DNA of 64,000 bases from a virus (taxonomy: Duplodnaviria > Caudoviricetes), in IMG/VR virus record IMGVR_UViG_3300043384_000010, positions 26,317 through 90,316 of that record; one strand, 5' to 3'. The notes under the pieces were generated by a model. It did no database searches, was not told the DNA's origin, and saw only the letters and a program-made list of their open reading frames with translations. Positions 1-64,000 of the stretch are shown in pieces. The translations under genes were made by a program, and so were the position numbers. The number at the start of each line of letters is the position of its first letter. Within the stretch, counting starts at the first letter, position 1.

Positions 1-76
1 CAAGACTAGCAGGTGGTGGCGGGCTATGCCGGGACCGTACCGGGCCGATCCGCTACGCCGAACGGCTCACCTCGGC

Positions 77-661
77 CTATCCAGTGCTGGACCTGGCCCA
101 CTCCGCCCACATGGGCTCCGCCTCCACCAGCCCGACACCCGACCCGGTAGCGGCGAACGCTCCGTCATCCAGGCGAGTCGCCAGCCCCACAGAGATCAGG
201 TATGCGAGGGTCATCCGGTCAACGTTCCCGGTCAGAGGCGGGAGGAGGTCACACCTCTTGAACTTCCCCGGATCAGGATCAGGCTTCGGAATCTCGCGGA
301 CCTTCCCGTCATAGATGCTGACGAGGGCTACCCACCGGAGACCGGTCATTCGGGGGCCAGGCAGGCGGCGTCGACGGGTGCCGGACGCATACCACGCCTC
401 GACATCCCCCCACCTGTAGATGGCCTCATGTGAGGGCGGGGTGCGTCGTACCGGCCGCGGGAAACGCTCCGTGTATGTGAGCATGCGTTTCGAGGGCCAG
501 TGGCTGACGGTGACTTCTGCGTAGCCGAGCCGCGCCGCAATGGCTGCGATCGCGACTTCGTCGCTGTCGGCCCATTCAGGGTGTTGGGACCGTAGCCAGG
601 ACGCCAACGCGTCCTGGCGCATCAGCATCCCGTCCACGGTCTCCCCTCCATCACTGCTCAC
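77..661 (-). CDS. Hypothetical HTH-type DNA-binding protein, probably leaderless
   Basis: AIAAIAARLGYAEVTVSHW...YRWGDVEAW is an AlpA/MerR-like HTH. The GTG start lies 7 nt after TAGACC-N18-TAGAAT (698-669). Confidence 0.55.
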   Translation of the reverse strand: MSSDGGETVDGMLMRQDALASWLRSQHPEWADSDEVAIAAIAARLGYAEVTVSHWPSKRMLTYTERFPRPVRRTPPSHEAIYRWGDVEAWYASGTRRRRLPGPRMTGLRWVALVSIYDGKVREIPKPDPDPGKFKRCDLLPPLTGNVDRMTLAYLISVGLATRLDDGAFAATGSGVGLVEAEPMWAEWARSSTG

Positions 662-695
662 GTCGTGCATTCTACACTCTGGACGCTTTCCGGGT

Positions 696-1178
696 CTACC
701 GCAGTGCGCCGATGACCAGCGGGGACACGTCGACCCACGCCAGCCACACCGCCGCAGTCGCGAGCACAGGCGTAGCCGCCTGTTCGATCCGGCCACCCGT
801 CTTCAACCCGAGACCAGCCCGACGCCACCCCCCGCGTTTCGGCCACACCGGGATCTCACCGAACACGGCGTCAGCCAGCACGTGCGACGCCCACGCCGCT
901 GCGACCGCGAGCACCGCCCACCCGTATATCCCGGCATGGGTTGACCCCCACCAGATCAGGATCGGTAGCGGCCACCAATGGGTGATGGCCCGATGCCCGC
1001 CCGGGATGAGTTTCGCGGACGCGCCCCGCTGGTCCGCGTCCGGGCTGAGCTTGCCGTCCCCGCACGCACCCGCGACCACCACGCCGGCAGCCAGTTGACG
1101 CCAGTCGTGGACGCCCAAGAGGGGGGCTGTGCCGAGCCATGCGGCGCAAGCGGCGGCACGATGCCCACCACCCATCAT
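696..1178 (-). CDS. YdjM-like metal-dependent membrane hydrolase
   Basis: MMGGGH, PDADQ, HRAITHW and SHVLAD motifs with hydrophobic segments; ATGA overlap with the upstream gene. Confidence 0.75.
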   Translation of the reverse strand: MMGGGHRAAACAAWLGTAPLLGVHDWRQLAAGVVVAGACGDGKLSPDADQRGASAKLIPGGHRAITHWWPLPILIWWGSTHAGIYGWAVLAVAAAWASHVLADAVFGEIPVWPKRGGWRRAGLGLKTGGRIEQAATPVLATAAVWLAWVDVSPLVIGALR

Positions 1179-2215
1179 GAGACAGCCCCGGTGGGGTACT
1201 CGTCCCACGTCATGCCGTCCAATAGGCGACCATTCGCCTTCGGAGTCCGGCCGCCCCACTGCTTGAACAGGAACGGGACACCAGCGTCAACGCACTGATC
1301 CCGGACCGTCCTCGCCCACCCTGGGTTCATCGGTCGGGCGCCGGGGCCGGACTCTCCGCCCGTCACAATCCACGAGAGTGGTTGACCGTTCGGGCGCCCG
1401 TTCCCCGCATGGCTGCCCGACCAGTAGCCAGTCCTGTTGCAGGACGGGCACACCTCACGGTGGGGGCCTGAGAAGTAGTGCAGACACCCTGAGCATTGCC
1501 ATGAGGCGTGGCCGGGAGGCATCCACGCCGCGAAGTCGATCGGCCCGAGCATCGGTTCCGCACTCACCCACCTGACGGCGGCAGGGGTCAGGAGTAGCTC
1601 GGGGATGCGGCGGTCCGCCCAGTCCTGGCTCTCTGCGCTGACGCCGACCCACACGTTCGGAAGCGGCCACGGGACCAGACGCGCGAGCGGCGTCCCCGGG
1701 TTGGGTGGGTAACTGACGTACGCCTGAGCGGCCCGCCGCTGTGCTGGCCCAGCGACGTCCGGGTCCTCACCCATGGCGGTCAGATACGTGAGGTCGAGGA
1801 CGCGGATCAAGAACGTCGGGTCCGACAGGAGTGCCCGCATCCGGGGCGCCCGTTTGGTCAACACCTGGAACGTCAGGTGCGGCGCCAGCGCCATGACCGA
1901 GAACACGCGGGCGATGAACTCGTCGGACACATCGGAGTGGAACAGGTCCGCGAGGCTGCACACGAATATCCTCCGCGGCTTCCGCCAACGGAAGGGCTGG
2001 CTGAGCCGCTCTGGGTGCAGTTGAACCCCCGTGCTCGCCCCGACCATGTCCGAGGCGCCGTTGACGGGGTCGGGGTGCTGGAATCGTCGGTGTGCCATCC
2101 GGAACGGCGGGGTCCGCTCGATGTAGCAGTTCAGGCACCCGTCGCTGATCTTGGTGCAGCCGGCGACCGGAGACCATGTTGCGTCCGTCCACTCGATACT
2201 GCTGCCGTCACTCAC
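1175..2215 (-). CDS. DUF5131 / phage Gp37-Gp68 family protein
   Basis: SSIEWTDATWSPVAGCTKISDGCLNCY three-Cys motif, IFVCSLADLFH, WIVTGGESGPGARPM, FLFKQWGG. Confidence 0.9.
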   Translation of the reverse strand: MSDGSSIEWTDATWSPVAGCTKISDGCLNCYIERTPPFRMAHRRFQHPDPVNGASDMVGASTGVQLHPERLSQPFRWRKPRRIFVCSLADLFHSDVSDEFIARVFSVMALAPHLTFQVLTKRAPRMRALLSDPTFLIRVLDLTYLTAMGEDPDVAGPAQRRAAQAYVSYPPNPGTPLARLVPWPLPNVWVGVSAESQDWADRRIPELLLTPAAVRWVSAEPMLGPIDFAAWMPPGHASWQCSGCLHYFSGPHREVCPSCNRTGYWSGSHAGNGRPNGQPLSWIVTGGESGPGARPMNPGWARTVRDQCVDAGVPFLFKQWGGRTPKANGRLLDGMTWDEYPTGAVS

Positions 2216-2454
2216 GAGGCGTCTTCTCCTCTCGGGGTGGGGACCGACACGACGGTCTCCCCGGACAGTCCAGACGGGTTCAGGCGGGCCAGCTCCACCC
2301 ACCCGGCGAGAGCGGCAGCCACATCAGCTACAGACGCGCCAGACGTCCACACGCGACCATCCACGACCCTGACCACGGGGGCCGGGTCGGTGAGGGCACG
2401 CCCGGCAGGGTGCGTACCGTACCGGCGGTGGCGCGGGAACCGGATCACTTTCAC
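2212..2454 (-). CDS. Hypothetical protein
   Basis: Overlaps both neighbouring genes by 4 bp. Confidence 0.5.
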   Translation of the reverse strand: MKVIRFPRHRRYGTHPAGRALTDPAPVVRVVDGRVWTSGASVADVAAALAGWVELARLNPSGLSGETVVSVPTPRGEDAS

Positions 2455-3320
2455 GGCTGCCCAGCCAGCGCCGCGTTGACGTCGACGGGACGGGCGAACT
2501 CATCGACCTCGCGCAGCACAGTGCACCTGGCGGACTTGACCTTGTCGTCCAGGACAACCATTGCATCCACCGGGATGGCACATTCGAGGTAGCGCGGCAC
2601 ACCGTCGCCGTTGTAGTAGCGACGAGCATGCGACGGGGACACCCCGAAATGGAGACCGCCACCGCGTCGCGCAGTGGGATCCCAGTCGGGCGCCTCGACG
2701 GCACCACCGATTGGGTAGTTCGTCAGATTGTGGTGCTGGCCAGCGTCCATGTCGATGTCGACGGCCTTGTAGACGATGGCGTCGCCGGACCGGATCTCGA
2801 TCCCACGGTAGGCGGCCCACATCTCGGGTGCCTTGAGGTCGATATCGGTGTGGTCGATGAGTACGCCGCCACTGATCTGGCAGCCGCCAGAATGGAGATG
2901 GACGGCGGTATGACTTCCTGCCCGGACCGTGCTGGAGTCGTACGCCCGGACCGTGCTGGAGTCGGACGCCTCGACCGTGCTGGAGTCGGACGCCTCGACC
3001 GTGCTGGAGTCGTACGCCCGGACCGTGCTGGAGTCGTACGCCCGGACCGTGCTGGAGTCGTACGCCTCGACCGTGCTGGAGTCGTACGCCTCGACCGTGC
3101 TGGAGCCGGACGCCCGGACCGTGCTGGAGTCGTACGCCTCGACCGTGCTGGAGTCGTACGCCTCGACCGTGCTGGAGCCGTACGCCTCGACCGTGCTGGA
3201 GCCGGACGCCCGGACCGTCAACCACACCCCCGCAGGATTGTTGATGATGACATAGTCGACGTCAGTGTCAGCCAATGCGGCTTCGAGTTGCTCCTGGTTA
3301 GCGACGGTCACGGTGGTCAT
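2451..3320 (-). CDS. Octapeptide-repeat (beta-solenoid-like) protein with conserved C-terminal domain; paralog 1
   Basis: 12 copies of V[ER]A[YS][DG]SST. The C-terminal YKAVD...YPIG..V.A.DW...GGLHFGVSPSHARRY domain is shared with 15140-16261. Confidence 0.85.
   Translation of the reverse strand: MTTVTVANQEQLEAALADTDVDYVIINNPAGVWLTVRASGSSTVEAYGSSTVEAYDSSTVEAYDSSTVRASGSSTVEAYDSSTVEAYDSSTVRAYDSSTVRAYDSSTVEASDSSTVEASDSSTVRAYDSSTVRAGSHTAVHLHSGGCQISGGVLIDHTDIDLKAPEMWAAYRGIEIRSGDAIVYKAVDIDMDAGQHHNLTNYPIGGAVEAPDWDPTARRGGGLHFGVSPSHARRYYNGDGVPRYLECAIPVDAMVVLDDKVKSARCTVLREVDEFARPVDVNAALAGQP
2929..3216. repeat. 24-bp coding tandem repeat
   Basis: Consecutive units of the type GACCGTGCTGGAGTCGTACGCCTC. 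Confidence 0.9.
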
Positions 3321-3405
3321 GGCTGGTTACCTTTCCGGCGTGGCGGAGGGGGCGAGTTGGGGTGGGCGCGGCCCGGGAGTGGTCACCGGGGCCGCACCCA
3401 CGGTC

Positions 3406-3642
3406 CTAGGGGGTGACGCGGACACGGACCTCGGAACGGAACCCGATCACGATCCGGTCGGGGAAGGCGGCCATGAGAGCGTCCGTCGCCTTCGCCGCTT
3501 CGTATGGGTCGACGCCAGCCCGGATCCACTTGTAACCGCAGCCAGGGACAGTCCCAACGATCCCCGCCTCGATGCCTACCGTGGTGAGGACCCGGCGGAC
3601 CGTGCTGGAGGTTGGTTTGAGGTCCGCGGTCTGCGTCGTCAT
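3406..3642 (-). CDS. Hypothetical protein, leaderless
   Basis: ATG lies 6 nt after the -10 box TAGTCT. Confidence 0.65.
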   Translation of the reverse strand: MTTQTADLKPTSSTVRRVLTTVGIEAGIVGTVPGCGYKWIRAGVDPYEAAKATDALMAAFPDRIVIGFRSEVRVRVTP

Positions 3643-3648
3643 AGGTAG

Positions 3649-3678
3649 AGACTACGCCCGAACCATGCCCCGGGTCAA
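3649..3678 (-). promoter_or_regulatory. Sigma70-type promoter, conserved family copy
   Basis: TTGACC-N18-TAGTCT with GGGCG before the -10 box. Confidence 0.75.
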
Positions 3679-3744
3679 GCGGTACGTAGCGTGTCGACCA
3701 CGCGACCTTACGGCACCGACCCCTTGCGCTCTTGCCCTGCCGGA

Positions 3745-3954
3745 TCAGACGAAGTGGTGGAAGCCGTCAATGCCTCGTCCCTCCACGGTCCGATGGTGAC
3801 GGCACGCGAGACCAGCATGGTCTTGGCGATATAGTCGTCCGCACCGGCGGCGCGCATTCGCCTCGCTCGTCATGCGTTTCACGTCGCCGTTCTCGTACCG
3901 GACGCCCCATTCGGTCTGGGTCTTGGTGCCCGTCTGCAGTGTCTCAGTGCTCAC
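3745..3954 (-). CDS. Hypothetical protein
   Basis: ORF in the - strand gene run with a GGAGG-like RBS. Confidence 0.45.
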   Translation of the reverse strand: MSTETLQTGTKTQTEWGVRYENGDVKRMTSEANARRRCGRLYRQDHAGLACRHHRTVEGRGIDGFHHFV

Positions 3955-3989
3955 GGCTTACCCTCCTCGGGCTTCGTAGGGGTCGGGGG

Positions 3990-4178
3990 CTACCGCTTGA
4001 TCCACCGCTTGAGGGCGGCGATCTCGCGGAGGGTGGCGATGTTGCGGAGGTCCCATGCCGCGCGCTTCCGGGAGTAGGTGTCGCCCTGCCGGAGTTCCCA
4101 AGCGAGGGAGTCGACCAGGCGGGCGCCATCTCGGGACGCGGTGATCCGGTCGTAGACCTCACGGTCAGTCTCAGGCAT
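3990..4178 (-). CDS. Hypothetical protein
   Basis: Coupled ORF with AGGAGG RBS. Confidence 0.55.
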   Translation of the reverse strand: MPETDREVYDRITASRDGARLVDSLAWELRQGDTYSRKRAAWDLRNIATLREIAALKRWIKR

Positions 4179-4503
4179 CTGGGCCCTCCTTGGGGGGTTC
4201 GCTGATCCGGCGCTCGTGGTCCGCCTCCATTGCGGCCCCGAATGCTGCGTCGATCCACGACAGGACGTCCATGCGGCGGTAGACGCTCAGGGCGTCGCGG
4301 ACCGCGTCTCCGACCGGGGTGTTGGGACGGGATGGGTGCGGGGCGTACCCCGTGTCGGCCATGTGGGTGACGATGAAGTCGATCTTCGCAGCGGCACTGC
4401 GGAGTTCACTGGCGGCATGAGTGAGGTTGCGGGCGGCCTCGAATCGCATGGCCTCCTCGGCGTCACGGGCCTTTGATGCGCCAGGAACGGGGGTCTCAGG
4501 CAT
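4171..4503 (-). CDS. Hypothetical protein
   Basis: MPETPVPG start; overlaps the next gene. Confidence 0.5.
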   Translation of the reverse strand: MPETPVPGASKARDAEEAMRFEAARNLTHAASELRSAAAKIDFIVTHMADTGYAPHPSRPNTPVGDAVRDALSVYRRMDVLSWIDAAFGAAMEADHERRISEPPKEGPDA

Positions 4504-4540
4504 TGGTTCCGCACTCCCCGGGGTAGGTGGTGGCCATCGG

Positions 4541-4882
4541 TCAGTCCTCTCGTCCGCAGGTGCGGCAGGTGTTGATGTGTTCCCGCCATTCGGCCGGGTC
4601 GAGCAGCTCCGGGTAGCCACACTCGGGCCACGCGGAGGCTTCCACGGTCGCCTCGTCGAGGACGGCCTGTGCGGCGTCCGGGTCGGGCAGGTGCCCGGTG
4701 GTGGCGTAGACGGTGACGTCCTCTTCCTCCGCCTCGAGTAGGTCGGTGAGGGCCCGGGTCGCGTCGTCCTCGTCGAACCCGGCGTAGCGGACCATCGTGC
4801 CAGCCAGGATCGTGTAGGCGGTCCTGGTGTCTGCGGCGCCCCGTTGGGTGGGGAGGGTGAGGGTCCGCTCCGTCGTCGTCAT
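4541..4882 (-). CDS. Hypothetical protein with C-terminal Cys motif, leaderless
   Basis: ATG 6 nt after TAGACT; C...HINTCRTC. Confidence 0.6.
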   Translation of the reverse strand: MTTTERTLTLPTQRGAADTRTAYTILAGTMVRYAGFDEDDATRALTDLLEAEEEDVTVYATTGHLPDPDAAQAVLDEATVEASAWPECGYPELLDPAEWREHINTCRTCGRED

Positions 4883-4888
4883 GGTGAG

Positions 4889-4918
4889 AGTCTACGCCCG
4901 GGACGTACCGCGGGTCAA
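4889..4918 (-). promoter_or_regulatory. Sigma70-type promoter, conserved family copy
   Basis: TTGACC-N18-TAGACT. Confidence 0.75.
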
Positions 4919-5069
4919 GCGGGTGGGCCCGGGACCGTCCCGACATCCCGCGAACTTCCGCGAACATCCCACCCCAACATCCCCCAACATGCCACCCTGG
5001 ACACAGGCAGGCAGACCGGGATACCCCCCGTACCCGAGACGCAGCCCAACCAGGTTCCCCTGGGAACCC

Positions 5070-5113
5070 AAGAGGGCCCCTCCGCCATACCCGTAGGCGG
5101 AGGGGTTCCTCTT
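5070..5113. terminator. Stem-loop terminator
   Basis: AAGAGGGCCCCTCCGCC / GGCGGAGGGGTTCCTCTT arms. Confidence 0.65.
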
Positions 5114-5303
5114 GCGAACGTCCAGGCAGGCTAACCCCAGTCCTCACACGGACCACACACCCACCCCGGCCAGCGCGGATCCAGCCGACCAGCCGCCACA
5201 ACCACCACACGCCCGCACCACCCGCACTCGACCACGACGGGCCGGGTGGCAGCGTCCGCATCCTCGGCCGTCGATGTCGACCAGACCGCCGCGGACGTCC
5301 CGG

Positions 5304-5531
5304 TCAAAGCGGCCACCCCGTGACGGCCCTACGGACAACACCCTCGAAACCTCCCTCGGTCAGCCGCCAGAGGACGTCTCCCGACGCCATCCGCTCAGCC
5401 ACCCGCAACACATCCTCGGCGTCGTAGTGGGCGCGGACATCCTCCGTCTTCGTGATGAGCGCATTGTCGGTGTGGGTGATCACCCAAGACCCATCGTCGA
5501 TGTGCTTAACGGTCAAACTGATGGTGTACAC
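5304..5531 (-). CDS. Hypothetical protein
   Basis: Coupled ORF with AGGAG RBS. Confidence 0.5.
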   Translation of the reverse strand: MYTISLTVKHIDDGSWVITHTDNALITKTEDVRAHYDAEDVLRVAERMASGDVLWRLTEGGFEGVVRRAVTGWPL

Positions 5532-5734
5532 GACTCTTCCCCCTTCTTGTTCTTGGCGGTCTTGTCCGTACGTGGCCGTCCACCACCCGAGCCCTTACCG
5601 GGCCGGGACGCCTGCCACGCGTCCAGGGTCGCCGGGAGCCAGCGCGGGGACCGACCCAACGTGACGTCCGGACCCGGGAAGACCCCCCACGACCGGTAAC
5701 GGGTCACCGTGCCCGGACGGACCCCGGTCGTCAC
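5513..5734 (-). CDS. AlpA/MerR-like HTH protein, possibly frameshifted at the 5' end
   Basis: GVRPGTVTRYRSWGVFPGPD..GRSPRW...LDAWQASRPG. Confidence 0.55.
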   Translation of the reverse strand: MTTGVRPGTVTRYRSWGVFPGPDVTLGRSPRWLPATLDAWQASRPGKGSGGGRPRTDKTAKNKKGEESCTPSV

Positions 5735-6012
5735 GCCTGCCTGGCGATGTCGATCAGACGTCCCGGGGTGATTCCGGGGGTGACGATGGTCTCCATCTTG
5801 GTCTCCTTTTTCTTCGGTCGGCCGGTGCGCCCAGGCCGTGAGGCCTTCCACGCCTCGACGGCGGCGCGGTCCCGGACCGGCGAGCCGCAGCACGGGCAGG
5901 CGACGGCGGTCGGGTAGTCGTCGTGCCGGATCCGGTAGCGGGTCACCGACTCCGGGGTGACGCCGAGCAGGGCAGCCTCTGCCGCCCTATTCAGGTAGCG
6001 GGGCTCGCTCAC
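5731..6012 (-). CDS. AlpA/MerR-like HTH protein
   Basis: YLNRAAEAALLGVTPESVTRYR...VEAWKASRPGRTGRP. Confidence 0.65.
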   Translation of the reverse strand: MSEPRYLNRAAEAALLGVTPESVTRYRIRHDDYPTAVACPCCGSPVRDRAAVEAWKASRPGRTGRPKKKETKMETIVTPGITPGRLIDIARQA

Positions 6013-6197
6013 GAGTTGAGCTGGTCGCGCAGGACGTCGATCTCCTCGCGGGTGAACAGGTTCTCCGGTCCGTCGGACTCGATCGTCAGGCCGGACTCGA
6101 TGAGGCTGTCGATCGCGGCTAGCACATCGGTCTTGTCGTGGCCCGCAGCGGTCAGCATTCCGATGACGCTGGCTGGCCGGTAGATGTTGGCGGTCAT
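6009..6197 (-). CDS. Hypothetical protein
   Basis: GGAGG RBS; GTGA overlap with the next gene. Confidence 0.55.
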   Translation of the reverse strand: MTANIYRPASVIGMLTAAGHDKTDVLAAIDSLIESGLTIESDGPENLFTREEIDVLRDQLNS

Positions 6198-6334
6198 GGT
6201 GTCCTCCGTGCGGTTCGCTGTCCTGCTGACAAGGACAACTATTGCAGCCCGGCAGGATGTTGTCAACCATGCGCGGACAACGAAAGCGGCCCCCGCCCCA
6301 CCGTGAGGTGAGACGAGGGCCGCCGCCAGCCCAG

Positions 6335-6658
6335 CTACCCCCCGTGCCCCCGCTCATGCTCGACCCGCCACCGCTGCAACTCCGCCACATCCGCCGCCAA
6401 CACCGCCAGAGACGGCGGGCCCTCCACCGAGGGCGGGACCGGAGCAGCCACCACCCGCACACCCCGGCCAGGCTCACCCACCACCAGACCCTCAGCCCGC
6501 AGCAACGCAGTCGCACGCTGCACCGGACCCTGCGACACCCCGAACTCCTGCCCGAGCGCCGTAGTGGACGGGATGAGAGCCCCGACAGGGTAGGTGCCTG
6601 ACGCGATCCGGGTACGGATCGTGTCGGCGATGTCCTGCCAGGACGACGCGGCGGTCAC
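6335..6658 (-). CDS. GntR-family winged-helix repressor (KorSA/TraR-like), divergent from the transfer operon
   Basis: WQDIADTIRTRIASGTYPVGALIPSTTALGQEFGVSQGPVQRATALLRAEGLVVGEPGRGVRV. Confidence 0.85.
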   Translation of the reverse strand: MTAASSWQDIADTIRTRIASGTYPVGALIPSTTALGQEFGVSQGPVQRATALLRAEGLVVGEPGRGVRVVAAPVPPSVEGPPSLAVLAADVAELQRWRVEHERGHGG

Positions 6659-6754
6659 GTGGTGACCTGCGCAGACGTGGGACGCATGCCGTACATGCTG
6701 CACCAACACGCCGCGATCTCCTACGCCACCCGGGCGCCTCTCCTGCCCGGTTTC

Positions 6755-6792
6755 TGGACAACCACGGATACCTAGTGCACCCTGTATCCGTG
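6755..6792 (+). promoter_or_regulatory. Candidate transfer-operon promoter with inverted-repeat operator
   Basis: TGGACA-N17-CACCCT overlapped by a perfect 9-bp inverted repeat CACGGATAC-N12-GTATCCGTG (6763-6792). Confidence 0.5.
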
Positions 6793-6810
6793 ACCACAGG
6801 AGAGGCACCA

Positions 6811-7005
6811 GTGGTGAAACGGACAGAACGGTCCCCCCTATGGCCGGCGCTTCTCCTCGTCTCCGAAGCCGCCGAACTGCTCCGTGTTCACACCTCAACC
6901 GTCTACCGGTGGTGCCGGGCCGGGACCATCCCCTCACTCCGGGTCGGTGGGTCCGTCCGGATCCACGCCGACCACATCCGGACCCACCTGGAGGGTGCCT
7001 CGTGA
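6811..7005 (+). CDS. Excisionase/BldC-like HTH protein
   Basis: LLLVSEAAELLRVHTSTVYRWCRAGTIPSLRVGGSVRI; AGGAGAGG RBS. Confidence 0.8.
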   Translation: MVKRTERSPLWPALLLVSEAAELLRVHTSTVYRWCRAGTIPSLRVGGSVRIHADHIRTHLEGAS

Positions 7006-7508
7006 GTACCACCGCCGACACCGCAGACTGCAGTGCCAACCTCACAATCAGGCAGGTCGCCCGGGCCTGCGCAGCGTCCGTCACTGCCGTTGCCCGGATG
7101 GTCCGGGAGGGTCTAATCAAGGCCCACCGCGACCCGATCGACGGCACGACGTGGCGGATCCCTCAGACGGAGGTCGCCGAGGTCGTCAAGATCAGGGCCG
7201 AGTGGAGGGTGTCCGGTCCTGGGGTCGCCAACCGGCGGACCGCCCCGCCGGTTGGGGGCCTCGACTGGCAGGACGACGGAAAGTGCCGGGACCGACCCGA
7301 CCTGTACATGGGTCCGTACGGGGAGTCGGCACCACGGAAGCGGCGCCGGGAGTCGGCTGCGGTCGCGATCTGCGCCACATGCCCGGTCATGGAGACGTGC
7401 CGCAGTTACGCCCTCGCCGGGAGTGAGAGGTACGGAGTCTGGGGTGGCCTCACTCAGGAGGCGCTGAGGGCGGCCGTGAAGTTGAGGTACAAGCAGGTGG
7501 CGGCGTGA
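7002..7508 (+). CDS. HTH domain fused to a WhiB-family Fe-S domain
   Basis: N-terminal LTIRQVARA...VARMVREGLI; C-terminal WQDDGKC...CATCPVMETC...YGVWGGLT. Confidence 0.8.
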   Translation: MSTTADTADCSANLTIRQVARACAASVTAVARMVREGLIKAHRDPIDGTTWRIPQTEVAEVVKIRAEWRVSGPGVANRRTAPPVGGLDWQDDGKCRDRPDLYMGPYGESAPRKRRRESAAVAICATCPVMETCRSYALAGSERYGVWGGLTQEALRAAVKLRYKQVAA

Positions 7509-7717
7509 CCCCGCTCCCGTGGCGGGGCCGGGGCGCCATCCGTCCCGGCGACGCGCTACCGCCGCGACGGGCAGCGCGTCGGCAGTGCGCGTGCCCGGTC
7601 GAGCACGGCACCCACATCCCCGGGCAGTGCCGTCACACCGTCACCGACGGGCCCCTCACCACCGGATGTCCCTGCGGGACCGCATCAGACCACCACACAC
7701 CACTCAAGGGCGGGTGA
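7505..7717 (+). CDS. Small Cys/His-rich hypothetical protein
   Basis: GTGA overlap; CAC...H..GQC.H....CPC. Confidence 0.45.
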   Translation: MTPLPWRGRGAIRPGDALPPRRAARRQCACPVEHGTHIPGQCRHTVTDGPLTTGCPCGTASDHHTPLKGG

Positions 7718-7727
7718 CCCAAACATC

Positions 7728-8120
7728 ATGTTCGTGACCCTCGGCGGGGCGGCTGTCGCCCTCATCGTGGCCGCTGTCGCGCGCAGGTCCGGTCTCCGGG
7801 CAGCCGAGGAGGAGGCGGACCTCACGGTCGAGCGGATCGCCTGGAACATCGAGTTCGGTCACCCACTCGGGTCCACCCCTACCGGGGCGACACCCCGGAA
7901 GCGGCTGCGGGCTGACCTGCCCCCATGTCACGGGAAGCTCCTCGTCCATGAGGACGGTCACCAGACCTGCGTGGGCGGCCGGGACGACTGCTGGCCCGAG
8001 CATGAGACCACCTACAGCCACCGCCGCACCGCCGCATGCAACGCACAGAACCACGGGTGCGGCACCTGCCAGACGCCCGGCTACCAGCCAGCCGCAGGAC
8101 CCGACCGCAGCCACTATTGA
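7728..8120 (+). CDS. Membrane-anchored Cys-rich hypothetical protein
   Basis: N-terminal hydrophobic helix followed by several Cys/His clusters. Confidence 0.55.
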   Translation: MFVTLGGAAVALIVAAVARRSGLRAAEEEADLTVERIAWNIEFGHPLGSTPTGATPRKRLRADLPPCHGKLLVHEDGHQTCVGGRDDCWPEHETTYSHRRTAACNAQNHGCGTCQTPGYQPAAGPDRSHY

Positions 8121-8134
8121 ACTGAGGAGTCAAG

Positions 8135-8659
8135 TTGAACGAGCAATGGAATGCACTTCTGATGTCGGGAGGGTGGGTCTACCTTCTGCCTTTCGTGGCG
8201 GTGATCACCGCTGCTGTGGGCTACATCCGCAGCATCCAAGTCACCACGGATCCCATGCCCCTGCCCCCATCCAGGATCATCCACGGCGACGAGTTGACCG
8301 ATGGGATGACGGTCCTCCTCGACTGCCGGGGCAGCCGCTGCCTGTACGCGGGTGACCACGGCCCGACGGCCGTCCATCCGTTGACGGTGATCCGCATGCG
8401 CCTGTCTGGCGCCTACCGGTACCCGGTGCTGTCTGACCTGTCTGGGACGGAGCACGACATGGCCCCGGTCTACCGGCACGCGACTGTCCGGGTCGCTGGG
8501 GGACCTGTCCAGACAGTCAGCCTCAACCTGTCTGGGACCTGTCTGGCAGACAGGGCCGACCTGTCTGCCGACCTGTCTGCCGACCTGTCTGCACCGCCGA
8601 GCACCAACCTGTCTGCCAGACAGGCAGACCTGTCTGCCCGACCTGTCCACGCCGACTGA
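8135..8659 (+). CDS. Membrane-anchored protein (Spd-like) whose 3' end carries the octamer repeats
   Basis: One TM helix; the C-terminal ADLS repeats are encoded by GACCTGTCTGCC. Confidence 0.55.
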   Translation: MNEQWNALLMSGGWVYLLPFVAVITAAVGYIRSIQVTTDPMPLPPSRIIHGDELTDGMTVLLDCRGSRCLYAGDHGPTAVHPLTVIRMRLSGAYRYPVLSDLSGTEHDMAPVYRHATVRVAGGPVQTVSLNLSGTCLADRADLSADLSADLSAPPSTNLSARQADLSARPVHAD

Positions 8660-8689
8660 CCGCAGACAGCCCGACCTGTCTGACCTGTC
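8436..8689 (+). repeat. Array 1 of (G/A)ACCTGTC repeats; candidate TraB recognition sequences
   Basis: 12 copies of ACCTGTC at 8436, 8503, 8526, 8537, 8559, 8571, 8583, 8607, 8628, 8641, 8674, 8683. Confidence 0.85.
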
Positions 8690-8718
8690 TGCCACCCACC
8701 AGCCCTGAGGGACCGATC

Positions 8719-8928
8719 GTGACTCGCATCCGCATCATCGACACCGCCAGGCCAGGGCGCCGGCTCGAACCGGAGTCATCCGCGGACGTCACACCGACGG
8801 ACGTCCCAAAGCTGATGCAGATCCTCCAGGGGCGTCGCGCAGTCCGGCCGGACTGGAGGGGACGCCGGCTGGCGATCGAGGCGTACGACCGGCGCCATGG
8901 CTGGCTCAGGTACGAGCAGCCCCTCTGA
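8719..8928 (+). CDS. Small basic hypothetical protein
   Basis: GAGGG RBS; lies within the transfer module. Confidence 0.5.
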   Translation: MTRIRIIDTARPGRRLEPESSADVTPTDVPKLMQILQGRRAVRPDWRGRRLAIEAYDRRHGWLRYEQPL

Positions 8929-8980
8929 CATGCCCCCGGGCACCCCTCGAACCCCCTCTCGACCCTCGTTACTCCAAACA

Positions 8981-9061
8981 GGGGGGTAGGGGGGTAGGGG
9001 GTAGGGGAGCAGGGCTCAAACGCGTAGGCGAGAGGGGGGTACCCCCTACCCCCTACCCCCC
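8981..9061. repeat. G-tract / C-tract inverted repeat (G-quadruplex-capable)
   Basis: G6-TA-G6-TA-G5-TA-G4 followed by C5-TA-C5-TA-C6. Confidence 0.8.
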
Positions 9062-9105
9062 TCACAAACCAGCACCAACCGTCACAAACTAGGAAAGGAC
9101 CACCA

Positions 9106-9558
9106 GTGACTACCTGGCAGTACGTGGGGGCCTTCCTGGTCCTCGGATGGATCTTCCTCGGCATCTGCGTCGGCCTCGACCTCGGCGGCGTCAAGTCGAT
9201 CGCGGTCGACGTCTTCGAGGTCATCGGCGCCGCGTCCGTCCTCACTGCGGGCGCACACCTCGCCCGCGGGACGTGGGCATACCGCTTCATCGGGTGGATC
9301 GTCCACATCCACCCGGTCGCCGGATATGTGGCGTTCCTGGCGATCCTCGTCGGGATCGTCCTGTTCGTCGTGGCTGTCCTCCCGGCGCGGGTGTACAGCG
9401 CCACCTCGGTGACGATGTCCATCGCCGTGTTCGGGGTGTTCCTGCCGTCGCTGCTCGTCCAGGTCAATCTCCCCGGGACGTGGGGTAGCGCGATCAGCGA
9501 CGCCTGCGCGGTGCCCATCGGGTTCTTGGTTCAGGTGACCGGGGGTGCATGGGGGTGA
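9106..9558 (+). CDS. Polytopic membrane protein (Spd-like)
   Basis: About 4 hydrophobic helices in 150 aa; AGGAAAGGA RBS. Confidence 0.7.
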   Translation: MTTWQYVGAFLVLGWIFLGICVGLDLGGVKSIAVDVFEVIGAASVLTAGAHLARGTWAYRFIGWIVHIHPVAGYVAFLAILVGIVLFVVAVLPARVYSATSVTMSIAVFGVFLPSLLVQVNLPGTWGSAISDACAVPIGFLVQVTGGAWG

Positions 9559-9562
9559 CGTG

Positions 9563-9772
9563 GACAGGTCCGGCACAGCCAGACAGGTGGTCGTGGACAG
9601 GTCGCAGACAGGTCCCGTGGACAGGTGCAGACAGGTCAGACAGGTAGTGCCAGACAGGTCCCAGACAGGTCGGTGGACAGGTCATGGACAGGTCCGGCAG
9701 ACAGGTTCCAGACAGGTAGGCAGACAGTCAGACAGTCAGTCCCAGACAGGTAGAGCAGACAGCCAGACAGGT
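9563..9772 (-). repeat. Array 2 of the same motif in opposite orientation, intergenic; candidate clt
   Basis: 15 copies of GACAGGT at 9563, 9582, 9596, 9607, 9620, 9630, 9639, 9653, 9664, 9676, 9687, 9700, 9711, 9745, 9766. Confidence 0.88.
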
Positions 9773-9777
9773 GGTCA

Positions 9778-10992
9778 GTGATGGACCTACTCCTCCTCAT
9801 CCTCGTCTCCACGGGGATCGTGACGTGGCTGAGCGCAGAGCCGGACGGGGTCGCCGCTGGCGTCCGCGGCGCAGCCACCCGGGCGTTCAGCGAGGGATGG
9901 TCGGCGGGCAGCCAGTCCGCCGCGCGCCGCTGGCAGGCAGGTGAGGCCGACAGGGCAGGACGCCGGAAAGTAAGACACAAGCGGTGGCGAAAGACACGGA
10001 AGGGTCGAGCGTTAATCGCCGCCGACAGGGCAGGACGGGCCACAGTCGGGGCCACCGTCAGAGGCGCCCGACTGGTCATCCCCGCTACAGCAGACGCCAT
10101 CGGAGCAGCCCGGCGTGCAGCACCACAGGGCTGGGCAGAGCGCCGCGAAGAGCGGCGGACACGCCAAGAAGAGAAGGAGTCGAAGGAGAAGCGGGAGCGG
10201 AAGGCCAAGAAACACCGCGAGACCGGGCGCGCCGCTCAGCCGGAAACCCCCGACATCACCACTCGACCAGGAGCCGCGGAGATCGACCCGCAGCTCATCG
10301 AATGGGCCAAAGCACCCGACCCGGCGGCGGCCGGGGTGACGCGCCCCGCTGCCACGCCCGACCCCATGACTCCGGACGCCGTCCGACCGGAGATGACAGA
10401 CCCGACGGCAGCCCGGACCTGCTGGCGCCGCGGATGCGACCAGCAGGCTGGCGACTCCGGTGTGTGTCCGGAGCACGCACCAGTCACCGTGGAATGCCCG
10501 CACTGTGAGAAGACGCAACTCGTGCGCCGTGAACACGCCGACGCGGCTAGGCAGGCGATGGCCGAGGGGTGCCCGCAGCGGCCCGGCTACAACCCATCAG
10601 CAGACACCCGGCACCCCGCCGGGTCAGCTAAGGGAGGAACACCAGTCATGGGAGAAATCGGCAACCACACCGATCTGCAGATGGAACTCCAGAACAAGCT
10701 GGAGGCGCTCGAAAGTCTCGTCGCGGACGTCAAGCAGATGATCAGCGCGGCAACAGAGGAGGCAGAAGCCACGGTCAAGCAAGCCCAGGGCTACGCCGAG
10801 TCCCTGGATGGCGGGCGGTTCGGTGAGATCGTCCACAAGGCGATCGGGACCGTCATGGAAGCCGCTGGGGCGGTGCTGAAGCAGGTCACCGCGATGCGCG
10901 AAGCCGGGGACGGCTTTGAGAAGTCGACCGGCGAGTTGGGGGACGCCATCGGAGCGGCGGAGAAGGAGACGGTCGCCGCCGTCGGCGCCTGA
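9778..10992 (+). CDS. Membrane-anchored multi-domain protein of the transfer module (TM, charged region, Cys motifs, coiled coil)
   Basis: N-terminal TM helix; CWRRGC..C..H and CPHC motifs; helical C-terminus with an internal RBS and ATG at 10648. Confidence 0.65.
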   Translation: MMDLLLLILVSTGIVTWLSAEPDGVAAGVRGAATRAFSEGWSAGSQSAARRWQAGEADRAGRRKVRHKRWRKTRKGRALIAADRAGRATVGATVRGARLVIPATADAIGAARRAAPQGWAERREERRTRQEEKESKEKRERKAKKHRETGRAAQPETPDITTRPGAAEIDPQLIEWAKAPDPAAAGVTRPAATPDPMTPDAVRPEMTDPTAARTCWRRGCDQQAGDSGVCPEHAPVTVECPHCEKTQLVRREHADAARQAMAEGCPQRPGYNPSADTRHPAGSAKGGTPVMGEIGNHTDLQMELQNKLEALESLVADVKQMISAATEEAEATVKQAQGYAESLDGGRFGEIVHKAIGTVMEAAGAVLKQVTAMREAGDGFEKSTGELGDAIGAAEKETVAAVGA

Positions 10993-11016
10993 CCAAGTCG
11001 GCCTGCGAGAGGTTAG

Positions 11017-12998
<1,982 letters not shown>

Positions 12999-12999
<1 letters not shown>

Positions 13000-13982
13000 T
13001 GTCCGACTACACCGATCCGTCTCTCGCTGACGAGGAGGGGGTTCTGGCGAAGACTGGGTGGCCGATGGCGTCCGCTATCGGCGTGGTCGCGGCAGCGGCC
13101 ATGGTGGAGGCCGGATACAACCTCGGCTGGTTCGTCGGTCACACCCTGCACCTCCCGGCGCCCCTCGCGGTCATGTTCCCGTTGATCATGGAGACGGTCG
13201 CGGGCACGCTCGCCATCCAGGACCTGAGAGACCGCCGCAGAGGACACGACAGCACAGCAATGAGGGCCGCGACCTACGCCACCCTGGCGCTGTCGTCCGT
13301 GATCAACGGACTTGTCGGCGCAGCATCCTACGGCCCCGCGGGGCTCCTGGAGATCCTGCCCCCGCTAGTCCTCGCCCTGGTGATCCACCTCCATGGCGAC
13401 CGGGCCACCAGGGCGTGGCATTCCCGGGCCGTCACCCGCCCCGAATGGCGTGCAGCCCGGCACCGGGAGGCGCGCGTCGACTCCGTCCTCGCCGTCCTCC
13501 CGCTCCTCCTCGGTGACGACGAACACGGCAAGGCCACTGTCGCGCTGCTCCGCCGCCGGCTGGAGTCGTGCACCCTGGAGCCGGGCCATGCACTGGTCTC
13601 CGCCGGGTGGGGTGACCGGGTAGCCCGGATTGAGTCCCCGTCAGCTCTGCGACGGCTGGAAACGATCGCCGACACAGTGTGGGGTGACGGTGAGCGGCCC
13701 GCCGGGGCGCAACCCGAGGTACAGCCTGCCCCCACCCAGAGGGAGCCAGCGCCCCACACGTCAGACGTGAACTCTCCGACGGCGCCGCCAGCCATCGGAG
13801 TGGATCGCCGGGGCGCCACCGACGACGAGATCCGCGCCGTCCTCGCCGAGGCGGGATGGCCCGGCCGAACCATCGCGGCAAGACGCCTGACGGACGCTGG
13901 TCTCCCATGCGACACTGGACGTCTCGCGGACATCCTCCGCGAGCACAAGGCGGGCCCGACACTGCGGGCCATCGCCCTATGA
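12999..13982 (+). CDS. DUF2637 / SpdA-like membrane protein with C-terminal HTH
   Basis: 4 TM helices (AMVEAGYNL..LAVMFPLIME..LALSSVING..LPPLVLALVIHL); TAATG coupling to traB. Confidence 0.7.
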
Positions 13983-14014
13983 TCGTCCGCTGGTAGCCAT
14001 CCGGCACCCCGCAA

Positions 14015-14292
14015 CCTCGAACGAGAACCCTCGGGCAGTCCACCCGTCGGGGATCTCGTATCGCTTCATGGTGATAGGGTACCACACATGAGGTACGACA
14101 CGGAACGGAAGACAGGTAAGCTGCCCCAGGTCAGGATCACCGAGCGTATGCAGGAGGAGATCCGCGCGGCGTGCACCGACCTGCGCCGACCGGTCGCATG
14201 GGTGGTCACCGAAGCGCTCCGGGCGTGGCTGGATGAGTACCAGAGCACGCCAGACGTCGCTCATGCACGCTCGGAACGCAACAGTTGATGCC
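14015..14292 (-). mobile_element. Truncated second copy of the IS607-type RHH-TnpB element
   Basis: 14014-14293 is the reverse complement of 40904-41183 (280 bp): left end, RHH gene and first codons of tnpB (MKRYEIPDGWTARGFSFEV). Confidence 0.9.
14088..14288 (+). CDS. Ribbon-helix-helix protein, identical to 40909-41109
   Basis: LPQVRITERMQEEIRAACTDLRRPVAWVVTEALRAWL. Confidence 0.75.
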   Translation: MRYDTERKTGKLPQVRITERMQEEIRAACTDLRRPVAWVVTEALRAWLDEYQSTPDVAHARSERNS

Positions 14293-14319
14293 CCCGCCCG
14301 GAAAGGGAGGGCGGGGGTT
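14291..14319. terminator. Terminator hairpin interrupted by the element
   Basis: CCCCCGCCC / GGGCGGGGG stem remains; removing the element restores an 11-bp perfect stem. Confidence 0.7.
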
Positions 14320-14398
14320 CGGCCGTTTGGATGACAGGTGGGTGTGACCTGCGTCAAGATAGGAAGTCATACCCCGGCCCGCCACCCCGGAGGACATC

Positions 14399-14587
14399 TT
14401 GACAACCAAGCGCACCCCACCGATCACTAGGAGGGCACTCCTAGTCGACCAGGACGGGACGGTAATCGACCAGATCGAGGTCCGTATCTACGCCGGACGC
14501 GCCCCGTTGTACCTCGGGATCGGCCAAAAGAACTGGCTGCTCCACGAGACCCTACACGACGGGGTACCCCGGTATATGGCGGCCTAG
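14399..14587 (+). CDS. Hypothetical protein
   Basis: GGAGGA RBS before TTG; followed by a hairpin. Confidence 0.55.
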   Translation: MTTKRTPPITRRALLVDQDGTVIDQIEVRIYAGRAPLYLGIGQKNWLLHETLHDGVPRYMAA

Positions 14588-14592
14588 GAACG

Positions 14593-14637
14593 CCAGATAG
14601 GCCGGGCACCCTGAATGCGGGTGCCCGGCCTATCTGG
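14593..14637. terminator. Bidirectional terminator between convergent genes
   Basis: Perfect 19-bp stem CCAGATAGGCCGGGCACCC with a 7-nt loop. Confidence 0.8.
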
Positions 14638-14684
14638 TCTGCCGTGCGGTCAGAACGGAGGGTCCTCCGTTGCCCACCCGGGGA

Positions 14685-15143
14685 TCACCGGGCACCCACC
14701 CGAAGCACCGCGGACGCGATCCCCGTCAGATGCGCGGCACACGCCGAGCATGGACGGTCCACACAGTCCTTGCACCCGTTGTCGCCGCGCGCCATCCATG
14801 CGGCCATCAAAGCTGCATCGGGGACGTCCGGGACCATAGGAACAGCCGCGTATGCCGTGACAGTCCATGTGACGCCATTGAGCGTGAGGTCGGCCTGGTA
14901 TGACCCGTACGACACGCCCTCACACTTCGCCCGGACGGGCCCGGAACCCAGATCACCTAGGAGTGTGTACACGGACGCCTCGGACGCATAGAAGCCGTCC
15001 TGCGTCTTCGGCCACAGCGTCAGCCTGTGTCCGCCGTTCGTGGTGAGACTGTCGATGTCCACCCCGGCCTTCTCGGCCACGCGGAACATCTCGGCCTGGA
15101 CGGTGAGGCGATCCGCGTATCGGGTCGGGAGATCGGCGGTCAC
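14685..15143 (-). CDS. Hypothetical protein with C-terminal CxxC..CxxC
   Basis: GTGA overlap with the upstream gene; CKDCVDRPCSAC. Confidence 0.55.
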   Translation of the reverse strand: MTADLPTRYADRLTVQAEMFRVAEKAGVDIDSLTTNGGHRLTLWPKTQDGFYASEASVYTLLGDLGSGPVRAKCEGVSYGSYQADLTLNGVTWTVTAYAAVPMVPDVPDAALMAAWMARGDNGCKDCVDRPCSACAAHLTGIASAVLRVGAR

Positions 15144-16261
15144 TCGGTCACCTTCGTGGCGGTCTCGACCGGGTCCCCGTGCATGTCCACCTCGCGGACT
15201 ACGGTGCATGAGCGTGCCTTGCACTTGCCTTCCAGCCCGACCAGGTCCTCGACCGGGACGGCCACCTCCAGAAACCGAGGCGCACCGGCCCCGTTGAAGT
15301 ATCTGCGCGCATGCGACGGGGACACCCCGAAGTGCAGGCCGTGCCCGCACCGACCCGACGCCTCCCAGTCGCGAGCGGTGACGGTTTCGCCGATCGGGTA
15401 GGCGGTGGAGATGTAGTCCTGCCCGGCTCGCAGGTCGGCGTCGACGGCCTTGTAGAGGACTGCCGCCCCGTCGGTCACGGTGACGCCATGGAAGTCGAGC
15501 CAGGTGGTCGGGTCGGTCATGTCCAGTTGGGTGAGGTCGATGACGACTCCGCCGGACAGGGTGACGCGGGTGGAGTGGAGGTGGACGGCGACGTACTTCC
15601 GCGCCTCGACTCTGCTGGAGTCCCACGCCTCGACGCTGCTGGAGTCCAGCGCCTCGACGCTGCTGGAGTCCCGCGCCTCGACGCTGCTGGAGTCCCACGC
15701 CACGACGCTGCTGGAGTCCCGCGCCTCGACGCTGCTGGAGCCCCGCGCCTCGACGCTGCTGGAGCCCCGCGCCTCGACGCTGCTGGAGTCCCACGCCACG
15801 ACGCTGCTGAAGCCCCACGCCACGACGCTGCTGGAGCCCCGCGCCACGACTCTGCTGAAGTCCCGCGCCTCGACGCTGCTGGAGCCCCGCGCCTCGACGC
15901 TGCTGGAGTCCCGCGCCTCGACGCTGCTGGAGTCCCACGCCTCGACTCTGCTGGAGCCCCGCGCCACGACGCTGCTGGAGCCCCACGCCTCGACTCTGCT
16001 GGAGCCCCGCGCCTCGACTCTGCTGGAGCCCCGCGCCTCGACTCTGCTGGAGCCCCGCGCCACGACGCTGCTGGAGCCCCGCGCCTCGACTCTGCTGGAG
16101 CCCCGCGCCTCGACTCTGCTGGAGCCCCGCGCCACGACGCTGCTGGAGCCCGTCTGGTTGATTTGGAGCCAGACTCCGGCGTCGGAGCGGATGTCGATCT
16201 GGGCGGCCTTGTCGGCGAGGGCATTGTCGAGTTCGGCCTGTGTGGTGACGGTGGTGGTCAT
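15140..16261 (-). CDS. Octapeptide-repeat protein; paralog 2
   Basis: About 22 copies of V[EV]A[RWL][GD][SF]S[SR]; same N- and C-terminal domains as 2451-3320. Confidence 0.85.
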   Translation of the reverse strand: MTTTVTTQAELDNALADKAAQIDIRSDAGVWLQINQTGSSSVVARGSSRVEARGSSRVEARGSSSVVARGSSRVEARGSSRVEARGSSRVEAWGSSSVVARGSSRVEAWDSSSVEARDSSSVEARGSSSVEARDFSRVVARGSSSVVAWGFSSVVAWDSSSVEARGSSSVEARGSSSVEARDSSSVVAWDSSSVEARDSSSVEALDSSSVEAWDSSRVEARKYVAVHLHSTRVTLSGGVVIDLTQLDMTDPTTWLDFHGVTVTDGAAVLYKAVDADLRAGQDYISTAYPIGETVTARDWEASGRCGHGLHFGVSPSHARRYFNGAGAPRFLEVAVPVEDLVGLEGKCKARSCTVVREVDMHGDPVETATKVTE

Positions 16262-16296
16262 GGATCCAACCTTTCCGTGGCGGTTCTGCTACCTAG

Positions 16297-16326
16297 AGTC
16301 TACGCCCTGTTGCGCTAGCGGGTCAA
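16297..16326 (-). promoter_or_regulatory. Sigma70-type promoter, conserved family copy
   Basis: TTGACC-N18-TAGACT. Confidence 0.75.
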
Positions 16327-16370
16327 CCGGACCGACCCGGTTCCATCACGGAACCACGCGCCCGGGACGC

Positions 16371-16733
16371 TCACCGCTCACCGACCCCAGCCACCGCGTA
16401 CTGCGATCTGATGCTGGCGCCGACGCTCTGCCACGCACGCAGCTCCGCGTCCAGGGCCTTCGCCTGACGTTCCGCATGCCGGTACGCCACATCCGCTACA
16501 TCGCGGGCTGTCCGCTCCACCGCGGTCGCCAGTTCCGCGACGTACTTCCGTTCGTGCGCCGGCCGGTCCTTCGCTCCGAGGTAGGCGCGGGCCTCCGCCA
16601 GGTCACAAGCGTGGTCGGCGGCGAGGAACGCCGCATACCGGTCGGCGCACACCCTGACCCCGTTGGCGATCCGGTTGGACACGTCCCGGATCTTCCCCTC
16701 AATCTGGACCGGAGTGAGATCCTCAACGCTCAT
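16371..16733 (-). CDS. Helical phage hypothetical protein
   Basis: Coupled to the upstream HNH-like gene. Confidence 0.65.
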   Translation of the reverse strand: MSVEDLTPVQIEGKIRDVSNRIANGVRVCADRYAAFLAADHACDLAEARAYLGAKDRPAHERKYVAELATAVERTARDVADVAYRHAERQAKALDAELRAWQSVGASIRSQYAVAGVGER

Positions 16734-17269
16734 GGCGCCTCCCAGGGCATGACGGGTCGGGGACGGTCCAAGGTGACAGCGTCAAGGCCGCCGTCCGGCA
16801 GGAGCAGATACCAGCCCGCCGGGAGGGGCGGACACGCTGGGGCCAGCCACACAGGCTCGGCCGCGGGGTCCTGCCATGACCGCAGCCGCCATCCGCCCGC
16901 GCATGCGAGGGTGATCCACCGACCTGTCCACGTGTGACACCCCGGGTCACCGGACCCGAGGGAACACAGGCCCAGCCCGTTGACGGGGCTCCACGGGCCT
17001 CCCTGGGAGCGGGCGACACGGTGGGACCAGGACTGCGCGGGACGTCCGCAGCCGAGCTCGCACCAGCCTCCGGAGCGCTCCTTGACGACAGCCCTAGCCC
17101 GGCGTTCGTCCGGGGTCACCTGGGGGTGGACGGTGGTCAGGCTGGACTGTCGCATCGGGACGCCAGGACTTCCCTCCCGGGGGGAAGTCCTGGCCTTGAG
17201 TTGTCCGCGGGCCAGACCCTGGCCTCTAGGCAGGGGGGCGGTACGGGCAGGCATGGCGGAGCGTTTCAT
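16730..17269 (-). CDS. HNH endonuclease-like protein
   Basis: RSGGWCELGC...WSHRVARSQGG.W...NGLGLC......CH. Confidence 0.65.
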   Translation of the reverse strand: MKRSAMPARTAPLPRGQGLARGQLKARTSPREGSPGVPMRQSSLTTVHPQVTPDERRARAVVKERSGGWCELGCGRPAQSWSHRVARSQGGPWSPVNGLGLCSLGSGDPGCHTWTGRWITLACAGGWRLRSWQDPAAEPVWLAPACPPLPAGWYLLLPDGGLDAVTLDRPRPVMPWEAP

Positions 17270-17300
17270 CAGGTTCACCCGTTCGGCGTAGCCCCCGGAC

Positions 17301-17338
17301 TTGACACTGTAGATACATGCGGGCAGTCTGTAGATACA
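17301..17338 (+). promoter_or_regulatory. Promoter with two palindromic operators
   Basis: TTGACA-N17-CAGTCT; TGTAGATACA at 17308 and 17329. Confidence 0.65.
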
Positions 17339-17359
17339 CACCGAGCCACGGGAGACGCC

Positions 17360-17521
17360 ATGAACACCATCACCACCTACACCGGAGCCAACGGGACCAC
17401 CTACGTCCCCTGCACCATCGACGCCGATGGGACCGCCCGGTTCCTGTCCGGCAAGCCCCTCCCGACAGACGCCCGGACCCTCGAAGGCCGCGAACTGGCC
17501 GACTACCTCGCAGGGAAGTGA
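17360..17521 (+). CDS. Hypothetical protein
   Basis: GGGAG RBS downstream of the promoter. Confidence 0.55.
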   Translation: MNTITTYTGANGTTYVPCTIDADGTARFLSGKPLPTDARTLEGRELADYLAGK

Positions 17522-17527
17522 CCCACC

Positions 17528-17734
17528 GTGGACGCCGCATCGACCGCGACCTTCGAGACCGCCATGACCACGATCGACCACGCCGACCCGCAGGCCCGCG
17601 CCGCACTCAAGGCCGGGGTTATCTCCGGGAACGTCAAGGCATGGGTGGAGTCCCTCGGCATCACGTGGCCGGAATGGCGGGCACTGCCCGTCCCCGCCCG
17701 TGACCGCCTCACCCTCCGCGCGTACCGGGGCTGA
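17528..17734 (+). CDS. Hypothetical protein
   Basis: Lies in the short + strand operon. Confidence 0.5.
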   Translation: MDAASTATFETAMTTIDHADPQARAALKAGVISGNVKAWVESLGITWPEWRALPVPARDRLTLRAYRG

Positions 17735-17738
17735 CCTG

Positions 17739-17909
17739 ATGCCGACCATGCCGCGCTCAATGCGCATCGACGAGGCCATCTGGGGGGCCGCCGTGGCCAA
17801 AGCGCGGGCCGAGGGGACCTCTGTCACGCAGATCGTGGAGGACTTCCTCCGCGCATACACCTCGCCGTCGCACATGACCGAGACCGCCGTCTGCAACGCG
17901 CGTGGTTGA
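17739..17909 (+). CDS. RHH DNA-binding protein truncated by IS insertion; its C-terminal part lies at 19367-19463
   Basis: RSMRIDEAIWGAAVAKARAEGTSVTQIVEDFLRAY; the stop codon is supplied by the element's right end. Confidence 0.7.
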   Translation: MPTMPRSMRIDEAIWGAAVAKARAEGTSVTQIVEDFLRAYTSPSHMTETAVCNARG

Positions 17910-17946
17910 CGTCCTCCCCGCCGTGAACGACGGGGATTCCAACTGC

Positions 17947-19146
17947 TTACGCGACGAGTTGCCGCGCGCGTTGGGGTTCGCGCTTCACGGACCGGGCCGA
18001 CTTCACCCTGTCTCCACGCGCTGCCACCGCACGTCCTGCGGCGGGTGTTCGATCTGCGATGTTGCGTGCCGCATTCACGTCCGCGTTCGCCTGGTGCCCG
18101 CAAGCCACGCACCGGAACACCGCTTGACTCTCGCGGGATTCTCGGGCGACATGCTTGCAGGCGTTGCAGGTCTGCGACGTGTACGCGGGGTTGACCTTCT
18201 CGATCCGCCCGAGGGCCTTCTGTTCGGTGCGGATCAGGAGCAGTGTCCAGCCTGCGGCGAGGATCCCCCGGTTGAGTCCGGCCTTCTGCCGGACGTTGCG
18301 GCCCGGAGCCTCCAAGGTGCCACGGGCGGACCGGGTCATCGCCTTGACGTTGAGATCCTCGAACCGGACCACGTCGAAGCGTCGGGCGAGGTCGGTGCTG
18401 GTCTTCTCGGCCCAGTCCTTCCGCCGGTCGCCGTCGCGGGCATTCAGCCGGGCGATGGCCATCTTCACCCCGGTGCGCCGGTTCGAGCCCCGCTTGGCTC
18501 GGGCGAGGCGTCGTTGCAGGCGCAGGAGTCTCTCGGCTTCCTTGGGTCGCAGTCCGGCGGGGCTGGTCATTTCCCCGGTAGACAGGGCGACCGCGGCCTT
18601 CACGCCCCGGTCGACGCCGACGATCTCTCCGGTGCCGGGTGCGGGGATCGGGTCCGGGATCGCAGCGAACGCCACATGCCAGCGGCCCGCACGGTCCCGG
18701 GTCACCCGGTACGACTTCGCGTCCGGGACCTGCCGGGAACGCTTGAACCGCACCCATCCGACCTTCGGAACCCACACGCTGGACCATTTCGCGTTGTCCT
18801 GCCGGACCCGGAAGTCCTTCCCGACAACCCGCAACCCTTCCGACTGGCCGCGTTTCCGCCACGTCGGCCGGTCGTGGGTGCCTGCGAAGAAGTTCCGCCA
18901 CGCCTGGTCCAGGTCCCGCAACGCCTGCTGCTGCACACCCTGCGGGCCGTCCCGCAGCCACGGTTCCGCGGCGCGGGCTTCGGTGAGTTGACGGCACTGC
19001 TCCGCGAACCCTGGGGTCGGGCCCTGCCAGCGGCGCCACATCAGGCGCTGCTCCAAGCCGAGGTTCCACACGTACCGGGCGTGTCCACAGATCTCCAGCA
19101 GCAGGACCTCCTGCGCTGGGGACGGGTACAGCCGGTAACGACTCAC
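17947..19146 (-). CDS. tnpB: RNA-guided endonuclease TnpB (IS605 OrfB type)
   Basis: RYRLYPS HTH; RuvC motifs GVDRG, RFEDL, NADVNAARNI; Zn finger CNAC/CVAC. Confidence 0.93.
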   Translation of the reverse strand: MSRYRLYPSPAQEVLLLEICGHARYVWNLGLEQRLMWRRWQGPTPGFAEQCRQLTEARAAEPWLRDGPQGVQQQALRDLDQAWRNFFAGTHDRPTWRKRGQSEGLRVVGKDFRVRQDNAKWSSVWVPKVGWVRFKRSRQVPDAKSYRVTRDRAGRWHVAFAAIPDPIPAPGTGEIVGVDRGVKAAVALSTGEMTSPAGLRPKEAERLLRLQRRLARAKRGSNRRTGVKMAIARLNARDGDRRKDWAEKTSTDLARRFDVVRFEDLNVKAMTRSARGTLEAPGRNVRQKAGLNRGILAAGWTLLLIRTEQKALGRIEKVNPAYTSQTCNACKHVARESRESQAVFRCVACGHQANADVNAARNIADRTPAAGRAVAARGDRVKSARSVKREPQRARQLVA

Positions 19147-19195
19147 AACCGTGAGTATACCCCATGCGGGGACGTTCCGGGGTCATACTGTCCCC

Positions 19196-19348
19196 ATGAA
19201 GGAACTCAAGGTCCGCGTCCCCGACACCCTCCACGACCAGCTGAAGGCACTCGCCGCCAGCGAACACCGATCCATCAACGCGCAAGTCACCCTCCTCATC
19301 GAACAAGCCGTGCAAGGTCAAGACCGGTCCGATTCACCCCCGCCCTGA
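19196..19348 (+). CDS. Arc/RHH-family protein divergent from tnpB
   Basis: MKELKVRVPDTLHDQLKALAASEHRSINAQVTLLIEQAV; ATG 6 nt after CATACT. Confidence 0.75.
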   Translation: MKELKVRVPDTLHDQLKALAASEHRSINAQVTLLIEQAVQGQDRSDSPPP

Positions 19349-19519
19349 AGGACGGAGCCCCCTCGGACCAACTCGGTGGGAGCAGGCCACGGCGAAGGTC
19401 CCCGACGACCGGTGCCCGACGTGCGGGCAGGAAGAGGTCAACTACTTCACCCGCACCGACTGACCCGACCGCCCCCGCCCCTGTGCCCCTCCCCGCGAGG
19501 GGCACAGTCATGTCCGGGG

Positions 19520-20788
19520 TCATGACGCCACCCGCCGATCAGCGAGGACGGACACGTCAGCACCGACAGCGGCAGCGATCACATGGGCAGCTAGCAGGGG
19601 TGGGACCGCGTCACCGATCTGCCGGAACTGCGCGGACCGTGTCCCGGCCCACGGGTAGCCCTCCGGGAACGACTGGAGTGCAGCCGCCTCCTCAACCGTG
19701 ACCCGGACAGCGTTCGTGAACATCGGCTCTGGATCCTTCCCCCGGCAGCATCCGGGAGCCATGCACCGGTGTCCGGGCGCCGCGATGCGCGGGTCGCCCT
19801 GAACGGTCGTGGATGGCCGTTCCTGCGCCCACCGCCAGTTGCCGTTGTCCATCGCAGCAGGGATCGTCGCCGACGGTGACCCGGCGGGGCGGACGGTCCC
19901 CTTGGCGGTCTTCACATCCCCCATCACCCATGAGCGGGTCGTCTCCGTGAGCGCCCACGAGGGCCGGTTCATGGAGAACTCGTTCCCGCCGGGCGTGGTC
20001 CGGTTCCCTCTGGTGTTGACAACACCAGAGGGAACCGGACCACGCCCAAGCGCGTCAGCCATCGACACCCATGGCTGCAGGCCGGTCCCGAACAGGGAAT
20101 CGTCGGTTCCGTGCCAGCGGCCACCGTCCGGCAGTGTCGGATCGTAGGCAGTGTGTGTCGCCTGGGGGGGGGCAACCGGGTGGGTTCGGGAGGCGATGAG
20201 GATTGCCCGCCCCCTCGTCTGGGGAACCCCGTACCGCTCAGCCGACAGGACTCCGGCCCACGCCACGTACCCGAGAGATTGGAGCCAGCGGGTGAGCATC
20301 CGCCAGAACGGGAGAACAGCCGGTACCTGCTCCAGGGCGATGTTCTCCGGCCTCGTGGCGAGAACCCACCGAATCACTTCAAGGACGAGAGGGGACCTGT
20401 AGTCATGCCAGGTGCCGGCCTGGTCGCCTTCCCCTGCCGGGAGCGGCCCCTCCTGCCCGTACGGCTCCCATTGGCCGGACGCGATGACCCGGGAGGCGTG
20501 CGCGTAGATGGCGGCCTGGTCGAGGATCCCGAGCCGCTTCCCAGCCTTGGACCACGCCTGGCAGGGAGGGCTGAACAGCATCAGCCACACGAGCTCACGG
20601 AAACCGTCGAGGCAGAAGTCCCGGACATCCGCCCGGACACGGGTGTGCCCGGCAGATGACGCCGTCTGACATGCGGCCATGTCCCACTCGATGCCGACGT
20701 CCGGGACGTCGGGGAGGCCGAGCATGCGCAGTCCCGTCCCCCAACCCCCGGGGCCTGCGCAGCCCTCGAGAACGACCCTGCGGTTCAC
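19520..20788 (-). CDS. C5 DNA cytosine methyltransferase
   Basis: CAGPGG, SPPCQAWS, LEQVPAV, YGVPQTRGRA, RQIGDAVPP motifs. Confidence 0.9.
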   Translation of the reverse strand: MNRRVVLEGCAGPGGWGTGLRMLGLPDVPDVGIEWDMAACQTASSAGHTRVRADVRDFCLDGFRELVWLMLFSPPCQAWSKAGKRLGILDQAAIYAHASRVIASGQWEPYGQEGPLPAGEGDQAGTWHDYRSPLVLEVIRWVLATRPENIALEQVPAVLPFWRMLTRWLQSLGYVAWAGVLSAERYGVPQTRGRAILIASRTHPVAPPQATHTAYDPTLPDGGRWHGTDDSLFGTGLQPWVSMADALGRGPVPSGVVNTRGNRTTPGGNEFSMNRPSWALTETTRSWVMGDVKTAKGTVRPAGSPSATIPAAMDNGNWRWAQERPSTTVQGDPRIAAPGHRCMAPGCCRGKDPEPMFTNAVRVTVEEAAALQSFPEGYPWAGTRSAQFRQIGDAVPPLLAAHVIAAAVGADVSVLADRRVAS

Positions 20789-20861
20789 GGTCGCGCCGCC
20801 GGAGTGTAGTAGCGGCGGACCGGGATCCCTGCATCCTCGGCCCATCCGGTGATCAGGACCC

Positions 20862-21053
20862 TCACGACGCCCACCCGATCCCCTCGATAGAGGCATGCCA
20901 GGACGTGCGCCAGGAGTGGCCACATGCTGGGCAGGCGTAGTGGCCGACCCCACCCACATCGGTGTCAGCCCACAACCACGGCGACGCCACCACGGTCCGA
21001 TTCAAGTCGGGGACACGGCACGCCCTCGGGCAGCCATCAGGGCGAGGCATCAT
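20862..21053 (-). CDS. Small Zn-ribbon protein
   Basis: CPRAC...YACPACGHSW. Confidence 0.55.
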   Translation of the reverse strand: MMPRPDGCPRACRVPDLNRTVVASPWLWADTDVGGVGHYACPACGHSWRTSWHASIEGIGWAS

Positions 21054-22354
21054 GACGCCGCCATGTCCACGAAGCGCGAGAAGTGGAGTTGCGCGGCGAG
21101 GACGACCGTTGTCGGTTCGCCCTTGCGTACCTTGTCGAAGATCACATCGACCTCTCCAGCCCGCGGGCTTTCCTTCTCGTACACGTCCTCCCGGTACAGC
21201 AGGACGACGACATCCGCGTCCGATTCCAGCGACCCCGATTCGCGTAGGTCGGCCATCATGGGCCGCTTGTCCTGCCGCATCTCCGGGCCGCGGTTCATCT
21301 TGGACACCACCATGATCGGGACGTGTTCGGCCATCGCCGTTGTCTTCAACCCGCGGGAGATCGCACCCACGGCTTCCTCCCGCTTCCCAGCACCTGGGGG
21401 GGTGGTCATCAGTTGGAGCTGGTCGACGATCACCAGGTCGGGGCGGTGGCGGCGGATAGACGCCCGCAGCGCGGGGAGCGTCAACTCCGCCGTGTCGTCG
21501 ATGATCAGGTCAGCGCCGTCCATGTCCTGGCGTGCCCTCGCGATCCTCTCCCACTCCCTGGCGTCCAGGGCGTGCTTCTGGATGCGCTCGTGGGACACTC
21601 CGGCCGCCAGGGCGACGATGCAGTCCTCCGTGTCCTCCCGGTCAACCTCCAGGGTGTGCAAGAGGACCCGCCTGTGTTGTTTCATCGCCACATGCGCGGC
21701 GATCCCCCGGACCAGCGTCGACTTGCCCATACCAGGACGAGCGGACACGACGATGAGCTGGCCGCCAGACATGGGGCGGACCTTCCGGTCCACATCGATC
21801 CACCCCCACGACAGACCCCCGACGTCGGTCCCGGTCTCAATCCGGTCGAGGATCGAATCGACCTCCCGGCCGAAGTTCGTGGCCTGCCCGGTCATCGCGA
21901 ACGACTCGGCGACCGCGGTGATCTCGGCCCCGGCGGCGGACACCAGGTCGTCGAGGTCAGCTCCGTCTGGGGAGTACCCGGACTGGGCGATCCGTGTCCC
22001 GGCCTCGATGAGACGCCGGAGGACCGCGCACTTCCTGACGATCTTGGCGTAGTAGCCGGCGCTAGCAGCCGTCGGGACCGACGAGAGGATCTCGTGCAGG
22101 TAGGCGGCCCCACCGACCCGGGACAGTTCCCCGAGACCTTGGAGTTCGGCGCACACCGCTACTGGGTCGGTTGGGGCGTCCCGGCCGTCGAGGTCGACGA
22201 TCGCGTCGAAGATGGTGCCGTGTGCTGGCCGGTAGAAGTCCACACCGGAGAGCAGCGAGACAACATCGGTGATGGCTGTCCGGGACATGAGCATCGCGCC
22301 TAGGACGGACTGCTCGGCAGTGACGTCCTGCGGTGGGATCCGGCCCTCAGTCAT
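21050..22354 (-). CDS. dnaB: Replicative DNA helicase DnaB
   Basis: AEQSVLGAML, ARPGMGKS, VDQLQL, DLRESGSLESDADVV. Confidence 0.95.
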   Translation of the reverse strand: MTEGRIPPQDVTAEQSVLGAMLMSRTAITDVVSLLSGVDFYRPAHGTIFDAIVDLDGRDAPTDPVAVCAELQGLGELSRVGGAAYLHEILSSVPTAASAGYYAKIVRKCAVLRRLIEAGTRIAQSGYSPDGADLDDLVSAAGAEITAVAESFAMTGQATNFGREVDSILDRIETGTDVGGLSWGWIDVDRKVRPMSGGQLIVVSARPGMGKSTLVRGIAAHVAMKQHRRVLLHTLEVDREDTEDCIVALAAGVSHERIQKHALDAREWERIARARQDMDGADLIIDDTAELTLPALRASIRRHRPDLVIVDQLQLMTTPPGAGKREEAVGAISRGLKTTAMAEHVPIMVVSKMNRGPEMRQDKRPMMADLRESGSLESDADVVVLLYREDVYEKESPRAGEVDVIFDKVRKGEPTTVVLAAQLHFSRFVDMAAS

Positions 22355-22751
22355 TCGACGCCCCGATCTCGGATGGGGCCGGGACGGCGCCGATCGCCTG
22401 CGGGATGGTCGCCCCGTCCGCGATCCGCGCCTTCCGGGACCGGAGGATCGCCACCCACTGAACGCCCGGGGTTGATTCGTCCACCCCGGCCATCAGTTCG
22501 GAGTCGGTCACATTGTGGAACCGCTCAGACCGGATGCTCCGGACGCCCGCCGCGACGTGCGACGGCTTGCACCAGTCGGTTGTGCCCGCGTGGTGTACCC
22601 GGACGGCCTGGAGTGCGTCCTCCCGTGATGTGACTCCCGCGATCTTCAACGCGTCGAGCCATGCCTGGATGTCGAACTTCCCGACGGTCCGCCGGTCGTA
22701 GGCGGCGCACAGGGTGAGGACGTCCACGACGTCGTCCCATTCGAGGCTCAC
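22347..22751 (-). CDS. Helicase loader/inhibitor-like protein (G39P-like)
   Basis: Position between initiator and dnaB; AAYDRRT...AWLDAL...AVRVHH...WCKPSHV. Confidence 0.6.
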   Translation of the reverse strand: MSLEWDDVVDVLTLCAAYDRRTVGKFDIQAWLDALKIAGVTSREDALQAVRVHHAGTTDWCKPSHVAAGVRSIRSERFHNVTDSELMAGVDESTPGVQWVAILRSRKARIADGATIPQAIGAVPAPSEIGASND

Positions 22752-23899
22752 GCGCCTCCTCCGATCGCGAGCAGGTGTGGCGGGTGGGTTGTGCCGCGCT
22801 TGAGTGATTGCGCCTGCATGACCCTGTCAGTGGTTGTGGATCCGGAACTGGGACCTGGCTTGGGTGCTATCGAGGCGATGGCCTTGAGGCGGAGTTGGTC
22901 GTATTGGGCGCGGAATGTCGGCATTGACTGGATGTTGGATCGCCAGAACGGGTCGGCTTGGCACCAGCGGATGAGGTTCGCTGCCTTGACGGGGTCGCGC
23001 CTGTCGGTGTCGATCATCAGTCGGGCGTTGTCGAGCCACTTGACGGTGATCGTTGGGCGTTTGCAGCCGTTGGCTGCCATGAGGTCTGCCAGGAGGTCGC
23101 ACAGGCTGTGGATGTCCTGGCGGGCGTTCTTGTCGGTCTTGGCCGAGGAGGAGGCAGAGTTGTCGTCGGTCGGGTCGCCTCCGTCGCGGGTGTCGTCGAT
23201 CTCCTGGTCGGTGGTCGCGTCAGCGGCTTCCGACGAAGAGAGGTTGTTGTTGTTTGGTTGCAGGTTGCTAGGTGCAGGAGTAGGTCTAGGAGTGGGGCTT
23301 GGGTTTCCCGATGGGTTCCCCGAACCCTTCGGCTCATCCCTTCCGGAAGGGTTTCTGGAAGGGTTTCCGTGAGGGTTTCCGAGAGGGTTTCCGAGAGGGT
23401 TTCCGAGAGGGTGGGTGGATGGGTCGATCGCCTCCCTGGACACCATGTCCGACAGGAGTTCCTTGCTGGCCTTGGCCCCCCACGAGGTCAACTCGGGATG
23501 GTCCTCAGCGAGCCGCTTCACCTCGTGGACGATGACCCCGCGCAGCACGGACGACGCGACCGCCATGTGCGCGGAGTGCATCGCCACGGCCATGTTTGGC
23601 TGCTTCATCAGCCCGTCATGCCGGACGAACGAGCGCACTAGGACCTCCTCTGTGCCCTCATCCACCAGCACGTACATCTCGGCCTGCAACTGCGCTGCGG
23701 CCTGCTCCACCCTCTCTGGTGTCCAGTCGGGGCCGATGAGCGCGGCTAGACGCTTCGGGCGCCAGTCGGCCACCCCACAGTGAGTCAGCGACGGGTGGGT
23801 GAGCAGGACGAAGTAGAGGAGCTTGGAGTCGCCGCACAGACCCCGGAAGTCGTCGTCGGCCCAGATGGACAGCCGGATCGGCGCATACTCACGCGCCAT
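22748..23899 (-). CDS. Phage replication initiator (lambda O-like organisation)
   Basis: Upstream of loader and dnaB; internal iterons; C-terminal LIRWCQADPFWRSNIQSMPTFRAQYDQL. Confidence 0.75.
   Translation of the reverse strand: MAREYAPIRLSIWADDDFRGLCGDSKLLYFVLLTHPSLTHCGVADWRPKRLAALIGPDWTPERVEQAAAQLQAEMYVLVDEGTEEVLVRSFVRHDGLMKQPNMAVAMHSAHMAVASSVLRGVIVHEVKRLAEDHPELTSWGAKASKELLSDMVSREAIDPSTHPLGNPLGNPLGNPHGNPSRNPSGRDEPKGSGNPSGNPSPTPRPTPAPSNLQPNNNNLSSSEAADATTDQEIDDTRDGGDPTDDNSASSSAKTDKNARQDIHSLCDLLADLMAANGCKRPTITVKWLDNARLMIDTDRRDPVKAANLIRWCQADPFWRSNIQSMPTFRAQYDQLRLKAIASIAPKPGPSSGSTTTDRVMQAQSLKRGTTHPPHLLAIGGGA
23301..23412. repeat. 12-bp iterons; candidate replication origin
   Basis: GGGTTTCCGAGA at 23373, 23385, 23397; variants at 23301, 23313, 23349, 23361; inside the initiator gene. 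Confidence 0.7.
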
Positions 23900-24213
23900 C
23901 AGATCGTGGCCTCGTTATGCCTGACCCGGTAGTCCGGAGTGCCCCAGTGGTAGCCGTCGTCCCACTCAACGTCGACGGGCCCCTCATACCCGTCGGGGTC
24001 GCCGAGGCCAACGTCGTGGCTGGTGTCGGTGAGCCCCACCGCGTTGATCCACTCCGCGGCGTAGCAGTGCTGGTCGAAGAGTGGTCCATGCTCGCAAGAA
24101 TCACCGGACCACTCCTCACAGGTCTGGTCTGGGCAGCCCATCCGGCAAGGGGAGCAGGGGGGTGCCTCGCAGGTGAGCTGCCCGTCCCGGACGAAGTGGA
24201 CCGGGGCGGCCAT
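23899..24213 (-). CDS. Cys-rich hypothetical protein
   Basis: Coupled to the initiator gene. Confidence 0.5.
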   Translation of the reverse strand: MAAPVHFVRDGQLTCEAPPCSPCRMGCPDQTCEEWSGDSCEHGPLFDQHCYAAEWINAVGLTDTSHDVGLGDPDGYEGPVDVEWDDGYHWGTPDYRVRHNEATI

Positions 24214-24458
24214 CAGGCCACGTCCGCGGTACGCGACCGGGCTATGGTCCTGGCGATGACCAGTTGGACCCCACGATGGGTGAAGCCGATCAGCCTCCCG
24301 AGTTCCGCGTAGCTGATCCCGGCGTCATGACCGGCGACGAGGTCCCGGTCGCGGGCTGCCCGGAGGTCGTGGAGTTGCCGCGTGCGGTCGCGGATGCGCT
24401 GGGCAAGTTCGGGTTGGCCGAGGGGGCAGTCTTGGGGGTTCGTCTGTGAGAGACTCAC
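24213..24458 (-). CDS. Small HTH protein
   Basis: AGHDAGISYAELGRLIGFTHRGVQLVI; GAAAGGAG RBS. Confidence 0.65.
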   Translation of the reverse strand: MSLSQTNPQDCPLGQPELAQRIRDRTRQLHDLRAARDRDLVAGHDAGISYAELGRLIGFTHRGVQLVIARTIARSRTADVA

Positions 24459-24699
24459 AGGTAGCCCTCTCCTTTCCGTGGTGGAGATCGGGTCAGGTGA
24501 GGTCAGTGCGTCCGAGCACTGGCCTCATCGTCTTGTTACACGGTAGCAGCTTCGTGGCGGGCTGTAACGGGTCGGTGCCGGGATTTCACGCTACCGCCCG
24601 TAGCCGCCGATCACAGCCGGTCGCCGCCGTCCAGCACCCAAACGGGAGGGGCGGCCGGGATCCGGAGACCCCAACCACCCGCTCCGCCTGCATATCAGC

Positions 24700-25824
24700 T
24701 CAGCCGATACGCACCGGCATGATCAGGTGCCGGTACGCCGGGTCATCCTCCCCGGACGCCTCCACCTGCCCGGTGAGGACGGCCGGCTTCTGTGGCTGGG
24801 TGAACGACACCCGGACGGACGGTGTGGTAAGTGCGGCAAGCCCATCGAGCAGGAAATGCGGGTTGTACGCCTGTGTGATGTCAGGGCCGTCCATAGTGCA
24901 GTCCACGGACTCCACCGCCTGCGCGTCCTCCCCGGCGCCCGCCTCCACAGTCACAGACCCGGACGTGAACGACATCCGTGCCGGGGTGTTGCGTTCCGCG
25001 ACCAGGGCGACCCTACGGACGGCGTCCGTGAGGGCCGCAACCTCCACAACCGCGCACCCGGTCGACTCGGCCGGGAACAAGGCACGCACCTTGGGATAGT
25101 CGCCATCCACAAGCAGGGACGTGGACCGGCGGGACCCCACCTGGAATCCGACCATGCCGTTCCGGTCGTCGTCGGTAAGGGAGAGGGTCACGTCCCCGAC
25201 TGCGGCGATCCCGCGGGCCACGTCGGTGAGTGTGCGCGCCCTCACGAGCGCCGAGGAAGGGACGTCGGCGCCGTTCGGTGTCCACGGAATCTCCCGCAAC
25301 GCCAGCCGGTACCGGTCGGTCGCCATCAGGGTGAGTTTCCCGCCGTCGATCTCGACCAGCATCCCCGTCAGAATCGGGAGGGTTTCGTCCTTCGATGCGG
25401 CTACCGCCACCTGGGCGACTGCATGCGCGAACACCGGCCCCGCGACGACACCCACATCTGGGGGCATGTCCGGCAGTGTCGGGTACTCACCTACCGGCAT
25501 CGTGAGGAGCGTGAACTTCGACGCCCCACACTTGATCGTCACCCGGGACCCGTCCAACATCATGTCGACGGGACGGTTCGGGATGGCTTTCGCGATCTCC
25601 GCGAGCAGCCGACCGGACACGAGGACGGTCCCCGACTGTAGGACGTCGGCGGGGGCATCGACCCGCGCCGACGTCTCGTAGTCGAATGCGGACAGGCTCA
25701 GGGTTCCGTCCTCGGCGGTCAAGTGCATACCAGCCAGGACAGGCATGGCGGCCTTCGATGGGAGCGTCTTCGCCGCCCACGCGACAGCGTCAGCGAACAC
25801 GTCACGCTCGATACGGATCTTCAC
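24700..25824 (-). CDS. dnaN: DNA polymerase III beta sliding clamp
   Basis: MKIRIERDVFADAVAW, SAFDYETSA, ATDRYRLA, GDYPKVRALFP, LIMPVR. Confidence 0.95.
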   Translation of the reverse strand: MKIRIERDVFADAVAWAAKTLPSKAAMPVLAGMHLTAEDGTLSLSAFDYETSARVDAPADVLQSGTVLVSGRLLAEIAKAIPNRPVDMMLDGSRVTIKCGASKFTLLTMPVGEYPTLPDMPPDVGVVAGPVFAHAVAQVAVAASKDETLPILTGMLVEIDGGKLTLMATDRYRLALREIPWTPNGADVPSSALVRARTLTDVARGIAAVGDVTLSLTDDDRNGMVGFQVGSRRSTSLLVDGDYPKVRALFPAESTGCAVVEVAALTDAVRRVALVAERNTPARMSFTSGSVTVEAGAGEDAQAVESVDCTMDGPDITQAYNPHFLLDGLAALTTPSVRVSFTQPQKPAVLTGQVEASGEDDPAYRHLIMPVRIG

Positions 25825-25985
25825 AGGGACACCTCACCATCAGCGATCAGGTCGAACAGGGACGGGTCCTGGGCGGTGTCCTCGTCCACCGCAGCCAGGT
25901 TTTTGACGGCCTGTTGGTAGTAGGACGGTTTCAGTTCGGCGCCGACCCCCTTCCGGCCCAACTCGACCGCCGCATACGGCTGGCC
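25821..25985 (-). pseudogene. C-terminal remnant of an N6/N4 DNA methyltransferase
   Basis: YAAVELGRKGVGAELKPSYYQQAVKNL with no upstream catalytic part. Confidence 0.65.
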
Positions 25986-26088
25986 AGGACACACCCGTGT
26001 CCGTCGGTGGCCACCACGGCCCGCAGGCACCCGCAGCAGGCGTACCCGTACTCCCGGTCCGCAGCCTCAAGTACGGCCAAGGAGGCGG

Positions 26089-26556
26089 TCAGGTGCGCGG
26101 GGGTGGGACGAGCCGCAACCTCGCCCCGGTCGGGACGTCAGGCGCCACCGGGGGCGTCCACCAGGGGCGCGCCCACTGATACAGGGCGTCCATGTCGAGG
26201 TCCGGGAACACGGCGGCCAGCACCCCGCCCTTGCCGGCATGCGGGGCGTCCGTGAACACCGCGGACCGCATCCGGGCCATACTGCCGCCGTCCGGGAACG
26301 CCGCCCCCACCAGCGCGCCCGGGGGGACCTCGTCGCCGCCGTTACGGCCCAACACGTCCAGGTCGATCGCCCACGAGAGCGCGACCCCGAGAGGCATGAC
26401 GTCCGCGAACGTCCTGCCCTCCACGACGCTGTACCGGGGTAGTGCCATCGTCCACACCCGGGTCAGGTGGCCGACCCTCCGGGCATGCTCGACGAGACGC
26501 ATCCTGTCGGTGGCCAGTGGTATCGACGGCGCGGCATGGACCGCCACCACGGTCAC
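26089..26556 (-). CDS. Hypothetical protein
   Basis: Coupled ORF. Confidence 0.5.
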   Translation of the reverse strand: MTVVAVHAAPSIPLATDRMRLVEHARRVGHLTRVWTMALPRYSVVEGRTFADVMPLGVALSWAIDLDVLGRNGGDEVPPGALVGAAFPDGGSMARMRSAVFTDAPHAGKGGVLAAVFPDLDMDALYQWARPWWTPPVAPDVPTGARLRLVPPPRT

Positions 26557-27227
26557 CGGGGTGGCCTTTCGCGCATGCCCTTGACGGCGCCCTCAGGTCG
26601 GTCATCTCGACTGTCGATGTCGACCCACGCGCCCGGCGGCGTCCAGCCCCGGTCGACCGCGTTCCGGGACGCCGCATCCGACGGCCCCGGGCACAACCAC
26701 AGTCCGCGGTACAGGCCGCGGATAGCGGCGTCCATCCGGGCAGACACACCCACATACCGGCCGGATTGGACGTGAGAAACCGTCGAGCAGGACACCCCGA
26801 GACGCGCCGCGAGATCCCTGGTCGACCACCCCTGCCAGGCGAGACCCTGCAACCTGCGCCGGGCAGGCCACGCAGGGAGTTTCCCGACTCGCGGCCTACG
26901 GACCGGACCGGCGAGGACGATCCTCGCCGTCCCGACACCGGGCAGGGAGTCGCGGACACCCACGTACCGTTCGATGATCTCTTTCGTGAGGCCGTAGGCG
27001 TCGGCGACCGCCGTGCAGGACCATCCGTCGTCCACGAGTTGTTGGATGACGCGCTGTGCCGCCTGGCGGATACGGAGGCTCGTCGCGGTGGGGATCTTCC
27101 CTGCCCGCCACATTTTGGCCATTTTGAGGCGGCCGGGACGGCAGCATGGGCCGTCGCAGTTTGTCCAAGTGGAGTGTTTGCGGCGCCTGCATTCCTGTGG
27201 TCTGGCGTTGATCGGTTCGGCGGTCAT
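26553..27227 (-). CDS. Double-HTH phage DNA-binding protein
   Basis: ARRRLQGLAWQGWSTRDLAARLGVS; GWTPPGAWVDID. Confidence 0.7.
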   Translation of the reverse strand: MTAEPINARPQECRRRKHSTWTNCDGPCCRPGRLKMAKMWRAGKIPTATSLRIRQAAQRVIQQLVDDGWSCTAVADAYGLTKEIIERYVGVRDSLPGVGTARIVLAGPVRRPRVGKLPAWPARRRLQGLAWQGWSTRDLAARLGVSCSTVSHVQSGRYVGVSARMDAAIRGLYRGLWLCPGPSDAASRNAVDRGWTPPGAWVDIDSRDDRPEGAVKGMRERPPR

Positions 27228-27484
27228 GACGCGGCGTCCCGTGCGTGGCGGGTGACCGGGTCACGTTCCACCGCCGGTTTCGGTGACGGGGCGATCCCCA
27301 GCATCTGCAACGCCCCCGCCAGGTCATCCCACGTGCTGGTGTCGGAGCGTTGCCACGCCTCGACGAGAGCGATCCCTGCCCGCCGCTTGTCCGCCTCGGA
27401 TGGGTCGACGACCCGCTGGGACATGAGGTCTCCGTCGGTGCCGACCTGCGATTTCGGGATCACCCGGCCGTCCGCCCGGCTCAC
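27224..27484 (-). CDS. Hypothetical protein
   Basis: 4-bp overlaps on both sides. Confidence 0.45.
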   Translation of the reverse strand: MSRADGRVIPKSQVGTDGDLMSQRVVDPSEADKRRAGIALVEAWQRSDTSTWDDLAGALQMLGIAPSPKPAVERDPVTRHARDAAS

Positions 27485-28011
27485 CGCGGGCCCCCAGTCG
27501 CAGCCAGTGCGGCACCCATCCGGGCGATCCTGGGGGCGGCGATGGACACGTCCCATGCGCTCCGGCAGTGCCTGATCGTCGCGGACTGGCCCGCCTTCCG
27601 GTTGAGCCCGCCCCGCCGCTCCGCGTCGGTTACGAGCCCGTCCGGGTAGCTGGCTAGCAGCCCGGACCCGTTCCCGCCCGGCGGGACCACGACGGCGGCC
27701 GGGAACTCCAGGAGGATGGCGCCGAGGACGATCCCGGCCCCGATGATCGCTGATGGGTCGGTGAGACCCAGGTGGGGGCACGGCTTCTTTACGCCCTCAA
27801 CGGCCACCTCAGCCAAGCCCATGAGGTTCGCGGCCTTCACGGCCATGGCCATCACATCGTTGAGGTAGTCGGCGGTGACGGTGGACGGGTCGCCCTGCCG
27901 GTAGTACCAGTTGGTGACGACCTCTGCGAGGAGGAGGGCTGTCCCGTCCCGGAGGATGACCCCGGTCTCCTTGGCGCCCGGGTCGATCCCGACCCACATG
28001 TGGCCGTTCAC
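27481..28011 (-). CDS. RuvC-like Holliday junction resolvase
   Basis: WVGIDPGAKETGV, VAVEG and a late Asp. Confidence 0.65.
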   Translation of the reverse strand: MNGHMWVGIDPGAKETGVILRDGTALLLAEVVTNWYYRQGDPSTVTADYLNDVMAMAVKAANLMGLAEVAVEGVKKPCPHLGLTDPSAIIGAGIVLGAILLEFPAAVVVPPGGNGSGLLASYPDGLVTDAERRGGLNRKAGQSATIRHCRSAWDVSIAAPRIARMGAALAATGGPR

Positions 28012-28289
28012 GCGGCACCCCCTCGACGCCAGCGGGTGGCCACCGTCGAGTTGTGCCTGTTGTCGTGCTCTCCGCAGCGAACCCCGTTCGCTGCGGCGAC
28101 GGCAGCGTGGTCATCGCACACGTACGCGACCCGCAGCCCACCACCAGGGCAGGACAGGATCACATCCCACACTGCGGGGGAGCCGCACGGGACAGGGACG
28201 TACTCCGGGCTGATCTCCCGCAGGGAGCACGTCACGGCGGGTTCCAGGAGTTGCCCGAATGGGCTGAGGTAGGTGTCGAGTAGGTCCAT
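28008..28289 (-). CDS. Cys-rich hypothetical protein
   Basis: Coupled ORF. Confidence 0.5.
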   Translation of the reverse strand: MDLLDTYLSPFGQLLEPAVTCSLREISPEYVPVPCGSPAVWDVILSCPGGGLRVAYVCDDHAAVAAANGVRCGEHDNRHNSTVATRWRRGGAA

Positions 28290-28542
28290 GGTTATGCCCC
28301 CCACGGGTCGTCTAGTGGCTGGTCGAGGCCGAGCCTCGCCAGTGATGCGGCAGCCCGGTCTTCTGCCTGCGCGGCGCGTTCCGCGGCGTCCACACAGGAG
28401 GCGCATCCGTCGCCTGCGCCTGGGGCGTCGAGGATCCGACGCAATTCCTGCAGGTGCGCGTGGTTGAGGCGGCCAGCCACCAGGAGGCCATGCTCGACGC
28501 CCTCCACCACCCGCAGCACCTCCCCGAGCTTCTCGGCGTCGG

Positions 28543-28908
28543 TCAACAGGCACGCATCCTCAGGTAGATGTTCTGTCCGCCCTGGACCATGACGGTCCGG
28601 ACCTCCCCGTGCGGGAGACCCATGGCGGTCTCCCGGGACACCACCGACGCGGGCAGTCCCGTCGGCAGGACCTCCCCGATGTCCGCGCCATACCAGGCGA
28701 CAAGGTCGAGGAGCGTCCCGATCCTGGGCTGCCTGTCGGCGCGCTCCCACGATCCGACCGCATATTGCGTCCAAACGCCGCCTGATTTCTCCTCCACCTC
28801 GGCGCGGGACATGTTCCGCTGTTGGCGGATCAGCCTCAGCCGCCGCCCAACCTCGGCGGCGCGCTCCTTGTCGCGCACGGCGGCTGCGACCTCTTCGGCG
28901 GTGGCCAT
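28543..28908 (-). CDS. XRE-family regulator resembling the BldD DNA-binding domain
   Basis: GRRLRLIRQQ..S..EVEEKSGG.W....VGSWERADR......L..L...YG....E.LP. Confidence 0.75.
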   Translation of the reverse strand: MATAEEVAAAVRDKERAAEVGRRLRLIRQQRNMSRAEVEEKSGGVWTQYAVGSWERADRQPRIGTLLDLVAWYGADIGEVLPTGLPASVVSRETAMGLPHGEVRTVMVQGGQNIYLRMRAC

Positions 28909-29023
28909 CAGGCGCTCACCTCAGACAGTGCCCGCAGCGGCCAGTCGCCGCACACGTCATCGGCTGGCTTTCCTACGCTCCGCAGGTAGGCCGCGAACGA
29001 CGCCTGCCGTTCCGCATTCCAGC

Positions 29024-29602
29024 TCACGACTGGACCTCAGACATGTCCACGGTGACCTTCGCGGTCAGGGCGCCCGGCTTCACCCGGATCCCGGGGACAA
29101 CCTCCCCGGATGAGGTGTCGATGACCTGACCGTCGTCGGTCGCGGTGAGTGCCCGCTTGGCGTCGCCGAGGGCGAACCGCTCCTCAACCTTGACCAGCTC
29201 CGGCCGGTGGGCCAGAGCCCACGTGATGGCCATGTCGGTGTCAACTTCCCAGCCCCCTCCCACGGTGGTGGTCCGGATCGTCGCGTATGGGGTGCTGACC
29301 GACTTCTGTCGCCCCCCGGACTGCTCCCGGACCCACAGGGCATAGTCGGTGAGGAGATGCTCGAAGAACGCGGCGTCCCGGGCCAGTGCCTCGTCCCGTG
29401 CGGCACCCCACGCCTGCGCCCGCTCCACCTCAGCGGCCACGACAGCGGCGATCTCCCGGCGCCTGAGCTGCACATCCCGGAGCTTCCGGCTCGCCCACAC
29501 GGCCTTGCCGAGGACGTCAACCCGGAACCCTTCCCGATCCGCATCGGTGACGGGGACCTCGTACAGGTCCGGAGCCGACGTCAGATCATCCACGGCGGTC
29601 AT
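29024..29602 (-). CDS. Mu Gam-like host-nuclease inhibitor
   Basis: AVWASRKL...FFEHLLTDYA...KSVSTPYATI...LVKVEERFALGDAK. Confidence 0.75.
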   Translation of the reverse strand: MTAVDDLTSAPDLYEVPVTDADREGFRVDVLGKAVWASRKLRDVQLRRREIAAVVAAEVERAQAWGAARDEALARDAAFFEHLLTDYALWVREQSGGRQKSVSTPYATIRTTTVGGGWEVDTDMAITWALAHRPELVKVEERFALGDAKRALTATDDGQVIDTSSGEVVPGIRVKPGALTAKVTVDMSEVQS

Positions 29603-30621
29603 GCCGCACCCGCCAGAGCCTCAGTCTTGGACCGCAGCGACTCCAGGACAGCCCGCAGGCCATCCATGTCTGACGTGTCACCGATCCGCTCACCCCCGTG
29701 GGCTTTACCCCAGTCCTCGGCGACCTGATCCTTCGTGACGTTCACTGCGGCGCAGGCGTCACCGATCTGCGCGAGCAGAAGCGCCTTCGGATCGACCACC
29801 TTCACCCCAGAGTGCTGCCGATCCCCAACCTGCGCGTCCCTCAGGCCGAGGTCACGCCACAGTTTGTCGACCATGAACTTGGGGAGTGGGATCCGCTCCG
29901 GGATGTTCATGCGGGTCGTCCGAACCCCGGTCAGGTACGCCTTGCCGCGCTCCGGCATCTGCACGATCCCGCCCACGTCGTACGGGAGGGACTTCTCGGC
30001 CTTCACCTTGAGCCCCTTCGACCCGTCCCGGGCGGGCTGCCCGTTGACCATCACGGCGACCTCCTCCAACCGTGCCGTCACCAGTGAGGGGCCCTGGTGG
30101 GCGCGGATGGCGTCCATGACGTTCGCCCACCGCCCCTTCGCGACGTTCCACAGGTCCATGTGGATGTCGGCCTCATCGGCGGGCGCTGGACGGTTCGCCT
30201 TCCGGGCCTTCTCCGCAGCCCGTCGGTTCGCCGCGTCCTGCGCCATGTCGCACAGGAGATCCCACAGGCGGGTCATCGAGTCGACGACGATCAGGTTGGG
30301 TTTCCCGTCCACCTGCGGCTGTTGGGTGGCCCATTCGACGGCGGCGAGGATGTCCCGGTAGGTGCCGTCATGTTCGACGATCTCGAAGTTGGCGCCAGTG
30401 ACGTTGCCGTACTCGTCGGGGTCGTCCTCGCCGATGCCGATCCACAGGGTGCGGCCGATCAGGTCGGACCCGGACGCCTGAGCGCATGAGTAGCTCTTGC
30501 CGCTCTTCTCTGCGCCTGCGAGGAGGAGGATCGGCCAGGATGGGAGGCCGGTGGGGCGGCGGGTGCGGCGGTCCCGTTGACGGGCCAGCGCTGCCGCTGG
30601 CGCTGCGGTGGTGACGGTCAC
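29599..30621 (-). CDS. AAA/RecA-like single-strand annealing ATPase (Sak4-like)
   Basis: LLAGAEKSGKS, LIVVDSMTRLWD, DLWNVAK, EKSLPYDV; adjacent to Gam. Confidence 0.75.
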   Translation of the reverse strand: MTVTTAAPAAALARQRDRRTRRPTGLPSWPILLLAGAEKSGKSYSCAQASGSDLIGRTLWIGIGEDDPDEYGNVTGANFEIVEHDGTYRDILAAVEWATQQPQVDGKPNLIVVDSMTRLWDLLCDMAQDAANRRAAEKARKANRPAPADEADIHMDLWNVAKGRWANVMDAIRAHQGPSLVTARLEEVAVMVNGQPARDGSKGLKVKAEKSLPYDVGGIVQMPERGKAYLTGVRTTRMNIPERIPLPKFMVDKLWRDLGLRDAQVGDRQHSGVKVVDPKALLLAQIGDACAAVNVTKDQVAEDWGKAHGGERIGDTSDMDGLRAVLESLRSKTEALAGAA

Positions 30622-30890
30622 GACTGGTCTCCTCGGATGGTGACGTACGGGGTGAGGGGACGGCATGGGACGTACACCCATGTGCCGTCGGGGGTGCGGC
30701 CGCTGTATTCCCGGCCATGCAGCTCCTCGGCGGCGTTGATCTCGGTGGCGTGGAGGTCTCGGAGGATGCGGGCTGCGTCCCGCGATGGGCGGGTGTCCTG
30801 TAGGGAGATGACCTGGACCCCGGTGCCGCCGAGGTAGGCCACGGTGTGACCGGCGGCGCGGAGCCGCATCGCCGTGGTGGCGGCGGTCAC
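30618..30890 (-). CDS. Hypothetical protein
   Basis: Coupled ORF. Confidence 0.5.
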   Translation of the reverse strand: MTAATTAMRLRAAGHTVAYLGGTGVQVISLQDTRPSRDAARILRDLHATEINAAEELHGREYSGRTPDGTWVYVPCRPLTPYVTIRGDQS

Positions 30891-31206
30891 CGGGTGACCC
30901 CGGTCCGGTCCGTCTGGTGACGTCCGGGCGTGGGGCGGTCTCCGGTCTTGGCTGGTCCGTCCGCGCGGTGTTCAGGTCGGGACGCCTGCGTGAACCAGGG
31001 TCCGGTGGCGCTGGTGGTGTCGGTCATGGGATGCTTCCTCCTGAGGTGGTTCGGAAGAGGGCTGTGGCGGTCCTTGGAGGGGTCCTGGTTGAGGCGGTAG
31101 GTCGCCTCCTGGGGCCCCTCCTGCCGTACCGGGGGCGTGTTGCGTTGTACCGCCATCATACCGCTACGGAGCGACACCTTCTAGAGACACACCGTGTGTA
31201 ATCGCA

Positions 31207-31278
31207 GGTCACAGCCCGTGACCGGTATGCGCGTCAAGTCCGGTATGCTTGACCCGCCGCCCCCCTCCGCGCCACCAT
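31207..31278. promoter_or_regulatory. Immunity switch region: palindromic operator and repressor promoter
   Basis: GGTCAC-N5-GTGACC (31207-31223); CCGGTATGC twice; TTGACC-N18-CACCAT (31249-31278). Confidence 0.55.
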
Positions 31279-31335
31279 GCAAGGGATTATCCCGTCACAA
31301 CCACAGGCCGAACCGCCACGGAGGCGAAACCAAAC

Positions 31336-31782
31336 GTGCCCACGAACCACCCGAATAGCCCAACCTGGCGGCGCATCGAAGACGTCCCCCGCGGGTCTGC
31401 ATGGCAACGCCTCGGGAAGGCAGCCAACGAACGACTCCGCCTACTCCGGGCATCGGGAACCCGGATCAGCCAAGAAAACCTCAGCGCGGACGGCGGTCCC
31501 TCTGGCGCATGGTTCAGACGCATGTGCAACACCGGCCAGCCCCTCGCCACCCCATTCGTGGAGGGCATCGAGAAGTCCATCGGCTGGCCCGCAGGGCAAG
31601 CCCTCAAGATCCTCAATGGGGGCGCAGATGACGCACCCCTGCCCACCCAGGACGACACCCTCAACCTGGTGTTCCCGCCAGACACACTCCCGGACGACCC
31701 CAACGACAGAGAGGACGTCCGCATCGCCGCCTACCGGGCCGCGTCCGCCCGGGTCGCCGAGCTGCGCAGGGACGGCACCTGA
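31336..31782 (+). CDS. Immunity repressor-like XRE protein
   Basis: WQRLGKAANER...SQENLSADGGPS....R......LEKSIGWPAG...IL.GG pattern; divergent from the replication operon; GGAGG RBS. Confidence 0.65.
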   Translation: MPTNHPNSPTWRRIEDVPRGSAWQRLGKAANERLRLLRASGTRISQENLSADGGPSGAWFRRMCNTGQPLATPFVEGIEKSIGWPAGQALKILNGGADDAPLPTQDDTLNLVFPPDTLPDDPNDREDVRIAAYRAASARVAELRRDGT

Positions 31783-31876
31783 CCAGGGCGCGTCGCCGTC
31801 AGTCGCCTCCCGTCACCCGGGGTAGTGTCCACCCGTGCGCCGCTCCGACAGCGGCCCCGGACGAAGGAGCACCCCC

Positions 31877-32068
31877 GTGGACGACGACGGACACGACAAC
31901 ATCCCCGCCCCCCTGGTATTCGTGTGGGACGCGGCAGGGGAGACCCTCGACGTCGTCCCCGGATGCCTCGCAGGCCTAACGATGGTCGACGGGGCCGCGC
32001 TGGAGGACGCCACTGCACGGGCCGTCACCCGGATCAGCGAGGCGAACCCCCCCACCAAGTCTCGGTGA
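31877..32068 (+). CDS. Hypothetical protein
   Basis: AAGGAG RBS. Confidence 0.55.
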   Translation: MDDDGHDNIPAPLVFVWDAAGETLDVVPGCLAGLTMVDGAALEDATARAVTRISEANPPTKSR

Positions 32069-32276
32069 TGCCTACCGATCATCCCGGGATGGTCACGGGA
32101 TACGGCCCGGCCGCCCTATTCTGGGTCGTGCTTGTAATTGCTGGGGTCGCGGTCGCCTTGTGGCGGCCCTGGCGCCCGCGCTGACTGCATGGCCTCCCCG
32201 ACGGTGGGCGGGAGGAATCCACCCGTCCCGGCACAGATACCGGGACGGGCAACCGACTGGAAGGACCCCTCATCCC

Positions 32277-32894
32277 GTGTTCCGCAACAAGATCGCCGTC
32301 GTCGTCGCTGCTCTCGCTGTCGTCGCCGCTGGTGTCGGTGTCGCCGGGTACGCGTCCGCGACCGCGAAGGCGGGCCCGAACGTGTGCCGCGCCAAGTCCG
32401 ACGACAGCCTCCACGCCCGGTCTGTCTGTCAGTCGGGCGAGGTGCCGTTCAGTGTCGCCGGGAAGGGCGCCAAGGGTGACCCGGGCGTCCAGGGCCCGGA
32501 CGGCCCCGCGGGCAAGGACGGCGACAACGCCATCAAGGTCACCAGCAGCACGATCACGCTGAACGCGGACTTCACCAACGCTGGCTCTGAGGCTGGTATC
32601 GACCCGGCGAAGATCCCCGCCGGTCACGTGTGCCGTTACCTCACCATCTCCGGGCTGCCTGCCTACTCCAGCACGGTGTCCGAGCTGGAGTTCGACAACT
32701 CTGGAAGCGCTGACGTGTCCGGGGCGTCGGTCATCGTTCGCAACGTCGGCGATGCGGCCGGGGTGAACACGCTGCCCAAGGTCCCGGGGCAGACCGCCGG
32801 GACGGCCACACGGAAGTTCGAGGTGTGCGGCAAGGACTTCGTCCAGCAGCGTTCCTTCACCGTGCGCGCCTCGGTGCTGAGCATCGTCGGCTGA
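32277..32894 (+). CDS. Secreted protein with a short collagen-like segment
   Basis: Signal peptide ending YASA; GKGAKGDPGVQGPDGPAGKDG. Confidence 0.7.
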   Translation: MFRNKIAVVVAALAVVAAGVGVAGYASATAKAGPNVCRAKSDDSLHARSVCQSGEVPFSVAGKGAKGDPGVQGPDGPAGKDGDNAIKVTSSTITLNADFTNAGSEAGIDPAKIPAGHVCRYLTISGLPAYSSTVSELEFDNSGSADVSGASVIVRNVGDAAGVNTLPKVPGQTAGTATRKFEVCGKDFVQQRSFTVRASVLSIVG

Positions 32895-32914
32895 CCTTCC
32901 CTACCGGCTGGCAC

Positions 32915-32949
32915 TTGGGGGGCCGTCACCTTCGGGTGGCGGCCCCCAA
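32915..32949 (+). terminator. Hairpin with TTCG loop
   Basis: GGGGGCCGTCACC-TTCG-GGTGGCGGCCCCC. Confidence 0.75.
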
Positions 32950-33053
32950 CTGTCGTCGGACGTGGGGTCCGGGGCGGCCAGTTGATGGCCGTAAGGGCCC
33001 GGAGCCGCTCCCCACGATGCGTGAGGTTGCGGTGTCATGCCGGGCTAGTCCGG

Positions 33054-33083
33054 TTGACCCGCCACGGGTGTGGGGCGTAGACT
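33054..33083 (+). promoter_or_regulatory. Sigma70-type promoter, conserved family copy
   Basis: TTGACC-N18-TAGACT; ATG follows at 33090. Confidence 0.78.
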
Positions 33084-33089
33084 CTACGC

Positions 33090-33335
33090 ATGACGCCAGC
33101 CGCTGCCGTGTTCCGGGCCAACACACTGACCCACCCGAACCGTGCCCGCCACGACGGCCGACAGGTCGCCGAAATCGTGGACCACCGCGGAGTCTCCCCC
33201 GCGCTGGCGGCTCTCGACCCGCGGCGCCCCAGCCCGGCAGACCACGTCAGGTATGGCGTCCGTTTCGCCGGGGGGTCCTGGGACCAAGACGGGTCGACCT
33301 GGGCCACCCCCAGGGAGATCGGCCGGACCACCTAA
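33090..33335 (+). CDS. Hypothetical protein, leaderless
   Basis: ATG 6 nt after the -10 box. Confidence 0.6.
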   Translation: MTPAAAVFRANTLTHPNRARHDGRQVAEIVDHRGVSPALAALDPRRPSPADHVRYGVRFAGGSWDQDGSTWATPREIGRTT

Positions 33336-33356
33336 CCACCCGACAGGAGACAACTG

Positions 33357-33554
33357 ATGCCCGAGGATCATCCCCCCGCAGACCCCTACCGGCACCTCCG
33401 GGTGTTCGCCGCAGCCGTCATCATCAACGTCCGGGAAGGGCTCGACGAGGACGCCACATATACGGGGACCGCCCTGAACGTCCACCTGACCGGGCTGGCG
33501 AACGGGGTACTCTCCGGGACCGCCGAACTCCCCGAGTTCAAGGGGGTGAACTAG
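33357..33554 (+). CDS. Hypothetical protein; domain shared with the C-terminus of 39518-40225
   Basis: EGLDEDATYTGT.L..HLTGLANG...G.AELP versus DEIDEDAMYPGS.L..HLTGLVNG...G.AELP. Confidence 0.6.
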   Translation: MPEDHPPADPYRHLRVFAAAVIINVREGLDEDATYTGTALNVHLTGLANGVLSGTAELPEFKGVN

Positions 33555-33676
33555 TGATCATCGGCGCGGCCGTCCTTGGCCTAACATTCGCCTACTACAT
33601 CGTGAAGGACCTGGCCGGAAAGGGCTGACCCGCCCCACCTTTGACCATCAGCCAACCAAAGGAAGGGAAGCAAGCA

Positions 33677-34153
33677 ATGCGCAACCGTGAGAGAACCCCC
33701 TGGTACGAATCCGACAACCCTGGGGCTTTCACCCGGGGTGCCGGATGGCGCGCCGGACTCATCATCGTCGCAACCGTCGCGTTCTTCATCCTCCTCGGCG
33801 CCGGCATCTGGGCGTTCGCGGTCGCCACCTCCGACGTTAAGGGCCGTGGGGACGCCACCCGCACCGTCAACTCCGGCGACAATCGCCTCGCCCAACAGGC
33901 GTACTTCGAGCAGACCTATGCGGACATCAAGGCCGCCGACCGGAAGTTGGACCAGCTTGCCGCCGACAAGGCGTCGAAGGTTGATGGCGCCGACATTCGC
34001 TACTCCGGGGCCGTCAACTACTGCCAAGGCCTAGTCGGCGACTACGACGCTGCCGCCCGCAAGCAGGTTGCCGCGAAGTTCCGCGCCGTCGACCTGCCAG
34101 CATCCATCGACCAGACCGACCCCACCAGCGACTGCAAGGAGTCCTCGAAGTGA
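33677..34153 (+). CDS. Single-pass membrane protein
   Basis: TM helix followed by a helical domain; coupled to the lipoprotein gene. Confidence 0.7.
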   Translation: MRNRERTPWYESDNPGAFTRGAGWRAGLIIVATVAFFILLGAGIWAFAVATSDVKGRGDATRTVNSGDNRLAQQAYFEQTYADIKAADRKLDQLAADKASKVDGADIRYSGAVNYCQGLVGDYDAAARKQVAAKFRAVDLPASIDQTDPTSDCKESSK

Positions 34154-34695
34154 ACGCACGCCGCACCGCCGCCACCGCCATCTCTCTCATCGCAGCCATC
34201 GGCATCCTCACCGCGTGCGCCGGCAGTGCCCCAAAGTCCAGCGCCCAGAAGCAGGGGCAGGAGCAGACCGAGACCGCATTCAAGCAGCAGTCGGCCGCTG
34301 TCCCCTACCCGGCATCCCAACTCACCGACAGCCTGGAGCGCCGCAACATCAGGGAGCGCCTCCTACGCCAGAACAAGCCCAACACGATTGGTTACGTGTA
34401 CGTGCTCGGCATGAACGGCACCTACGTCGGCTACTACGCGATCAAGGGGAAGGTGTCGTCCACCCAGTCCCAGATGACGACCACCGACCTCATTCAGTCC
34501 TGCGGACAGGGCAGCAGCTACTCGTGCGCGGTCACGGTCCCGGCGCCCGGCGACGACGGCTCCTACGGCCAGAACGAGCCCGGGATCTTCTTCTTCACGA
34601 CGGAGAACGTGATGGTCACGACGTCGATGGACTACATCGCCTCCGACCAGCCGCTACCGGTGAACGCGCCGAATCTGAACCCGACGAAGCCCTGA
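34150..34695 (+). CDS. Lipoprotein
   Basis: Lipobox LTAC after the hydrophobic signal sequence. Confidence 0.75.
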   Translation: MNARRTAATAISLIAAIGILTACAGSAPKSSAQKQGQEQTETAFKQQSAAVPYPASQLTDSLERRNIRERLLRQNKPNTIGYVYVLGMNGTYVGYYAIKGKVSSTQSQMTTTDLIQSCGQGSSYSCAVTVPAPGDDGSYGQNEPGIFFFTTENVMVTTSMDYIASDQPLPVNAPNLNPTKP

Positions 34696-34767
34696 CCCCT
34701 CTAGGTCGCCGTGCGGGGGCACGGCGCCCCCTCATCCGCCACTCCAGGAAAGGACCAGCACGCCGCC

Positions 34768-35013
34768 ATGGACACCACCCTTCGTCCTGAGCCGGGGCAG
34801 ATCTGGGACCAGAAGCCCACCGCGGGCATGATCCGGGACCGTGTCACCCGGACCGTTCGGGTTGAATCCGTCGACATCCGGTGGGTGTACGTCGCCCCAG
34901 CCGAGGGGAAGGGGCGACGCACGCACGTCGAGATCCCGAGCTTCCTCCGGAAGTTCACCCTCCGTCCACACTACGTCGACCCTGACGTCCCGGCACCCGC
35001 TGACACCAACTGA
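34768..35013 (+). CDS. Hypothetical SH3-like protein
   Basis: AGGAAAGGA RBS; PEPGQIW motif. Confidence 0.5.
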   Translation: MDTTLRPEPGQIWDQKPTAGMIRDRVTRTVRVESVDIRWVYVAPAEGKGRRTHVEIPSFLRKFTLRPHYVDPDVPAPADTN

Positions 35014-35053
35014 CCAGGAAGGACCCAATCAGGAAGGAACTATCAACTCCGCC

Positions 35054-35269
35054 ATGGCCGAATCCAGTGTCACCGCCGACCGACTCGCCACCCACACCAA
35101 GCCCGTCCGGGCCATCCTCGACCGCTTCGAGGCTCGACTGTTCGAGGAACTCGCCAACTACGCCTCCCGTCACAGCCTGACCGACCAGGACATCGAACTC
35201 CTCCTCGACGGCGACCTTCACGAGACGGACATGGCCGAGAAGTACGGCAACTGGGCCGAGGAGGGCTGA
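35054..35269 (+). CDS. Hypothetical acidic protein
   Basis: Codon pattern and position in the operon. Confidence 0.5.
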   Translation: MAESSVTADRLATHTKPVRAILDRFEARLFEELANYASRHSLTDQDIELLLDGDLHETDMAEKYGNWAEEG

Positions 35270-35337
35270 CCCGCCATGCCCTACACCAGCCACGGTCACC
35301 CGTACGGGGAGACCAGCCCAGACAATTGGAGGTAACC

Positions 35338-35967
35338 GTGCCTGACCGCGGCTGTGACGGTGAGCGGGATGCCCTGGTCACGCGGCTAGCCCTCCTGCTC
35401 GGCGACCAACTGGTGGATGCCGGGGCAACAGTGGCGACCGGGTACGTGCTGAATCTACAGCGGGCAGCCGGGTCCCTCCTCAACCTCCTGGAAGCCTCAG
35501 GGTGGGGTGACATCAAAGCAGCCACGGAGGCCCTGGACTTCCGGGTCGAACTGCAGGCCGACGCCCTTCACCGACTCGGCCACGACCGGGACGGGGAGAT
35601 CATGCCGCTGGCCCGGCACCGGGCTGTCGTGGCGCAACTCCAGGCATTGCGCGCACGCGATGAGGTCGAAGCTGGGCGGATCCGGCAGGCGTACGACGTC
35701 CTCTCCCATGAGGTGGAGCAGACCCTAGGGAAGGCACTCCACTACCCCGCCTACGGGCCGGACTGGTTCGATGACGGTCAGCCGGACGGGTCTGTGTGCG
35801 TCGGCGACCACGTCCCGGAGTCCTTGGCCTGCGAGGCTGCGGAGACGATCGAGCGGCTGCGTGGTCTGCTCTCCCAAGCCTGCGACGAGATCGACGACCA
35901 GCGGGATACACCGTCAGAGGTCGCCGCCGCACTCCGCCAGCAAGGCGGCATCGCCACCCATGGCTGA
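35338..35967 (+). CDS. Hypothetical protein
   Basis: GGAGG RBS; YDVLSHEVEQTLGKALHYP..DG.VCVGDHVPESLA.EAA..I motif. Confidence 0.6.
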   Translation: MPDRGCDGERDALVTRLALLLGDQLVDAGATVATGYVLNLQRAAGSLLNLLEASGWGDIKAATEALDFRVELQADALHRLGHDRDGEIMPLARHRAVVAQLQALRARDEVEAGRIRQAYDVLSHEVEQTLGKALHYPAYGPDWFDDGQPDGSVCVGDHVPESLACEAAETIERLRGLLSQACDEIDDQRDTPSEVAAALRQQGGIATHG

Positions 35968-36205
35968 TAACTCAGGATCCGACGCGGGCTATGGGGGTAA
36001 GTTGAGTCAGTTGATCTCTCGGTTCGCGTGCAACGAGATCGACCAGGAGGAGTTCCTCACCGGCGTTGAGGGCATCGGGGATCCGCCGCCAGAGTCACCG
36101 ATGCCCAGGCTTGCGGAGACTCCCACGTCTACGCATGGGATCTCCCGCCCGCAAGATCTCCGAGATCGGGGTGCGTTGGTCGCAGCCCGGATCCGGCATC
36201 TGTGA
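35960..36205 (+). CDS. Hypothetical protein
   Basis: Overlaps the previous gene. Confidence 0.4.
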   Translation: MADNSGSDAGYGGKLSQLISRFACNEIDQEEFLTGVEGIGDPPPESPMPRLAETPTSTHGISRPQDLRDRGALVAARIRHL

Positions 36206-36253
36206 ACCTCACCCGAATAACACCTGTGGTTACCTAGCGCCGATCGTTCCACA
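36201..36253. other. Candidate attP
   Basis: Imperfect inverted repeat TGTGAAC...TAAC..GTTA...GTTCCACA just upstream of the serine integrase. Confidence 0.3.
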
Positions 36254-36299
36254 ACGACAGACGCTAGACTTCCCGGGATGTTACGGGAGGTCAACGCGC

Positions 36300-38015
36300 A
36301 TGTTAGGTCAAGGACGCGCCAGACGGGCGATCATCTACGCCCGTCAGTCCATCTACCGGGAAGAGTCTGCCAGCCTCGAAACACAGGTGGAGCACTGCCG
36401 GCAAGCGTGCGCTAGGTCAGGGTATGTGGTCGTCGGTGACCCGGTAGTCGACGCCGACCTGTCCGGGAGGTCGTTCAAGCGGCGGTCAATCGGCCCGATC
36501 ATCGACCGGGTCCGTGAGGGCGCCGCCGATCTGGTGGTCGTGTGGAAGTGGTCCCGGTGGGGTCGGAACACGAGGGAGTCCCTCAACTGGCTGGCCGAAC
36601 TGGAGGAGGCCGGGGGGCGGCTCGAAGCCGCAACGGAGGCACTCGACTCGACGACCCCCGTCGGCAAATTCAGCGTGACCCAAATGCTGGCTGTCGCGCA
36701 ACTCCTGTCCGACCAGATCGGTGACTCGTGGCGTGACGCCAGGCTCGGGATGGTCGTACGGCGGGCGCTCCCGCCAACCGGCGGCCAGCGACTGGGCTAC
36801 GTCTATGACCCTGCCACGAAGCTGTACGCCCCCCACCCGGTCGCCGGGCCAGCCATAGCTGACGCATACGACCGGTACGTCCACGGCGCGTCCGCGTGGG
36901 CGATCACCCTGCACCTGCGCGGGCGAGGCGTCACCACCACCCGGGGTGGGGTGATCACCGAACCGAGCGTGCGAGTCGCCCTCGACTCGGGGTTCGCTGC
37001 CGGAATGATCCGCCTCAACAATCCGGGCCGGATCTTCACCCCGGAGCAACTCGACAGCCTCGGGGTGGACGGGGACGGCCCAGTCTGGATCCCCAACCAT
37101 CTCCCAGACGGGGGCCGGTCATGGGAACCTCTCATCGGCCAGGACGTGTGGGAGCAGTACCGGACCAAGCACACCGAGCGGAAAGTCCTACCGCCGAGGA
37201 CCCGGAACCCGCGGCAGGCCCTCGCTGGGCTCCTGCGGTGCGCTGGATGCAACCGGCCGATGGCCTACCGTCCGGACCGAGGCAGGTGGCGGTGCCCGCA
37301 CGAGCCCGTGAAGAGCCAGGGGGAGTCATGCCCGGTGCGGGTGACGATCTCCGGTGCAGATGCCACCGATGCGGTGCGGGCGTGGCTGGCCGCCAGACAT
37401 GACCAGTCACGGGACCTGTCCGGGGAGGTGGCGCGGCGGATGAAGGGGGTCTCGGCGGTCGGGGACGTCGCTGCGATCGAGCGCGCCTTGGCCGACCAGG
37501 GGCGGCAGAAGGACCGGCTCGTCGCCGCAGTCCGGGACGGGCTCCTCGATGCGGACGACATCCGGGCGCAACGCGCCGCTATCGGGGATGCGGTGGAGAG
37601 GCTCACCGCGGACCTTGCGGCGGCCCGACGCAGGTCGGTGACGGCTGCTGTCGTGCCACGGGAGGTGTACGGGCTGCTCCTGGATTCCCTGGACGGCGGC
37701 GGTGTCCTTGATGTGGGGCGGGTGAACACGCGGTTGCGGGACGTGATCGACGCCGCGTATGTGTACCCGTTCCGGGACGCGCCGCGGGTCCGGGTGCGTG
37801 CCGTGTGGGAGGAGTGGGAGGCGCCCCGCGCAGTCGCCCCAACCCTGGATCACGTGGATGGCAGGGTGTGTCTGGGGTGCCGAGAGTGGCGGCCTGCTGG
37901 GGCGTTCCTGAGGCGCGCGTCCGGGCGCCTCATGTCCCGGTGTGCCGCGTGCCGGTCCGCCGCACACAAGGCGTGGCGGGGCGGCCGTCAGGCTGCGGAC
38001 TCGGCTCCTTCTTGA
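36300..38015 (+). CDS. Large serine integrase with extra C-terminal Zn finger
   Basis: IYARQS catalytic motif, DADLSG, WKWSRWGR, recombinase domain, LLRCAGC zinc ribbon, coiled coil. Confidence 0.92.
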   Translation: MLGQGRARRAIIYARQSIYREESASLETQVEHCRQACARSGYVVVGDPVVDADLSGRSFKRRSIGPIIDRVREGAADLVVVWKWSRWGRNTRESLNWLAELEEAGGRLEAATEALDSTTPVGKFSVTQMLAVAQLLSDQIGDSWRDARLGMVVRRALPPTGGQRLGYVYDPATKLYAPHPVAGPAIADAYDRYVHGASAWAITLHLRGRGVTTTRGGVITEPSVRVALDSGFAAGMIRLNNPGRIFTPEQLDSLGVDGDGPVWIPNHLPDGGRSWEPLIGQDVWEQYRTKHTERKVLPPRTRNPRQALAGLLRCAGCNRPMAYRPDRGRWRCPHEPVKSQGESCPVRVTISGADATDAVRAWLAARHDQSRDLSGEVARRMKGVSAVGDVAAIERALADQGRQKDRLVAAVRDGLLDADDIRAQRAAIGDAVERLTADLAAARRRSVTAAVVPREVYGLLLDSLDGGGVLDVGRVNTRLRDVIDAAYVYPFRDAPRVRVRAVWEEWEAPRAVAPTLDHVDGRVCLGCREWRPAGAFLRRASGRLMSRCAACRSAAHKAWRGGRQAADSAPS

Positions 38016-38161
38016 GTGGGGATACGACCCTCTACAGCGGCCTTGGCGACGTCATCGCAGAGCCCGCTGTAGAGACGGTCTAGCGCCTCAGGCTGGGGGA
38101 CTAGGGGGCTTGTTCTGGGCCACCCGGTCGTGTCGGTGGCGGGTTCCGTGTGGTCTGCCAT
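37988..38161 (-). CDS. Small convergent ORF, possibly leaderless
   Basis: ATG 6 nt after TACTAT; overlaps the integrase stop region. Confidence 0.35.
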   Translation of the reverse strand: MADHTEPATDTTGWPRTSPLVPQPEALDRLYSGLCDDVAKAAVEGRIPTQEGAESAA

Positions 38162-38257
38162 GCCGGGATAGTACCGCGTCAACCCGGGACAGTGTCGCAA
38201 GGACTTGCTACACTGGGGTCATTCGAAATGACCGATCCACCGACCAGGGAGATGCAA

Positions 38258-38545
38258 GTGACCGGCAAGTATGTGATCGTCAGGGCCGACAAGGCCGCCT
38301 GTTTCGCGGGCGTTCTCGTGGAGCGGGTTGGCCGCGAAGTGACCCTCCGGGACGCCCGGCGGCTGTGGGCGTGGGCGGGTGCACCGACCCTGTCCGATCT
38401 CGCTGTCACCGGCACGACTGCGCCGAGGAAGTGTAAGTTCCCGGTCGCCGTCTCGGAGGTCGTCATCTTGGACGTCGCCGAGGTGTTGACCGTTACGGAT
38501 GAGGCGAGGACCTCGATCGAGGCTGTCGCTGCATGGGCGCCCTGA
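38258..38545 (+). CDS. Sm-like phage protein (DUF6948-like)
   Basis: YVIVRADKAACFAG.L.E..GREV.L.DARRLWAWAGA..LS.LA..G. Confidence 0.7.
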   Translation: MTGKYVIVRADKAACFAGVLVERVGREVTLRDARRLWAWAGAPTLSDLAVTGTTAPRKCKFPVAVSEVVILDVAEVLTVTDEARTSIEAVAAWAP

Positions 38546-38643
38546 TGGGCGGCTCCGGCGACGGCTCCGGCGACGGCTCCGGCAACGGCTCCGGCTCCGG
38601 CTACGGCTACGGCGACGGCTCCGGCTCCGGCTACGGCTACTAA
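38545..38643 (+). CDS. 32-aa Gly/Ser/Asp/Tyr repeat peptide
   Basis: MGGSGDGSGDGSGNGSGSGYGYGDGSGSGYGY; TGATG coupling. Confidence 0.5.
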   Translation: MGGSGDGSGDGSGNGSGSGYGYGDGSGSGYGY

Positions 38644-38718
38644 CCCGGATGCGCTGGCGCGCCAGATCATCCCGATCGGGGGCGCCAGCGCACAGATCCA
38701 CGGAAGGGAACTGGGGGC

Positions 38719-38931
38719 ATGGAACAGCACTGGTCGGAGACCGCCGAACGTGTCACCGATGGGGACTTGCGCATCCTCGGTGAGACTGAGAGCGGCGTGC
38801 TCCTCGTCCCGATCGGCCCAGGGAAATGGCGGGGACGCTACCGGGGGTGGAACCCGTCGCACTGGCGGTACTGGATTCGGTCGCGTTGCACCATGCGGAT
38901 CGCTTCCCTTGAGGACGAGATCCATGGCTGA
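38719..38931 (+). CDS. Hypothetical protein
   Basis: Coupled to the LuxR-like gene. Confidence 0.5.
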   Translation: MEQHWSETAERVTDGDLRILGETESGVLLVPIGPGKWRGRYRGWNPSHWRYWIRSRCTMRIASLEDEIHG

Positions 38932-39142
38932 CCCCGCGGCCCAGCCCCTTTCTCCGCGGATGGTGGAGTGTCTCCACCACATCGCAGCGGGCCGCACCGC
39001 CGAGGGAACCGCCGAAGCCCTAGGGGTCTCACCGCACACGGTGGTGGCGCACCTGCGTAAAGCCCGGACGAGGCTCGGCGTACCATCCACGGCTGCCGCG
39101 GTCGCGTGGCTGATCCGCGCCACGGAGGTGGGCGTCCCGTGA
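38924..39142 (+). CDS. LuxR-type HTH protein
   Basis: LSPRMVECLHHIAAG...AEALGVSPHTVVAHLRKARTRLGV. Confidence 0.8.
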   Translation: MADPAAQPLSPRMVECLHHIAAGRTAEGTAEALGVSPHTVVAHLRKARTRLGVPSTAAAVAWLIRATEVGVP

Positions 39143-39517
39143 GCCGCTGGTTGGCGATCGCCGCCGCATGGACGGTGGCCGAGGTGGCATGCGCCATCAT
39201 CGTCGGCGCGCACCTCAACCGGAACCAGAAGCGATACCCGACCGCCACACCCAAGCCGTGACCGGGGGACCAGCATGCTGGGAGTCGAGGAACTCTCGGG
39301 CCACCCTCGGCGGGATCTCCGCCACGTGGCCACGGGGCGGCCTGCTCACCGTCTGCTGGGACACCGCCCCATGCCCGGACGCAGTCTGCTCCCGCGAGAA
39401 AGACCACCCCGGCAGGCACATGGCGTCCCTCGGTCACGGCTACGGACACCGGATCGTCGCAGCGTGGCCAGGCACTCACCGCCCCACCAAGACCGACCTC
39501 CGAAAGGACCCCCAGTC

Positions 39518-40225
39518 ATGACCACCTCGACCAGATGCCCTGACTGCAGTCACGCCCACGCCGGGCCGTCCCTCGCCGGCGCCCCGATCGCAGCCGGAAC
39601 CCCAACCGACCACAAGGCCGCCGGGTGTGAGTGGGAGTCCGACCACTGGCTGTGCGAGGACGAGGACGGCAGGTCACGGCACCCGCTCGACGACCACGCC
39701 AGCGAACTCGCTGAATACCTCGACGTCGCTCTTGCTGCCATCCCGTCCGGCTGGCACTCCGGGTACGTCGGCCGCGACGTCTACGACGATGCATGCCGGT
39801 TGGCCGCTGAGAGGCACGAGGACATCCAGGGCCTGGCTGAGGTCACCGGATCACTCACCGCCTACGCGACCGAGATCCACAAGCGGGGCCACCGGGAAGG
39901 ATGCGACTCCATCCTCCTCGGGACCGGGTGCTCCTGTGACTGGTTGCCTGCGTGGCGGATCCTCAGCGCATTCCCAGAGCCAGCGCCTGCCCCCTCCCGG
40001 ATCCACCCCAAGACCACCCGCGAGGCTGTGGCCGAGGCAGTAGACGACCGGACCATCGCCGCCGCTGTGGTTGCGCGGATCGTGGACGAGATCGACGAGG
40101 ACGCGATGTACCCGGGATCTCAACTGATCGCACATCTGACCGGGCTCGTGAACGGAATCCGCATCGGAGCGGCTGAACTTCCCGCCACGTCCCCGGCTTC
40201 CCCTGCTGGGGGTGAGGGGCGGTGA
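39518..40225 (+). CDS. Hypothetical multi-module protein
   Basis: GAAAGGA RBS; CPDC N-terminus. Confidence 0.55.
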   Translation: MTTSTRCPDCSHAHAGPSLAGAPIAAGTPTDHKAAGCEWESDHWLCEDEDGRSRHPLDDHASELAEYLDVALAAIPSGWHSGYVGRDVYDDACRLAAERHEDIQGLAEVTGSLTAYATEIHKRGHREGCDSILLGTGCSCDWLPAWRILSAFPEPAPAPSRIHPKTTREAVAEAVDDRTIAAAVVARIVDEIDEDAMYPGSQLIAHLTGLVNGIRIGAAELPATSPASPAGGEGR

Positions 40226-40363
40226 CCGGATTCGGGCGCGAACTCCGCGCAGCCCTCACCCGCGAGCCCTCGGCGGGCTGCCGCAACACCCCGACGCCTC
40301 CTGGGTGAAGGCCGCAGACCGGCTGTGCGACTACCTGACCCGTCGCGGCGTGGAGGTGACACG

Positions 40364-40834
40364 GTGAGCGGATTCCCTCGCCCGTTCGTCCTGAACCGGA
40401 AGATCGACGCGACCGGTATCAGCGGGACAGGCGTCGTCGCCCAAGGCGTCGAGTTCGCTGACGGATCCGTCGCGCTACGGTGGCTCGGCGACTGGCCCAC
40501 CTCCGTCGTCTTCCACGACCGTGGCGCCTTGTCTGTTGAGCACGTCCATGGGCACGGCGGGAACACGGAGATCGTGTGGCTCCCCGAAGGTGCCCTCGAC
40601 GGGGCACGGGAAGCGCACGAGGCGCGGAACCGGATCGCCCGCGGGATGGCCGACCTCCACGACGAGGTAGCCCACGCCCGGAAGGAACGCGACGAAGCCC
40701 GCGACGTCGCCAGTGACATCGCATCCGACCGGGACGACCTCACGATAAAGATGGAAGACGCGCAAGCCGAGATCGCGCGACTCAAGGCCGCCCTCCGCCC
40801 GGACCAAGCGCTCAAAGAGGTGACCCGTGGCTAG
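40364..40834 (+). CDS. Conserved phage protein with coiled-coil tail
   Basis: RPFVLNRKIDATGISGTGVVAQGVEFADG.VALRWLG...HGHGG.TEIVW. Confidence 0.7.
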   Translation: MSGFPRPFVLNRKIDATGISGTGVVAQGVEFADGSVALRWLGDWPTSVVFHDRGALSVEHVHGHGGNTEIVWLPEGALDGAREAHEARNRIARGMADLHDEVAHARKERDEARDVASDIASDRDDLTIKMEDAQAEIARLKAALRPDQALKEVTRG

Positions 40835-40908
40835 CCGAGAGGGCATCATCGAGCGTCTCTGCGCCCGCCAACACGACGCCTACGAAGACGCCGCCGCGAT
40901 CGAGGGCA

Positions 40909-41109
40909 TCAACTGTTGCGTTCCGAGCGTGCATGAGCGACGTCTGGCGTGCTCTGGTACTCATCCAGCCACGCCCGGAGCGCTTCGGTGACCACCCATG
41001 CGACCGGTCGGCGCAGGTCGGTGCACGCCGCGCGGATCTCCTCCTGCATACGCTCGGTGATCCTGACCTGGGGCAGCTTACCTGTCTTCCGTTCCGTGTC
41101 GTACCTCAT
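40909..41109 (-). CDS. Ribbon-helix-helix protein of the element
   Basis: Identical to 14088-14288; ATG 7 nt after TAGGGT. Confidence 0.75.
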   Translation of the reverse strand: MRYDTERKTGKLPQVRITERMQEEIRAACTDLRRPVAWVVTEALRAWLDEYQSTPDVAHARSERNS

Positions 41110-41127
41110 GTGTGGTACCCTATCACC

Positions 41128-42522
41128 ATGAAGCGATACGAGATCCCCGACGGGTGGACTGCCCGAGGGTTCTCGTTCGAGGTCGAGTGGCCATCGGACC
41201 GTTCCGCCGTCCTGTCCCACTTCGGGGCACGACGCAAGGCGAAGAACTGGGCGATCGCCCAAGTCAAGGCCGACATGGACGCCAAGAAGCTCAACCCGGA
41301 ACATGAGTCGGTCGGGTGGAATCTTCCCGCGCTCCGGAAGGAATGGAACCAGGCCAAATCCACTGTCGCACCATGGTGGGCGCAGAACAGTAAGGAGGCG
41401 TACTCGTCCGGGATCGCCGACGCGGTCCGCGCACTGGACAACTGGCGGGCATCCCGGGCCGGGAAACGGGCCGGTAAGCCTGTCGGTTTCCCGCGGTTCG
41501 AGTCCAAGCGAAAAGGCCACGACGCGGTCCGGTTCACCACTGGCACACTCCGGGTGGAGGCTGACCGCAGGACGATCACCCTGCCGGTGATCGGGTCGCT
41601 GGTCAGTAAGGAGAACACTCGGCGGCTGGAACGTCACGTCCGGAACGGGACCGGCAAGATCCTGTCTGCCACTCTGTCCCGGCGCGGTGACCGGCTGTTC
41701 GTAGCGTTCGCCACGATCGTTCAGCAGCAGCGCCCGAGTGCGACGGAACCGCAGGCCAGGGCCGGGGTGGACCTCGGGTTGCGGACCCTCGCGACCGTTG
41801 CGGACAGCGACGGACAGATCACTGAATACCCGAACCCGGCTCCACTGCGGGCTACCCTGAATGATCGCCGTCGGGCCGGACGACAGATGTCCCGACGGAT
41901 CGTCGGTTCGAAAGGATGGCGTGCAGCGAAAGCCAAGCTGCAAGCCATGGACTTCCGGGCTGCCAGTATCCGCAAGGACGCCGCCCACAAGCTCACCACA
42001 GATCTTGCCAGCACCTACGGCACCGTGGTGATCGAGGACCTCGATGTGGCCGCAATGAAACGGAGCATGGGGCGGCGGTCGTTCCGGCGTGCCGTGTCAG
42101 ACTCGGCGATCGGCGCGATCCGGCCCATGCTCGTCTACAAGACGGCATGGCACGGTGGGAGTCTGGTGGTCGCTGACCGCTGGTTCCCGTCCTCGAAGAT
42201 TCACCACGGGTGCGGTTGTCGTCTGATCGAACCACGGAAACTTGCGAAGCAGTTGGCGTGTGCGGTGACCGGCGAAATCATTGACCGCGACGTGAACGCT
42301 GCGAAGAATCTCCGTGACTGGCCGGATAATGCCAGTACGGGCACAGTTGGTGCCCGGGCCCCGCAGGTTGCCCTCACGGGTGACGGCGGCCAGGCCCCGA
42401 GGTTGATCTCGGAGCGTGGGAGGAACCGTAAGACGTCCCCTCAGAAGGATGCCCGTTCCGTTGAGGCCAGAACCGTCACTGGTAGTCACGGTGACGGAAC
42501 CTCGCGAAGGGGTGCGGCATGA
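41128..42522 (+). CDS. tnpB: RNA-guided endonuclease TnpB (IS607/IS1535-like)
   Basis: MKRYEIPDGW...SHFGARRKA.NW; RuvC motifs GVDLG, VIEDL, DRDVNAAKNL; ATG 6 nt after TACCCT. Confidence 0.92.
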   Translation: MKRYEIPDGWTARGFSFEVEWPSDRSAVLSHFGARRKAKNWAIAQVKADMDAKKLNPEHESVGWNLPALRKEWNQAKSTVAPWWAQNSKEAYSSGIADAVRALDNWRASRAGKRAGKPVGFPRFESKRKGHDAVRFTTGTLRVEADRRTITLPVIGSLVSKENTRRLERHVRNGTGKILSATLSRRGDRLFVAFATIVQQQRPSATEPQARAGVDLGLRTLATVADSDGQITEYPNPAPLRATLNDRRRAGRQMSRRIVGSKGWRAAKAKLQAMDFRAASIRKDAAHKLTTDLASTYGTVVIEDLDVAAMKRSMGRRSFRRAVSDSAIGAIRPMLVYKTAWHGGSLVVADRWFPSSKIHHGCGCRLIEPRKLAKQLACAVTGEIIDRDVNAAKNLRDWPDNASTGTVGARAPQVALTGDGGQAPRLISERGRNRKTSPQKDARSVEARTVTGSHGDGTSRRGAA

Positions 42523-42694
42523 GCGCGCATAGTCACTACTGCGCACTCAGCCACAACGGTTGGGCTACGCAGGTGGCATCCCGGAAGCCGTGGACGGACG
42601 TCCCTGAGGCGAACAAGGCGACGATGCGCCGATCTATGGCCGCCGTCTTAGACCTGCTGGAGTCCGAGGGACGCCTCCAGGATCCTGCCCCCTA

Positions 42695-42904
42695 ATGGAC
42701 CTGAACGTCCGTTGCGTCGACTGCCGGCGGACCCTCACGGATGAGGTGTCCCGTCGGCTGGAACGCGGCCCGGTGTGCCGCCAGAAGAAGGGGATCGTCG
42801 TCGTGGTACTCGACAAAGCCGAAGCTCCCCGGAAGGCGGAGCGGCGACGACGCGGGGTCGCTGCGGCGGAACAGTTGGAACTCGACCTGGTGGAGGTGTC
42901 GTGA
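42695..42904 (+). CDS. DUF6011-like Zn protein
   Basis: RCVDCRRTLTDEVSRRLERGPVC. Confidence 0.65.
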   Translation: MDLNVRCVDCRRTLTDEVSRRLERGPVCRQKKGIVVVVLDKAEAPRKAERRRRGVAAAEQLELDLVEVS

Positions 42905-43053
42905 GCGACTGGACGTACCGGGATGTCCCGCGTCGTGTTGTCCGTCCAAGGTGTGCCCGGAGTGCGGGACGTGGTGACCAGGTCGCTGCGTCAACCGTCC
43001 GCCAAGCCGGGCTTGGACTTGCACGACTGGACCGACCCGACAGGAGACCCCTG

Positions 43054-43590
43054 GTGACTGACATCGATAAGCACGTCCCGCTCCTCTGCCTCGACCTCGA
43101 CGGAACCGTCCGCGAAGGAAAAAACGACCCCCTCGGCCGGTTCGTCAACGGGCCACAGGACGTCCGTGTCTTCCCTGAGGCTGTCGAGATGATGCGCCGG
43201 TGGAAGGCAGGGGGCGGCCGGATCATCGCCGTCTCCAACCAGGGCGGCATCGCCCTCGGGCACGTCACCGGTGAGGTTGTCGTGGCTGCGATGGTGGAGA
43301 CGCAACGGCAGACGGGCTCCCTGTTCGACAAGATCCTATGGTGCTCGCATCACCCTGCCGCGACGGTCCCGGAAATGTCCCGGTGCTGGTGCCGCAAGCC
43401 ATCCCCAGGACTGATCGTTGAGGGTGCCATCACCTTGGCCACGGACCTCCTAGGGATGGAAATCTACCCGCCGTATATGGGGCTCATGGTGGGGGACCGA
43501 CCGGAGGATGAGGAATGCGCACGGCTGGCCGGCCTGGATTTCCAGTGGGCGGTCGACTGGCGCGCGCAGGCTGTGGCGGTGCCCCGTTGA
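43054..43590 (+). CDS. HAD-IIIA phosphatase (GmhB / polynucleotide phosphatase-like)
   Basis: DLDGT, VSNQGG, CWCRKPSPG, MVGDRPED. Confidence 0.85.
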   Translation: MTDIDKHVPLLCLDLDGTVREGKNDPLGRFVNGPQDVRVFPEAVEMMRRWKAGGGRIIAVSNQGGIALGHVTGEVVVAAMVETQRQTGSLFDKILWCSHHPAATVPEMSRCWCRKPSPGLIVEGAITLATDLLGMEIYPPYMGLMVGDRPEDEECARLAGLDFQWAVDWRAQAVAVPR

Positions 43591-43837
43591 ACGCCGACCA
43601 GCCGCCGGAGCCCCCGGCCTGTCTGGTGGCGGAGCTTCGCTGCCTCCAGGACCGGTACGGGCCAGACACGGTCCGGGGAGTGGTGGGCAGGCTCGACGAC
43701 TACGGCAGACTCCAGCCCACCGCAGACCCGCCCGGTCAGTCCAGGTCGGCCACCTGAGCCATCGTCGCTGTCAAGTCGAGCAGCCGCTTGGTGTGTCTCT
43801 GCGGGCATGCGGGACCCTCCCGTGATAGGTTTCTAGA

Positions 43838-44845
43838 ATGCAGATTCCGGCAGACTATGCGGGTGATGGGGCAGCATTAGAGCCCTCCCCTGACGCCCCG
43901 GCGAGGCTGCATCCGTGCTCGGCGTACCTCGCCACACTGGAGTCGCCAGCGGCCAAGTCGACCATGGCCGGGTGCCTGAGCCGCCTCGCCAAGATGATCC
44001 TCAACCTCGACAAGCATCCAGACGGCAGGAAGATCACCGGGACGGACGTCCCCTGGTGGAACCTCACCTATGACGTCACGGTTGCCCTACGGGCAAGGAT
44101 GGACGCCGAAGGCTGGGCGCCAGCCACAATCAACAAGTACATGTCGGCCATCCGAGGCGTCGCCGAACAGTCCTGGCGTCTAGGACTCATGAACTCCGAG
44201 ACCCGCGACCGGATCAAGGCTGTCGCGGGTAGCAAGGGCACCCGGCTACCCGCGGGCCGGCAAGTCCCAGAGGCCGAGCGGGATGCCCTCCTGGCTGCCT
44301 GCGACGACGGAACCCCCAAGGGCACCAGGGACGCGGCCGTGATCGCTCTGATGTATGCGACGGGTGCACGGAGAGCCGAACTGGCCTCACTCGACATTAG
44401 CGGCTGGTCTCCCAGTGCCCGTCAGTTCAGGGTCATCGGCAAGCGCAACAAGGAACGGATCCTCCCCGTCTCGACCGAGGCCGTCCCGCTGCTTACGGCA
44501 TGGCTCCGAGTCCGCGGGCCATCACCCGGCCCAGTGTTCTGCCCTGTCCGGAAGAACGGCGCCATAGCGATAGCGCGACTGACCGGGCAGACGATGCTCG
44601 ACATCGTCAAGGAACGCAGCAAGCATGCCGGGCTAAGGCACGGCGAGGCTCCTAGCCCCCACGACTTCCGGCGCACCGTCGTAGGGGACCTCCTCGACGA
44701 GGGAGCCGACCTGGCAACCGTCCAGAGGATCGCGGGGCACTCCTCCCCCGCCACTACCGCCAGGTACGACCGCCGCCCCGATGCGGCCATGCTCGCCGCC
44801 GTCGACAAGTTGCACATCCGCCAGCCGAAAGGAGACGGGAACTGA
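43838..44845 (+). CDS. Tyrosine recombinase (Xer/Cre-like)
   Basis: RDAAVIALMYATGARRAE, GKRNKER, HDFRRT, AGHSSPATTARY; ATG 6 nt after TGATAGGTT. Confidence 0.92.
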   Translation: MQIPADYAGDGAALEPSPDAPARLHPCSAYLATLESPAAKSTMAGCLSRLAKMILNLDKHPDGRKITGTDVPWWNLTYDVTVALRARMDAEGWAPATINKYMSAIRGVAEQSWRLGLMNSETRDRIKAVAGSKGTRLPAGRQVPEAERDALLAACDDGTPKGTRDAAVIALMYATGARRAELASLDISGWSPSARQFRVIGKRNKERILPVSTEAVPLLTAWLRVRGPSPGPVFCPVRKNGAIAIARLTGQTMLDIVKERSKHAGLRHGEAPSPHDFRRTVVGDLLDEGADLATVQRIAGHSSPATTARYDRRPDAAMLAAVDKLHIRQPKGDGN

Positions 44846-44862
44846 TCTAGTCGTGTCAGGGG

Positions 44863-44895
44863 TAGACAACCCCAACGCTGCGTTGTATGGTTGTC
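44863..44895 (+). promoter_or_regulatory. Promoter with nested palindromes
   Basis: TAGACA-N17-TATGGT; CAACGC-T-GCGTTG; GACAACC...GGTTGTC. Confidence 0.65.
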
Positions 44896-44938
44896 GTGTG
44901 AGGCCGGAACGACCAGCCCACACCCCCAGGAGGCAGCC

Positions 44939-45163
44939 GTGACCACCAACCTCTACCGCGTCTTCAAGGCCAACCTTGACGCCGCCGTTGAGGCTGGCCT
45001 GGCCACCTCTGACCGTCTCTCCGCATGGGCCGCCGTCGACGCCCTCTGGGTCATGTTCGACGCTCACGGCGGTTACGGCGCATGGAAGGACGACGCGGCC
45101 GAGGGATCCCGCATCCTGTACCGGCACGCGACCAGTTTCGACGAGCTGCCCGCTGCGGCCTGA
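44939..45163 (+). CDS. Hypothetical protein
   Basis: AGGAGG RBS. Confidence 0.6.
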   Translation: MTTNLYRVFKANLDAAVEAGLATSDRLSAWAAVDALWVMFDAHGGYGAWKDDAAEGSRILYRHATSFDELPAAA

Positions 45164-45418
45164 TACCCCCACCTGACCCACCATGGAGGACACCATGCAC
45201 CCACTACCGCCATCACGGACGGCGCCATGCTGACCATGGACAGCGACGACCGGATGGACGCGGTCGAGGTGACCATCCCCCTCGCCGAATCCCGGACGGG
45301 CACCTACCGGATCTCCCGCGACGGCGCCGTCCACCGGGTCGCCTGACAGCACCGAAACCAACAGAGGAGCCCCGCATGACCATCACCGTCGTGACCGTCC
45401 CGGCCACCGGCTACGTCC

Positions 45419-45640
45419 TTGACCTGGGTTACAGGATCGACGGGGCCGTGGTTGCGGTTCTGGTCCCTCAAGTCCGAGGCGGTCAAGGCCGCCAAGTCCA
45501 TCGGCTGGCCCGTCAAGTCGGTCGCCCCGGTCCACACCCGGTTCTGCCGCGGGTACGCCCTCAGCACCGAGCACAAGGAGCTGCTCACCAAGGATTCCTT
45601 CGCCGCCCTCTACTACGACCGCAACGGGGGCGCCCGATGA
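45419..45640 (+). CDS. Hypothetical protein
   Basis: ATGA overlap with the next gene. Confidence 0.45.
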   Translation: MTWVTGSTGPWLRFWSLKSEAVKAAKSIGWPVKSVAPVHTRFCRGYALSTEHKELLTKDSFAALYYDRNGGAR

Positions 45641-45978
45641 CCTCTGACTTGTGCCCCCGTTGCCACGGTGAGGGCGAGATGGAGGACGCCCCGTGGGGGC
45701 TGCCGTGCCCGGAGTGCCATGGGGTCGGCACGACTGAACCGGAGCCCGAGTGGTGGGGTGTCGCTGAGGCGGCGTCCCACTGCGGTATCCAGCCAGCGAC
45801 GTGGCGGGGCTACGTGTCCACCGGCCACGCACCCGCACCAGCCGACCCGGACGACGGATACCCGCCGAACCGGCGCCGCCCCCGATGGAAGGCCGACACT
45901 GTCCGCGCCTGGCAGGACGGACGCCCCAAGCGTCCCGGCAGACCACGCAAGACCGACACCAACGGAGACCAGCAGTGA
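45637..45978 (+). CDS. CxxCxG zinc finger plus AlpA/MerR-like HTH
   Basis: CPRCHGEG..CPECHGVG; WGVAEAASHCGIQPATWRGY...VRAWQDGRPKRPGRP. Confidence 0.7.
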   Translation: MTSDLCPRCHGEGEMEDAPWGLPCPECHGVGTTEPEPEWWGVAEAASHCGIQPATWRGYVSTGHAPAPADPDDGYPPNRRRPRWKADTVRAWQDGRPKRPGRPRKTDTNGDQQ

Positions 45979-46604
45979 GCGAGACGTGGGAGTGGGCTAC
46001 CCGGGCTGACCGGACCGTCAACGTCGTCAAACGGGGCAGCGAGGAACTGGCACGGGAGGCGGTCGCCTCCTGCGACGAGACCCTTCACCTATACCGGCGG
46101 CGGACGGGCGGGGAATGGCAGAAGGTGCCATCGGTGGGGAGGACTTACGGCCGGGTCGCCTACGAGGCGTACGCGGCATCAACCGGCTGGAAGTCCGCCA
46201 TCTCGGGGGAACCGCTGCCCGCCTGGGATGTGCAGGCCGTCCATATCCGGGCCGCATGGGAGGACGCCGGATCTGAGGTGCTCCGTGTGGAGAGGGCCGG
46301 CTACAACGGCCTCGCCCGGCAGTGCGCCGACCTCCGCGACGCCCTCGACGAGGAACGCGCACGGCACTGCCAGCACCAGGATGAGGCCGCTGACGCCAGC
46401 ATGCACCGGAGCATCCTCGGCGTCGTCGCGGAGGAAGCAGCCAAGGTCGCGACCGCTCTAGGGCGTATGCGGGACCGCTGGTCCGAGGGCATCGACGCCA
46501 GGGTCCGGATCAACGGCGTCACCTATGTCTTACTCGTGGGCGGCAAGGACGAGCGGGGCGCGATGGTGAAGCTTGCCGAGTTCCGGGAATGGCATCGTGT
46601 CTGA
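45975..46604 (+). CDS. Hypothetical protein
   Basis: YGRVAYEAY......LPAWD......RAAW module. Confidence 0.55.
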   Translation: MSETWEWATRADRTVNVVKRGSEELAREAVASCDETLHLYRRRTGGEWQKVPSVGRTYGRVAYEAYAASTGWKSAISGEPLPAWDVQAVHIRAAWEDAGSEVLRVERAGYNGLARQCADLRDALDEERARHCQHQDEAADASMHRSILGVVAEEAAKVATALGRMRDRWSEGIDARVRINGVTYVLLVGGKDERGAMVKLAEFREWHRV

Positions 46605-46866
46605 CGCCGTCGACATCCCCCCGACCGAGTCGACTACACCCGTCCTGCGGTCCCTGGCCTGCCCGTACTGCGCCGGGAAGATCGTCGTCAACCTGGGCTG
46701 GCGCGGGCATGGGCACCTGTCCGAGCAGGTCCCAGACGGCCACTCCTGCGATGACTGCGGAGCCGACTGGGCGAAAGACGGTACGCCGACGTGCGGGCCG
46801 TCTGAGCACTGTTGGCGGATCGGGGAGCCCGAGGGCGCGATACCGCCATGGGTGGTGACTACATGA
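46597..46866 (+). CDS. Zn-ribbon protein
   Basis: CPYC...CDDC. Confidence 0.45.
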   Translation: MSDAVDIPPTESTTPVLRSLACPYCAGKIVVNLGWRGHGHLSEQVPDGHSCDDCGADWAKDGTPTCGPSEHCWRIGEPEGAIPPWVVTT

Positions 46867-47040
46867 GCAGGCAGGTCACGGTCAGGACTGAGATCTGGGA
46901 CGGCCTCCGCTGTGTCGTCTGCGAGAAACAGTTCCAGCCCGGCGACCGGATCATCTACCACCCGGAAGGCGACGCACACGAGGAGTGCATGGCGTGACCG
47001 GACACTCAAACCGCACCTTCTGCCAGCCGACGATGACCAC

Positions 47041-47481
47041 GTGAACACTTTCGTGTGCGAGGCGTCGTTTGCTCTCGCGGCCTCCCGTATCGACCGTGCC
47101 AGGCTCGGGAAGCAGCGTCTTGAGGTGGCCCAGATGCTGCGCGCCATGGCTGGCGGGACGCGGGGCTGGGCCAACCATCCGGCGGTCCTGGCGTGGACCG
47201 GCCACGAGCGGGCGTTGGCCGAGTTTGGGCTGGCCTGCCATCGGGAGTGGATCGCCCGCAGATACAACGACACCACCATGGGCAGGCTCGCCGACTACGC
47301 GGCCACCCTCCCGGACACCGGTAACCCGTGGTGGGTCGGTGACCCCGGCTACCTGGCGCACGTCCGGTCTGTGCTGGTCGCCAAGGACCCATCGTGGTAC
47401 GGGCAGTGGTGGCCCGACGTAGCACCACTGGACGGCGCCCAATGGTGGCCATCCCCCGACCGCCAGGGCGCGGCGGCATAG
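47041..47481 (+). CDS. Pyrimidine-dimer DNA glycosylase-like protein (DenV / MSMEG_6728 type)
   Basis: RLGKQRLEVAQML...GWANHPAV..W.G...AL..FGLAC..EW. Confidence 0.8.
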   Translation: MNTFVCEASFALAASRIDRARLGKQRLEVAQMLRAMAGGTRGWANHPAVLAWTGHERALAEFGLACHREWIARRYNDTTMGRLADYAATLPDTGNPWWVGDPGYLAHVRSVLVAKDPSWYGQWWPDVAPLDGAQWWPSPDRQGAAA

Positions 47482-47630
47482 CCCGTCCGGGTGACGTGCC
47501 CCCTCAGGTGTCAAGTCTCCCTCCGTCGCCCCGATAACCCTGGTGCCGGAACAAGGATTGGACCCCGGGGCTTACCCGGGTGGGGAAGCCCGCGAAATCC
47601 CCGGGGTCCACGGACACCAGGAGCACCCCC

Positions 47631-48608
47631 ATGACCGCCACCCTGATCGCAGAGAGCCCCGACGACGGGGACCTGCGGGTCACCGTCAGCCACGCCAACA
47701 TCAAGGCACTCCGCTCCTACGCCCACCTCACCAGGGAAAGGGGGGACGTCAAGGAGGCGCAGGCCATGGAGCGGTACGCGGACGCGCTCACGGCCCGCCT
47801 CGGCGAGATGGAGGGGTCCACCACGAGGCCGACCTCCGAACCGAAGCCCAGCCCAGAAGGCGAGCCGGTCCCGAAGCGCCGCACCGCACTCCGTGTCCTC
47901 GTCGCCATCCTCGCGGCCCTCGGTGCCCTCATCGGGATCGCACCCCACGCAGCCGCCGACAGCGCTCCGGCAGGTCCGACGTTCACTGCGTCGCGGGTCT
48001 TCCCGACCGCGACCCCGATCCGGGTCGTCGTGGCCGGTCCCACGGTGACCGTGTCGACACAGTTCATCTCCACGACGCCCCTGGCGGACGGCACCCACGC
48101 TGCCGCACTGTTCTCCCCTGGCGGGTTCGTGGTGTCCGGGGAGTCCAGGCGGCGCGGCCCGGTCGCCACCGTACAGATCACCGGGACGGTCCCGTCCTAC
48201 CTGCTGACCCCCGGGAGCCAGACATGGTGGGCGGTGGACGCAGGCGACGAATCCTACGTCCCGGTCGCCGTGAAGGTGCTGCGCCAGGGCCGGTTCGGGC
48301 GGGTCACCGCCGTCCCGGTCGGTGGCGGTCGAGCGTTCGTCAGCGCCGCACTGTCGCACTACAACATCCCGACCGGCACGTGGATGGGGTCGAAGCTGTC
48401 CCCGGTGCAGGTGCAGTACGCGACCCTCACGGTGAGGGGCGCGATGCAGTGGCGGACCGCCGGAACCCGGACGACTGACGCTGCCGGTAACCCGGCCGCC
48501 GGGATCGTGTCCCTCCCGAAGGGAAGGCTCACGGTGCGGTTGATCCGGGCTGAGGGCGCCAACGTCACGGGTGTCACGTCGGGCACGATCACGGTCGTGG
48601 TCCGGTGA
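47631..48608 (+). CDS. Exported beta-rich protein with internal signal/TM segment
   Basis: KRRTALRVLVAILAALGALIGIAPHAAA followed by a beta-rich region. Confidence 0.6.
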   Translation: MTATLIAESPDDGDLRVTVSHANIKALRSYAHLTRERGDVKEAQAMERYADALTARLGEMEGSTTRPTSEPKPSPEGEPVPKRRTALRVLVAILAALGALIGIAPHAAADSAPAGPTFTASRVFPTATPIRVVVAGPTVTVSTQFISTTPLADGTHAAALFSPGGFVVSGESRRRGPVATVQITGTVPSYLLTPGSQTWWAVDAGDESYVPVAVKVLRQGRFGRVTAVPVGGGRAFVSAALSHYNIPTGTWMGSKLSPVQVQYATLTVRGAMQWRTAGTRTTDAAGNPAAGIVSLPKGRLTVRLIRAEGANVTGVTSGTITVVVR

Positions 48609-48729
48609 CCCCGGAAGGGGCCGAGGGCCTGATGTGGGTCGCGATCCTCATCGGGTCAGCCCTGTTCCTCAACTGGATCATCGGCAAGGTCCGGGCTGCT
48701 GGTCAGGCCGTCATGAGGAGGGGGCCACG

Positions 48730-49191
48730 GTGAGCGCGGCTCAACTCGCGTGGCTGGTCGGGCTGTCCGGTCTTGTGGCGTCCATCCCCTGCCATCGGGC
48801 CGTCCGGAAGTCTCCAGGTACCAGGCTCGCATGGTTCGCGGTCATCGCCGGGACCATGATGGCCGGGTGGGCGATCGGGGTCCACGACGGTCACTGGCTT
48901 GCCGCCGGGGTGTGCTCCGGATCCATCGCGGGGTTGTTCGTCCTCGCGGACCCGCCGAGGGACGCCAAGGACCCGAACGTGGGGGTGATTGTGGGGGCTT
49001 TCGCGGTCGCTGTGGTCGTGTTCGGGTCGGTGGTCTACTACGACGCGATCCCGGTCTGCGGGTGGTGGCACAAGCACTACGTGGCTTACCAGCAGACCCC
49101 CACGGGCGCGCGGGCCGGGCTCGCGGAGTGGGATTGGGACCTCTGCGCATCCGCATTCGAGATAGGGAACCGGGCAGGTGGGACCCGGTGA
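48730..49191 (+). CDS. Polytopic membrane protein
   Basis: About 4 TM helices. Confidence 0.6.
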   Translation: MSAAQLAWLVGLSGLVASIPCHRAVRKSPGTRLAWFAVIAGTMMAGWAIGVHDGHWLAAGVCSGSIAGLFVLADPPRDAKDPNVGVIVGAFAVAVVVFGSVVYYDAIPVCGWWHKHYVAYQQTPTGARAGLAEWDWDLCASAFEIGNRAGGTR

Positions 49192-49308
49192 GTAGCTACC
49201 CGTATCCGGACCGGGTCGTGAAGAACCCACCGAAGAAGCCTCGCCCTCCCAGGTAAGGGACACCCGCACCAGTGCCTGTCACGCCGTCACCTACAGAAAG
49301 GCACGATC

Positions 49309-49533
49309 ATGAACAGCGGCACCCCTGAACCCGGTACCCGCGTCCGGTACATCCCTTGGGTGGAGAATCCCAGCCCCCACCCCGCGTGGGTGATCCGCAG
49401 CGCGCACCCCGACCGCGAGTATGTCGTCGGGGGCGAGGCTCCAGGTCCGCACGGGATCCCCGTCCTGGTGCCCGCCGAGTACACCGACGACCCGTGCGTC
49501 GGTCAGCAGATCTGGCTGCCGGTCACTCAGTAG
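49309..49533 (+). CDS. Hypothetical SH3-like protein
   Basis: GAAAGG RBS; PEPGTRVRY. Confidence 0.5.
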   Translation: MNSGTPEPGTRVRYIPWVENPSPHPAWVIRSAHPDREYVVGGEAPGPHGIPVLVPAEYTDDPCVGQQIWLPVTQ

Positions 49534-49601
49534 TACGAGGTCGTGCAGAACCCGCGCCCGCATCATCTACACCGCAGCGACATGTGATGACCTGAATGGC
49601 A

Positions 49602-49641
49602 GAGACGCCCCCCGCTCCGAGACTGGAGTGGGGGGCGTCTC
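49602..49641. terminator. Terminator hairpin
   Basis: GAGACGCCCCCCGCTCC / GGAGTGGGGGGCGTCTC. Confidence 0.75.
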
Positions 49642-49895
49642 GTCTGCACTGGCCCAAAACACCGCACCCCCCAATGCGGGAGGATCGGTCCCGGGGGGAG
49701 CGCGGTGGCCCCGGCTGTCCCCGGCAGCCCCGATCGGCCGCCGGCTGGCGCCGGGCGTCTTGGTTGTTCAGCCGGGACGGTATCAGGCGACCCACGGGGG
49801 TGAGAATCGGCGTTCCCGGCCCGGCCGAACCATCCCAAGGTAACCCAACACCCCGCGGCCTGTCAGTCGTATCGGGGAACCAGTGCCGCCGAGAC

Positions 49896-50204
49896 CTAAG
49901 GGCGCGCGCCCAGGCACGCGAGGAGTTCGCCCGCCGCCGTAACGCTGGCCTCACCCTCCGGCACGCCCGGAAACTCGCCCGCGCCGCGCCGCGCTAACCC
50001 CACCCCCACCTGCACACCGAACACCACCGACGCGGTCACCAGCAGGGTGAGGCAGATCAGGAGCGGTACCGCCGCCCAATCCCCCACCACCCACCATGTG
50101 ACCGCGACCATCCCCGCGGCGGTGACGGTCGCCTCACGGGCGGCCGGGGACGCGAGAACAGCCCGGAGACGGAACGAGCGGGTGGCGTGGCGGACATGCG
50201 GCAT
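49896..50204 (-). CDS. Small membrane protein
   Basis: Two TM helices. Confidence 0.5.
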   Translation of the reverse strand: MPHVRHATRSFRLRAVLASPAAREATVTAAGMVAVTWWVVGDWAAVPLLICLTLLVTASVVFGVQVGVGLARRGAGEFPGVPEGEASVTAAGELLACLGARP

Positions 50205-50438
50205 CGGTGTGGTCCCTGGCGTGTGGAGGTCGGACGGCCCAGAACGGGCACGACCTAAGCCTACCCGCCCAACCGGGTGACATCCCCGCCGACACGTCAA
50301 GCCCCTCACCGCCGCCACCGATACAACCCCCACGGAGCACAGGAAAGGGGCTCCCAGCGGCTGCTTGCGAAACCGCTGGAAGCCCCCCGAACCCCACCCT
50401 GGGGGGCTCATCCACCCCACGGGGGAAAGGCGGATCCC

Positions 50439-50732
50439 ATGAGCAAGAACCATACTCGCGGCCTCGCCGTCGCGGGCAGAAACAGCGGAACCCCCGCCTG
50501 GTCGTCTGGCGACCGCCGAGGCTACACGCTGGCTGAGATCCGTCAGGCCGCCCTGTATCGACAGGACGGCGACGTGGACGGGATCCTCTCCATCGCCATC
50601 CCCTACGCAGCACGGGCCGGAATCTCGCGGGCGGAAGCGGTGGCATACCTGCGTGTGGAAACGGATGCCACTGAGGCCAGAGCGGAAGACGCTGCGGAGA
50701 AAGCGCGGCGGGCCGTGTGGCTGGAAACCTGA
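50439..50732 (+). CDS. Hypothetical protein
   Basis: GAAAGG RBS; ends at a terminator. Confidence 0.55.
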   Translation: MSKNHTRGLAVAGRNSGTPAWSSGDRRGYTLAEIRQAALYRQDGDVDGILSIAIPYAARAGISRAEAVAYLRVETDATEARAEDAAEKARRAVWLET

Positions 50733-50745
50733 TCTGACATAGAGA

Positions 50746-50777
50746 TGCCCCCCGCCCAGGAGGAAGGGCGGGGGGCA
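50746..50777. terminator. Bidirectional terminator ending the late operon
   Basis: 12-bp stem TGCCCCCCGCCC / GGGCGGGGGGCA. Confidence 0.75.
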
Positions 50778-50799
50778 CTCGTTGTTGCGTGAGCGGCTG

Positions 50800-51051
50800 C
50801 TAGGTGGAGCTGTGCCGTCCAGGCGAGCCGACACCGTACTGCCGGGTGATCGGCAGCGACCAGAGCGCGGCGGCGGCGACCGCGGTAGCGACCGCTGCGG
50901 CGTTCAGGACGGCGCCGCCGGTCGCGGGCCAGTCGAGACCGGTCACGCCCCCGGCGTCGATGACGGCCTGGACGAACGACCCGCCAGCGGTCGCACCGAA
51001 CGCGATCAGAAGGTGCCGCAGCCACGCCGGCAGGTTGTCGAGGTTGGGCAC
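50800..51051 (-). CDS. Holin
   Basis: Two TM helices; downstream of the endolysin. Confidence 0.75.
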   Translation of the reverse strand: MPNLDNLPAWLRHLLIAFGATAGGSFVQAVIDAGGVTGLDWPATGGAVLNAAAVATAVAAAALWSLPITRQYGVGSPGRHSST

Positions 51052-51062
51052 GTTGACGCTCC

Positions 51063-51332
51063 CTAGGGTCGGTTGTTGAGGACGAGGGACAGTAGCCCGA
51101 TCAGTACCCCGGTGCAGATCACCCCGACCGCCCCGTAGACCACCTTCTCCAGGCGGCCGATCCGCTCCCCCTGGACCTTCAGGCGAAGCGTCACCTGGGA
51201 CTCGACTTCCTTGGCGAGGTCAGTTCGCAGGTTCGCGACGCAGTCGGCGAGGTGGGAGACCGTCGTCTTGAGGTCGTCGAGGATCCGCCACACCTCCGGA
51301 AGCGTTATGTCCGTTGGTGTCTGCGTGGACAT
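51063..51332 (-). CDS. Lysis-cassette coiled-coil protein with C-terminal TM
   Basis: RIGRLEKVVYGAVGVICTGVLIGLL. Confidence 0.65.
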   Translation of the reverse strand: MSTQTPTDITLPEVWRILDDLKTTVSHLADCVANLRTDLAKEVESQVTLRLKVQGERIGRLEKVVYGAVGVICTGVLIGLLSLVLNNRP

Positions 51333-52111
51333 CAGATCGCCCGGTTCAGTGCGCGCTGCAGCCTGCGGATTGTGTCGGGTCCGAGGCGTCCGTCCGTCCG
51401 GGCGCCGACCTTGGCTTGCAGGTGCCGGATCGTGTCGGGGCCCATCTGCCCGTCCTGCCTGCATCCAACCCACCGCTGAATGGCCCGGATCGTCAGCGGC
51501 CCGCGAACCCCATCCACCGGGACGTGCAGGAGCTCCTGCACGCGACGTGTCGTCTTCGGGCCCCACGCGCCGTCGACGACCAGGGGGATGACCAGTCTGC
51601 CGCCGCTGCGGGAAGGTCGCGGGAGAGGGATGGGCGCGCCGCGCGGCGCCCCGTACGCGGGATGGCCGTAGCCGAGGACCAGGGCCGCGGATCGGTGGAC
51701 CTGGAAAACGCCCTGTCGTGACCCTGGGGCAGTTGACTGGGGATCCCTGGTGTTCCCCTCGATTGTCCGGACGCGGCCATCGGGGAGGATGCCATCCACG
51801 AACCCGGTGTGCTCAGCGGACCCATCGGAGTTCCAGTCGAAAAACGCGACGGATCCGACGCGTGGGGTGTGCCCGAACTGGCCGCGGGCCTTGAACCACC
51901 GGATGTGCGCGTCGCAGTTGTACGACTTCCCGATGATGTCTGCTGCGGCGGCGTGCGCTGCGCACCAGGACACGAATTCGTCACAGTACGCCTGCCGGTC
52001 GGGCCACCCGAAGTATGGGCCGTAAGGGTTGTGGTTGTCGTTCCTGGGGCCTTCGAGGAATCCGAGTTGGCCCCGGGCGACGTTGAGGACGGCCTGTGCG
52101 GTCGCGGTCAC
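51332..52111 (-). CDS. Endolysin (CHAP amidase plus peptidoglycan-binding domain)
   Basis: AYCDEFVSWC, EHTGFV, TIEGNT; DGAWGPKTTRRVQ / DG..GP.TI repeats. Confidence 0.9.
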   Translation of the reverse strand: MTATAQAVLNVARGQLGFLEGPRNDNHNPYGPYFGWPDRQAYCDEFVSWCAAHAAAADIIGKSYNCDAHIRWFKARGQFGHTPRVGSVAFFDWNSDGSAEHTGFVDGILPDGRVRTIEGNTRDPQSTAPGSRQGVFQVHRSAALVLGYGHPAYGAPRGAPIPLPRPSRSGGRLVIPLVVDGAWGPKTTRRVQELLHVPVDGVRGPLTIRAIQRWVGCRQDGQMGPDTIRHLQAKVGARTDGRLGPDTIRRLQRALNRAI

Positions 52112-52309
52112 GACGGATCTCCACCCTCCGGGGTGTCGACTTCCACTTCCCAGAAGTCCGGGGCCTGGTCGGTTGGCTGGGGGCCGTCCTCAGGACGCGG
52201 ACTGGTGTCGACGGGGGTCATGGGCGGGTCGGGTAGCTGTTCGGTCATGGTTCGGTACCTCCCTGGATTGTTGACTGATTGAAGATCACCCGACGACTTG
52301 CTGCGGCCC

Positions 52310-53146
52310 TTACTCGGGGGCGAACCACGTCAACAAGACGTACCCTGAGCCACCAACACCGCCTGCGTATCCGCCAGATATCGCGCCGCCGCCGCCACTG
52401 CCGGAATTGGCACTGCCATCCTGTCCAGTGGCTGCGGAAGATGAACTCCCGCCGCCCGAACTGCCGCGCCCGTAGAATGGGGCTGTTCCGCCACCGGCCC
52501 CGCCACCGCCGAATCCATCCAGTCCAGGCCCCCCATCTCCGGCGACCCCATACGTGCTCCCCGTCGTCGACCAAGTGGAGTTTCCGCCTCCAGAACCTCC
52601 GGAACCGGACCCCCCCGTGTATCCACCGCTGACTGCGGAGCTGGACGGAAGGAACGACCCTGACCCGCCAGGTCCGCTAGCACCTCCCCCGCCTCCGGCG
52701 GCACCGTAACCGGCGCCCAGCCTGACGCTGGCGCCGCCTCCAGACCAGCCAGACCGGCCAGGTCGACCGGTGCCAGACGACCCCGTTCCTGCCCCCCCAC
52801 CGCCGGCCGCAGCGGTCAGCAACGCACCAAATGCTGATGCGGTTCCATCGCCGCCATCCCCGCCAGTGGTCGAACCGGCCCCCGCCGACCCGCCGCCGCC
52901 GACGGTTACGCTGTACGTCGTGCCTGGAACGACCGTAATTGTCCTGCGCAGCGGCTGGCCGCAGCCACCGCCGCCGGCCACTCCACCGACCGAACTGTCA
53001 GTCCCACCACCGCCGCCGGCGCCGCCGACGAGGAGGACGTCGATGCAGTAGACGCCGGCAGGGGCAACCCAGTTCGTTGATCCCGAGAGGAACTCTTGGG
53101 TGTGCTGCACCAGGGCCGCAGATGGGGGAGGAAAGGAACTGGCCAT
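52310..53146 (-). CDS. Glycine-rich tail fibre/tip protein
   Basis: WVAPAGV..IDVLLVGGAGGGG; GGSGYVLLTW. Confidence 0.75.
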   Translation of the reverse strand: MASSFPPPSAALVQHTQEFLSGSTNWVAPAGVYCIDVLLVGGAGGGGGTDSSVGGVAGGGGCGQPLRRTITVVPGTTYSVTVGGGGSAGAGSTTGGDGGDGTASAFGALLTAAAGGGGAGTGSSGTGRPGRSGWSGGGASVRLGAGYGAAGGGGGASGPGGSGSFLPSSSAVSGGYTGGSGSGGSGGGNSTWSTTGSTYGVAGDGGPGLDGFGGGGAGGGTAPFYGRGSSGGGSSSSAATGQDGSANSGSGGGGAISGGYAGGVGGSGYVLLTWFAPE

Positions 53147-53460
53147 CAGGAGATCACCACTCCGCTGACGGTCACATCAACGACGGAGCCGGTCGCGGCA
53201 CCGCCCGTGATCTTACCTCCGGCGGCGATTACTTTCCGGATGTCGTTCGGACCCAGAGTCCACGTCGAGTTGGGGGCCATGGAGTTCCCGGAGTATAGGG
53301 CCTTAGCGCCCAGTTTCAGGGTCACAGCTACAGCCGACGCGGACGTGTTGCACAGCGTCACATTCGTGATGATCGCCTGGGACGCGGACCCGGCCCATAG
53401 TTCCGTCGTCAACGTTCCCGTCAGGGTCGCATCGACGAAATCCGTTGGTGTAACAGACAT
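53146..53460 (-). CDS. Minor tail protein
   Basis: Position in the tail operon; beta-rich. Confidence 0.65.
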   Translation of the reverse strand: MSVTPTDFVDATLTGTLTTELWAGSASQAIITNVTLCNTSASAVAVTLKLGAKALYSGNSMAPNSTWTLGPNDIRKVIAAGGKITGGAATGSVVDVTVSGVVIS

Positions 53461-53960
53461 CAGGCAGTCGCCCCCATCGCGAGCATCTTCAGCAGGTCAA
53501 CAGTGGTCACGATGGACACCGCGGATTCGACGGTGTCCACACGCCCGGTCAAGGTCGTTACGTCGGCCTCAACGACGGCCTTCCAAGCCTCGTTCGCGGC
53601 CGCCAACACGTACTGCCACGTGGCGTCGACGGTCGACGCTGGCGCGAGATCCGCGAGATTCACGGTCGACGCGGATGCGGACGGAAGCTGGAACTCCCAC
53701 TCGCGGACTCCCGCAAACAACTCAGTGACCTGCCACACCCAGCCGGTCGGGTTGGTGGTCGGGTCGTCAGTGACGAGAAGGGGAACGGATAGTGCCCCGG
53801 AGGACAGGACGGCAGTGATCGGTGTCGGCGGGACAATGATGTGCCCGGACGAGTCATAGACCGTCGCGGATGGCATGAACCGCACGGAGCCGGCGACGTT
53901 CGTGCCATCCGGGTTCCTGTAGGTGCCGGTGACCGTCTTGTACGCGAACGGTGGCGTCAT
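53460..53960 (-). CDS. Minor tail / baseplate adaptor protein
   Basis: TVTGTY..PDG....GSVRF.PS...LL.TDD....PTGW.W.V.E. Confidence 0.7.
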   Translation of the reverse strand: MTPPFAYKTVTGTYRNPDGTNVAGSVRFMPSATVYDSSGHIIVPPTPITAVLSSGALSVPLLVTDDPTTNPTGWVWQVTELFAGVREWEFQLPSASASTVNLADLAPASTVDATWQYVLAAANEAWKAVVEADVTTLTGRVDTVESAVSIVTTVDLLKMLAMGATA

Positions 53961-55120
53961 CAGGTCACGGACCCTTCGCCGGGGAGGAGCCGCCTGATCT
54001 GTGTCTGCATGATCTCCTCCTGCGTTTTCAGCAACGAACCGAGTTCCAACGTCGCCTTGGCTCCGGTGTCGGACCAGGTGACGGCGATCTGTTGGATTCG
54101 GCGTGCCACAACGGATGTCCCGACCGCTGCGGTGAGGATGCGGTCTCCACACCGGTAGTCGACCCATGGGGTTGGGTTGTCGGTGCCGTCGGTGACGTCG
54201 TGGGTTACCTGGATGTCCGCCTCGTCGTGTGCGGCCAGGTACAGGTCGGCGACGGCGTCCAGCGACCCGGACGGCGCCGACGACTCGCTGACGTACACTT
54301 CGCGGTTCCGGCGACCCGAGAGCGCCTGCGTGCGCCGGGCCGTGACCGCAGCCGCCCCCTCCACCACAACAGCGGTAGCGACTGCCCGGCGGGACCGGGC
54401 GATCGGAGCCGAGATCACATCCCGGGCCGGGCGGAGGATCGTCGGACCGGGATTCGCTCCTGCACCGTCCAGCGTCCGGTCCAGGCCCCCGCCCGGCTTG
54501 TAGATCTCCAAGGCTCTGGCGTTCCACCGCCATTCGATGAGCCGGGCATCACGGAGCCCAGTCAGCACGGAGTGGAGGGTCGTCCCAGCCTTGTGGGTGA
54601 TCGTGTGGGTAGTCGGCCACGCATCGCCGCCAGCATCCGCCGCGTTCCCGCCCGTGAGAGTGCATCCCTGGATCAGGGTCCGGGCCTGCGCCGCATCAAA
54701 CAGGGTCTTGACGATCTCCCCTGGCGTTTTCGCCGTGAACGCCCACTCCGCCGGGGTCGTGCCGATCCCCCCGGACGGGATGACGACAGCCTCATCCAAG
54801 AGGGCCGTGAGGTCACGGCAGGTGACCTGCATCGGCTCACTAGCCGGGTCGTCGGAGATGCGGGTGCTGGAGTCGTCATCAACCACGAACCACTTGGCCG
54901 CGACGCCAGGCAAGAGCACCTTCAACTGGACGTCACTGTCGGTATCCAGCAGGGACGCCCCAGTCGCATCCCGAGGGACCGTGAGTTGCATGGTCCCGAC
55001 GTCCCCGAACACGTCCGAGATCGCCAGTGCGGTGCCCTCACCGCCAGGGAGGACACCGAGTGGTGTCGCCCCCGTCGCGTCGAACACCTGGATGTGCGGG
55101 AGCGGGATCACCGCAACCAC
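53960..55120 (-). CDS. Minor tail (Tal-like) protein
   Basis: Follows Dit; PWVDYRCGDRI motif. Confidence 0.75.
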   Translation of the reverse strand: MVAVIPLPHIQVFDATGATPLGVLPGGEGTALAISDVFGDVGTMQLTVPRDATGASLLDTDSDVQLKVLLPGVAAKWFVVDDDSSTRISDDPASEPMQVTCRDLTALLDEAVVIPSGGIGTTPAEWAFTAKTPGEIVKTLFDAAQARTLIQGCTLTGGNAADAGGDAWPTTHTITHKAGTTLHSVLTGLRDARLIEWRWNARALEIYKPGGGLDRTLDGAGANPGPTILRPARDVISAPIARSRRAVATAVVVEGAAAVTARRTQALSGRRNREVYVSESSAPSGSLDAVADLYLAAHDEADIQVTHDVTDGTDNPTPWVDYRCGDRILTAAVGTSVVARRIQQIAVTWSDTGAKATLELGSLLKTQEEIMQTQIRRLLPGEGSVT

Positions 55121-55989
55121 TTCCGCCGCGACGTCACCGTGACCGTGAACCCCGCCGTAGACCCGGGGGCGTTGACCGTCACGCTAGGGCCCCGGTTACT
55201 TGCAGGGGCGGGCACGATCTCCAGGATCTGCTGACCCGACAACACCAGGCCAGTGATGACTGACGTCGCTCCGTTGGTGGCCGTCCACGTGCCTGCGTCG
55301 ATGGTGAGAGTGTCCGCCCCAGACAACGCCGTCGCGTACGAGAACCCTTCACCGGTCTCCGTGTCCGTGATCGACAAGGTGGTGCACGGTCCCGTCACCA
55401 CAATCACCGGGTCAGCGCACGGAGCCGTCTGCCCCACCAGGCTGTACACCTCGCAGGACTGCGAGTTCGCCCCCGCCACGTCGTACTGCAGTGCATGCGT
55501 GGTCGGGTCGACGTCCTCCCAGAACGCGCCAGGCACCGACAACTCCACCGACATCCTGGCCGCCGTGTCATCAAGGATGTCGGGGGTGATGACGGTGATG
55601 ACCTCACAGTCAGCCTGCCGGCGGTCCCCGGACGCGTACACCCTCTCCACAGACAAGGGCTCGTGCCGCTTGCTGAAAAGCCGCAGCAGTGCGTCGAGAG
55701 CCTCCTCGTAAGCGGCCCTCCGGAGTTGCGGAGTGGACGGGACATCCCACCCGTAAGCGCCCGTCCCGTTAACGGTGATGTTCAGGGTCTTCCGCCCTGG
55801 CCCGAACTTCTTCCGCCGCCACGACTCCCCGTGTGAGCCAAGCAGGACCGCGTTAGACCCCCTCACGCCAGGGGTGTCATCCCAGCCCTTCCGGTCACTG
55901 AGGATCACCCCGTTGTCGTCGTTGACGACACCCCACCTGTCGAGGCGGACACCGTCGATCCACCAGCCCTCAGCCTTCGTGATCGCCAC
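55108..55989 (-). CDS. Distal tail protein (Dit-like)
   Basis: Immediately after the tape measure gene; beta-rich. Confidence 0.75.
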   Translation of the reverse strand: MAITKAEGWWIDGVRLDRWGVVNDDNGVILSDRKGWDDTPGVRGSNAVLLGSHGESWRRKKFGPGRKTLNITVNGTGAYGWDVPSTPQLRRAAYEEALDALLRLFSKRHEPLSVERVYASGDRRQADCEVITVITPDILDDTAARMSVELSVPGAFWEDVDPTTHALQYDVAGANSQSCEVYSLVGQTAPCADPVIVVTGPCTTLSITDTETGEGFSYATALSGADTLTIDAGTWTATNGATSVITGLVLSGQQILEIVPAPASNRGPSVTVNAPGSTAGFTVTVTSRRKWLR

Positions 55990-55992
55990 CGG

Positions 55993-58900
55993 TTATGCCC
56001 CTGCCCGTGAGTAGCCGAGCCTGCGCATCATCCGGGTAGACGATTCGCTGGCGGTCTCCGGGACCGGGTTATGCACCTGCACGCTGAGATTCGGGCGGTT
56101 GTCGACGAGACCACCCTGAGACAATCGGTCCCACTGCTGACCCGAGAACACCGGCTCCGGGGTCCGTGATGCGTTCAGGACCGTCGTCAAGCCCGGCTGC
56201 AACCAGCCACCCTCGTCGTACAGCGTCGGGCTCCCGACAAGACCGCCATCCGCGAACCGGGGCACCAGGTGCTTGAGCACCTGCTTCGCGTTCCAAAGAT
56301 CCGCCGCGCGCTGGACGACGGCGTCCATGGCCATCCGAGGCATCACGGCGGCCATCTGCCCCCACGGTGTGCCCGTGATCTGCTTCAGCGGCGCCAGGAC
56401 GGCAGCGAGAATCCGCTTGACGGACTCGACCGGGTGTAGCGGGTCGATGTCGAGCCCGCCAGCCTCATCATGGCTGCCACCGAGATCCGACAGGAAAAAC
56501 TCGTGCGGGAACGCGGACGTCGGCTTCGCGCCAGAGCCGATGATGATGCCGGATTCCCTGCCCCGCGCCTCGAACCCGAGACCCGCCAGGTTGCCATCCA
56601 TATGTGTGTCGCTGACCCCGAACGTCAGCGCGCCACGGCCCGGTTTGAGCCCGAACCGGCCAGGGTTCGCGAGCAGACTCAACGTCGTGAACACGCGCCG
56701 GTAGGAGGGGCCACCCGTGACCCTGGAGTAGACCTCCCCGGACAGCCCGGAGCAGTCGTACCCTGACGGCCCAACACCGCCCCACACGTACGGGAGCGGG
56801 TTGACGGACGGCAGCCACGCCTTCGTAGCGTCCACCGCGCCACCGTCCGCGAACCTACGGACCACAAGCGACGACGGGTCGCCCGCGACATCGAGCCGTC
56901 CGCCCCGAATCAGGTCGAAGAACCCGACCCCCAACTGTTGGACGATCCTCGCGGGGATCACATACTCCCCGCTGGACAGCCATGCGGGGATGCTGTCGCT
57001 TGTGCCAGACCCGGGGCCACGGACAGCGCCGCCGGAAGCGAACCCTTCCGCACCGTGCGTCCTGATCTGATCCAGCGGGTTAGGTATCCGGTTCTGTATC
57101 TTTCCGCCGAAGAACGAGGCGAGACTGTTCCAGGTGTCGATGATCCCCTTGTTGATGATCGTGTCGATTACGAAACTGATCGGATCCATTGCTGAGTCTC
57201 GGAGGCTGTTCCACATCCGAGACCACACCGACTCGGTCCTATCAGCGGAAGCACGGAGACTATCGACTGCCGACTTCATCCCATCAACGTTCGACTTCGA
57301 CTCGACGGCCCCTGGAGTCTGAACCTTAGTAGTCGCTTCCTTAGGAATGGAAAGCACGGAAGCCGTGTACTTCTCGGCCTCAGTCTTGCTCATTCCCATC
57401 TGTTTGGCGACTTCGACTAGCTGCTTACGCGCCTCTTCCTGCTTCTGCCCCAGAACGTCGTGCGTAGCGCCATTGTCGGCAAGTTTCTGCGTGTAAGTGT
57501 TAGATGCAGCCGCGATGTTATCTAGGGCGTCACGGTTAGCGCGGCCCTTAGCTGTATGCACATCGAGGGTGGCGCCATTTGTCTTGATGGACTCGGTTGC
57601 CGTGTCCAGAGCTTGGAAATAGGCGGTCTCAGACCCGCGAGCCTGCAACAGGTTATCAGACACCCGCTTCGACTGGTCAGCCAGGTCCCGCTGAGCATCT
57701 GCGGCAGACTTCACGTTCGTAGACGCAGCATCCAGTGCTGCGGCATAGTCCGGAAACTGCTTCTTCAGATCATCAACTGAGACGCCAGCTCGAAAGGCGT
57801 TACGCTCAAGCTCCCAGAAGATCCGCTTAGCCTGGTCGGCGTTACCGGACTGAACCAACTGCGAAAGTGTCTGATCAATCTGCTGCATCTGCTGGACAAG
57901 AGTTTCCTGCCCGGACTTGATGAGTCCCATCGACAACGTCCCGGCCAGGTCGTTCAACTTCTGGTTCAGGTCGGGATCAGTTAGGCGCTTCAACGCGTCA
58001 GTGAACCCCCTGACATCATCCTCACCGTAGTTCGATGTCGCCTGGAAAATCTTGTTTAGGGCATCGACTGACCCTGACGCCGCTAATTTCTTCAGAGCAG
58101 CCTCGGTCTGCGTCACGGACGCTTGAGCCTGGTCGCCAGACCGGAAAACGGCATCCAATACCCCGGCCGCAGCGAACCCAACTCCAATGCCGATCATCGC
58201 GGACTTGAGCCTCGTTGCTGCAGACGCGGTCCCGTCTAGGGCGGCCCGCGCCTTAAGAATCCCCGACTGGGCCAGACCGATGGCCTTAAGACCAACAGCG
58301 ATGGCAATTGCGCCGCTAGCTACCCCCGCTAGGACTTGTGGGTTCATCCAGCCGATGAACTTGGCTACCGCGTCAACGACGCCGAGGACGGCGACGCCAG
58401 CAGGGGCCATCGCAACCGCAATGTTAACTGCCGCGTCGACAAGATCCTTCAGCAAGGTAACGACCTTGGGGCCAGAGTCCCGGACATAGTCGAGGAACCG
58501 CTGGAACCCGGGGTTCGTCTGCGCCGATGTTCCGAACTCGGAGAACGCACGCGCCGCGTCGAGGAGTCCACGACCAAAGTCCATCGCCGCCGGGGCCATC
58601 GCCTGGAGCAGTCCGACGAAACCGGTGATCAGGTCGCCTACAGTCTCGCCCATCATATGCAGGACAGGGACGGCAGTCTCGGACGCGAAGGTGAAGAACT
58701 GCCTCCACCACGGGCCCGTAAGTGCGTTACCGGCCTCGTCGGCGAGGTGGCCGAGCGTCCGCGCCACCTCGCCGATGGATGCCTTCACCGCGGGGAGCAT
58801 CGGGAGGAGCGCCTGCATCCCGGACTGGAGACCGGGCAGGAACCCCCGCTGCGCCTCCGCAGACAGACCAGACAGCGCATCCTTCAGCGGCCCCGTCAGG

Positions 58901-60279
58901 AACAGGACAAACCGGCGGCCCTCAGGGGTCAGCGCAGCCATCTTCTGCCGCATCGTCTGCAACGACGCCGACGCCGCCAGTCCGGCCGACGTGGACGCCT
59001 GCAGCAACGCCCGCTGCGCCTGAACCACCTGCTGCTGCGCCTGCACTACCGAGCGAGCCGACTCCCGCTGGGCCTCCGCTGCGGCCTTTACGGCATCAGC
59101 GACCCCCTGCTCGGCGTCCACCTGCTTCTGCTTCGCATCCAACACGCCCTTCTGGGCGTCCTGGACCTTCTTCGACCCCTCGACGCCCTGCTGGACCGTG
59201 TCCTGCTGCTGCTGCGCAAGATCAGCGTTCGCGAGCTGGATTTCCGCGAGGTGATACTTGGCCTGGTCAAACGTGAGTTGTGCCTGGTCCCGCTCCGCCT
59301 TAGATGCAGCCGGGTCAGCGAGAACCTGGAAGTACTCCAGTTGGGCGCGTTGCAGGTCGAGGATCGCCTGCCGTTCATCGAGTTTCCCCGCCTGGATACG
59401 GTCCTTCAGGTCAAGCTGGTCTTGGGCGGCTTCCTTCCGCGCGTCAGCGAGCCGCTGCTCCGCATCTAGGACAGCCTCGGTGGCATCCCTCTCCGCCCTC
59501 TTGGCCTTCTCTATGGCCCTGGTGGACTGCTCCTGCGACTGCCGTCCCCGGCGGACAGCCTCAGTGACACCGTCCTGGGCGGCCTTGAGGGCGTCGTTGG
59601 CGTTGGCGAGCTGGAGCGCCCTAGAGGCCGCCGACGCGGACGTGTTGGCCTGCTTACCCTGCGCCTGCGTGACCGCTGCGACGGCCTGAATGACCGGCCA
59701 CAGGGCGAGGACGAGGACCCCGACCGCCCCGGCGGCGGCCATAGCGCCCAACGCGATACCAGCCATCGCCCCGGCACCTGCGGCAGCGATCGGGACCAGG
59801 GCCGGGCCGAGGAGGAGGATCGTCCCGACCAGGAATTGGGTTCGGGTCGCTGCACCCGCTGATGACGCTCCGAGTGAGTCGATCTGGCGGCGGGCGTTAC
59901 CTGTGTCTGCGTCAACGTTGACGGTGACGTCCTTGCCGCGGAGGCTCTCAATCTCCCGTCGGGCGCGTGCCGTGTCCGTGCGGACGTCGGCCTTGACGGT
60001 GACGTCCCGCATCCCGGCCTTGATTTGGGCGTTCGCGACCTTCGAGAATTCGCGGCCGAACTCCGAGCCCACCCGTACCCCGGCTTTCGCGCCCCCGGCC
60101 CGGTCTAGGCCCTGCGCTATTCCGTTGGCGATACGGTCGGCGATGACCTGACCCATCGCCCGGCCGATCTTCTGCGCCGCCTTGGTGGCGGACGCCAGCG
60201 CGTCGGCTTCGAGGCGCTGCCCGAACCCGGTGGTGTCCGGGGTGACCGGTACCTCAATTTCGCCAGCGAATGTGGCCAC
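55993..60279 (-). CDS. Tape measure protein with NlpC/P60-like domain
   Basis: 1428 aa Ala-rich helical protein; PYVWGGVGPSGYDCSG...H. Confidence 0.93.
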   Translation of the reverse strand: MATFAGEIEVPVTPDTTGFGQRLEADALASATKAAQKIGRAMGQVIADRIANGIAQGLDRAGGAKAGVRVGSEFGREFSKVANAQIKAGMRDVTVKADVRTDTARARREIESLRGKDVTVNVDADTGNARRQIDSLGASSAGAATRTQFLVGTILLLGPALVPIAAAGAGAMAGIALGAMAAAGAVGVLVLALWPVIQAVAAVTQAQGKQANTSASAASRALQLANANDALKAAQDGVTEAVRRGRQSQEQSTRAIEKAKRAERDATEAVLDAEQRLADARKEAAQDQLDLKDRIQAGKLDERQAILDLQRAQLEYFQVLADPAASKAERDQAQLTFDQAKYHLAEIQLANADLAQQQQDTVQQGVEGSKKVQDAQKGVLDAKQKQVDAEQGVADAVKAAAEAQRESARSVVQAQQQVVQAQRALLQASTSAGLAASASLQTMRQKMAALTPEGRRFVLFLTGPLKDALSGLSAEAQRGFLPGLQSGMQALLPMLPAVKASIGEVARTLGHLADEAGNALTGPWWRQFFTFASETAVPVLHMMGETVGDLITGFVGLLQAMAPAAMDFGRGLLDAARAFSEFGTSAQTNPGFQRFLDYVRDSGPKVVTLLKDLVDAAVNIAVAMAPAGVAVLGVVDAVAKFIGWMNPQVLAGVASGAIAIAVGLKAIGLAQSGILKARAALDGTASAATRLKSAMIGIGVGFAAAGVLDAVFRSGDQAQASVTQTEAALKKLAASGSVDALNKIFQATSNYGEDDVRGFTDALKRLTDPDLNQKLNDLAGTLSMGLIKSGQETLVQQMQQIDQTLSQLVQSGNADQAKRIFWELERNAFRAGVSVDDLKKQFPDYAAALDAASTNVKSAADAQRDLADQSKRVSDNLLQARGSETAYFQALDTATESIKTNGATLDVHTAKGRANRDALDNIAAASNTYTQKLADNGATHDVLGQKQEEARKQLVEVAKQMGMSKTEAEKYTASVLSIPKEATTKVQTPGAVESKSNVDGMKSAVDSLRASADRTESVWSRMWNSLRDSAMDPISFVIDTIINKGIIDTWNSLASFFGGKIQNRIPNPLDQIRTHGAEGFASGGAVRGPGSGTSDSIPAWLSSGEYVIPARIVQQLGVGFFDLIRGGRLDVAGDPSSLVVRRFADGGAVDATKAWLPSVNPLPYVWGGVGPSGYDCSGLSGEVYSRVTGGPSYRRVFTTLSLLANPGRFGLKPGRGALTFGVSDTHMDGNLAGLGFEARGRESGIIIGSGAKPTSAFPHEFFLSDLGGSHDEAGGLDIDPLHPVESVKRILAAVLAPLKQITGTPWGQMAAVMPRMAMDAVVQRAADLWNAKQVLKHLVPRFADGGLVGSPTLYDEGGWLQPGLTTVLNASRTPEPVFSGQQWDRLSQGGLVDNRPNLSVQVHNPVPETASESSTRMMRRLGYSRAGA

Positions 60280-60296
60280 CCCGGATCACTGCCTCT

Positions 60297-60797
60297 CTAC
60301 TGGGTTGGGAGTTCGAGCCCGTTCCTGAGGGCTTCCGCGCGGCGCCGTGTCAGGTCGGACCATCCCGACTGGCGTTCTTCGAGGGATCTCGGTTTCGCGT
60401 GCCCCTCGTCCACTCCGGGCCGCGGGAGGGGCTTCGGGGCTGGTGGCCGCTTGCCCTTCTCCCATTGGGCGAGAGCCCACGTCTGCTGCTGCACGACATC
60501 CACAAGGAGGGCCAGCAGCTGTTCGCCGTGTGACCAGGGGCCGTGGTTGCGGTCGCTGGTTTCGGCGGTGAGCCGCAGGTGGTCCTCTGGGGTGAGACCC
60601 TCACGGAGGGCAGTCATGTACGCGGATTCGGGCGGGAGGCTCTCGATGAGGGCTATGGCCCGCCGGTATGTGAGCCGTGATGCCCCGCCGTCGGGGCGCC
60701 ACAGGTCGCGGAGGTCGATCCGGTAGTAGCGTTGAAAGTCCGCCTCTACCTTCGACGCATGCGCCTCAAGGCCCGATTGGAGGGCCCGGATTCCCCC
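60297..60797 (-). CDS. Tail assembly chaperone -1 frameshift extension
   Basis: EADFQRYYRIDLRDLW ORF reached through slippery GGGGGAA (60797-60791). Confidence 0.8.
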   Translation of the reverse strand, partial: GGIRALQSGLEAHASKVEADFQRYYRIDLRDLWRPDGGASRLTYRRAIALIESLPPESAYMTALREGLTPEDHLRLTAETSDRNHGPWSHGEQLLALLVDVVQQQTWALAQWEKGKRPPAPKPLPRPGVDEGHAKPRSLEERQSGWSDLTRRRAEALRNGLELPTQ

Positions 60798-61180
60798 AGG
60801 CCGGCCCCGACCTCCTCGCCCATCGCCTGCATGAATGCGCCGAACTCGGCGTTGGTGGGGTCGAGGTCGAGCCACGCCTCGTAGTCGTCGGCGGGCATGA
60901 CCGCTTCGGCCCAGTCGTTGATGCTGCCCTCGTTGAGGGCGTCGTTGGTGGACTGCCGCCATTCCTGGCCCGGACGGATACGGAAGGTCAGGTCACCCCA
61001 CGGGACGGTGATCCATCCGGTTTCCTCGACCTCGACCTCGGTCCGCAGGCCAGTCGTCGCGTCGGCGGCTTCAGATGCGGCCATCTCTGCGGCGGTCGGC
61101 TTGCGTTGCACGGCCTTCGCGGGGGCACGCTTCCGGGCGGTGGGCGTCTTCCTGTCCTGCGGTTTGCGTGGTGCAGCCAT
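60746..61180 (-). CDS. Tail assembly chaperone
   Basis: Between the major tail and tape measure genes; ...AGLGES at the slippery site. Confidence 0.85.
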   Translation of the reverse strand: MAAPRKPQDRKTPTARKRAPAKAVQRKPTAAEMAASEAADATTGLRTEVEVEETGWITVPWGDLTFRIRPGQEWRQSTNDALNEGSINDWAEAVMPADDYEAWLDLDPTNAEFGAFMQAMGEEVGAGLGESGPSNRALRRMRRR

Positions 61181-61277
61181 TCTTGGTCTCCCTGGTGGGT
61201 GTTGTCTCCCTGGTGGTGTTCGTGTTCGGCGGGGCGCGGCGCCAGGGAGGGTCACCGCGCCCCGCGACCGTGGGGGC

Positions 61278-61874
61278 CTATGAGGAGGCCAACGCCGGGA
61301 TCAGGTAGTAGGAGTAGATGGAGATGTTGGAGGCGTCCGGGTAGCAGGTGATTTCCCCGGCATGGGTGATGGCGGCCCCGGCCGTCACCTTCTGCTCCTT
61401 GACGTCAGTCACCTCAGCGTTGGGGACGACGTGCCGGATGTGGTTTGTGTCGTCGACGATGTCGATGACGAAGGAATAGCGTTGGACGCCGACCACTCCG
61501 CGGCGGATGGTGAATGCGCCTGTCGCTGATGGTGCGATGGTGCCGAGGTCCAGTCGGTTTACGACTTCGAGGACGTCGAGCTTGTGTTCCATCCATTCGA
61601 CGTTGAAGGTGTGCTTGACGCCCTTGTTGACTTTCCGGACGATCGAGGCGGCCCCGAATGCTTCGATTTCCTCCCAGGATTCGTCTTGGCCGAGGGTGAC
61701 GCCGTCGGTGGAGACGTAGCCCATGCCGTTCCATGATGTGGAGACGGTCGTGAGGGCGGTGGTCGTGTTGGTTGGGAGGGTGGTTCCGGTGGGGGCGACC
61801 CAGAGGAGTTCGGCGCCGGTTGTTCCGCCGCCTGCTGCTGCGGCGATGACAAGGTTCGAGTTGGGGTTGGTCAT
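61278..61874 (-). CDS. Major tail (tube) protein
   Basis: LWVAPTGTTLP...MGYVSTDGV...EEIEAFG...FVIDIVD. Confidence 0.88.
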   Translation of the reverse strand: MTNPNSNLVIAAAAGGGTTGAELLWVAPTGTTLPTNTTTALTTVSTSWNGMGYVSTDGVTLGQDESWEEIEAFGAASIVRKVNKGVKHTFNVEWMEHKLDVLEVVNRLDLGTIAPSATGAFTIRRGVVGVQRYSFVIDIVDDTNHIRHVVPNAEVTDVKEQKVTAGAAITHAGEITCYPDASNISIYSYYLIPALASS

Positions 61875-61959
61875 GGGTTGTCTCCTTGTCTGGTGCCGTC
61901 TCGCGGCGTGCGTCAGCACCCGGCCGGGAGGGGGGTCGGGTGGAACTCTGGGGGGTTGG

Positions 61960-63066
61960 TTAGGTGCGGGTGCGGCGGGCGGTCACGCGGACGGTGAAGA
62001 CCTGCCGGTACAGGGTCGGGAGGCCGGGGTCGGGCATTTCACCGAGTCCGGTGATGTCCTCGACGTGTTCCACGAACGCGCCTGCATGGGTGGTGCCGGG
62101 GAGTGTGTGGAGGACGGCGTGGACGGTCGCTGCGGTGTCGCGTGCGCCCGCCTCGGTGGCAGCCCACACCTGCACGTTGATCAGGGCGCGGTCGATGCTG
62201 CCCCAGAAAACCGGTGTCGCGCCGGGGGGACGGTAGACGGCCACGTATGGGCCGGTAGCCGAGACGAGGGCGGGCAGGTTGTCTTCCACGGCACCAACCA
62301 CGGTCACCGTGGCGGGGAGGTCTGGTGATGCCTTGAGGCCGGTGATGACCGCAAGTTTCGTGTCGGGGAGAGTCCGGACGGGCTGGGTTAGGGCGCTGAG
62401 GACGGCCCACCGGAAGTCTGTGGAGACTCCCGTGATCGCACGGACGGGCCAGCGTGCGTCCAAGGAGGCGGGGCCAGTGAGGGCACGTACCGGCCACCTG
62501 GCGTCAAGGTCGGTTCCCGTGGTGGCGCGGGTGGGCCATTGGAGGGTGAGGGTCAGGCCGACGATTCCGGGGGCGCCTGCGACCTGCCATTGGAGGTCGA
62601 GGAGTGTCCCGGTGAGGGCCCGTACCTGCCAGCGGACGTCGGTGGACGCGCCTGTGGTGGCGCGGACAGCCCAACGGGCGTCCATGGTGGCGGCGACAGC
62701 GCGGCGGACTGGCCAGCGTGCGTCCAGTGCCGTCCCGGCCGTGGCCGAGACGGGCCATCTGGCGTCCACGGTCGTGCCGGTGGTGGCGCGCACTCCCCAA
62801 CGGGCGTCGAGGGTCTTCCCGACAGCCGACCAGACCTGCCACCGGCAGTCTGTGGACGCACCGGCTGTGGTCTTGACAGTCCACCGCAGGTCCGTCTCCG
62901 TCCCGGCAGTGGCGCGTACCTGCCAGCGGACGTCGGTGGGCACTCCCGCAGTCGCGCGGACAGCCCAACGGGCGTCGAGGGTGACGGCGACGGCGGCAGT
63001 CCCCCCCCCCGAGACGACCGCCTGCCCGCCCCCGTAGAGGGCGCCCGGGTAGGTCCCACCAAGCAT
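61960..63066 (-). CDS. Tail terminator-like domain fused to N-terminal 14-aa repeats
   Basis: About 14 copies of xxxD[AV]RWxVRAxxG; C-terminal DRALINVQVWAA...P.L.RQVFTVRV directly upstream of the tube gene. Confidence 0.7.
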   Translation of the reverse strand: MLGGTYPGALYGGGQAVVSGGGTAAVAVTLDARWAVRATAGVPTDVRWQVRATAGTETDLRWTVKTTAGASTDCRWQVWSAVGKTLDARWGVRATTGTTVDARWPVSATAGTALDARWPVRRAVAATMDARWAVRATTGASTDVRWQVRALTGTLLDLQWQVAGAPGIVGLTLTLQWPTRATTGTDLDARWPVRALTGPASLDARWPVRAITGVSTDFRWAVLSALTQPVRTLPDTKLAVITGLKASPDLPATVTVVGAVEDNLPALVSATGPYVAVYRPPGATPVFWGSIDRALINVQVWAATEAGARDTAATVHAVLHTLPGTTHAGAFVEHVEDITGLGEMPDPGLPTLYRQVFTVRVTARRTRT

Positions 63067-63110
63067 GACGGGACCTCCTCCCGGGCGTCGTGACGGTCAG
63101 GTGCGGTGGG

Positions 63111-63422
63111 TCAGACGGCGATGTCGGTGAGCAGGTCGATCAGGCCGCCGAGGGTCTGCGCGAGCTGCTGCGGGTCGGGCTGGATCTGGTCACGGATGTC
63201 CTGCAGTGCCTGGGCGTCGAGTTTCCCTGTGGAGGCGGGGACGAGGGCGGCGCGGGCCTCGGCGCGGGAGTCGAACCACCACCAGCCCTGGACGGGGTAT
63301 GTGACCTGCTCGTGGCCCTGGCGGTACAGCTCGTATCCGGGGCCGGTGACGTCGTACTGGGCCCAGTCGATGGCGTTGGGGTTGTCGGGGTTGAACTTGT
63401 AGAAACCGGAGGTGTCGGTCAT
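63111..63422 (-). CDS. Hypothetical protein following the LRR gene
   Basis: TSGFYK...GPGYELYR...YPVQGWWWFDS. Confidence 0.65.
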   Translation of the reverse strand: MTDTSGFYKFNPDNPNAIDWAQYDVTGPGYELYRQGHEQVTYPVQGWWWFDSRAEARAALVPASTGKLDAQALQDIRDQIQPDPQQLAQTLGGLIDLLTDIAV

Positions 63423-64000
63423 ACGAGTGCCCATCCTTTGCTGGTTGCGATGGTCTTGTCGCCGGCGGTGAGGTCTGACCATCCGTGGGTGTTGGCGACG
63501 GTGAGGTTTTGGGCGCCGCCTGAGGCGTTGCCGAGGTCGGTGAAGATGGCGACGAGTTCCGGACGGCCGAGTTTGCAGCCGGTGTAGGAGATGGCGAATA
63601 TGCCGCCGGTGAGGGGTGCGGAGGAGAGGGATGGGCAGGAGCCGAAGATGCTTGCGAGGTTTCCGGTGATGACCGCTGAGGCGGTCAGGGCGGGAACACT
63701 CACAAGCGAAGCGCAGGAGTAGAACATGGAGCTCATGTTGGTGACGGCGCCCGTCGAGAACAGTGGCACCGACACAAGCGAAGCGCAGGACTGGAACATG
63801 GAGCTCATGTTGGTGACGGCGCCCGTCGAGAACAGTGGCACCGACACAAGCGAATAGCAGGACTGGAACATGGAGCTCATGTTGGTGACGGCGCCCGTCG
63901 AGAACAGTGGCACCGACACAAGCGAATAGCAGGACTGGAACATGTAGCTCATGTTGGTGACGGCGCCCGTCGAGAACAGTGGCACCGACACAAGCGAAGC
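63419..64000 (-). CDS. BspA/DUF285-type leucine-rich repeat protein (5' part outside the window)
   Basis: 22-aa repeats SLVSVPLFSTGAVTNMSSMFQSC encoded as 66-bp tandem repeats. Confidence 0.85.
   Translation of the reverse strand, partial: ASLVSVPLFSTGAVTNMSYMFQSCYSLVSVPLFSTGAVTNMSSMFQSCYSLVSVPLFSTGAVTNMSSMFQSCASLVSVPLFSTGAVTNMSSMFYSCASLVSVPALTASAVITGNLASIFGSCPSLSSAPLTGGIFAISYTGCKLGRPELVAIFTDLGNASGGAQNLTVANTHGWSDLTAGDKTIATSKGWALV

Follow-up and report, generated by a model that had tools for sequence, protein, structure and literature searches.

In this study we describe two opposed arrays of one short DNA word in a phage genome, which are most likely docking sites for a TraB-type DNA pump or for a protein that partners it. 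In Streptomyces-type conjugation, uncut double-stranded DNA is moved by one FtsK-like pump, and our best explanation, held tentatively and at slightly below an even chance, is that the arrays form the clt-like cis-acting docking locus of a plasmid-type dsDNA transfer module that resides on a temperate phage. The genome that carries them is complete (90,316 bp), belongs to a tailed temperate phage and encodes a large serine integrase. Within it, about 37 ACCTGTCYR sites (degenerate copies included) are gathered in two clusters that lie in a 7-kb plasmid-like block, 1.25-2.6 kb upstream of a traB-like gene.

The word is strongly enriched in this part of the genome. In the window, i.e. the whole stretch of 64 kb that was analysed, ACCTGTC has 37 matches compared to 11.3 +/- 3.1 in shuffled sequences, and at least 37 matches occurred in 0 of 100 shuffles. 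An earlier note on this DNA had listed 12 copies on the plus strand (8436-8689) and 15 on the minus strand (9563-9772); both counts and coordinates are exact. When the word was counted and oriented over the whole genome (90,316 bp), as the note had proposed, 27 of the 46 copies fell inside the two arrays, and the 19 copies elsewhere (8 on the plus and 11 on the minus strand, about 16 expected) are near chance. We favour the clt-like reading in part because the word is confined to two clusters inside a co-oriented module that ends in a protein with transmembrane (TM) segments, an FtsK-type motor and a winged helix (wHTH). One shared word, as claimed before, does describe both arrays, though the 9-mer ACCTGTCYR is a better consensus for it than the octamer.

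Array A (8402-8693, plus strand) contains 15 copies of ACCTGTCYR when counted by the core CTGTC, and array B (9563-9774) contains 18 by the same core, all of them on the minus strand. The opposed orientation of the arrays is therefore as described earlier, although array A is not purely one-way: it holds four additional reversed partial copies, CAGACAG, at 8512, 8549, 8619 and 8665. These give rise to two perfect 17-bp palindromes (8538-8554 and 8608-8624) of the form CCTGTCTG-S-CAGACAGG. Copies recur with a phase of 11.3-11.5 bp in both arrays (11.3-11.4 bp in A, 11.5 bp in B), with a Rayleigh R of 0.76-0.86 where the 99th percentile of simulated arrays is 0.70.

The surroundings of the two arrays differ. 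The 3' end of an ORF encoding the 174-aa protein P0003 (8135-8659, plus strand) lies within array A, which continues 30 bp beyond the stop, in agreement with the previous description of a coding 3' end with ADLS repeats. Since array A is translated there, P0003, a protein with a TM helix at its N-terminus and a small domain, has a C-terminus of (A)DLS repeats that reads ...ADRADLSADLSADLSAPPSTNLSARQADLSARPVHAD. Array B is intergenic, as had also been seen, and fills the 219-bp gap between the ORFs at 9106-9558 and 9778-10992; a plus-frame ORF running across it (9545-9781) matched no protein in the database search, and none from its own record either. Array A is retained in a relative with an 82%-identical P0003 homolog, P0157, where the word is the same and the differences are whole 12-bp units; the protein tail is likewise retained, with the indels +GLSA and -ADLS. 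That array A is kept in this relative is a further reason for the clt-like reading. The same whole-unit changes in copy number, together with the translation of array A within an ORF, would also suit arrays with no dedicated sequence-specific function, be it microsatellite-like DNA prone to slippage, a peptide repeat at the coding level or what is left of the ends of an old inverted duplication or mobile element. We regard this as very improbable, as the 9-mer and the phase are kept constant while the spacers differ, and as the word recurs, with its orientation reversed, in a gap that is non-coding. An inverted duplication or transposon ends in particular were rejected: neither array is a copy of the other, with only the word in common (the longest stretch that matches in inverted orientation has 43 nt at 74%), and family searches of the central segment found no transposase gene.

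The central segment between the arrays is present, with a size of 873 bp instead of the 870 bp given before. It contains a 69-aa ORF (ORF69, 8719-8928, plus strand, GC3 0.86), followed by a hairpin without strand assignment (8980-9062) in which GGGGGTA x3.6 stands opposite TACCCCC x3. The arms of this hairpin match perfectly over 20 nt across a spacer of 35 nt, and the hairpin contains five of the seven genomic GGGTAGGG copies in convergent arrangement; in a search of 8980-9062 against Rfam no family exceeded its gathering score and only generic hairpin matches were obtained. A 150-aa ORF (ORF150, 9106-9558, plus strand, GC3 0.91) comes next; it is hydrophobic, appears multi-TM by sequence reading and is Spd-like by position only. 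P0003, ORF69 and ORF150 are without a match in Pfam, NCBIfam or PHROG. Downstream of array B, 1,251 bp and a single gene separate its end from the start of traB. This gene encodes P0002 (404 aa, 9778-10992, plus strand), whose N-terminus has a TM helix and whose C-terminus is helical; the protein also has a basic stretch and a Cys-rich segment.

A co-oriented gene run from 6840 to 13982 encloses the arrays. The module is headed by a short GntR-type wHTH gene (about 6335-6700, minus strand) and a gene for an HTH_17-WhiB fusion (6840-7508, plus strand), where HTH_17 is an Xis-like HTH of a type that binds direct repeats. Between the two genes lies a 9-bp inverted repeat, CACGGATAC-N12-GTATCCGTG (6765-6794). 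The GntR protein (Kor-like) was considered as array reader and rejected, its inverted repeat being unlike the array word. The last genes of the run encode the TraB-like DNA translocase P0001 (657 aa, 11026-12999, plus strand) and a DUF2637-like membrane protein (12999-13982, plus strand) whose start overlaps the traB stop and whose match to PF10935 (E 9.8e-5, 22.7 bits) is just under the Pfam cut-off of 22.8.

The placement of the arrays inside a TraB-type module, which the earlier note had assumed, is borne out by the architecture of P0001: it combines a membrane anchor of TM helices, an FtsK-type ATPase motor (Walker A GGGKGS, Walker B LDELPE) and, at residues 597-655, a C-terminal winged helix of the order helix-helix-helix-strand-strand. 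The protein matches phrog_1358. With its AF2 model (pLDDT 86.5) Foldseek placed the FtsK motor structures 2ius and 6t8g on top (E about 1e-12 to 1e-13), and the profile of its family matched EccC (1.3e-21), FtsK (5.6e-6) and, at the C-terminus, winged helices. Unlike the TraB proteins of clt plasmids, P0001 is too divergent for the Pfam model FtsK_SpoIIIE to give a score, and among 41 aligned members of its family four match this model at E <= 0.01 (best E 3.9e-7). A model of the winged helix by itself had a pLDDT of 64.5, which is below what a fold search requires.

Two moderately distant homologs of P0001 were found, P0004 (53% identity) and P0005 (56%), the latter with a different recognition helix. 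Counted on the alignment, P0001 and P0004 share about 75% identity in the wHTH, against 53-56% overall, and the recognition-helix stretch is identical in these two proteins. This better conservation of the wHTH relative to the whole protein also speaks for the clt-like reading. Searches for a related locus (A1, A3) gave none in genome or metagenome contigs, and a single provirus, L065, among viral contigs. In L065 the contig ends within the ORF that directly precedes the TraB-like gene, and the tail of this ORF resembles the P0002 C-terminus by eye. No array was found in the 10 kb of this contig, whose upstream side spans 742 bp only; its lack of an array counts against the clt-like reading. 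By tblastn, P0001 and P0013 had no match in phages; in plasmids P0013 had none and P0001 only two weak Streptomyces matches.

In known clt loci, direct repeats of 7-9 bp stand in clusters, in many cases together with inverted repeats; these loci are bound by the winged helix of the cognate TraB and adjoin or partly overlap tra/spd genes (PMC4447253, PMC3583192, PMC4170104, PMC11600335). The phage locus resembles the clt of pSVH1, pJV1, pIJ101, pWTY27 and pSTVU1 in being a cluster of direct and inverted copies of a short word in or beside a tra/spd block, and the phage, like the Streptomyces clt plasmids, encodes a translocase with TM segments, an FtsK motor and a winged helix (PMC4447253, PMC3583192, PMC11600335). 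However, it has about 37 copies instead of the 3-9 of published clt loci, its copies form two arrays that point in opposite directions and enclose 873 bp with two genes and a hairpin, and it is found upstream of traB and not at the traB 3' end. Strict phasing at 11.4 bp and a tailed phage as carrier are further differences. The contrast with a single direct-repeat clt drawn earlier was overstated, since direct and inverted repeats occur together in known clt loci as well; unusual features are the scale and the division into opposed arrays. The locus is not unique, and most likely represents an unusually large, two-sided version of a type of transfer site already described. The resemblance to the pSVH1 site GACCCGGA which had been pointed out comes down to a shared GAC and has no weight.

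The polarity and the 8-bp scale of the word are also reminiscent of the KOPS/SRS of FtsK/SpoIIIE, which are read by an FtsK-family winged helix (PMC3384302), as the phage word presumably is; likewise, opposed arrays around a centre recall KOPS converging on dif (PMC3384302). KOPS, however, are dispersed and skewed genome-wide, whereas the phage word is at background outside its arrays. A guide motif of the KOPS type can thus be dismissed: over the whole genome the word is neither skewed nor enriched outside the arrays and hence lacks genome-wide polarity.

If TraB is indeed the reader and the locus acts in cis in transfer, as we infer, the C-terminal winged helix of the hexameric TraB-like pump would read the ACCTGTCYR recognition repeats, and pump subunits would gather there in numbers on excised or replicating phage DNA. 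The DNA might then be pumped via a membrane pore between hyphal compartments or cells. Since the arrays point at each other, motors on the two arrays would face opposite ways, and two hexamers could serve the two arms of a circular molecule.

Pumping of both chromosome arms has been proposed for SpoIIIE. A fully bipolar transfer site would go further in this direction: the convergent arrays would load two oppositely oriented TraB hexamers which pump both genome arms simultaneously, and the central hairpin, whose GGGTAGGG triplets we take to be the KOPS consensus, would mark the point transferred first or last or the hand-over to host FtsK. We consider this unlikely; if true, it would answer the question of how a ring motor moves uncut circular dsDNA in Streptomyces-type conjugation.

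Some properties of the arrays count against the clt-like reading. A phase of 11.4 bp kept over 200-290 bp and as many as 37 copies exceed what a ring loader needs, and the 3-9 repeats of known clt loci are fewer. They resemble the sites of cooperative filaments or centromeres, and the phasing would suit a cooperative protein filament no less well than ring loading. A plasmid centromere (parS/parC) with a ParA-type partner was not supported: phased repeats are present, but searches of the complete genome for AAA_31/ParA and ParB_N found no such gene. The module also contains several further possible DNA binders, which weakens the case for TraB itself. Perhaps, then, though somewhat improbably, another protein of the module binds the arrays, and a phased nucleoprotein filament would serve as an adaptor, as a centromere-like stability site or as an operator of the transfer genes. 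Candidate binders would be P0003, whose own gene carries array A, ORF69 and the HTH_17-WhiB fusion. The phase common to both arrays would be explained in this way, the two palindromes of array A look like dimer sites, and array B is operator-like in position, after a strong hairpin and directly upstream of the P0002-traB-DUF2637 genes.

There is a precedent in SpdA2 of pIJ101, where the binding motif sps is likewise written within the coding region of a small spd-block gene and gives rise to a peptide repeat, SRDD there and (A)DLS here (PMC4170104); SpdA, moreover, contacts TraB and Spd proteins (PMC4447253). Binding by P0003 is putative, and in contrast to SpdA2 this protein has no detectable similarity to plasmid proteins. 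The sps is a 12-bp palindrome in 1-3 copies, whereas the phage has a 9-mer in about 37. In addition, family searches found no recognisable DNA-binding domain in P0003, ORF69 or ORF150, a ParA-type partner was not found, and the GntR operator-like repeat does not match.

Phages that double as plasmids and have tra genes have been published before, namely pZL12 of Streptomyces (PMC4487206, PMC3583192). Like pZL12 (phage ZL12, GQ919031) and its relatives, pSLE1 among them, the phage described here is a tailed phage of about 90 kb from a high-GC actinomycete with tra genes (PMC4487206, PMC3583192). However, pZL12 has ParA/ParB and plasmid replication, whereas the present phage has its integrase and neither ParA nor ParB. 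The Tra proteins of the two show no protein similarity, and the first 50 kb of pZL12, including the tra3-like region, contain no dense k-mer array. Plasmid transfer modules occur in some actinomycete phages, as has been published for pZL12. Our findings add to the evidence for this, and such phages may spread as naked DNA through mycelium besides spreading as virions. As a large, cleanly polar, two-sided array beside a divergent pump, the locus offers a handy natural substrate for tests of loading, polarity and stoichiometry.

Finally, the arrays could be iterons of a plasmid-type (theta) replication origin acquired with the module, with the opposed sets flanking the start point; we think this improbable. 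The pWTY27 origin combines inverted repeats with opposed sets of 7-8-bp repeats, five GTGGGAAC copies and five more on the opposite strand (PMC3583192). An IMG/VR pattern scan returned chiefly 15-bp-period coding repeats, plus two unrelated viral contigs, L019 and L031, where an array of about 17 copies of the identical 9-mer, some in each orientation, immediately follows the 3' end of a Prim-Pol/AAA_25 gene; a TraB gene was not found in these contigs, and in a metagenome pattern scan there was no relative among the matches listed. An array of this kind is hence not necessarily a TraB site, which counts against the clt-like reading. The phage locus thus shares opposed sets of a 7-9-bp repeat with the pWTY27 origin and the L019/L031 array, where they lie within about 300 bp (PMC3583192), but those abut a Prim-Pol/RepA gene, which the phage lacks.

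The GC-rich central hairpin could be a structural element of such an origin. Yet the module has no initiator, Prim-Pol or helicase, the whole genome has no Prim-Pol gene, and DnaB, beta-clamp and other replication genes of the phage lie at 19-31 kb on the other strand, 11-20 kb from the arrays. An AT-rich unwinding stretch is absent (the lowest GC is 53%), and a 9-mer is short compared to typical iterons of 17-22 bp. That the alternatives lack their partners, with ParA, ParB and Prim-Pol missing, replication genes distant and the GntR repeat different, is another reason why we favour the clt-like reading. DnaA boxes were rejected as the main reading: six copies have TGTCCAC, which is similar to the Streptomyces DnaA box, but most copies have TGTCTG.

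The heptamer ACCTGTC is concentrated in two oppositely pointing arrays of the phage genome, with exactly the copy numbers and coordinates that an earlier note had reported (12 copies on the plus strand at 8436-8689, 15 on the minus strand at 9563-9772). The window contains 37 copies compared with 11.3 ± 3.1 in dinucleotide-preserving shuffles, and 37 was reached in 0 of 100 of these. The proposed count over the whole 90,316-bp record, of which the window is bases 26317-90316, bears out the concentration: the arrays hold 27 of the 46 copies. The 19 copies outside them (8 plus, 11 minus) are close to chance expectation and show no polarity, so the word is not distributed like KOPS, the polar guide words used by FtsK. 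Exact CCTGTCTG occurs just twice more elsewhere in the window.

Listing all CTGTC cores yielded the longer consensus ACCTGTCYR, with 15 copies in array A (8402-8693, plus strand) and 18 in array B (9563-9774, minus strand). The ACCTGTC-reading strands of the arrays face each other across 873 bp. It had also been claimed that each array keeps one orientation; this is true of the 7-mer, whereas the core departs from it, because array A contains four reversed partial copies (CAGACAG), which generate two perfect 17-bp palindromes at 8538-8554 and 8608-8624. Neither array is a copy of the other (longest inverted match 43 nt, 74%). Spacers are mostly 8-27 bp, with a single 46-bp gap in array A, and despite this variability both arrays share a phase of 11.3-11.5 bp (Rayleigh R 0.76-0.86; 99th percentile of simulated arrays 0.70). 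That the arrays lack a dedicated function seems very improbable to us, since word and phase are kept across variable spacers and the word is also used in a non-coding gap. Six copies read ACCTGTCCAC (reverse complement GTGGACAGGT; window 8641-8651 and 9563-9693). Their TGTCCAC core resembles the Streptomyces DnaA box, TTGTCCACA; the majority variant, TGTCTG, is unlike that box.

The arrays lie within a plus-strand gene run of about 7 kb (6840-13982) bordered by minus-strand phage genes. It begins with an HTH_17-WhiB fusion gene, divergent from a short GntR-type gene, and continues with three small ORFs, array A, a 69-aa ORF, a GC-rich hairpin, a 150-aa hydrophobic ORF, array B, a 404-aa ORF, the gene of the 657-aa protein P0001 (11026-12999) and a DUF2637-like membrane protein that scores slightly under the Pfam cut-off. 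The placement of both arrays had been described correctly: array B occupies a 219-bp gap between two genes, and array A is embedded in a coding 3' end, where the final ~85 codons of a 174-aa ORF (8135-8659) give (A)DLS peptide repeats; array A extends 30 bp past the stop. As a query, the plus-frame ORF of array B (9545-9781) matched zero proteins, not even one from its own record. A homolog of the 174-aa ORF, P0157, on a 10.8-kb ENA contig, is 82% identical and its tail has the same DLS/LS repeats with one unit gained and another lost, which indicates that array A has been conserved, its word unchanged, and that it evolves through gain and loss of whole 12-bp units.

P0001 has N-terminal transmembrane helices, a Walker A motif (GGGKGS) and a Walker B motif (LDELPE). 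It was not scored as FtsK_SpoIIIE by Pfam and matched PHROGs weakly (phrog_1358, FtsK_SpoIIIE-type, E 7.7e-5). An exhaustive profile search gave 343 family representatives, 42 with E < 1e-30; a 41-member alignment matched FtsK/SpoIIIE-type ATPases (EccC 1.3e-21, FtsK 5.6e-6) and, at profile positions ~565-625, many winged-helix domains, and four members score Pfam FtsK_SpoIIIE directly. In the AlphaFold model (mean pLDDT 86.5) residues 597-655 form a terminal helix-helix-helix-strand-strand unit, and the top Foldseek matches were to the FtsK motor of E. coli (2ius and 6t8g, E ~1e-12 to 1e-13), followed by the conjugation coupling protein TcpA and then EccC. P0001 has the architecture of TraB from Streptomyces plasmids (PMC4447253). 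The winged-helix tail (residues 584-657) is ~75% identical to that of the homolog P0004, versus 53-56% overall (counted on the alignment), and a 10-residue recognition-helix stretch is identical in these two proteins and different in another homolog, P0005. The high identity of the two tails would fit selection keeping one DNA specificity. Members of the family are seldom seen in cultured genomes: zero matches in GTDB contigs, zero among INPHARED phages and only two weak ones in plasmids.

Published clt loci, the cis-acting transfer loci of Streptomyces plasmids, consist of clustered direct repeats of 7-9 bp, in most cases accompanied by inverted repeats; they adjoin or partly overlap tra/spd genes, and the cognate TraB binds them through its winged helix. 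Examples are pJV1 (nine repeats, two inverted pairs), pIJ101 (three direct repeats, one inverted repeat), pWTY27 (four TGACACC, partly within traA) and pSTVU1 (repeats between korB and traB) (PMC4447253, PMC3583192, PMC11600335). Because our locus matches this description and the module around it is the right one, we favour the reading that it might be a clt-like docking locus for P0001, at a chance slightly short of even. The roles suggested here for the arrays and P0001 are drawn from architecture and analogy. Unlike published clt loci, the present one is larger (~37 copies), comes as two opposed arrays with 873 bp between them and has strict helical phasing. Full bipolar loading, with two TraB hexamers serving both arms of a circle, appears improbable.

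A smaller but appreciable chance goes to another protein of the module reading the word instead of TraB. The phasing and the two palindromes would agree with a protein that forms a cooperative filament or acts as a dimeric regulator, array B lies where a traB-operon operator is expected, and SpdA2 of pIJ101 binds a word within its own gene (PMC4170104). However, no DNA-binding fold is recognisable in any of the small ORFs, and the perfect 9-bp inverted repeat between the GntR-type and fusion genes, CACGGATAC-N12-GTATCCGTG (6765-6794), likely an operator, bears no relation to the array word.

A pattern scan of IMG/VR found a mixed-orientation array of ~17 copies of the 9-mer ACCTGTCTG, spaced 9-11 bp, on two contigs of 63-64% GC (L019:900-1140, L031:9078-9341), directly 3' of a 658-aa Prim-Pol + AAA_25 gene (P0006). 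These contigs have no protein in common with the phage and no TraB-like gene, and their array is probably an iteron origin using the same word. That identical 9-mer, like the opposed sets of 7-8-bp repeats in the pWTY27 origin (PMC3583192), speaks for an iteron origin in the phage too. We nevertheless hold this unlikely, as the phage genome lacks Prim-Pol, ParA and ParB genes and the module has neither an initiator gene nor an AT-rich stretch.

The only plasmid match of P0001 is a very distant 815-831-aa AAA protein of two Streptomyces linear plasmids (29-31% over ~143 aa). Clusters of CGGACCG (part of GACCGGA), 15-17 copies in ~290 bp, lie 3-4 kb upstream of it (L067:1027-1485, NZ_CP109398.1; L068:2165-2838, NZ_CP108263.1), those of L067 in both orientations within a large hypothetical CDS. 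Plasmid-phages with tra genes are already known, among them pZL12: ParA/ParB and a Tra3-like gene are present in its record, whose first 50 kb have no array comparable to ours. The association of TraB-like genes with repeat arrays is recurrent, and the present arrays are a large, two-sided variant of it and not a new kind of locus.

Midway between the arrays, the hairpin (window 8980-9062; 20-nt perfect arms, 35-nt spacer) consists of two opposed mini-arrays, GGGGGTA x3.6 opposite TACCCCC x3. It may act as a terminator, offer a second protein site or form a G-quadruplex. It holds five of the seven genome copies of GGGTAGGG, three on plus and two on minus, convergent. GGGTAGGG matches the KOPS consensus GGGNAGGG, which is that of E. 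coli; across the phage genome GGGNAGGG shows neither enrichment nor polarity.

The record describes a complete, uncultured tailed phage (CheckV completeness 100%) with major head protein, portal, large terminase, tail fibre and a large serine integrase (36066-38015). A minus-strand region at 19-31 kb encodes DnaB (window 21050-22354), the phage's own DNA polymerase III beta clamp (window 24700-25824), a C5 methylase and a Mu Gam-like protein; a TnpB/Cas12f-like gene (OrfB_IS605) lies at window 17947-19146, also on minus. The first and last 121 bases of the record are identical (G000:C1:1-121, 90196-90316), so the assembly may be circular or circularly permuted, although IMG/VR labels it 'linear'.
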